From: Promethearchaeota archaeon
GTDB lineage: Archaea; Asgardarchaeota; Lokiarchaeia; Sigyniarchaeales; SOKP01
Assembly: GCA_018238625.1 (NCBI GenBank)
Contig: JABCSY010000064.1
Location: 1-23,042 of the forward strand
Direction of reading: 5' to 3'
Length of the DNA stretch: 23,042 nucleotides
Part shown: in pieces, positions 1 to 23,042 of the stretch
Numbering within the stretch: the stretch's first letter is position 1
Layout: each line of letters starts with the position of its first letter
The notes under the pieces: generated by a model
Seen by the model: the letters and a program-made list of their open reading frames with translations, nothing else
Database searches by the model: none
What the model was told of the DNA's origin: nothing
Position numbers and translations under genes: made by a program

Positions 1-1
1 A

Positions 2-889
2 TTAAAATATGCTTTAAACAATCCTACTGACTTGAGAGTATTCAGAATCGTTGAAGCCATAAAGAGGGGAATATTAATTGTCGAGATTTACCGTCTTTCG
101 AAAGTTGATAAGTGGTTTTTATATAAAATTAAAAATGTAATCGATACCGAAAATGAACTGCAAAATCTGAATCTTCTAGAAGCAACAGACGAAGAAAAAA
201 AATATTCATTTAAAAAAGCTAAGCGTAGCGGATTTTCTGATGGCCAAATTAGTAAAATAATGTCATTAGGTAATAATGGTACGGTTATAATAAGAAACCT
301 TCGAAAGAGATATGGAATTGAACCTCATGTAAAAAGAATTGATACTTTAGCTGCAGAATGGCCAGCCATTACAAATTATCTTTATCTTACTTACGCGGCT
401 TCTGAACACGATATTGATTTTGAACGCGAAAATAGAGAAAATTTAAAAAAGATAATAGTTTTAGGTTCGGGAACATATAGAATTGGTGCTTCTGTAGAAT
501 TTGATTGGGGCTCGGTAAATTGTCTCTTGGGTTTAAAGAAATTAGGAGTAGATCAAGCAATAATGATCAATTACAACCCTGAGACCGTTTCTACCGATTA
601 CGATATTTCTGATAAACTATATTTTGAGGAACTTTCAGGAGAAAGAGTGCTGGACATCTGCGAACTTGAAAAAGCTGAAGGTATTGTGGTTTCTGTTGGA
701 GGTCAAATAGCACAGAACTTAGCGGCTAAATTTTCAAAATATTCTGAATTTTTTAGAAAAGTGAATCTGAATATACTTGGTACGCATGGAAGCCGAATTG
801 ATATGGCAGAAGATCGTTCTAAATTTAGCAGTTTGCTAGATCAACTAAATATTAGACAACCTCAATGCTGTCAAGGAAAAGTTTACTAA
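2..889 (+). CDS. carB: Carbamoyl-phosphate synthase large subunit, partial (open at window start, truncated at ~867)
   Basis: Frame is open from base 2 (LKYALNNPTDLRVF). Motifs GFSDGQI, VKRIDTLAAEWPAITNYLYLTY, VLGSGTYRIGASVEFDW, NYNPETVSTDYDISDKLYFEE and IDMAEDRSKFS. Homology stops at LNIRQPQ, and the tail CCQGKVY is read-through into unrelated sequence. Confidence 0.95.
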   Translation, partial: LKYALNNPTDLRVFRIVEAIKRGILIVEIYRLSKVDKWFLYKIKNVIDTENELQNLNLLEATDEEKKYSFKKAKRSGFSDGQISKIMSLGNNGTVIIRNLRKRYGIEPHVKRIDTLAAEWPAITNYLYLTYAASEHDIDFERENRENLKKIIVLGSGTYRIGASVEFDWGSVNCLLGLKKLGVDQAIMINYNPETVSTDYDISDKLYFEELSGERVLDICELEKAEGIVVSVGGQIAQNLAAKFSKYSEFFRKVNLNILGTHGSRIDMAEDRSKFSSLLDQLNIRQPQCCQGKVY

Positions 890-992
890 AAAAGACGGAA
901 AGCTAAAGTTCATTAGATGTGATACCAAGGTTTATAATCAAAACGAGGATCTTGTCACCGATGGTGAAGCTGTCGTTTTACTATTAAATTAA
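867..992 (+). pseudogene. 3' fragment of a MaoC-family (hot-dog fold) dehydratase
   Basis: Hand translation AVKEKFTKKDGKLKFIRCDTKVYNQNEDLVTDGEAVVLLLN* matches the MaoC C-terminal pattern T-x-V-x-NQ-x-x-x-x-V-x-x-G-E-A-x-V. No start codon or N-terminal half is present. Not in the ORF track. Confidence 0.75.
967..992 (+). repeat. 26-bp imperfect direct repeat, left copy (att-like)
   Basis: aagctgtcgttttactattaaattaa; 24/26 identical to 2353-2378. Confidence 0.85.
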
Positions 993-1156
993 CAATAAAT
1001 CTTTAATTTCTACTAAATCTTTATTTATTTATTTTTTTCTCTATTTCTAAAATTACTAATTCTTTATTTTATACTCTTGCGCATTCTTTCTTGAAATTTT
1101 TCTCATTTAAAAAAGAATTAGAAAAGAATAAAAAGTAGAACTCTCTAATTATTAAT

Positions 1157-1423
1157 ATGGCAAATGTAAAATTAAATAATAAAAGCCTATTAGAGAAATT
1201 ACAAGCAGAAGTCACTTTAAAATTAGGAAAAAAAATCTCTCAACAAGAGATATTAGATAATAGTATTGAATTTGTGTATAACCGACTTGATGAATTCATT
1301 TCTGAAAAGATTGATCATCCTCCAATCACTGACGATTTAATTAAGAGGATAAAAGAAAATGCAATTGATGCGCCTTTAATGCATCCGGAAAAATCTGATG
1401 ACGAATTAATATATAGTTTATGA
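1157..1423 (+). CDS. Putative VapB-type antitoxin
   Basis: 88 aa with LEKLQAEVTLKLGKKISQQEILD and an acidic C-terminus (SDDELIY); lies directly upstream of a PIN-domain gene. Confidence 0.7.
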   Translation: MANVKLNNKSLLEKLQAEVTLKLGKKISQQEILDNSIEFVYNRLDEFISEKIDHPPITDDLIKRIKENAIDAPLMHPEKSDDELIYSL

Positions 1424-1454
1424 AAAAAGAATTAAGACACTTATTGGTTAAACA

Positions 1455-1871
1455 ATGACAATTATAATTGATTCAAATTATTTATTTGCTTTAAAGTCGA
1501 AAAAAGATAGAAATCATAAAAAAGCATTCGAACTATTCAAAGAACTTAAAAAAGATTCTATAAAACCATTAATTACCAATAATTTAGTCGTAAGTGAAAT
1601 CTTTACTTTAACCAATTCAAGATATAAAGGAAATATTTATTATTTAGATAAATATTATGAATTAATTTGGGGGCAAGACAATTTTTTCAAGATTATTCAA
1701 TTAAAATCTGAAGAATATAAAGATGTTTATAAAATATTAAATAAATATACAACTCCCAAACGGTTATTAAGTTTTGTAGATGCTTCTTTAATATTTTTGC
1801 ATAAAAAATTCAATGCTAAAGCAATTTTATCCTTTGATAGTCATTTCGATGGGATTATTTTACGATTATAG
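1455..1871 (+). CDS. vapC: PIN-domain ribonuclease toxin (VapC family)
   Basis: IIIDSNYLFA (D), VVSE (E), LSFVDAS (D) and LSFDSHFD: the PIN acidic residues; 138 aa. Confidence 0.92.
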   Translation: MTIIIDSNYLFALKSKKDRNHKKAFELFKELKKDSIKPLITNNLVVSEIFTLTNSRYKGNIYYLDKYYELIWGQDNFFKIIQLKSEEYKDVYKILNKYTTPKRLLSFVDASLIFLHKKFNAKAILSFDSHFDGIILRL

Positions 1872-2237
1872 TTTTATATGTTCTTTCTTATCTTTTAGAT
1901 TTTGTAATGCTTTAGCGTAATTTTCGCTCTGTTTTGACCATTCTATTAATTTTATACATGGGAATTCTTTGCACTCATAACAAAATTCTAGCTTTTTATT
2001 CTCTAAACAACAATCTCGGATCCAACATTCACTTGTCCAACATTCTGATTGATCTCCCTTACAAGTGCTACAATGAAAATCAGTGACTTTTACATCCTCC
2101 CACATGCCATCAAATTGTTCGACTAACTTTTGAGCAGTTTCTAGGTTGTTTTGGGCAAGATAAATATCGCACTCAACGCAATTTAAACCACACGCTGCTA
2201 TTAGTTTAGATTTTTTATTTAAAATTCTACCTTCCAT
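1866..2237 (-). CDS. DUF3795-like Cys-rich protein
   Basis: AACGLNCVEC...CSTCKG...CWIRDCCLENKKLEFCYECKEFPC pattern. Confidence 0.85.
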   Translation of the reverse strand: MEGRILNKKSKLIAACGLNCVECDIYLAQNNLETAQKLVEQFDGMWEDVKVTDFHCSTCKGDQSECWTSECWIRDCCLENKKLEFCYECKEFPCIKLIEWSKQSENYAKALQNLKDKKEHIKL

Positions 2238-2352
2238 TATATTAACTACATTTTATATATCTTTAGTTCGGTTTTTGGAATGAATAATTAATTTCGAACA
2301 TTAATCGTACTAATCCTATATAAGATTAAATTATTTTTATCTTTATAGACTA

Positions 2353-2378
2353 AAGCTGTCGTTTTACTCTTGAATTAA
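2353..2378 (+). repeat. 26-bp imperfect direct repeat, right copy (att-like)
   Basis: aagctgtcgttttactcttgaattaa; encodes the same AVVLLLN* as the left copy, and both mismatches are synonymous. Confidence 0.85.
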
Positions 2379-2545
2379 TTATCTTTTTATTATTATTAAC
2401 TTAAGTGAAACATTTTAATCATCTTGTTTCATCTCTTTTTTTATTTTTTTAATGAATAAACACAAAAGTAAACAAGAACAAATTTAAATATTTGAAGAAT
2501 ATGACTTTAATAATAGCTACAGTGGGTGAGAAAAGAGAAAAGAAA

Positions 2546-3706
2546 ATGGAAAATGAAGATAAAATTTGTAGTGAAGTAAAATGTAACCATTGTGGATATA
2601 TTTTTGTCGCGCCTTATCAAGATGATTGTACCTGTAGAAATTGTAATCTTTTTTCGATAAAACTTTTTCGTCTTATATATGGGAAGAACAATTTTGTTAA
2701 TAAAGTAGAATCTAAAGAAGTTAAAAGCATATCGAGTAAAAATATTAAAGGAACAGAAGAGAAAAAGATTGCTAAGAGCCTGTATTTTTACGGAATTGTT
2801 TCAAAAGAGAGAATTCCTATATATTATAACGATGAAAAATGGAAGTATTTTTTAGAGTTAACAAATAATTTAGATTATGTTTCTACGAGAACCTTATCTG
2901 GAACGCTTGATAAAATGTTGATAATTATAGGAAACGAGGGCGAAGTAGAAGAAAATAAGTTAATCGCTCGTTTTTTTGAGAAAAATGGAGTCATACACGT
3001 TCTCATAGGAAATTTTTCAGATAAAGACAGCTATTGGATATTTAATCAGGTTTCAATGTTTTTCAACGATATGGTACAAAAGGATAAAATCAATATTAAA
3101 AAATTGACGAAAATTGAAAAACGTAAGATTTCATTTAAAATGAATATATTCTTAAATTATATAGAAGAAGCAGTCGATTTAAAAGTTAAATTCGAGAAGC
3201 CAAATTTTATTTATTTAGATAATTGGCTCAGACTGCATTATTTTGGATTATCATCTGAATCGGTTGGTGTTATTTCGCTTCTTTTAGATAAAGAGAATAT
3301 TCTAAAATTTGGAGAGCAAAAACACTTTGAGCCTGATTCTGAAAACGATATTTCTGGATTAGTTAAAAAAATTATTGATTTTGGAGAATCAGTCTTAACT
3401 GCAAAAATTGAAGCGATTTTAGCAAGTATTCTTGCAAACATGAAAGGTTATCCAAGATGGATTTCAATAAAATCAGGTTTCCAAAAATATCGTTTTTTTT
3501 CGATTAAAAAACTCGAAAATCAGTTCTATTTATATTGTATTACAGAAGGTAATATAGAAAATCTGGAATCGTTGGAATCATTTCTTTATATGTATTTAAA
3601 AGATGGAGTATCGAATAAATTTACCAGTTCACTAAAGGTTTTTAATGAAATAAAAAATAAAATTCAAGGCACTATAGAAACTATTCCAGAAAGAAAGTTT
3701 TATTAA
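2546..3706 (+). CDS. Hypothetical protein with N-terminal Zn-ribbon and possible longin/roadblock-like domains
   Basis: Long ORF; likely start ATG 2546 (ggtgag upstream; the ORF track starts at TTG 2492). CNHC...CRNC Zn-ribbon. The domain call is inference from the beta/alpha pattern. Confidence 0.6.
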   Translation: MENEDKICSEVKCNHCGYIFVAPYQDDCTCRNCNLFSIKLFRLIYGKNNFVNKVESKEVKSISSKNIKGTEEKKIAKSLYFYGIVSKERIPIYYNDEKWKYFLELTNNLDYVSTRTLSGTLDKMLIIIGNEGEVEENKLIARFFEKNGVIHVLIGNFSDKDSYWIFNQVSMFFNDMVQKDKINIKKLTKIEKRKISFKMNIFLNYIEEAVDLKVKFEKPNFIYLDNWLRLHYFGLSSESVGVISLLLDKENILKFGEQKHFEPDSENDISGLVKKIIDFGESVLTAKIEAILASILANMKGYPRWISIKSGFQKYRFFSIKKLENQFYLYCITEGNIENLESLESFLYMYLKDGVSNKFTSSLKVFNEIKNKIQGTIETIPERKFY

Positions 3707-3801
3707 AACCCATGCTTACATACTAACGCGGAGAACAGGAAATCGTTAGATCGATTGCTTATTATCTTTATTATACAGCAGAATAAATTCCAAGTAAAAT
3801 A

Positions 3802-4968
3802 TCATCCTTTTATTCTACGCCAATAAGAACTGATTTTAATATTATCAAAGTCATAAATTTGTATTTTTGAAGTCCACTTATAGGTTTTTAGCCACAGCTT
3901 CCCAGGAAAAGGTTGCCAACCTTTAGTTGGTTGAATACTAAACTCAATTATATCGCCTACACGATTTATATGGAATTCTCCGGCAAATATACCCTTTCGA
4001 TCGTCAATACAACAAGAGAATTTACCTTTAATGTTCACATTACTTTTTAAGGCAATTAAATTAGGAATTGCGGGAGAAAATTCAAAAGAAATAGTATGAC
4101 CAACCCCATCTTCTCCCGAAATTTTTTCTATCTCGTAATAGCCCTCATTGTCTAAAATTTCATAAATCAAATTTTCATTTTTTATCTTTAACTCAGAAGT
4201 ATTTATAAGTATAGGATTTAAGTTTCCGCTATATGAATTGTTCCAATTACTAATAATCGGTTCTAAAGAATAGCGCGCTAAATAAATGTGCATTCCATTC
4301 ATCCGAACAGGCAATTCAACTGGTTTCCTTAGGGTGCCATGAGTTTTCACGAAAATTTCTGTACTTTTTTTTATTACCATACCAAACTTGTCAAGATAAA
4401 TGACTGGGAAATATTTAGGTTTTTTGCTGTCAGCGCCAACTGGAGCCAACATTGCTGTCAAATCTCTTTCAGGAGTATTTTCTTTAATTCGAAACTCGAT
4501 TTCCTTCTCTAATTTGTCTCTTAAGCGGAGATAAGCATCCAATCCCATATTATCTACTTGAAATTTAAAATCTATTTTTTCAAGTTGATTAAACGAAACA
4601 TTAGTGAGTAGATCTTCAATTAATTTCTTTCTATTGTCAATGATTGCTTCATTGGTGTAATAGATGTCTACTAAATCGTCTTTTCTATATAAAAATACAA
4701 GTGGGTATTCCTCATCTACTATACGAAAAATTTGAAGTTCAATTCCGTAGTAGATAGAGTCTTCTTCAAAATCAACAAGCATTAATCGATCTATAGGATC
4801 AAAAGTCATGTTGAATGGAGAAAAAAACATATTTTCAGGGGGATATCCATAAATTTTTAGTGAATTCTTTCGTTTACCTAGATATTTATGGTGATCCACA
4901 ACAACCTCTTTCACCTTTACATTATACATCTTTAAGAAAATTGATGTTAATCTTTTTTTTATACTCAT
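3802..4968 (-). CDS. Hypothetical protein (388 aa), probably co-transcribed with cobO
   Basis: Long ORF starting 14 bp after the cobO stop; no motif recognised. Confidence 0.75.
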   Translation of the reverse strand: MSIKKRLTSIFLKMYNVKVKEVVVDHHKYLGKRKNSLKIYGYPPENMFFSPFNMTFDPIDRLMLVDFEEDSIYYGIELQIFRIVDEEYPLVFLYRKDDLVDIYYTNEAIIDNRKKLIEDLLTNVSFNQLEKIDFKFQVDNMGLDAYLRLRDKLEKEIEFRIKENTPERDLTAMLAPVGADSKKPKYFPVIYLDKFGMVIKKSTEIFVKTHGTLRKPVELPVRMNGMHIYLARYSLEPIISNWNNSYSGNLNPILINTSELKIKNENLIYEILDNEGYYEIEKISGEDGVGHTISFEFSPAIPNLIALKSNVNIKGKFSCCIDDRKGIFAGEFHINRVGDIIEFSIQPTKGWQPFPGKLWLKTYKWTSKIQIYDFDNIKISSYWRRIKG

Positions 4969-4982
4969 TACATCTCTTTTTT

Positions 4983-5551
4983 TTAATATTCAATGCCAAG
5001 ACGAGCTTTAATCCCTTTTGAAGAGTAGTAGTGCTTGATCATTCTCATCTCAGTGAGCAAATCTGCGCGTTCCTTAATTTTAGGATGCATCTTAGGTCCT
5101 CCAGTCATAATTAATTCAACTTTTTCAGGTTTAATATCAATCAATTTTAATACATCGTCGATTTTCACGATTCCAAATTCGACAGCTACTCCTATTTCGT
5201 CAAGAATGACTATATCGTAATCGTCGCTCATAATTATCTTCTCAGCAAACGCCATACCTTTTTTTCCTTCTTCAAAATCAATTTCTCCTGGAGTTGCGAT
5301 TAAATCTGGCGTGCCAAACTGTTTTAATTCGAAGTTTGGAATTCCCTTTACAGCCGTGACTTCCCCATATTGAGGGTATCCTTTCATAAATTGAATCATA
5401 TATACTTTAAATCCATGACCCGTAGCCCGAAAGCCTTGTCCTAAAGCTGCAGTGGTCTTACCTATAGGCATTACTATTTATTTATAGCAATTTTACCCCG
5501 ACCAAAATAGACTTGTACAAGGCCAACATTTAATCTTTTTCTTTCGACCAT
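4983..5551 (-). CDS. cobO: Cob(I)alamin/cob(I)yrinic acid a,c-diamide adenosyltransferase (CobO/BtuR/CobA), split: join(5551..5493, 5463..4983), 179 aa after removal of the insert
   Basis: Exon 1 MVERKRLNVGLVQVYFGRGK plus exon 2 GKTTAALGQGFRATGHGFKVYMIQFMKG...YDIVILDEI...ELIMTG...ADLLTEMRMIKH...ARLGIEY; 59+481=540 nt, in frame. Confidence 0.92.
5464..5492 (-). other. Candidate 29-nt archaeal BHB/BHL-type intron in mRNA
   Basis: RNA reads GGGU-AA^A-AUUGCUAU-AAAUAA-AUAGUAAU-GCCU-AU^A-GGUAAG: a 4-bp helix GGGU/GCCU, 3-nt bulges AAA and AUA, and an 8-bp intron stem. Contains in-frame UAG UAA. Canonical cuts restore GGU AAA GGU AAG. Confidence 0.75.
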
Positions 5552-5741
5552 AATTATCAAGTTCCTTGAATTAATTTATACTATAAAATGAATAATAATA
5601 TAAAATTGAGTTGGGTCTTTTTTGAATAATAAACAACCTTTTATTAATTACTTTAGGATATATTTTATATCACCAAGATATTCTTTAACTAGTTGTTTTG
5701 ATAATTCTATATATTAAGATAAAAATAAGAAAATTATAGGA

Positions 5742-6860
5742 ATGGTTATGAGTGTAAACAATGAAAACATAGCCCTGTATCGAAAATTACAGGAGCATCT
5801 TGATAAAATGCCATTAGGATTTCCTTCAACAAAATCTGGATCAGATATTAAATTACTTAAGCGTCTATTCGCGCCCGAAGAGGCGAAAATTGCTAGATTC
5901 TTAAAATTTGGATGGGAGAGAGACCTTGAACCTTTAAATACCATTTACGAACGTGCGAAAGAGACTGGAATTTTAAAAGAAGAATTAGAACAAGCCTTAG
6001 ATAAAATGGTTCAAAAAGGACTTCTTATGTTTAAAAGGGAAGCAAAAAAGAAATATTACGGTAACGCTTTACTCATGATTGGAATGTTTGAGTTCCAAGT
6101 AAACAAGCTAACAAAGGAATTTATAGAAGATTTTCACGACTATTTTGGTAAAAAATGGCTTGCGGAAGCTATAAAAGTGAAGGGTGCTCAATTACGGGTA
6201 ATTCCAGTTGAGCAAAGTATAGAATTTGAATATAGTATTAATAATTACGACGATGTCATAAAGCTTCTTGATACAACTGATGGGCCATATATGGTAACTA
6301 ATTGTCTTTGTAGACAAATAAAGGACATCTTGGAGGAACCGTGTAAAGCGACTTCTCGGAGAGAAGTATGTTTAGCGTTTGGATTTGCAGCAGAATTATA
6401 TATAGAGCAAGGATGGGGGCGTTCTATAAGTAAAGATGAAGTTCTTGAAATTCTACGAAAAAACGAGGAGGAAGGACTAGTGCTTCAACCTGACAACTCA
6501 CAAAATTTAACAGTTATTTGTAGTTGCTGTAGTTGTTGTTGCGAAGGCTTATCAAAACTTAAATTATTTCCAAACCCTGGAGATCTTACAATAACTAACT
6601 TTTACGCTGATGTGGAACCTGATCTATGCTCAGGTTGTGGAACTTGCGTTGAGATTTGCCCAATGGAGGCAATAACGCTCGTTGACGATATATCTTCGAT
6701 TGAGCGGAAACGTTGTATTGGATGTGGAAACTGCGTTACTAAATGTCCGTCTGAAGCAATAAAACTCCATAAAAGAGAAAGACAATTCGTTCCTTATCCG
6801 ACAATGGACGACCTATACGATAAAATAATGGAAAGAAAATTAAGATTAAAAAATAGGTAA
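5742..6860 (+). CDS. 4Fe-4S dicluster-binding protein with N-terminal HTH-like region
   Basis: CLCR, ICSCCSCCC, and two ferredoxin motifs CSGCGTCVEICP and CIGCGNCVTKCP. Confidence 0.88.
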   Translation: MVMSVNNENIALYRKLQEHLDKMPLGFPSTKSGSDIKLLKRLFAPEEAKIARFLKFGWERDLEPLNTIYERAKETGILKEELEQALDKMVQKGLLMFKREAKKKYYGNALLMIGMFEFQVNKLTKEFIEDFHDYFGKKWLAEAIKVKGAQLRVIPVEQSIEFEYSINNYDDVIKLLDTTDGPYMVTNCLCRQIKDILEEPCKATSRREVCLAFGFAAELYIEQGWGRSISKDEVLEILRKNEEEGLVLQPDNSQNLTVICSCCSCCCEGLSKLKLFPNPGDLTITNFYADVEPDLCSGCGTCVEICPMEAITLVDDISSIERKRCIGCGNCVTKCPSEAIKLHKRERQFVPYPTMDDLYDKIMERKLRLKNR

Positions 6861-6865
6861 TTTTT

Positions 6866-7633
6866 ATGAGTAAATATGAAGATATCGATACTAAATTGAA
6901 TAAATATCTTAGGTTAGCTACTTTCCCCGTTGCTGTAAAACTACTTGAGAATCCCGAAGAATTAAATAGCGTAAGGCATTTAAAAAAAACAGAAAAACAA
7001 ATAGCGCTTTGTCAAATTTTCAGCTATGCAAGGTATTATGGATGGACTATGGGTTGCGTAAAGGAGGATAATATTTGTCCGCTAGCCGAAATAAGTCTCG
7101 GATTTGAAAAATCGCATAAACTTTTCGAAGAGGGCGCTTTTTTTGTAGGAAGATACAATGAGACAAAAGAAGCAGCAAAGAAAACCACTGCTACAATGCC
7201 AAAACTACCATTCGGACAATATTCTGCTATTGTTTCTGGCGCTTTAAGTCGGGTTGATTTTGATCCCGATTTGATCCTAATTTGGGGTAATTCTGCTCAG
7301 ATTATGAGGATAATCCAGGGTTCTTTATGGAAAAAAGGAGGGAGAGTTTCGATGTCAACTTTTTGTGATGGAGTTTGTGCCGATACTATCTCAAATGCCA
7401 TCCTTACGGGTGAATTACAAGTTGCGTTTCCATGTCTTGGCGATCGCCGTTTTGCTATGGCAACTGATACGGATTTAATTGCCTCAATACCTATGGGAAT
7501 TGTTGACGAAATAATAGAAGGTATGGAGAAGACTCACAGAGCTGGAACTAGGTACCCCATACCATATCAAATGTCGACCCCAGAATTCTTTGTAAAATTA
7601 AAGAAGCAATTAGAAAAAGCAAAAAAAAAATAA
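6866..7633 (+). CDS. DUF169 family protein
   Basis: LRLATFPVAVKL, ALCQ..SYAR.YG, ICPLA...LG, PDLILIWGNSAQIMR, CAD, PCLGDRRFA. Confidence 0.88.
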   Translation: MSKYEDIDTKLNKYLRLATFPVAVKLLENPEELNSVRHLKKTEKQIALCQIFSYARYYGWTMGCVKEDNICPLAEISLGFEKSHKLFEEGAFFVGRYNETKEAAKKTTATMPKLPFGQYSAIVSGALSRVDFDPDLILIWGNSAQIMRIIQGSLWKKGGRVSMSTFCDGVCADTISNAILTGELQVAFPCLGDRRFAMATDTDLIASIPMGIVDEIIEGMEKTHRAGTRYPIPYQMSTPEFFVKLKKQLEKAKKK

Positions 7634-7761
7634 GTCAATAGATTATTTTGAATTCTTTTCCTCTTTTTTCTGTATCAATGAGTATAATATACAATATTTT
7701 TAACATAACAAAAATTGTTTCTAAATATTGTTTTAATATCTAAAATTCAATAATCTCTGAA

Positions 7762-8637
7762 GTGAGGAGATCAAAAATTCGAAAAAGTAAATTAATGACC
7801 TTAGACGATGCGATTTCTACTTACGTTCAAGATGGTGACCTAGTTGGTTTTGGGGGACTCTCGTTTTGGAGAAAACCGATAGAAGCATGTAGAGAGATAA
7901 TTAGACAAGACAAAAAGGACTTATCTCTTTGCACTTTTGTTGGAGGGCTCGAAATTGATATGCTTGTAGCTGCAGGTTGTGCGTCTCAAGTGAGAGCCAG
8001 TTTCGTAGGTATGGAAATATTTGGTATGGCTCCAAATTATAGGAAAGCTGTTGAGTCCAGATCAATAAAGATTTCTGAGGAAAGTGAAGCTTCTATTGCT
8101 TTAGGATTAAGAGCATCCTATTTGAAAGTGCCTTTCATGCCTTTAAAAGGTATTATAGGAACTGATATGCCAAAAGTAAGGAGTGATATTAAACAATTTA
8201 AAGACCCCTTGGGTTCAAATACAGAATTGATGGCATTGCCCAAAATAGATTTGGATGTGGCTATCTTACACGTCCCTTATGCAGACGAATATGGAAATGG
8301 AAATATTGCTGGAGCTGTTTGGATGGATGCCGATATGGCAAAAACCGCTAAAAAAACGATTATAATAACGGAAAAATTAGTTGAAACGGAAGATATTAGG
8401 TATTTACCAGGGAAAGCGCAATTACCAATGCAAACAACAACCGCGGTAGTTAAGGTCCCTTACGGGGCTCACCCCACAAGTTGTTATCCCTTCTATACTT
8501 TCGATCCCCTTCATATTCAAGCTTATTTAAAAGCAGATTTTAAAAATTATAAAGAGAAATATATTACGGGAAAAAATTCCGCTCAGTATTTAGAGGAAGC
8601 TGGAGGAGTTCAAACAATTTTAAATATATTACTATAA
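7762..8637 (+). CDS. Family I CoA-transferase subunit A (glutaconate/3-oxoadipate CoA-transferase-like)
   Basis: KLMTLDDAI..VQDGDLVGFGG, GTD, DVAILHVPYADEYGN, VVKVPYGAHPTSC; start may instead be ATG 7795. Confidence 0.9.
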   Translation: MRRSKIRKSKLMTLDDAISTYVQDGDLVGFGGLSFWRKPIEACREIIRQDKKDLSLCTFVGGLEIDMLVAAGCASQVRASFVGMEIFGMAPNYRKAVESRSIKISEESEASIALGLRASYLKVPFMPLKGIIGTDMPKVRSDIKQFKDPLGSNTELMALPKIDLDVAILHVPYADEYGNGNIAGAVWMDADMAKTAKKTIIITEKLVETEDIRYLPGKAQLPMQTTTAVVKVPYGAHPTSCYPFYTFDPLHIQAYLKADFKNYKEKYITGKNSAQYLEEAGGVQTILNILL

Positions 8638-8648
8638 GAGGTAAAATA

Positions 8649-9536
8649 ATGACTGAATTTTCAAAAGATTATACTATAGACGAATTAATGACAGTTTTAA
8701 TGGCGAGAGAAGTCAGAAACGATGATGTTATGATCGTAGGGGTGGCAACCCCAATGGTCTGGGCAGCTTTTACATTAGCAAAATTAACACATGCCCCCGA
8801 TGCAATTTATCATTACATTATGGGAAATTCTTTTGTTATAGAACCACGCCAGGTTTCTCTTCTTTATTTAGAAATGAATACGGCACGAGCGTATAGATTC
8901 CAAAATTCTGTTGAATGTACGTTAGAATCTCTCCCCTCTGAAAAATTAACAACCATAGAATTTTTTCGACCCGCTCAAATAGACCAATTTGGAAATACTA
9001 ATAACGTATGTATAGGAGATTGGAAAAGTCCGAAAATAAGGCTACCTGGAGCCGCAGGAATTTTAGATTTTAGTATGTTCTACGAAAGAGGATCTTTTTT
9101 ATACACCCCCCGACACGATTCAAGAACTTTTGTATCAACAGAAAGGCTCTTCTTCATCTCTGGAGCAGGGTTTCCTGAAGGAAAACCATCGATCTGTGGA
9201 GGGTCTGGTCCTCAATGCGTCGTAACTAATCTAGCATATTTAGATTTTGATGGAAAAAGCAAAAGAATGAGGTTGGCATCAATTCATCCAGATGTCGATA
9301 TAGATACTGTTAAAGAATCAACAGGGTTTGATTTGGTTATTCCGAATTCCTTAAAAGAAACTAAACCTCCTACCGTTAAAGAAATATACCAATTAAGAGA
9401 GAATGTTGATCCTTTAAAGATAAGAAAATTAGAGGTTCTTTCAGGTAATGAACGAGAAGAGTTATTAGAAGACGTAATTCAAAAAGAATTAGCAAAGGAA
9501 AATAAGTTTCCGAAATCATTAATAAATTGCTATTAA
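8649..9536 (+). CDS. Family I CoA-transferase subunit B
   Basis: YTIDELM, AQIDQFGNTN, RLPGAAG, GPQCVVTNLA, RMRLASIHP, KESTGFDL; gaggta RBS upstream. Confidence 0.9.
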   Translation: MTEFSKDYTIDELMTVLMAREVRNDDVMIVGVATPMVWAAFTLAKLTHAPDAIYHYIMGNSFVIEPRQVSLLYLEMNTARAYRFQNSVECTLESLPSEKLTTIEFFRPAQIDQFGNTNNVCIGDWKSPKIRLPGAAGILDFSMFYERGSFLYTPRHDSRTFVSTERLFFISGAGFPEGKPSICGGSGPQCVVTNLAYLDFDGKSKRMRLASIHPDVDIDTVKESTGFDLVIPNSLKETKPPTVKEIYQLRENVDPLKIRKLEVLSGNEREELLEDVIQKELAKENKFPKSLINCY

Positions 9537-9769
9537 TGAATAAATTAAATTTCTGCTTGCATATACGCGTTTCTTTTTAAAGTACCTTGCTAAGATTGAG
9601 GAATAAATCGAAAGTAACAATTAAATAACAAATTTTCTTTTACAAGTTAAAGCAACTTCTCACAGATTGAAATTTTATCTTTTAATTTAGAGAACTTTAT
9701 ATTCAGAATTTAAATATAGGTTCCCTAAACTTTTAAATTATTAATAATGAGTATTAATGTGAATTTCTT

Positions 9770-10558
9770 ATGGATGAAAAAAATCAAAAAAACCAAACTA
9801 TAGAGCTAATTAAGAATAGAAGAACAATTCGTGCTTACAATCCTAAACCACTCTCTCAAGATGAAATTGATACTATCATCCACGGAGCAATGAGGGCTCC
9901 AACAGCCGGAAATCTGATGATGTATTCGATTATTCAAGTAAGTGATCAAAAATTAAAAGATAGATTAGTAAAAACTTGCGATAATCAGCCCCTTATAGCT
10001 AAAGCGCCGTTGGTCCTATTGTTTTTAGCTGACATGCAAAGATGGTATGATTTCTTTAGAGTTAGCAATGTCAAGGAAAAATGCAATAAAATAGGTAGGG
10101 AATTCCAAACTCCTCAAGAGTCTGATTTACTTCTCGCTTGTTGCGATGCATTAATTGCGGCCCAAAATTCTGTAATTACCGCTGAAGCTTTAGATATTGG
10201 TTCGTGCTATATTGGAGATATCATGGAGAATTATGAAATTCACCGTGAGATGTTTAACCTTCCCAAATGGGTGTTTCCTATAACTTTGTTATGTTATGGA
10301 CGCCCCAAAGGAGATAAAAACAAAATTCCTCTTTTAACACGCTTTCCTAAAAAATACATCGTATTTACAAATCAATACTCAAGGTTATCAGTGAATGATT
10401 TCAACGATATGCTTGAAAATGACCCGAGAAAAATAGTAGTTAAAGAAGCAGAAAATATGGGACAACAACTATATCTTGGTAAACTAGGAGCAGAATTTAC
10501 GGTGGAAATGCGTCGTTCTGTTAAGGTCGCACTCAAACAATGGCTTAGAGAAGACTAG
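9770..10558 (+). CDS. Nitroreductase family protein (NfsA/NfrA-like)
   Basis: RRTIRAY, APTAGNLMMYSII, DALIAAQN...AEALDIGSCYIG. Confidence 0.92.
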   Translation: MDEKNQKNQTIELIKNRRTIRAYNPKPLSQDEIDTIIHGAMRAPTAGNLMMYSIIQVSDQKLKDRLVKTCDNQPLIAKAPLVLLFLADMQRWYDFFRVSNVKEKCNKIGREFQTPQESDLLLACCDALIAAQNSVITAEALDIGSCYIGDIMENYEIHREMFNLPKWVFPITLLCYGRPKGDKNKIPLLTRFPKKYIVFTNQYSRLSVNDFNDMLENDPRKIVVKEAENMGQQLYLGKLGAEFTVEMRRSVKVALKQWLRED

Positions 10559-10595
10559 GAATCAATAATTAATGAAAAAAAATTATGAGATTAAA

Positions 10596-12095
10596 CTAAA
10601 TAATATCATCCCAAGCAGTTCGTTCTTTATCGAGAAATTTTTCAACTACTTTAAATTCCTTACCGACTAGCATTGTCGATCTTTTCTCAATATCGTAAGA
10701 GGGCCATTTAGGAATGCCGTCGTGGTTAGGATTTCCAGTGCGAGCAAATGCAATCCAAGCATCCATTATTTTATTGCTAATGGCTTCAGTTTCAGGATTA
10801 TTACCGGCAAAATCCGCCATTCCAGGAACATCAAGCGTGTTAAAAACGAATGGTATTTCGAGAGCGTGACAGGCACCTAACTTTCCGTCGAATGCCGGGG
10901 ATGGCCAAATAAATAAGTAATTGTAAGTATTGACTTGATGCGTACTCTGCGCTTCGAGCAATTTAATCGTTGAAATGCGAAAAATATAATCGGTCATAAG
11001 AGCGTTCATTATCTCTTTAGGTTCTGTGGAAAATTCACTTTCCCTCGCTTTTCTGTAAGTATCGATAATTTCTTTGCTCTTGTTCATATCAAGGCCTAAT
11101 CTGCTTAGAAATCCGATCAGGAGTTTTTCCCCATCAGCATCGGCCATTTTGCTTATTTCCGGACTAAGAGCTGTAAACAACTTAGCCTCATCCAGATTAG
11201 TGCCTATCATAAATTCAATATTCCCAAAATTACCATTCTGAAACGCTTTTAACGGATGTATGGGTAGTGTATCACCATCAATTAAAGGTCGAAAAGCAAG
11301 GAGATTGGTAGGATCTTCTGAGAGAAGCTTGTTTTGTGCTTCAATAATTTTTTCGGGTGATATTTCACGCAAAGCATTAAGATCTCCTTTTTGAATTCCT
11401 AACATACGCATTAATCGTTTTGTAGGTTTCTTGGTTACCTTTGGATCAATAGCAGGGGCACTTTGAGCAATAACGCGGCGAAAAAGTCCTTTAGCAGCTG
11501 GCATTGCGGGTAATGTTACAACTGCATAACCTCCAGCAGATTCACCAAAAATCGTAACATTAGAAGGGTCGCCACCAAATAATTCTATATTCTCTTGGAC
11601 CCATTTTAAAGCTAATATTTGGTCAAGTTGTCCTACATTAGCAGTAACGCCAGGAATATATAGATAGCCCAAAGCACCTAACCGATAATTAATAGTAACC
11701 ACTACAATATCCCCACGCTGTGCTAAGGTTGAACCATTATACATAGGGTCGATTCCACCTCCCATAATAAAAGCACCACCGTGTATCCAGAACATTACTG
11801 GGCGTTTGTTATTATCTGCGGCTGGAGTCCAAATACTAAGCGTTAAGCAGTCCTCACTTTCAGGTTTAAGTTTACCCGTAAGTTCTTCAAGCTGAGTGTA
11901 TCCCTGAAAAGCACAAGAACCATACTTGCTAGTATCCATCACCTCATCCCAATTCTTTTTCGCAACGGGAGGAGAGAATCGTAAGGCGCCTAAAGGAGGC
12001 TCGCCATAAGGAATTCCTTTAAATATTTCCAATCCGTTTTCCTTAATTCCTTGAATCTTTCCAGACTTAGTTTCAATAATATCCGTTTTATTCAT
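10596..12095 (-). CDS. Carboxylesterase type B (para-nitrobenzyl esterase-like)
   Basis: FKGIPY, SEDCL, WIHGGAF, FGGDPSNVTIFGESAG (catalytic Ser), GACHALEIPFVF. Confidence 0.95.
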   Translation of the reverse strand: MNKTDIIETKSGKIQGIKENGLEIFKGIPYGEPPLGALRFSPPVAKKNWDEVMDTSKYGSCAFQGYTQLEELTGKLKPESEDCLTLSIWTPAADNNKRPVMFWIHGGAFIMGGGIDPMYNGSTLAQRGDIVVVTINYRLGALGYLYIPGVTANVGQLDQILALKWVQENIELFGGDPSNVTIFGESAGGYAVVTLPAMPAAKGLFRRVIAQSAPAIDPKVTKKPTKRLMRMLGIQKGDLNALREISPEKIIEAQNKLLSEDPTNLLAFRPLIDGDTLPIHPLKAFQNGNFGNIEFMIGTNLDEAKLFTALSPEISKMADADGEKLLIGFLSRLGLDMNKSKEIIDTYRKARESEFSTEPKEIMNALMTDYIFRISTIKLLEAQSTHQVNTYNYLFIWPSPAFDGKLGACHALEIPFVFNTLDVPGMADFAGNNPETEAISNKIMDAWIAFARTGNPNHDGIPKWPSYDIEKRSTMLVGKEFKVVEKFLDKERTAWDDII

Positions 12096-12220
12096 AATCT
12101 TTCATTATTTTTATTATAACTATTTTATATTAATTAGTTGAAAAATATTAACAATATGCTTTTTTAGTGAAAAATAGAAATAAAATAAAAATAAAAGATT
12201 GTTAATTTGATTTGACTTAA

Positions 12221-13615
12221 TTACAATCCCATTTCTGCAAGCTTCTCTTTGTTCTCTTTTACTTTATCTGGAGTTAGCTTAAAGAGCTTCCAGAGTATCA
12301 TAGTTGCGATGAACATGAAGATCATGGGAAGCAATGCAAAATGTATTTGAATTCCCATGACTGCTTCAGGAGTCTGAGTTGAGGATCCCTCCAGAAACCC
12401 CGTGAGAGTATGTACTATCGAAAAACTAAGAGCTTGAAAAACTAGTGCCCCCCTGCTAACGAATGTCTGAAAGCCTTGATATATTCCTTCTTTTCTTCGA
12501 CCTGTCATGACCACTGACTCGTCTATTATAGTCGCTATGACTGGTGACATCATAACCCAATAGCCACCTTCGCCCATACCCCAGATAAACATTGCAATGA
12601 GCATAATTGTGTAATCATTAATAAAGAAAAGTGGTATTGTAACAATTGTCAAGAAAGTTGCCGCAATTATTATTGTTTTCCGGTCATTATTTGTTATATC
12701 TGCAATTTTTCCCCAGATAGGCATTGAAATAAACATTCCTACGAGAAGAGCTGCCATTATTAACATAACGTCATCTGATGTTACTTCTAATACATATAAT
12801 GCAACATAAGGAACAGATCCCACCATTGTTTGAACTAAACTTTGGTAAAACATGAAGGCAATTATGTAGGCCATAAAATTCTTATGCTTTAAGATACCTT
12901 TATACTCTCTAAAAAAAGAAGATCTCTCCATTCCTTCCTCACAACTCTCGAGATAACAGTCAATCCGTACTTGGTCCTCACGGCTACCTGGAATTGCGAG
13001 TGCTAAAGCTACTAAACAAATAATAACAACTACTCCTGCTTGTACAACATAAGAACCTTTATCTCCATAATCTATTAAAAGGCTTGGAATAATAGCTCCA
13101 AAAGCAGTTCCTAAAGCTGCTACGAGAGTGCTTAAAGTAGATGCTAACCTACGTTCGCTATCCCCGCGAAACTTATCTGGAAAGAGGGCGTAAAAATTTA
13201 CTCCAAATACCGACGCAAAAGTATCGTAGAGACAGGTCATAATTACGAGCCAAGCAAATATAATCCAGGCACCTTCTTGTGGGTCTACAGCGGGTGGCAT
13301 ATAAAGAAGAAGATAACTGAAGATCCATGGGACTCCACCAATTAAAATCCATGGAAGACGCCGTCCCCATTTTTTTGTAAATTTAAAAGGTCGATTTGTT
13401 AAATAACCAACTAGAGGATCATTCACTCCATTCCATATCGCAAATATTATGAATCCTGTGGCTGTAAACCACACATTTAAGCCAATTTCGGTCTCGTAAT
13501 AAAAGAAAACATACGCTCCGAAACACATTACAAAAAATTCGTTTATAAAACAGCCGAAACCATACGAAACCATGCTCTTTTTAGAGTGTTTAATATCAAT
13601 CGTTTCCATTGTCAA
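12221..13615 (-). CDS. MFS transporter, GPH (Na+/melibiose symporter-like) family
   Basis: About 12 hydrophobic segments; IWNGVNDPLVG, WGRRLPW, IIDE...TGRRKEGIY. Confidence 0.92.
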   Translation of the reverse strand: MTMETIDIKHSKKSMVSYGFGCFINEFFVMCFGAYVFFYYETEIGLNVWFTATGFIIFAIWNGVNDPLVGYLTNRPFKFTKKWGRRLPWILIGGVPWIFSYLLLYMPPAVDPQEGAWIIFAWLVIMTCLYDTFASVFGVNFYALFPDKFRGDSERRLASTLSTLVAALGTAFGAIIPSLLIDYGDKGSYVVQAGVVVIICLVALALAIPGSREDQVRIDCYLESCEEGMERSSFFREYKGILKHKNFMAYIIAFMFYQSLVQTMVGSVPYVALYVLEVTSDDVMLIMAALLVGMFISMPIWGKIADITNNDRKTIIIAATFLTIVTIPLFFINDYTIMLIAMFIWGMGEGGYWVMMSPVIATIIDESVVMTGRRKEGIYQGFQTFVSRGALVFQALSFSIVHTLTGFLEGSSTQTPEAVMGIQIHFALLPMIFMFIATMILWKLFKLTPDKVKENKEKLAEMGL

Positions 13616-13714
13616 ATTTAGAACCTCGTTTTTAATTTAAGAATAATTTTTAAGTAAATGAATTTGTGTTAAAACCTAATTTAAGTATATATTTTTTTGA
13701 AATTTTATCTAACT

Positions 13715-14638
13715 TTATTCTTTTAAAATCATTTCTGAATAGTACTCAACCAGTAAGTTCACTACTAATTCGCCTAGCTCTTTAACGACTTTAATTCTAC
13801 CGCCATCTAATTTGCGCAAACTTTTTAGGCAATTCCACAATCCATATTTATCGTCGTCTTTTGTACCTAAGGCTTTAGCGTATTTCCCACCAAGAATTAA
13901 AAATCCACCTAACCCTCCAATCGGCGGCCACTTATTAAGGGCGGCTTCAAAATCTCTCTCTAATTCTTTATTCATTATATTGAGCTTTTCTTCGTCCAAG
14001 ACACCTAACTGAGCTCCAAGTGAATGCTCAAAATGCCCCGCATGTCCAGCACTCGTTAAAATTTTTATTAGCATCCTTTTAATCTGTCTTGGATTTCCTC
14101 CTCCTTTTGACGCGAGCTCTAAAGAAAGCTCCTCTAACTCTTGCAATATTCTATCCATGTTATCATCAGCAATGCCTTCTGTAGTAGAAACGATTAATTT
14201 TTCTAAATTTAGGGCATTCTTTATTTCTTCGGTATAATTTACAAGAGGGTTGTTTCCTCCGTGTCCGGAATAAATTAATATTTTCGAAGCCGGCAAATCC
14301 ATTTCTTTAAGGACTTCAATGTGAAATTTTAAAAATTCTTTTATCTTTTCAACAAGTTCTTTTTCATCAACGGATTTTGGAGCCCAATCTCTTGCGGCAA
14401 GAGGGGAATTATCTGTAGCCCACGGTATATGGGCGATGTATCGCGCACCTGTTTTACACGAGATGAGGTGAGCTACGCGTTGGGCGTGAAGGTCGTCAAT
14501 ATTTCGGGGTAAAGCGTAGCCATGGCCCTCTACGGGATTTCCAATGGAAAATATCAACCATTTTCCTTCGTTTTCACCAAATGGACCCCAATCACCCATT
14601 TTCCCTTCAAGAGATATTTCCTTATTTTTTTGAGACAT
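13715..14638 (-). CDS. arfB: Creatininase-family amidohydrolase, ArfB-like (FAPy deformylase)
   Basis: IGNPVEGHGYALPRNIDD, SGHGGN and GHAGHFEHS metal-ligand motifs. Confidence 0.7.
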   Translation of the reverse strand: MSQKNKEISLEGKMGDWGPFGENEGKWLIFSIGNPVEGHGYALPRNIDDLHAQRVAHLISCKTGARYIAHIPWATDNSPLAARDWAPKSVDEKELVEKIKEFLKFHIEVLKEMDLPASKILIYSGHGGNNPLVNYTEEIKNALNLEKLIVSTTEGIADDNMDRILQELEELSLELASKGGGNPRQIKRMLIKILTSAGHAGHFEHSLGAQLGVLDEEKLNIMNKELERDFEAALNKWPPIGGLGGFLILGGKYAKALGTKDDDKYGLWNCLKSLRKLDGGRIKVVKELGELVVNLLVEYYSEMILKE

Positions 14639-14728
14639 AATCTGATTTAGATAAACTTTTACTTAAAGGTATTATAAAAAATAAAATTAGAACAGTTAAA
14701 TTATCCCAAAAATTAATTAAGACTATTT

Positions 14729-15466
14729 TTAGTTAAAATTTTTGTCTGGAAATAATTCGATTTTACGTCCTTTATGTTTAAATAAAATCAAATTTCTTTT
14801 TTTTAATTTATCAATGTGATACTTCACTGTACTTCGATTTAAAAATAGTTGAAGAGCAATTGCACTGGAATTAATTCCAGGGTTCTTTTCAATTAAATCC
14901 AATACTTTTAAGGAAGTTTTAGATTTTCCAATAAGTAATCGGGAATATTGATTTTGATCTTTGGTCATCTTTATAGGAAAAAAAACGCTAAACTGTCCTA
15001 CTTTTTCCTTTTTTATAATTCCATATTGCATTAACACATATAGATGCCATTGTAATTGTCCTTTTTGCAAATTACATTGACGAAGGAGCTCATTATTATG
15101 AATACCTGGTTCTTGAAGAATACTGGTGATTATTTTTTTGCGATTTTCATTTTCAAAGATATCGTTGTAAGATAAGATGTGGTGCCCTTTAGTTGAAAAA
15201 TCTTTTCCTTTGAAATACATCTTATATTCTTTAACTGTTAGTGAAAGGACAGCCGAAATTAAAACTAAAATCAGAACTGAAATAAATGCTATAAATGCCC
15301 ATTTGATGACATTATCTTCTATAGCGAAAGTATCTTCAATTGATAAATATATCTGATAATCAACGAACGATAGAAGAATAACGAGTAATATTACAAATCC
15401 AAATTTAAAATAAAAAGATATTTTAGTATGTTTAATTTTTTTATCGAAATTACTCATAATTTTCAA
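14729..15466 (-). CDS. Membrane-anchored winged-helix transcription regulator (2 TM segments + 2 HTH)
   Basis: Two N-terminal hydrophobic helices; ENENRKKII..I..EPGIH..EL...GQLQWHL and IEKNPGI..SAIA....RSTVKYHIDKL. Confidence 0.8.
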   Translation of the reverse strand: MKIMSNFDKKIKHTKISFYFKFGFVILLVILLSFVDYQIYLSIEDTFAIEDNVIKWAFIAFISVLILVLISAVLSLTVKEYKMYFKGKDFSTKGHHILSYNDIFENENRKKIITSILQEPGIHNNELLRQCNLQKGQLQWHLYVLMQYGIIKKEKVGQFSVFFPIKMTKDQNQYSRLLIGKSKTSLKVLDLIEKNPGINSSAIALQLFLNRSTVKYHIDKLKKRNLILFKHKGRKIELFPDKNFN

Positions 15467-15508
15467 ATTTTCCCTTGATTACATATATTGTAAAATTTAC
15501 CGCTAGTT

Positions 15509-16105
15509 TTATGAATTTATCCTTTTTATTTTGTCTTTTTTTTTAAGTTTCAAAAAAGGAATCATGAAAGCTACTTTATTTTTGTATTCTAAATAAGTTT
15601 CATTATATTTCGATTTTAAGTATAAATCTTCAATTCCAGCCAATAGTAGATAAGCTAACGCTTCAATAATCCAAATAGATACAACCCACATTAAATTGTT
15701 ATCCAATTCAAGATTAAATGGAAAGACTGGACTTGTATTTAGGCATATCATAGTAAGTCCAAAAGTCATTATAATTATTCCAAGATATTGTGGGTGCCTT
15801 ACATACTTATATAGCCCCTTTTGGATTAATCCCTTCCAATGAGTTAATTGATAAATTAAAGAATATACAAAGATAACCCCGCCTAACAAAGCTATATAAG
15901 TTCCAGGGTATCCAAAAAAAAATCTAAAATCAGCTAAAAGAATACCAGGATAGCTTAAAAAATTAATGAAATAAGAAATCAAAGGCAAACTCATTATTCC
16001 GAACCATATAGATGCACACGGGACAAACTGGAAAAAGGGAATCATTACAGCTATAAAGTTTAATGCAGTAGCGTTAATTTTATCTAAATACCAATTTAAA
16101 TTCAT
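15509..16105 (-). CDS. Isoprenylcysteine carboxyl methyltransferase / PEMT-family membrane protein
   Basis: LIQKGLYKYVRHPQYLG and IEDLYLKSKY..YLEYKNKV..MIP. Confidence 0.85.
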   Translation of the reverse strand: MNLNWYLDKINATALNFIAVMIPFFQFVPCASIWFGIMSLPLISYFINFLSYPGILLADFRFFFGYPGTYIALLGGVIFVYSLIYQLTHWKGLIQKGLYKYVRHPQYLGIIIMTFGLTMICLNTSPVFPFNLELDNNLMWVVSIWIIEALAYLLLAGIEDLYLKSKYNETYLEYKNKVAFMIPFLKLKKKDKIKRINS

Positions 16106-16222
16106 TTTATTTCTTCTTTTTTTATTATGTTTTTTTATAATTTAATAACTAAAAAATTAGAAGAAATTTAGTTAAAAAAGGTTTGAGGTGCACTTTTAGA
16201 ACATTTCTATAAATAAAAAGAT

Positions 16223-17203
16223 TTAACTATTTTTTTTTTTTATTTCTAAAGTTATTTTATCAAAAATTTCATGAATAGAGCTATAAATATTGAATTTACC
16301 ATCTTCCAAAGCGCTTTTTACAATATTATTTACTTCATTTTGGTCTACAAAGTTTTCCATGATAAGCTTTTCGACTTTGGTAAAAATCAGTTCCTTAATT
16401 TTGTAAGAAAAACGTTTTTTTTTCTTTTCGGTAATATTGCCTGAAAGTTCAACGTGTTCTTTATGGTCCCAAATACTTTGGAGAAGTTCGTCTATACCCT
16501 CGCCACTGATTGCATCAGTCAATACAACTGGGGCCCGATACCCGCTCTGAAATATTGTGTCGTCGAGCATCATTTCAATTTGTACAGCTATATCTTCTCC
16601 GCCTAAATCCTTTTTGTTGACATCGTAAATATCTCCTATTTCAATTATCCCCGCTTTTTGCATTTGAATAACATCTCCGTATCCAGGTACTAGAATGACA
16701 ACAACAGTATATACTAAATTGTACACATCGAATTCAGCTTGTCCAACGCCAACAGTTTCAATAATGATTATATCCATGCCAAAAGCTTCGTATAGCATGG
16801 TAATGTCAAAAACTGCTCTTGAAATTCCTCCTTGATACCCTCTTGATGCAAGGCTACGCATAAAAACGTTAGGGTGTAAGCAGATGTTAGTCATTCTAAC
16901 TCTATCCCCTAAAAAAGCGCCTCCACTAAAAGGAGACGTCGGATCTACGGAAATAATGCCTACAGTTTTTCCTTCGTCTAACATTTTTTGAGCTATTGCC
17001 CCGGTTAAAGTGCTCTTTCCAACGCCAGGAGAACCTGTAAGTCCAATAATATAAGAGTCGTGATTTATGTTTTCAAAATGCTTGAAAATCTTAGTAGCCT
17101 TCTCAGGTTCGTTTTCAACAATTGTTATTAGCCTAGCTAAAGCAATTTTATCTTTCTTTTTAAATCTGTTAACTAAAGATTCTATAATATCGTCATTCGT
17201 CAA
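16223..17203 (-). CDS. meaB: MeaB/ArgK-family GTPase (acyl-CoA mutase chaperone)
   Basis: GLTGSPGVGKST, VDPTSPFSGGAFLGDRVRM, IIETVGVGQAE, VNKKD. Confidence 0.95.
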   Translation of the reverse strand: MTNDDIIESLVNRFKKKDKIALARLITIVENEPEKATKIFKHFENINHDSYIIGLTGSPGVGKSTLTGAIAQKMLDEGKTVGIISVDPTSPFSGGAFLGDRVRMTNICLHPNVFMRSLASRGYQGGISRAVFDITMLYEAFGMDIIIIETVGVGQAEFDVYNLVYTVVVILVPGYGDVIQMQKAGIIEIGDIYDVNKKDLGGEDIAVQIEMMLDDTIFQSGYRAPVVLTDAISGEGIDELLQSIWDHKEHVELSGNITEKKKKRFSYKIKELIFTKVEKLIMENFVDQNEVNNIVKSALEDGKFNIYSSIHEIFDKITLEIKKKNS

Positions 17204-17272
17204 TAAGATACATCCTCAGATAAATTTTAGATATTAAATATTAATTTGATAAAAAAATTAAACATGTTTATT

Positions 17273-17671
17273 TTATTTTTTGAGATGAGTTTTAATAAAC
17301 TCAACAATGTCATTTGTCATGCTTCCAGGGCCATAAATGTTAGCTACGCCCATTTCTTTTAATTTTGGAAAATCTTGAGCGGGAATAACGCCTCCTACTA
17401 AGATGAGAATGTCGTTGAGCACTCCCTTTTCCTTTAAAAGATCAATCACTTGTTTTGTATATGCGAAATGAGCCCCGCTGTGTATGGATAAACCAAGAAC
17501 ATCAATATCCTCTTGAATTGCTGTTTCTACGATCTGTTTTGCGTTCTGAAACCCTCCGAAAATGAGTTCCATGCCGGCATCTCTTAAAGCTCTTGATACT
17601 ACGATTCCCCCCCTCCAATGACCATCTATTCCGGGTTTAGACATTAATACTCTAATCTTTTTCTCACTCAT
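17273..17671 (-). CDS. Acyl-CoA mutase small (cobalamin-binding) subunit
   Basis: KPGIDGHWRG (DxHxxG), GLSIHSGAH, VGGVIP, IYGPGS; start ATG 17671 preceded by GAGGTGA. Confidence 0.93.
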   Translation of the reverse strand: MSEKKIRVLMSKPGIDGHWRGGIVVSRALRDAGMELIFGGFQNAKQIVETAIQEDIDVLGLSIHSGAHFAYTKQVIDLLKEKGVLNDILILVGGVIPAQDFPKLKEMGVANIYGPGSMTNDIVEFIKTHLKK

Positions 17672-17676
17672 ACTTT

Positions 17677-17683
17677 TCACCTC
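17677..17683 (-). promoter_or_regulatory. Shine-Dalgarno site GAGGTGA
   Basis: tcacctc on the + strand, 5 nt upstream of ATG 17671. Confidence 0.7.
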
Positions 17684-17685
17684 AG

Positions 17686-19359
17686 TTAAATTGCTAATGG
17701 GGGTTCCCAAATACCCCATATTTCTCTGTAAATATCACATATTTCGCCTACTGTTGCTCCTTCTTTTGTAGCTTCCATTATTATAGGCATCACATTTTCT
17801 TCTTTTTCGCAGACGCTTCTTAGTTTGTCTAAAATCTTCTCTAACTTGGCGTTGTCTCTCCTTGCTTTTAACTTGTTAATCCGATCAACTTCAATGTCTA
17901 TAGCTTTTTGCGATGTTCTGAAGACATCTGTGACTGTGTCGTAAGGAACTTGATATTTATTGACACCTAATGTGATTTCCTCTCCTTTTTCAGCGCGTAC
18001 CCTTCTCTTATGGAATGCGTCTCTCATTTCTTTGTAGAGCCAACCCGTAGATAAAGCTTTATCTATGGAACCAACCTTTTGAATTTTGTCCATATATTTC
18101 CATACTCTTTCTTCAATCTCATCTGTTAACCACTCTACGTAATAACTTCCTGCTAATGGATCTATTGTGTTAGTTATTCTGGTTTCGTCTGCGATTACTT
18201 GCTGAGTTCTTAACGCAACTAAGGCGGCTTCCTCTGAGGGTAGACAAATAGCCTCATCGTAAGAATTTGTATGGAGCGATTGACATCCCCCTATGTTAGC
18301 CTCTAAACCTTGAATTGCAGTCCGTACGATGTTAATCATAGGCAATTGCGCCGTTAAAGAGCTTCCCGCGGTTTGTACGTGAAACCTAAAACCAAGATTT
18401 TTAGGATTTTTAACTTCGTATTTATCTTTCATGAGCTTGTGCCATATCCTTCGAGCTGCGCGATATTTTGCTATTTCCTCAAAGAAATCCTTATGAGCTG
18501 CTAAATGAAAAGCTAGTCTACCTACAAAATCATCAGCTTTCCAACCTCTCTCGATTAAGTTATCAATATGAGAACAAGCGCTCGCAAATACGAAACCTAA
18601 CTCTTGAACCGCGTCTATGCCACCTTCGCGGTAGTTATAACCGGTAAAATTAATGGGGTGCCATTTTGGAACGTTCTTTTGAGCTACTGTCCATTCAATA
18701 AAATCACAAGCCACTCGCAACAAATGATTTGGTGGACTGTTTTTATAAGGGATATATCCAACTGTCATCGTTAGTATATCGTTTTGTGTCGTACCCATTA
18801 AATTTTTTATGTCATATCCGCGCATTTTTGCCATGTTAAAATACATTGCACACACAGGAGCACACGTAAAGGGTTCAACAACTAAAGCTACGCTAATTTT
18901 ATCTATAGGTATGTCTTCTGTAAGCGCAAAAAGGCTGTCAATGCAATAAAGCGGAACACCAGATGTACCTACCTCTGGTGCGGCATCAGAGTTTGTAGGG
19001 TCAATTCCGTTAAAAGTAAGCGCGTCGACGGCAGCACTGAATCCCGTCTCACCGTTCTCGTACAAGTATTTCCATCTTAGATTAGTCTCTTCTGGAGTTC
19101 CGTGGCCTGAAAATAACCTCATAGTCCATAATCTTCCACGATACATGGTAGGATAAACCCCTCTTGTATAGGGTTCTTGCCCAGGAAAGTTAACTTTATC
19201 TAAATAATCTCCTTTTACATCTAATGGGGTGTACAACTTTTTTATTGGAATCTCGGAATCAGTTACAAATTTAACATCGCGTTCTTTTGATTCTTTTAGC
19301 TTTTCTTCCCATTTCTCTTTTTCTAATCTAATTTTTTCTAAGTAATCTTTATCAAACAT
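17686..19359 (-). CDS. Acyl-CoA mutase large (substrate-binding) subunit, methylmalonyl-CoA mutase family, divergent active site
   Basis: FPGQEPYTRGVYPTMYRGRLWTMR, GTTQNDIL, FFEEIAKYRAARRIW, FHVQTAGSSLT, QSLHTNSYDEA, DPLAGSYYVE; start ATG 19359 (ORF track gives 19371). Confidence 0.95.
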   Translation of the reverse strand: MFDKDYLEKIRLEKEKWEEKLKESKERDVKFVTDSEIPIKKLYTPLDVKGDYLDKVNFPGQEPYTRGVYPTMYRGRLWTMRLFSGHGTPEETNLRWKYLYENGETGFSAAVDALTFNGIDPTNSDAAPEVGTSGVPLYCIDSLFALTEDIPIDKISVALVVEPFTCAPVCAMYFNMAKMRGYDIKNLMGTTQNDILTMTVGYIPYKNSPPNHLLRVACDFIEWTVAQKNVPKWHPINFTGYNYREGGIDAVQELGFVFASACSHIDNLIERGWKADDFVGRLAFHLAAHKDFFEEIAKYRAARRIWHKLMKDKYEVKNPKNLGFRFHVQTAGSSLTAQLPMINIVRTAIQGLEANIGGCQSLHTNSYDEAICLPSEEAALVALRTQQVIADETRITNTIDPLAGSYYVEWLTDEIEERVWKYMDKIQKVGSIDKALSTGWLYKEMRDAFHKRRVRAEKGEEITLGVNKYQVPYDTVTDVFRTSQKAIDIEVDRINKLKARRDNAKLEKILDKLRSVCEKEENVMPIIMEATKEGATVGEICDIYREIWGIWEPPLAI

Positions 19360-19605
19360 ATTCAAAAACACTTTTTATTTAGCTATGTAATGTTAAACTT
19401 TCATTCAATTTAAAATAAATTTTTGAACTTTAAGATTTTTGATTGTTGTAATAAAATCGTGCCTTGTGCCTTTTTATAAAATAAAATCCATAATTTAATT
19501 TAGGCTGAAATTTTTTTTAATCTACTTAATGTGTAAAGTATTAAATTAAATTCTTTTAATAAATTCTATCTAATCAGAATAGAACAAGTATTTTGTGAGA
19601 AATAA

Positions 19606-20619
19606 ATGACTTTTCAAAATAATGATACGAATAAAGTTAGGCAAGAACTAGAATTGGGGAAGGCACCTATTGCAATTAAAGTTTCTAATCTTGTTAAAAG
19701 ATTTGAGGATCTTATCGCTGTAAACGATGTTTCATTCGAGATTTTTGAAGGAGAAATCGTAGGTATTCTTGGCCCTAATGGTGCTGGTAAAACTACTACC
19801 ATTCGATTATTAACGGGTATTTTTAAATTAGAAGACAAGGCAAAAATCGAAATATTCGGCGAAGATATAACGAAAAATCTAAATAAATACAAAATAAACT
19901 TTGGGATCGTGCCAGAAGTTAGTAATGCTTTTTCAGATTTTACTGTATTGCAAAATCTTAAGTTTGCAGGTGGTATATATGGTTTTCCGAAGAAAGAGAT
20001 TGAAAAGCGCGCGAAAGAACTGCTAGAACAATTTGACTTGATCGATAAAATTCATTCCAAAACAAAGGCGTTATCAAAAGGGCTTAAGCAGCGTCTTAAT
20101 TTTTGTTTAGCGTTATTTCATGAACCACCTATCCTGATTCTAGACGAACCAACAAGTGGATTAGATCCAATCTCCGTAAAAATAATGAGAAACCGAATTC
20201 TTCAATTGAAAAAGGAGGGTAAGACGATTTTAATAACTACTCACAACATGGAAGAAGCAGAAACCATTTCTGATAGAGTATTAATTATGAATAGAGGAAA
20301 GATCATTGCTGATGAAAGTCCTGATAATATTCGCGAGAAATTTAAATCTACATCTACAATCCTATTTAAAATTGTTGGAGTTTTGTCTAACGATCAAAAA
20401 ACTTCCTTGATGGGTACATTCGATAGTATAAATGAAAAAAACGAATATTACTCTATATCTAGCTACGACGTTTTAAAAGATATATCTAAGTTATATAATT
20501 ATACTAAAGAAAATAACTTAGAGATTTCTGATTTTAAAGTGAAAGAAACATCGTTAGAAGAAGTGTTTATCCATCTAATAAAAAAAGATTCAATTTCTAT
20601 GGGAGGATTAGAAAAATGA
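19606..20619 (+). CDS. ABC transporter ATP-binding protein (ABC-2/DrrA-like)
   Basis: GPNGAGKTT, LSKGLKQR, LILDEPTSGLDP, TTHNMEEA, SLEEVF. Confidence 0.95.
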   Translation: MTFQNNDTNKVRQELELGKAPIAIKVSNLVKRFEDLIAVNDVSFEIFEGEIVGILGPNGAGKTTTIRLLTGIFKLEDKAKIEIFGEDITKNLNKYKINFGIVPEVSNAFSDFTVLQNLKFAGGIYGFPKKEIEKRAKELLEQFDLIDKIHSKTKALSKGLKQRLNFCLALFHEPPILILDEPTSGLDPISVKIMRNRILQLKKEGKTILITTHNMEEAETISDRVLIMNRGKIIADESPDNIREKFKSTSTILFKIVGVLSNDQKTSLMGTFDSINEKNEYYSISSYDVLKDISKLYNYTKENNLEISDFKVKETSLEEVFIHLIKKDSISMGGLEK

Positions 20620-21437
20620 TAAGCGATAGTCTAAATAGAATTTGGATATTAAGTAAGAAAAACATCGCGCTCTACATAAAAAGAGGTCCCGTTTTAATTT
20701 TTGGCTTGTTATTTCCTTTCTTCATGACGCTTTCTTGGGCTATTGGTAGAGCCATCCCTATAAATCATGTATTTATTGGAATTGTATCTATGACTTCTTT
20801 TTTCACAGCAACAGCTATTAGTCCTGTAGTGCTCCCTATTGAAACTCGTGAAAAATCTTTAGAAAGAATTTTAGTCTCTCCGATTACATTAAACGAAATT
20901 TTATTAGGGATAGTTATAGCTTCGACTCTATACACACTAATAATTACATCTATAATAACCATTATCTTTATTCTACTGTTTTCAATCGTATTTGATTCAA
21001 TTGCAACGATGTTTTTAATGTTTTTAGGGATTGTTCTAATGTCAATCTTAGGATCTCTATTGGGGGTTTTAGTTGCAGCATACCCTACAGATATGACTTC
21101 TAATGTGATGATTATAATGAATCTTATTAAGTTTCCTGTACTATTTGTGAGCGGCATTTTTATTCCTCTTCATGGTTTGCACCCTTATTTATTATTTTTA
21201 TCCTTTATTTCACCAATAACATTTCTAACTGACTTATTAAGATTCTGCGTAGACGGAACCAATTTCTTTGCGTATCAATTTGATATCGTCTTGTTAACTT
21301 TGTGGATTGTTCTATTATTTATTTTTAGCTATTTTCTACATAAAAAAACAATGCCAAAAAGGTTGGCAGAAACGGGAAAAACAAAGAAAAAAATGAAGAT
21401 GATGAAAAAAAATATAGAAGCATCAAAGGTGTTGTAA
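20616..21437 (+). CDS. ABC-2 type transporter permease
   Basis: Six hydrophobic segments; LERILVSP, FVSGIFIP, SPITFLTD; 4-bp ATGA overlap with the ATPase gene. Confidence 0.92.
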   Translation: MISDSLNRIWILSKKNIALYIKRGPVLIFGLLFPFFMTLSWAIGRAIPINHVFIGIVSMTSFFTATAISPVVLPIETREKSLERILVSPITLNEILLGIVIASTLYTLIITSIITIIFILLFSIVFDSIATMFLMFLGIVLMSILGSLLGVLVAAYPTDMTSNVMIIMNLIKFPVLFVSGIFIPLHGLHPYLLFLSFISPITFLTDLLRFCVDGTNFFAYQFDIVLLTLWIVLLFIFSYFLHKKTMPKRLAETGKTKKKMKMMKKNIEASKVL

Positions 21438-21439
21438 TT

Positions 21440-21742
21440 ATGGCGGATTTTGTAAAAGATTTAGAATTTTTATCAGGTAGGCCAGCGTTAAAGAGAATCG
21501 TTAAATCAAAAAAGAAGTTTAACATAGTTCGCATTTGTTTAGAAAAAGGACTGGAAATAGAACCACACCCAGAACCTTACGCTGTTTTCTTTCTGGTTTT
21601 AGATGGTTCAGGAATATTTACAAACAAGGCAGGAGAATTTGAACTGAAAAAGAATGATTTTATCTTTATAAAAGCCGATGAAATTAGAGGTATAAAATGT
21701 CTTGAAAACTTAGTCGTTTTAGGAGTCCAAGACGGACATTAA
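21440..21742 (+). CDS. Cupin-domain protein, copy 1
   Basis: EIEPHPEP..VFFLVLDGSG.....LKKNDFIFIKADEIRGI. Confidence 0.88.
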   Translation: MADFVKDLEFLSGRPALKRIVKSKKKFNIVRICLEKGLEIEPHPEPYAVFFLVLDGSGIFTNKAGEFELKKNDFIFIKADEIRGIKCLENLVVLGVQDGH

Positions 21743-21791
21743 AACACTTAAATAAAAAAGAAACAAATAAAATGGAAGTGGGATATAAAAA

Positions 21792-22091
21792 ATGAAAGAT
21801 TTTCTGTCAGATTTAGATTTTTTACCAGGTGAACCTCTGTTAAAGACGATTATTAAAGCAAAAATGTTTAATATTAATCGCATCTGCTTAGAAACAGGAT
21901 TGGAAATAGAACCACACCCAGAACCTTACGCTGTATTTTTTTTAGTGTTAGAAGGCTCTGGAATATTTACAAGTGAAGCTGGAGAGGTCACCCTTAAAAA
22001 AAATGGCTTTGTATTTATTAAAGCAGACGAAATAAGAGGGATCAAAACTCTTGAAAACTTAGTGTTTTTAGCTGTTCAGGACGGGCACTAA
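21792..22091 (+). CDS. Cupin-domain protein, copy 2 (tandem paralog)
   Basis: Same motifs as copy 1; 34-nt identical stretch 21552-21585 = 21901-21934. Confidence 0.88.
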   Translation: MKDFLSDLDFLPGEPLLKTIIKAKMFNINRICLETGLEIEPHPEPYAVFFLVLEGSGIFTSEAGEVTLKKNGFVFIKADEIRGIKTLENLVFLAVQDGH

Positions 22092-22219
22092 AACACCTTT
22101 TTTTTAATATTTTTTTTATTAAATTTACAAGTAATTTTATAGTATGTTCTAATCAGATTACATCTTAAAAACAACAATTTGAAGTAAACATATATAGTTA
22201 AAAAACAAAATTATTATAT

Positions 22220-22612
22220 ATGCATAAGGAAGAAATTGGGCTTTTTCTAAAACGAGCTAGAAATTTTTTGGATGGAGCTAAAGAGAGATTTCAGAAAGAA
22301 GATTGGGATTTAACTTGTTTCATGGCAGAACAATCTGTTCAACTTTTTATAAAAGCTATAATTCTAGAAAAAAGTGGTGAAGTTCCCAAAACGCATTCAA
22401 TCAGGAAGTTATTTGGATTAACGTATCAATTGACTAAAGATGAGGTATTCAAATACGATAGAAAAGCCTTAATATTTCTCGAAAGTGCATATTTAAACTC
22501 TAGATATTTTAGCTTTGTTTACGAGAAAGAAGACGCTGAAGAAGCTTTAAAAATTGCTGTAGAGGTAAAAGATCTTGTCGAAAATGTTAGAAATGATGAT
22601 AAGAACGAATGA
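22220..22612 (+). CDS. HEPN-domain protein
   Basis: FLKRARNFL..A, CFMAEQSVQLFIKA, PKTHSIRKL, YLNSRY, DAEEALKIA. Confidence 0.9.
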   Translation: MHKEEIGLFLKRARNFLDGAKERFQKEDWDLTCFMAEQSVQLFIKAIILEKSGEVPKTHSIRKLFGLTYQLTKDEVFKYDRKALIFLESAYLNSRYFSFVYEKEDAEEALKIAVEVKDLVENVRNDDKNE

Positions 22613-22916
22613 TATGATTAAAAATCACAAAAAATATTTAAAAAAAATTGAGAGTAGTATAAAGACTAAATTAAATGATTCTCAAATTTACTTATTTGGG
22701 AGTATACTTAAAGGAGATCTTGTTGCTGGAAGTGATATAGATATCTTAATAATTGCAGATGTTCCTAAAAAACACTTGAAACGAGCAGAATTAATCGCAG
22801 AAATTGAAGAAAATGCCGAATTACCACTTAGTCACCCGTTTGAATTTCATTTATTGACACAAGAAGAATTTATGAGGATATCTCCGGATGGGCGCCTCTG
22901 GGATCGGTGGTTGTAA
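22575..22916 (+). CDS. Minimal nucleotidyltransferase (MNT), partner of HEPN; C-terminus probably replaced from ~22871
   Basis: YLFGSILKGDLVAGSDIDILI (GS-x10-DxD), PFEFHLLTQEEF; overlaps the HEPN gene. Confidence 0.88.
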   Translation: MSKMLEMMIRTNDMIKNHKKYLKKIESSIKTKLNDSQIYLFGSILKGDLVAGSDIDILIIADVPKKHLKRAELIAEIEENAELPLSHPFEFHLLTQEEFMRISPDGRLWDRWL

Positions 22917-23041
22917 AGGAGCATCCTGACTATCCTGATGTTATCTGTGAAATTGAAACCTACAGGGGATGCCCAAGAACAAATCACTGCTCCTTCTGCT
23001 CGGAATCGGTCACAAATACACTGGAATTCAGGGAAGAGGAT
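22871..23041 (+). CDS. Internal fragment of a radical SAM protein (COG1031-like), no start codon, runs off the window end
   Basis: Hand translation YEDISGWAPLGSVVVKEHPDYPDVICEIETYRGCPRTNHCSFCSESVTNTLEFREED; EIETxRGC...CSFC cluster motif; counted 83/172 G+C. Confidence 0.78.
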
Positions 23042-23042
23042 G

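Follow-up and report, generated by a model that had tools for sequence, protein, structure and literature searches.

Results

The cobO gene of a Promethearchaeota archaeon is interrupted, in the middle of the P-loop of the encoded ATP:corrinoid adenosyltransferase, by 29 nt whose exact removal restores a full-length protein, and homologous inserts occupy the same site in ten other Asgard genomes. The eleven inserts share an RNA structure with compensatory base changes, and both coding pieces around them are under purifying selection. We consider it probable that the insert is a relaxed bulge-helix-bulge (BHB) intron of an mRNA, of the form called HBh'/BHL, and we infer from the comparison of DNA sequences that it would be cut out by the tRNA splicing endonuclease EndA and the exons ligated by RtcB.

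A 29-nt insert splits the P-loop of cobO

The window, by which we mean the whole stretch of 23,042 nucleotides analysed here (contig JABCSY010000064.1 of assembly GCA_018238625.1), carries cobO on its minus strand. The open reading frame that begins at ATG 5551 encodes MVERKRLNVGLVQVYFGRGK, continues with IAINK and ends at a TAG (5476-5474), and a second minus-strand frame (5471-4983), which differs from the first, encodes 162 amino acids beginning MPIGKTT. The gene is split by 29 nt (5492-5464) within the second Lys codon of the G-x-G-K-G-K-T-T loop. When these are deleted in silico, 59 nt are joined to 481 nt and a 179-aa protein with GRGKGKTT results, just as the initial annotation had proposed; its coordinates and numbers for the break all proved correct on re-reading and translation. 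In the window alone the boundary of the insert is ambiguous by one A, removal of 5491-5463 giving the identical product. The parts of the gene are as follows.

5493 to 5551, minus strand: cobO exon 1, from ATG 5551, with 19 codons and the AA of the split Lys codon
5493 to 5551, minus strand: product of exon 1, covering strand beta-1 and the P-loop's first half (MVERKRLNVGLVQVYFGRG-K), aligning with GIIIVFTGNGK of Salmonella CobA by way of the uninterrupted relative P0003
5464 to 5492, minus strand: insert of 29 nt, the proposed intron, with homologous inserts in 10 other loci
5464 to 5492, minus strand: make-up of the insert, namely base 3 of the 5' bulge, an 8-bp stem with a 6-nt loop, GCCU, and bases 1-2 of the 3' bulge
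4983 to 5463, minus strand: cobO exon 2, with the last base of the Lys codon, GKTTAALG and onward, and the stop at 4985-4983; matches PF02572
5571 to 5588, minus strand: TTTTATAGTATAAATTAA, an A/T-rich, TATA-like stretch whose centre is some 26 nt upstream of ATG 5551, from reading of the sequence

The 162-aa frame matches the Pfam family PF02572 (CobA/CobO/BtuR adenosyltransferase) with an E value of 2.6e-46, only over profile positions 14-172 of 172. P0003, a protein record whose underlying source is either a DNA or a transcript assembly, covers positions 3-172 and finds the Salmonella CobA structures (4HUT, 1G5R) at an E value of 2e-20. Over the exon 1 stretch it aligns with GIIIVFTGNGKGKTT of these structures, so that strand beta-1 and half of the P-loop are encoded in exon 1. 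The joined product has the full-length PF02572 domain with its G-x-G-K-G-K-T-T loop. By the spacing usual for archaeal promoters, the TATA-like stretch is a possible promoter of a leaderless cobO mRNA that begins at exon 1. An AdoCbl-dependent methylmalonyl-CoA mutase, its B12-binding subunit and MeaB are also encoded in the window, which argues that the cell needs the adenosyltransferase. Genes for EndA and RtcB were not found within the window, ARAGORN reported no tRNA genes in it, and an Rfam scan of it at gathering thresholds returned no matches.

The insert recurs at the same site in eleven Asgard loci

A scan of species-representative genomes for cobO returned 80 loci, from which the Asgard comparison set of 47 rows (the window and 46 loci; L049 is omitted, having been missed by the script pattern) was drawn. 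An insert lies exactly between GRGK and GKTT in 11 of the 47. It measures 29 nt in three loci (the window, L001 and L002), 30 nt in seven (L003, L004, L005, L009, L011, L019 and L027) and 33 nt in one (L032). Every one of the eleven inserts, even those with a length divisible by three, contains a stop in the frame of exon 1, and both TAG and TAA occur. The other 36 Asgard rows have an uninterrupted GRGKGKTT, as does every non-Asgard locus that matched the script pattern. The initial annotation had asked for an alignment of orthologues for presence or absence of the insert, and this is its outcome; the assembly error that it had named as a way to be wrong is ruled out, since eleven independent assemblies carry the insert.

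The closest relatives of the gene come from Promethearchaeota (Lokiarchaeia) metagenome-assembled genomes, at 93% identity, and the source names among the relatives include Promethearchaeota, Thorarchaeota, Hodarchaeota and Hermodarchaeota. L006, L008, L037, L051 and P0003 have no insert and carry exactly the predicted junction; P0003 is 93% identical to the spliced protein of the window. A protein search with the 162-aa frame gave 1,819 matches, and among the best 120 of these, 101 show an uninterrupted G-x-GKGKT and 19 start at the same break point, 3-6 residues before GKTT. The starts of these 19 read MP[IKR]GKTT, VPIGKTT, MLRGKTT, MIVMPIGKTT or MIVVLIGKTT. They represent clusters at 90% identity, and may in part overlap with the 11 DNA loci.

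Purifying selection on both exons

Among the intron-bearing loci, dN/dS of exon 2 lies between 0.03 and 0.26 for all pairs with an estimable (unsaturated) dS. Over the 16 complete exon 1 codons that precede the break, L009 and L011 differ by 0 nonsynonymous and 4 synonymous changes, L004 and L005 by 0 and 3, and the window and L009 by 1.5 and 7.5. Both exons are kept by purifying selection in the frames that the joined product requires. The interrupted genes are not pseudogenes, since both pieces are maintained as coding sequence, and the dN/dS that might have betrayed one, as the initial annotation foresaw, is of the opposite kind.

The inserts share a conserved RNA structure

The minimum-energy fold of positions 5445-5512 on the minus strand (68 nt) is exactly the structure drawn in the initial annotation. 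It has an outer helix (5504-5500 with 5457-5453), an unpaired G5499, a 4-bp central helix GGGU/GCCU, an AAA bulge and an 8-bp stem with one G-U pair and a 6-nt loop, and the 3' splice site falls within an 8-nt loop.

5453 to 5504, minus strand: whole motif, including the candidate outer helix 5504-5500/5457-5453, from the initial annotation and the minimum-energy fold
5495 to 5498, minus strand: 5' strand of the central helix (H), GGGU, in exon 1, being base 3 of the Arg codon and the Gly codon; pairs with 5466-5469
5466 to 5469, minus strand: 3' strand of the central helix, GCCU, at the 3' end of the intron, from the fold and the alignment
5470 to 5491, minus strand: intron hairpin (h'), with arms 5491-5484/5477-5470 of 8 bp, one of them G-U, and loop 5483-5478; persists in both folds

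The structure was reproduced, though it is no more stable than shuffled sequence: its energy of -12.9 kcal/mol corresponds to z = -0.36, and 66 of 200 shuffles were equally stable. In a context of 161 nt the 8-bp stem alone persists. For the other ten intron-bearing sequences the shuffle z-scores range from +0.72 to -2.20, none of them convincing, and folding energy cannot serve as evidence because it is non-significant in the window and in all ten relatives. Minimum-energy folding of single sequences recovered the intron hairpin in 8 of 11 and the central helix together with the hairpin in 4 of 11 (the window, L003, L019 with a shift by one, and L027); L009, L011 and L032 fold into other shapes. 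The bare motif is itself common, since a 4-bp helix, a 3-nt bulge and, stacked on the helix, a stem of 6 bp or more occur 80 times on both strands of the AT-rich window, and 12 times when the stem has at least 8 bp. Judged by position, the chance of finding it in the one register that mends the gene is about 3 in 10,000 to 2 in 1,000, as estimated from the motif scan. What lifts the motif beyond chance is its place exactly at the gene break, in the right register, and its recurrence in 10 other diverged genomes.

Alignment carries the structure further than energy does. Scored on a 69-column alignment (A2) of the 11 intron-bearing sequences, the proposed structure has 93% of its cells paired, against 29-59% when partners are slid by 1-3 columns. 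The central helix (columns 12-15 with 45-48) is paired in 43 of 44 cells (97.7%) across the 11 sequences, the one exception being an A.C mismatch in L019; its changes are one-sided only (G-C to G-U, U-G to C-G), with no true compensatory pair. The short database proteins begin M/V-P or M/V-L, that is NUG followed by CCN or CUN, and therefore the same GCC/GCU should be present in the 19 further protein clusters (90% identity). In the h' stem 94.3% of cells are paired across the 11 sequences and three of the eight pairs have changed on both sides (U-A/C-G/A-U; A-U/G-C; U-A/C-G), which supplies the compensatory stem changes that the initial annotation had wished to see checked. A 3-nt 5' bulge stands directly between the central helix and h' in all 11.

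The outer exon helix of the initial annotation fared worse, for it has no support beyond the clade of the window itself. It is paired in 87% of cells without covariation, and two alternative outer helices, at 88% and 100% of cells and likewise without covariation, are equally good; all three consist of conserved codons. The comparison therefore supports the half formed by central helix, 5' bulge and intron helix, with a relaxed 3' half. In published nomenclature, H with a 5' bulge and an intron helix is the half-motif HBh'/BHL (PMC5829648). The initial annotation had called the motif a relaxed BHL/hBH form; relaxed BHL would be apt, and hBH falls away since the half that is retained includes the intron helix.

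One cutting rule predicts the junction, and the exons follow the proposed intron

In the introns described for cbf5, the predicted cuts lie between the second and third residues of each bulge (PMC2738675).

5492 to 5494, minus strand: 5' bulge, AAA, with the predicted cut after 5493, from the alignment
5463 to 5465, minus strand: 3' bulge or loop segment, AUA, with the predicted cut after 5464, from the alignment

Applied to the eleven loci, this rule restores GRGKGKTT every time (11 of 11) and leaves the frame open as far as the normal stop, for introns of 29, 30 and 33 nt, and the loop of the rejoined product is identical to that of the 36 uninterrupted orthologues. The earlier proposal that cuts after the second bulge base regenerate GKGK thus extends to every interrupted gene. 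The 5' bulge reads AAA in all but one of the 11 sequences, L027 having AAU, so that variation is confined to the third, intronic base, which fixes the cut after the second; it is L027, too, that settles the ambiguous boundary of the window in favour of 5492-5464. The 3' bulge takes the forms AUA, ACA, AAA, AGA and AUG. Its first two bases, which are intronic, vary, and the exonic third is a purine (A or G) throughout the 11, so that the rejoined codon always specifies Lys.

Synonymous sites of the exon tell the same story. Of the 11 intron-bearing genes, 10 have G as the third base of the Arg codon, the pairing partner of the final U of GCCU, whereas 5 of the 36 intron-less genes do (Fisher p = 5.6e-6, uncorrected for phylogeny). 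The first Gly codon ends in T in 9 of 11 against 8 of 36, and the third Gly codon ends in a pyrimidine in 11 of 11 against 19 of 36. Independent contrasts point in the same direction, L032 having G where L037 has A, and L009 and L011 having G where L008 has C. Exon synonymous sites thus follow the presence of the intron, in the direction that pairing would require.

No second case around cobO

A covariance model of the intron (R1) was searched against both strands of the window together with 47 Asgard loci, 284,721 bases in all. Beyond the 11 training sites its best match had an E value of 0.38, so the element is not repeated in these cobO regions. A tblastn screen compared open reading frames of at least 70 aa with all Asgard loci, looking for gene pieces set apart by 10-120 extra bases. 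Blind to exons as short as cobO exon 1, it gave two candidate sites and no second true case: one candidate was the cobO insert itself, reached through an antisense frame, and the other, in L009, a run of N in the assembly. A blastn screen for indels recovered the cobO insert in 11 of 11 loci, which served as its positive control. Twenty-eight other indels, picked by eye from the remaining groups and checked against the map of reading frames, broke no gene, being intergenic, at gene ends or in-frame inside a long reading frame. The overlooked class of micro-introns that the initial annotation had envisaged thus gained no second member in about 308 kb around cobO. Nor did a literature search, which covered subscription journals only in small part, find a published report of an endonuclease-type intron in cobO or in any protein-coding gene of Asgard archaea.

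The proposed intron is scattered on the gene tree

Intron-bearing and intron-less genes are intermingled in a maximum-likelihood tree built from the exon 2 protein; the best tree calls for 7 changes, and well-supported branches force at least 3. A tree that holds the 11 intron-bearing genes together is rejected (p-AU 0.00015), and with it a single origin followed by strictly vertical descent without loss. Scattered as it is, and with the joint grouping rejected, the intron must have been lost or gained several times; it appears to be either old or mobile in Lokiarchaeia-related lineages.

Two observations could be signs of movement. Over the whole gene L032, a locus labelled Hodarchaeota, shares about 90% DNA identity with its intron-less sister L037, its intron stems, central helix and bulges are identical to those of the window's clade, and the synonymous sites at which it departs from L037 are concentrated within some 15 nt of the point of insertion, where they match the flanks of the window's clade. 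L001 and L002 retain, 77 nt upstream, a decayed duplicate of exon 1 that is 38 nt long, as though their 5' end had been exchanged. These hints are suggestive only, because selection for pairing could yield the same flanks. We regard it as rather doubtful, albeit conceivable, that this mRNA intron of the endonuclease type is mobile, or has recently been spreading, among Asgard archaea. If so, it would spread by recombination events that take short stretches of flanking exon with them, or by a reversal of the cut-and-join reaction, and it would be a living example of the gain of a protein-coding intron among the closest archaeal relatives of eukaryotes.

Discussion

Splicing by the tRNA machinery would account for the insert in the following way. 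In the cobO transcript, GGGU, the last four bases of exon 1 before the split Lys codon, would pair with GCCU, the last four paired bases of the intron, and the 3-nt AAA bulge would separate this 4-bp helix from the 8-bp intron hairpin, with the 3' splice site two bases beyond the helix in a loosely structured loop. EndA would cleave after base 2 of each bulge and RtcB would ligate the exons, which would rebuild both the Lys codon and the G-R-G-K-G-K-T-T loop, and the ligated mRNA would be translated into an active adenosyltransferase of 179 aa. A relaxed motif of this kind would suit the enzyme, since Asgard EndA is described as the broad-specificity (alpha-beta)2 type, whose L1 loop permits relaxed motifs (PMC5829648). 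Two EndA paralogues are reported in 44 of 60 Asgard genomes (preprint, bioRxiv 10.64898/2026.10.13.758758).

Some other readings take the same insert as something that is never spliced. The gene may be truly split, translation of exon 1 stopping in the hairpin loop and restarting at an NTG three codons before GKTT, so that a peptide of 25-28 aa and a protein of 162 aa are made and either assemble or leave the large piece to work alone. Gene callers and NCBI do annotate the 162-aa frame as a protein, all 11 loci have a stop in the frame of exon 1 and, shortly before GKTT, an in-frame ATG, GTG or TTG, and in L003 and L005 the ATG follows the stop immediately. However, the NTG is there because U-G is invariant where the stem meets the central helix, and ATG 5471 is not preceded at 5-10 nt by a purine-rich ribosome-binding stretch. 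The changes in the insert are those of compensating base pairs and not those of codons, and its length shifts the frame between 29 and 30 nt. The break moreover bisects the P-loop, leaving exon 2 without Pfam positions 1-13, that is without strand beta-1 and G-x-G-K. We therefore hold a split gene to be improbable. Short inserts with a hairpin and a stop codon inside a conserved reading frame are also known from phage T4 gene 60 and the mitochondrial byp elements, where ribosomes hop across them, and the cobO insert resembles these in each respect and has GGN AAR on both flanks. Yet a Lys landing codon (AAA) stands directly before the GGN of exon 2 in only 2 of 11, the others having ATA, ACA, ATG or AGA, so that take-off and landing codons mismatch in 9 of 11, and the take-off codon has no stop codon after it. 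A hop from Gly to Gly would instead give GRGKTT and lose K-G, two residues that never vary in the 36 uninterrupted Asgard loci or in any pattern-matched non-Asgard locus. The codons are not matched in the way that would yield the conserved protein, and bypassing is very improbable. Frameshifting or stop read-through as a single mechanism is rejected by the three lengths (29, 30 and 33 nt), the different frames they entail and the occurrence of both TAG and TAA.

The interrupted copies might instead be genes that have been inactivated and are being lost, or the insert might be an artefact of assembly, seeing that the gene as written cannot encode a full protein and that exon 1 of L003 and L004 has no canonical start codon. 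The intron-less L051 shares that non-ATG start context, however, none of the 11 has any further frameshift or stop, strong purifying selection acts on both exons at saturated synonymous divergence, and the insert is common to 11 independent assemblies and 19 protein clusters; such an account is very improbable. A conserved RNA with another role, be it a regulatory hairpin or cleavage site that limits CobO, or an element removed by enzymes other than EndA and RtcB, would fit the fact that the hairpin is the best supported element and that the 3' half does not match a strict BHB. A functional enzyme would still demand exact removal, and a 4-bp helix with cuts at fixed offsets, present in 11 of 11, is the signature of the endonuclease motif; we think this alternative unlikely. 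Removal as a relaxed BHB intron remains the reading that we prefer.

The nearest known counterpart of such an intron is that of cbf5 in Crenarchaeota, the only protein-coding family that we found described with an intron of the endonuclease type (PMC2738675). The pre-mRNA intron of cbf5 in Desulfurococcales and Sulfolobales is similarly short (16-44 bp, against 29-33 nt here), sits in the codon of a key active-site residue, and has an unconventional, relaxed BHB-like fold with cuts between bulge bases 2 and 3 (PMC2738675). It is handled by a hetero-oligomeric EndA and has a patchy distribution with gains and losses, to which the cobO intron can be likened (PMC2738675). The two differ in their hosts, Cbf5 being an RNA-modification enzyme (a pseudouridine synthase) of the TACK superphylum whereas CobO is a metabolic enzyme of Asgard archaea, and in phase, the cobO intron lying between bases 2 and 3 of a Lys codon and that of cbf5 between bases 1 and 2 of an Asp codon. 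They also differ in that cbf5 splicing was demonstrated by cDNA while cobO splicing is deduced from DNA comparison. As the host gene belongs to PF02572 and the intron is not in the catalytic Asp codon that marks the cbf5 family, the cobO intron would work like that of cbf5 but outside its family.

The non-canonical (HBh'/hBH/BHL) tRNA introns of Asgard archaea and Thermoproteales would share with the cobO intron both motif and enzymes, and Asgard genomes are reported to be rich in them, 92-95% of tRNA genes being interrupted in three complete Asgard genomes (PMC11291895; bioRxiv 10.64898/2026.10.13.758758). In cobO, by contrast, the RNA that carries the motif is an mRNA and lacks a tRNA body that could aid recognition, and the motif's exon half is made up of codons, where it would be visible as the bias at synonymous sites.

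The cobO intron would thus add to a known but very small kind, the endonuclease-type introns of mRNAs. Intron-bearing cobO genes are now annotated as 162-aa proteins that lack half the P-loop, and B12 metabolism in these genomes may be misjudged because of it. With a second family, and this a metabolic gene in intron-rich Asgard archaea, the tRNA splicing machinery would service mRNAs more widely, and the cobO insert offers a concrete substrate on which Asgard EndA can be tested. Its presence and absence between close relatives would also make intron gain and intron loss in a coding gene directly open to study in the lineage nearest to eukaryotes.

Gene content around cobO

Besides cobO, the gene for an ATP:corrinoid adenosyltransferase, the window carries the following features:

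2-993 region, +: fragment of carB (carbamoyl-phosphate synthase large chain), stop codon at 887-889
1157-1871, 2492-3706 (+) and 3802-4968 (-): ORFs of 88, 138, 404 and 388 aa
16223-19371, -: adenosylcobalamin-dependent enzyme cluster (methylmalonyl-CoA mutase catalytic chain, B12-binding subunit and MeaB GTPase)
22220-22916, +: overlapping HEPN-domain and nucleotidyltransferase-domain ORFs

In the carB fragment the second ATP-grasp domain is broken off after only ~25 residues, and the tail of an unrelated ORF, in a different frame from carB, continues to ~993 (+); this tail presumably resembles the C-terminus of a MaoC/hotdog-type protein. The region may represent either the remnant of a gene or the junction of a rearrangement. 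GC content falls to 23% over 1001-2000. None of the ORFs of 88, 138, 404 and 388 aa had a Pfam match at E <= 0.001; the 388-aa ORF is on the cobO strand and lies 15 nt 3' of that gene's stop codon. Within the adenosylcobalamin-dependent cluster, the B12-binding subunit is encoded by a separate ORF that overlaps the methylmalonyl-CoA mutase catalytic chain by 34 nt. The overlap of the HEPN and nucleotidyltransferase ORFs is an arrangement typical of a toxin-antitoxin-type pair.

Elsewhere, an apparent 14-nt insert returned by the split-gene screen at ~4046-4056 of the Asgard locus L009 was rejected, as it is a run of N marking a scaffold gap within a conserved gene.

The 5' end of cobO in related loci

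Two intron-bearing Asgard loci, L001 (2854-2891) and L002 (2855-2891), carry a degenerate direct copy of part of cobO exon 1 (37-38 nt, 81-82% identity), which lies 77 nt upstream of the true exon 1 and ends immediately 5' of the Gly-Arg-Gly codons. The copy may be a leftover from a swap of the cobO 5' end; no such decayed duplicate was found in the window. Between intron-bearing L032 (2959-3027) and its intron-less sister L037, genes that are otherwise ~90% identical, synonymous differences are concentrated within ~15 nt of the intron site. Owing to these clustered differences, L032 and the window's clade have identical intron flanks.

The start context of cobO varies among relatives. Upstream of exon 1, L003, L004 and L051 have ATA (IIRKRL), and L005 and L006 have ATG (IMRKRL). 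No ATG, GTG or TTG occurs across the exon 1 frame of L004, and the same is true of L051. Given that L051 lacks the intron and yet shows the same oddity as L004, the oddity is a trait of the lineage, and cobO in L003, L004 and L051 may use a non-canonical start codon.

Follow-up and report, generated by a model that had tools for sequence, protein, structure and literature searches.

The window, a stretch of 23,042 nucleotides of Promethearchaeota DNA, carries a cobO/btuR gene on its minus strand whose reading frame is interrupted inside the P-loop. Is this gene damaged, or does it contain an intron that the enzymes of tRNA splicing remove from its mRNA? From the ATG at 5551, the unspliced frame runs for 25 codons before it meets a stop in a 29-nt insert (5464..5492, with in-frame TAG TAA at 5476-5471). 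Exon 1 (5493..5551) contains 19 codons and the AA of a Lys codon, covers the first beta-strand and the start of the P-loop, and aligns with the N-terminus of intronless cobO orthologues. The CobA structures 1g5r and 4hut of the PDB align with one such orthologue (L014) through the exon 1 stretch and across the insert site. Exon 2 (4983..5463) supplies the last base of the Lys codon, continues with GKTT to the stop, and matches positions 14-172 of PF02572 (E 3e-46). Excision of 5492-5464 yields 179 aa plus a stop, with GRGKGKTTAA whole. We consider it highly probable that the insert is a real HBh' intron of mRNA, and a member of a class of 28-39-nt introns in a Loki-type lineage.

Structure of the cobO insert

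The original prediction described the insert as an intron in a relaxed bulge-helix motif, and its coordinates for the ATG, helix, bulge, stem and loop were all reproduced from the sequence. All elements lie on the minus strand. The central helix H pairs the exon strand GGGU (5495..5498) with the intron strand GCCU (5466..5469). The 5' splice site falls in a 3-nt bulge, AA^A (5492..5494), which is AAA, or AAU in two relatives (L097, L112). The intron hairpin h' (5470..5491) has 8 bp between the arms 5491-5484 and 5477-5470, one of them G-U, and a 6-nt loop. The 3' splice-site trinucleotide, AU^A (5463..5465), lies in a loop and not in a closed bulge; among relatives it occurs as AU^A, AC^A, AG^A, AA^A, AU^G or AA^G. 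If both trinucleotides are cut behind their second base, as had been claimed, exactly 29 nt are removed and the frame is restored.

The motif is relaxed, as originally described, but the label hBH had to be replaced. Because its strict half lies towards the intron, the motif is of the HBh' (BHL-like) form, in the nomenclature of PMC5829648. In place of the second 3-nt bulge closed by an exon helix that characterizes a strict BHB (hBHBh'), the insert has G5499 opposite G5462 and a 3' trinucleotide without an adjacent exon helix. An outer exon helix UGGUC/GACCA (5504-5500 with 5457-5453), which would extend the motif to 5453..5504 on the same strand, had also been proposed and is unsupported: it is absent from the minimum-energy fold, reaches pair probabilities of 0.04-0.30, shows no compensatory change, and has its pair 18-62 broken in five of 15 variants. 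The 29-nt size rules out a group I, group II or homing-endonuclease-coding intron, and positions 4900-5800 gave no Rfam match at E <= 1.

RNA folding gives a mixed picture. Helix H, the AAA bulge and the stem of the intron hairpin are all present in both the minimum-energy and the centroid fold of 5520-5440, and the stem has pair probabilities of 0.5-1.0 at three fold lengths. The central helix is paired with a probability of 0.77-0.97 in folds of 51 and 81 nt, but of only 0.07-0.10 in a fold of 161 nt, and RNAalifold chooses another small hairpin in its place. The 5520-5440 fold is also about as stable as those of shuffled sequences (z = 0.10, with 103 of 200 shuffles as good). The hairpin alone is therefore not above chance, and the evidence is comparative.

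Distribution and variation among cobO relatives

Three overlapping sets of cobO loci (30, 79 and 77 loci), whose counts are not summed, were compared. Among the 30 best loci from 61 genomes, the host genome (G000) included, 12 carry an insert at the same site and 18 do not; six of these inserts are 29 nt and six are 30 nt long, and every 30-mer contains an in-frame stop. In a genome set of 80 loci, 63 lack the insert, one lacks the motif and 16 have the insert (16/79), 14 of them recognized by pattern and two (L097, L112) by alignment. In a metagenome set of 80 loci, inserts of 29-32 nt are present in 19 and absent from 58, and three loci are too short (19/77); all four central-helix pairs are present in 19/19 of these inserts. 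Same-site inserts of 29, 30, 31 and 32 nt fall in all three frames, and each shifts the frame or bears a stop. A cobO tree, built without four short or motif-less loci, requires at least eight gains or losses (17/77 rows).

The sequences of the inserts vary while their geometry persists. Over 15 distinct variants, 94.6% of cells are paired, compared with 30-55% in slid registers. Five of the eight stem pairs show two-sided change, a covariation score reached by 0/500 shuffles; this figure comes from related sequences and is not a probability. One relative (L091) has the same geometry with an unrelated stem sequence. The central helix is paired in 98.3% of cells, but its changes are one-sided only, and the absence of any two-sided change among the 15 variants counts against it. 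G is the last base of the Arg codon within the helix in 13 of 14 loci with the insert and in 9 of 63 without it, a wobble bias in the exon that fits a demand for pairing inside the central helix. In L097 and L112, which have AAU in the first bulge and AGA in the second, the Lys codon is restored by the EndA register only. The alignment of orthologues that had been proposed as a check thus shows presence and absence at one exact site together with compensatory stem changes. The original prediction of an EndA/RtcB-type mRNA intron emerged favourably from every comparative test, and we infer splicing on this sequence evidence.

Two further features of these loci were observed. A 388-aa gene without a Pfam match lies directly after cobO (3802-4968, minus strand); 16 of 30 loci keep it next to cobO, and its presence does not depend on the insert. 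In addition, 18 of 76 cobO loci have no ATG, GTG or TTG within 12 codons upstream of the conserved N-terminal motif (L040, L041, L043, L044, L047, L052-L055, L057, L062, L079, L084-L086, L094, L098, L110). Most of the 18 have a Shine-Dalgarno-like GAGGT or GGTG a few bases 5' of ATT, ATC or ATA, a pattern that suggests non-AUG initiation.

Inserts of the same type in other protein genes

The original prediction had guessed that cobO might represent an overlooked intron class, and this guess was borne out: by our own count over 54 census rows from homology-guided searches, about 18 insert sites occur in seven gene families, namely cobO, ubiquitin-conjugating E2 (PF00179), LeuRS, an eIF2-gamma-like GTPase, a BadG-type ATPase, GH38 alpha-mannosidase and thiolase. 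The inserts are 28-39 nt long, mostly 29-30 nt, and lie at conserved motifs. Ten of them, in eight gene copies, were found in the host genome.

The E2 gene has six insert sites in about 170 codons. Its 30-nt inserts are represented by C91:7978-8007 of the host genome and two more sites in that locus (L164), as well as in L173, L187 and L119; three are found in the C91 copy of the host genome, one in its C185 copy, two in G014 and three in G023. One E2 insert of the C91 copy is in frame and stop-free, and it retains only one of four central-helix pairs, which counts against the intron explanation. In LeuRS, 6 of 30 loci have an insert at a single shared site, including C152:29097-29126 of the host genome. 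Further inserts of the host genome are located in GH38 (C175:42701-42730), in the P-loop of the eIF2-gamma-like GTPase (C165:258-286), in the BadG-type ATPase (C59, near 8947) and in thiolase (C71, near 40530). The thiolase gene has about seven sites across relatives (L317, L315, L316, L196, L311), four of them in G004 (L317) alone, and the thiolase of G008 is an open frame of 407 aa, 99% identical over the query, where that of the host genome is broken. The essential LeuRS and eIF2-gamma-like genes are also interrupted in relatives whose search revealed no second close copy.

The geometry was evaluated in a census of 277 loci, for which relatives of each family were fetched and aligned under protein guidance with a free intron state. 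It yielded 74 distinct inserts, 67 of them frame-breaking. When bulge sizes of 1, 2, 3, 4 and 5 nt were tried with the full 4-bp helix and its closing pair, 1, 2, 48, 1 and 3 of these 67 fitted, respectively, the sizes other than 3 nt being decoys. The 67 include seven antisense shadows, none of which fits the motif (0/7), four inserts in unconserved stretches and two without the closing pair. The 54 rows other than these 13 were used for the codon and recoding tests below, and all three codon phases occur among them (18, 16 and 20 rows). Since the loci were picked around known insert-bearing genes, and relatives are not independent, the counts describe geometry and not frequency.

Frequency was addressed by genome-wide scans. 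Ab initio scans of the host genome gave no bulk excess of 3-nt bulges (499 vs 495-534, 75 vs 89-103 and 73 vs 70-85), the first of them missing cobO at its thresholds, and the motif alone therefore does not find introns. The 19 top candidates were submitted to Pfam, which upheld three (E2, GH38 and LeuRS), at conserved motifs; the others resemble operon junctions or are unexplained. A motif-free test of paralogues recovered E2 and LeuRS and added the eIF2-gamma-like P-loop, the BadG-type ATPase and thiolase. A density test of 400 kb of G007 against the host genome (273 orthologue pairs) found no new intron: it flagged 89, skipped six long genes including LeuRS, and listed 13 rows, of which none had at least 8 of 11 flanking residues identical. 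The reverse test gave one 55-nt row with two of four helix pairs. The ahcY, rnhB, cbf5 and rtcB genes of the host genome are open, uninterrupted frames. The inserts are rare genome-wide.

Some candidates and neighbouring features were set apart. The GH38 paralogue of G045 (L402, near 1020) has an in-frame TGA after FSRGMG, and no insert was found there; it is not an intron, but a broken gene or a recoded stop. A short frame in G051 is likewise not an intron. In the eIF2-gamma-like protein of this genus (L197:366-1400, L194), a helix-hairpin-helix domain (PF14520) is fused N-terminal of the GTPase.

Splicing machinery, alternatives and known systems

The host genome is 97.9% complete with 7.59% contamination. 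Its cobO is the sole match to PF02572, and no match to PF01923 or other corrinoid adenosyltransferase was found in the genome at this completeness. The window also encodes methylmalonyl-CoA mutase, its B12-binding subunit and MeaB (16223..19371, minus strand; PF01642, PF02310, PF03308), a system that needs adenosylcobalamin, the product of CobO. Two EndA paralogues and one RtcB are encoded. One EndA retains Tyr, His and Lys, which we take to be the catalytic triad, and its N-terminal loop aligns with the alpha subunits of crenarchaeal enzymes (3p1z, 2cv8); the second is without the His. Asgard EndA is an (alpha-beta)2 enzyme with an L1 loop that is linked to relaxed substrates, according to PMC5829648. 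The host EndA is probably a broad-specificity enzyme of this kind with an L1-like loop, its assembly and the L1/CSL name deriving from the alignment and that source. The tRNA genes of the host hold introns of the same build as the cobO insert, for example D-loop introns in which, read by eye, the trinucleotides AAA and AUA flank a 4-bp helix. In a T-arm scan, 3-nt bulges were not over-represented (110 vs 78-114), and the scan serves as a source of examples only.

Mobile elements and assembly features were noted alongside. No homing nuclease was found near cobO among the ORFs scanned in the window, and the single PF14528 match of the host genome is on another contig. A free-standing 464-aa ORF of the LAGLIDADG family adjoins a tRNA-synthetase-like gene (C12:4040-5434), and a reverse transcriptase of 587 aa is encoded at C147:6853-8617; neither adjoins a found insert. 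At the start of the window (1-995), a fragment of carB (PF02787, PF25596) breaks off near 865 and gives way to another frame without a Pfam match, presumably resembling the tail of a hotdog-fold/MaoC protein; this junction is possibly a chimeric join. Second, diverged copies exist of LeuRS (C152/C30), E2 (C91/C185) and the eIF2-gamma-like gene (C165/C106). The duplication of single-copy genes suggests that two species contributed DNA to the bin, so the ten inserts need not all come from one organism.

Four other explanations were weighed. The best survivor, itself very unlikely, is a split gene: translation would stop in the insert and restart at an ATG, GTG or TTG located three codons upstream of GKT. 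The products, a peptide of 25 aa and a protein of 162 aa, would act jointly, or the N-terminus would be dispensable. An in-frame NTG is indeed present in the insert of 17/17 cobO rows, and in the host genome TAA overlaps ATG. However, the T of this start codon belongs to the invariant A-U closing pair and its G to the central helix, and both are explained by the structure because the helices fix them; only 7 of 37 non-cobO rows have such a codon. A split would also place the break inside the GxGKGKT loop and leave three to four breaks in one E2 or thiolase gene unexplained.

Ribosomal recoding, by frameshift, read-through or a programmed hop over the hairpin, is less probable again. Short stop-bearing hairpin inserts resemble bypass elements such as those of T4 gene 60 and the yeast mitochondrial byps, in which matched take-off and landing codons allow whole codons to be skipped. 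Matched codons occur in 8 of the 54 rows but are lacking in the other 46, cobO of the host among them (AAA vs AUA), and in 10 rows no removal of whole codons preserves the peptide; neither the cobO insert nor most of the rows thus show the features of programmed bypass. Recoding is also at odds with inserts in all three frames at one site and gives no reason for a 4-bp helix with a 3-nt bulge.

Slightly lower still in our estimation stands a phase switch, in which a short DNA element would be cut exactly out of the chromosome in some members of the population. Close relatives have intronless alleles with the exact junction, and the repeated gains or losses on the cobO tree would fit such an element. 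The helices, however, depend on G-U pairs and form on the sense strand only. Searches for copies of the inserts elsewhere in the host genome returned none better than shuffles, and eight inserts have no second copy; a deletion of the insert is not listed in the DNA runs, a weak argument from contigs only. Exact intron loss through a spliced copy is possible, as proposed for cbf5 (PMC2738675).

The cobO insert is neither an assembly error nor a pseudogene. DNA contigs from two studies, X10 (5404-5800) and X4 (5149-5652), bridge it without a gap. A further run, X20, probably also of DNA, ends inside the insert; no RNA run is listed for this stretch, and the metatranscriptome X21 gave 0 records. 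Among insert bearers (66 pairs), exon 2 has a pN/pS of 0.157 and the final 15 codons of exon 1 one of 0.186, and the median dN/dS of 0.072 is as low as that of intronless copies (0.083). Such an artefact, for which the two organisms' copies of several genes, probable chimeric joins and the contamination of the bin might speak, is the least probable of the four given these values, the bridging contigs, the many independent assemblies with the insert and the lack of another adenosyltransferase.

We therefore return to an mRNA intron as the preferred explanation. The transcript would fold so that the last bases of exon 1 form the 4-bp helix with the end of the intron, beside a 3-nt bulge and the intron hairpin. 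An (alpha-beta)2 splicing endonuclease would cut the bulge behind its second base and, at the other site, two bases 3' to the helix, and RtcB would ligate the exons, rebuilding the Lys codon of the P-loop from AA and A. Members of the class would be gained and lost quickly in a small set of genes. Very probably, this lineage splices mRNA, with cleavage, ligation and any regulatory use predicted from sequence. It is likely, though a bolder claim, that these are true multi-exon genes, in which the tRNA machinery routinely cuts several 30-nt introns per mRNA, gained and lost at motifs of hotspot genes, and that EndA and RtcB gate enzymes of B12 metabolism, translation and ubiquitination.

Splicing of mRNA without the spliceosome is known from eukaryotes, where IRE1 and an RtcB-type ligase process XBP1/HAC1 mRNA; the XBP1 intron is likewise short and frame-changing, and is sealed in the RtcB manner. 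In contrast to the Asgard inserts, XBP1/HAC1 splicing uses a different nuclease, IRE1, recognizes two stem-loops and is stress-regulated, and no homology is claimed. IRE1/RtcB splicing is mentioned in PMC13149111.

The closest archaeal precedent is the BHB intron of cbf5 pre-mRNA in Desulfurococcales and Sulfolobales (Yokobori 2009, PMC2738675; Watanabe 2002 as cited there). Like the Asgard inserts, it is a short intron of coding sequence (16-44 nt) that interrupts a stretch critical for function, frequently has a relaxed motif, is tied to a hetero-oligomeric EndA and shows patchy gains and losses. Splicing is demonstrated for cbf5 and is predicted here from sequence. The Asgard inserts differ in belonging to another phylum, in affecting genes of metabolism, translation and the ubiquitin system instead of a single gene for RNA modification, and in numbering about 18 sites in seven families with up to four per gene; cbf5 of the host is an open frame of 350 aa. 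PMC2738675 also notes unconfirmed predictions of such introns in other genes. The HBh' tRNA introns of Asgard archaea share the motif, size range, repeated gains and enzymes (bioRxiv 10.64898/2026.10.13.758758; PMC11291895), but both papers are concerned with tRNA genes only, and the terms 'mRNA' and 'cbf5' occur 0 times in the main text of the former. The BHB intron in the 5' UTR of Haloferax volcanii HVO_1309 is a further case of EndA acting on mRNA, but lies outside coding sequence and is a single case; cbf5 is the only other mRNA example named in that paper (PMC7714728). No report of mRNA introns in Asgard archaea was found in searches of open-access PMC and bioRxiv.

The mechanism is already known; what is new is that an Asgard lineage would use it at many sites, several of them on one mRNA, in genes for metabolism, translation and ubiquitin. 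In the searchable literature, archaeal mRNA introns are an oddity of one gene, cbf5. If the inserts are spliced, splicing of mRNA by the tRNA machinery would be routine in these cells, and gene callers would truncate or split the affected genes, including eukaryote-signature genes and markers used for trees. The gain and loss of introns would be traceable between close species, and each junction is predicted to the base. If true, relatives of the eukaryotic host would have an exon-intron structure without a spliceosome.
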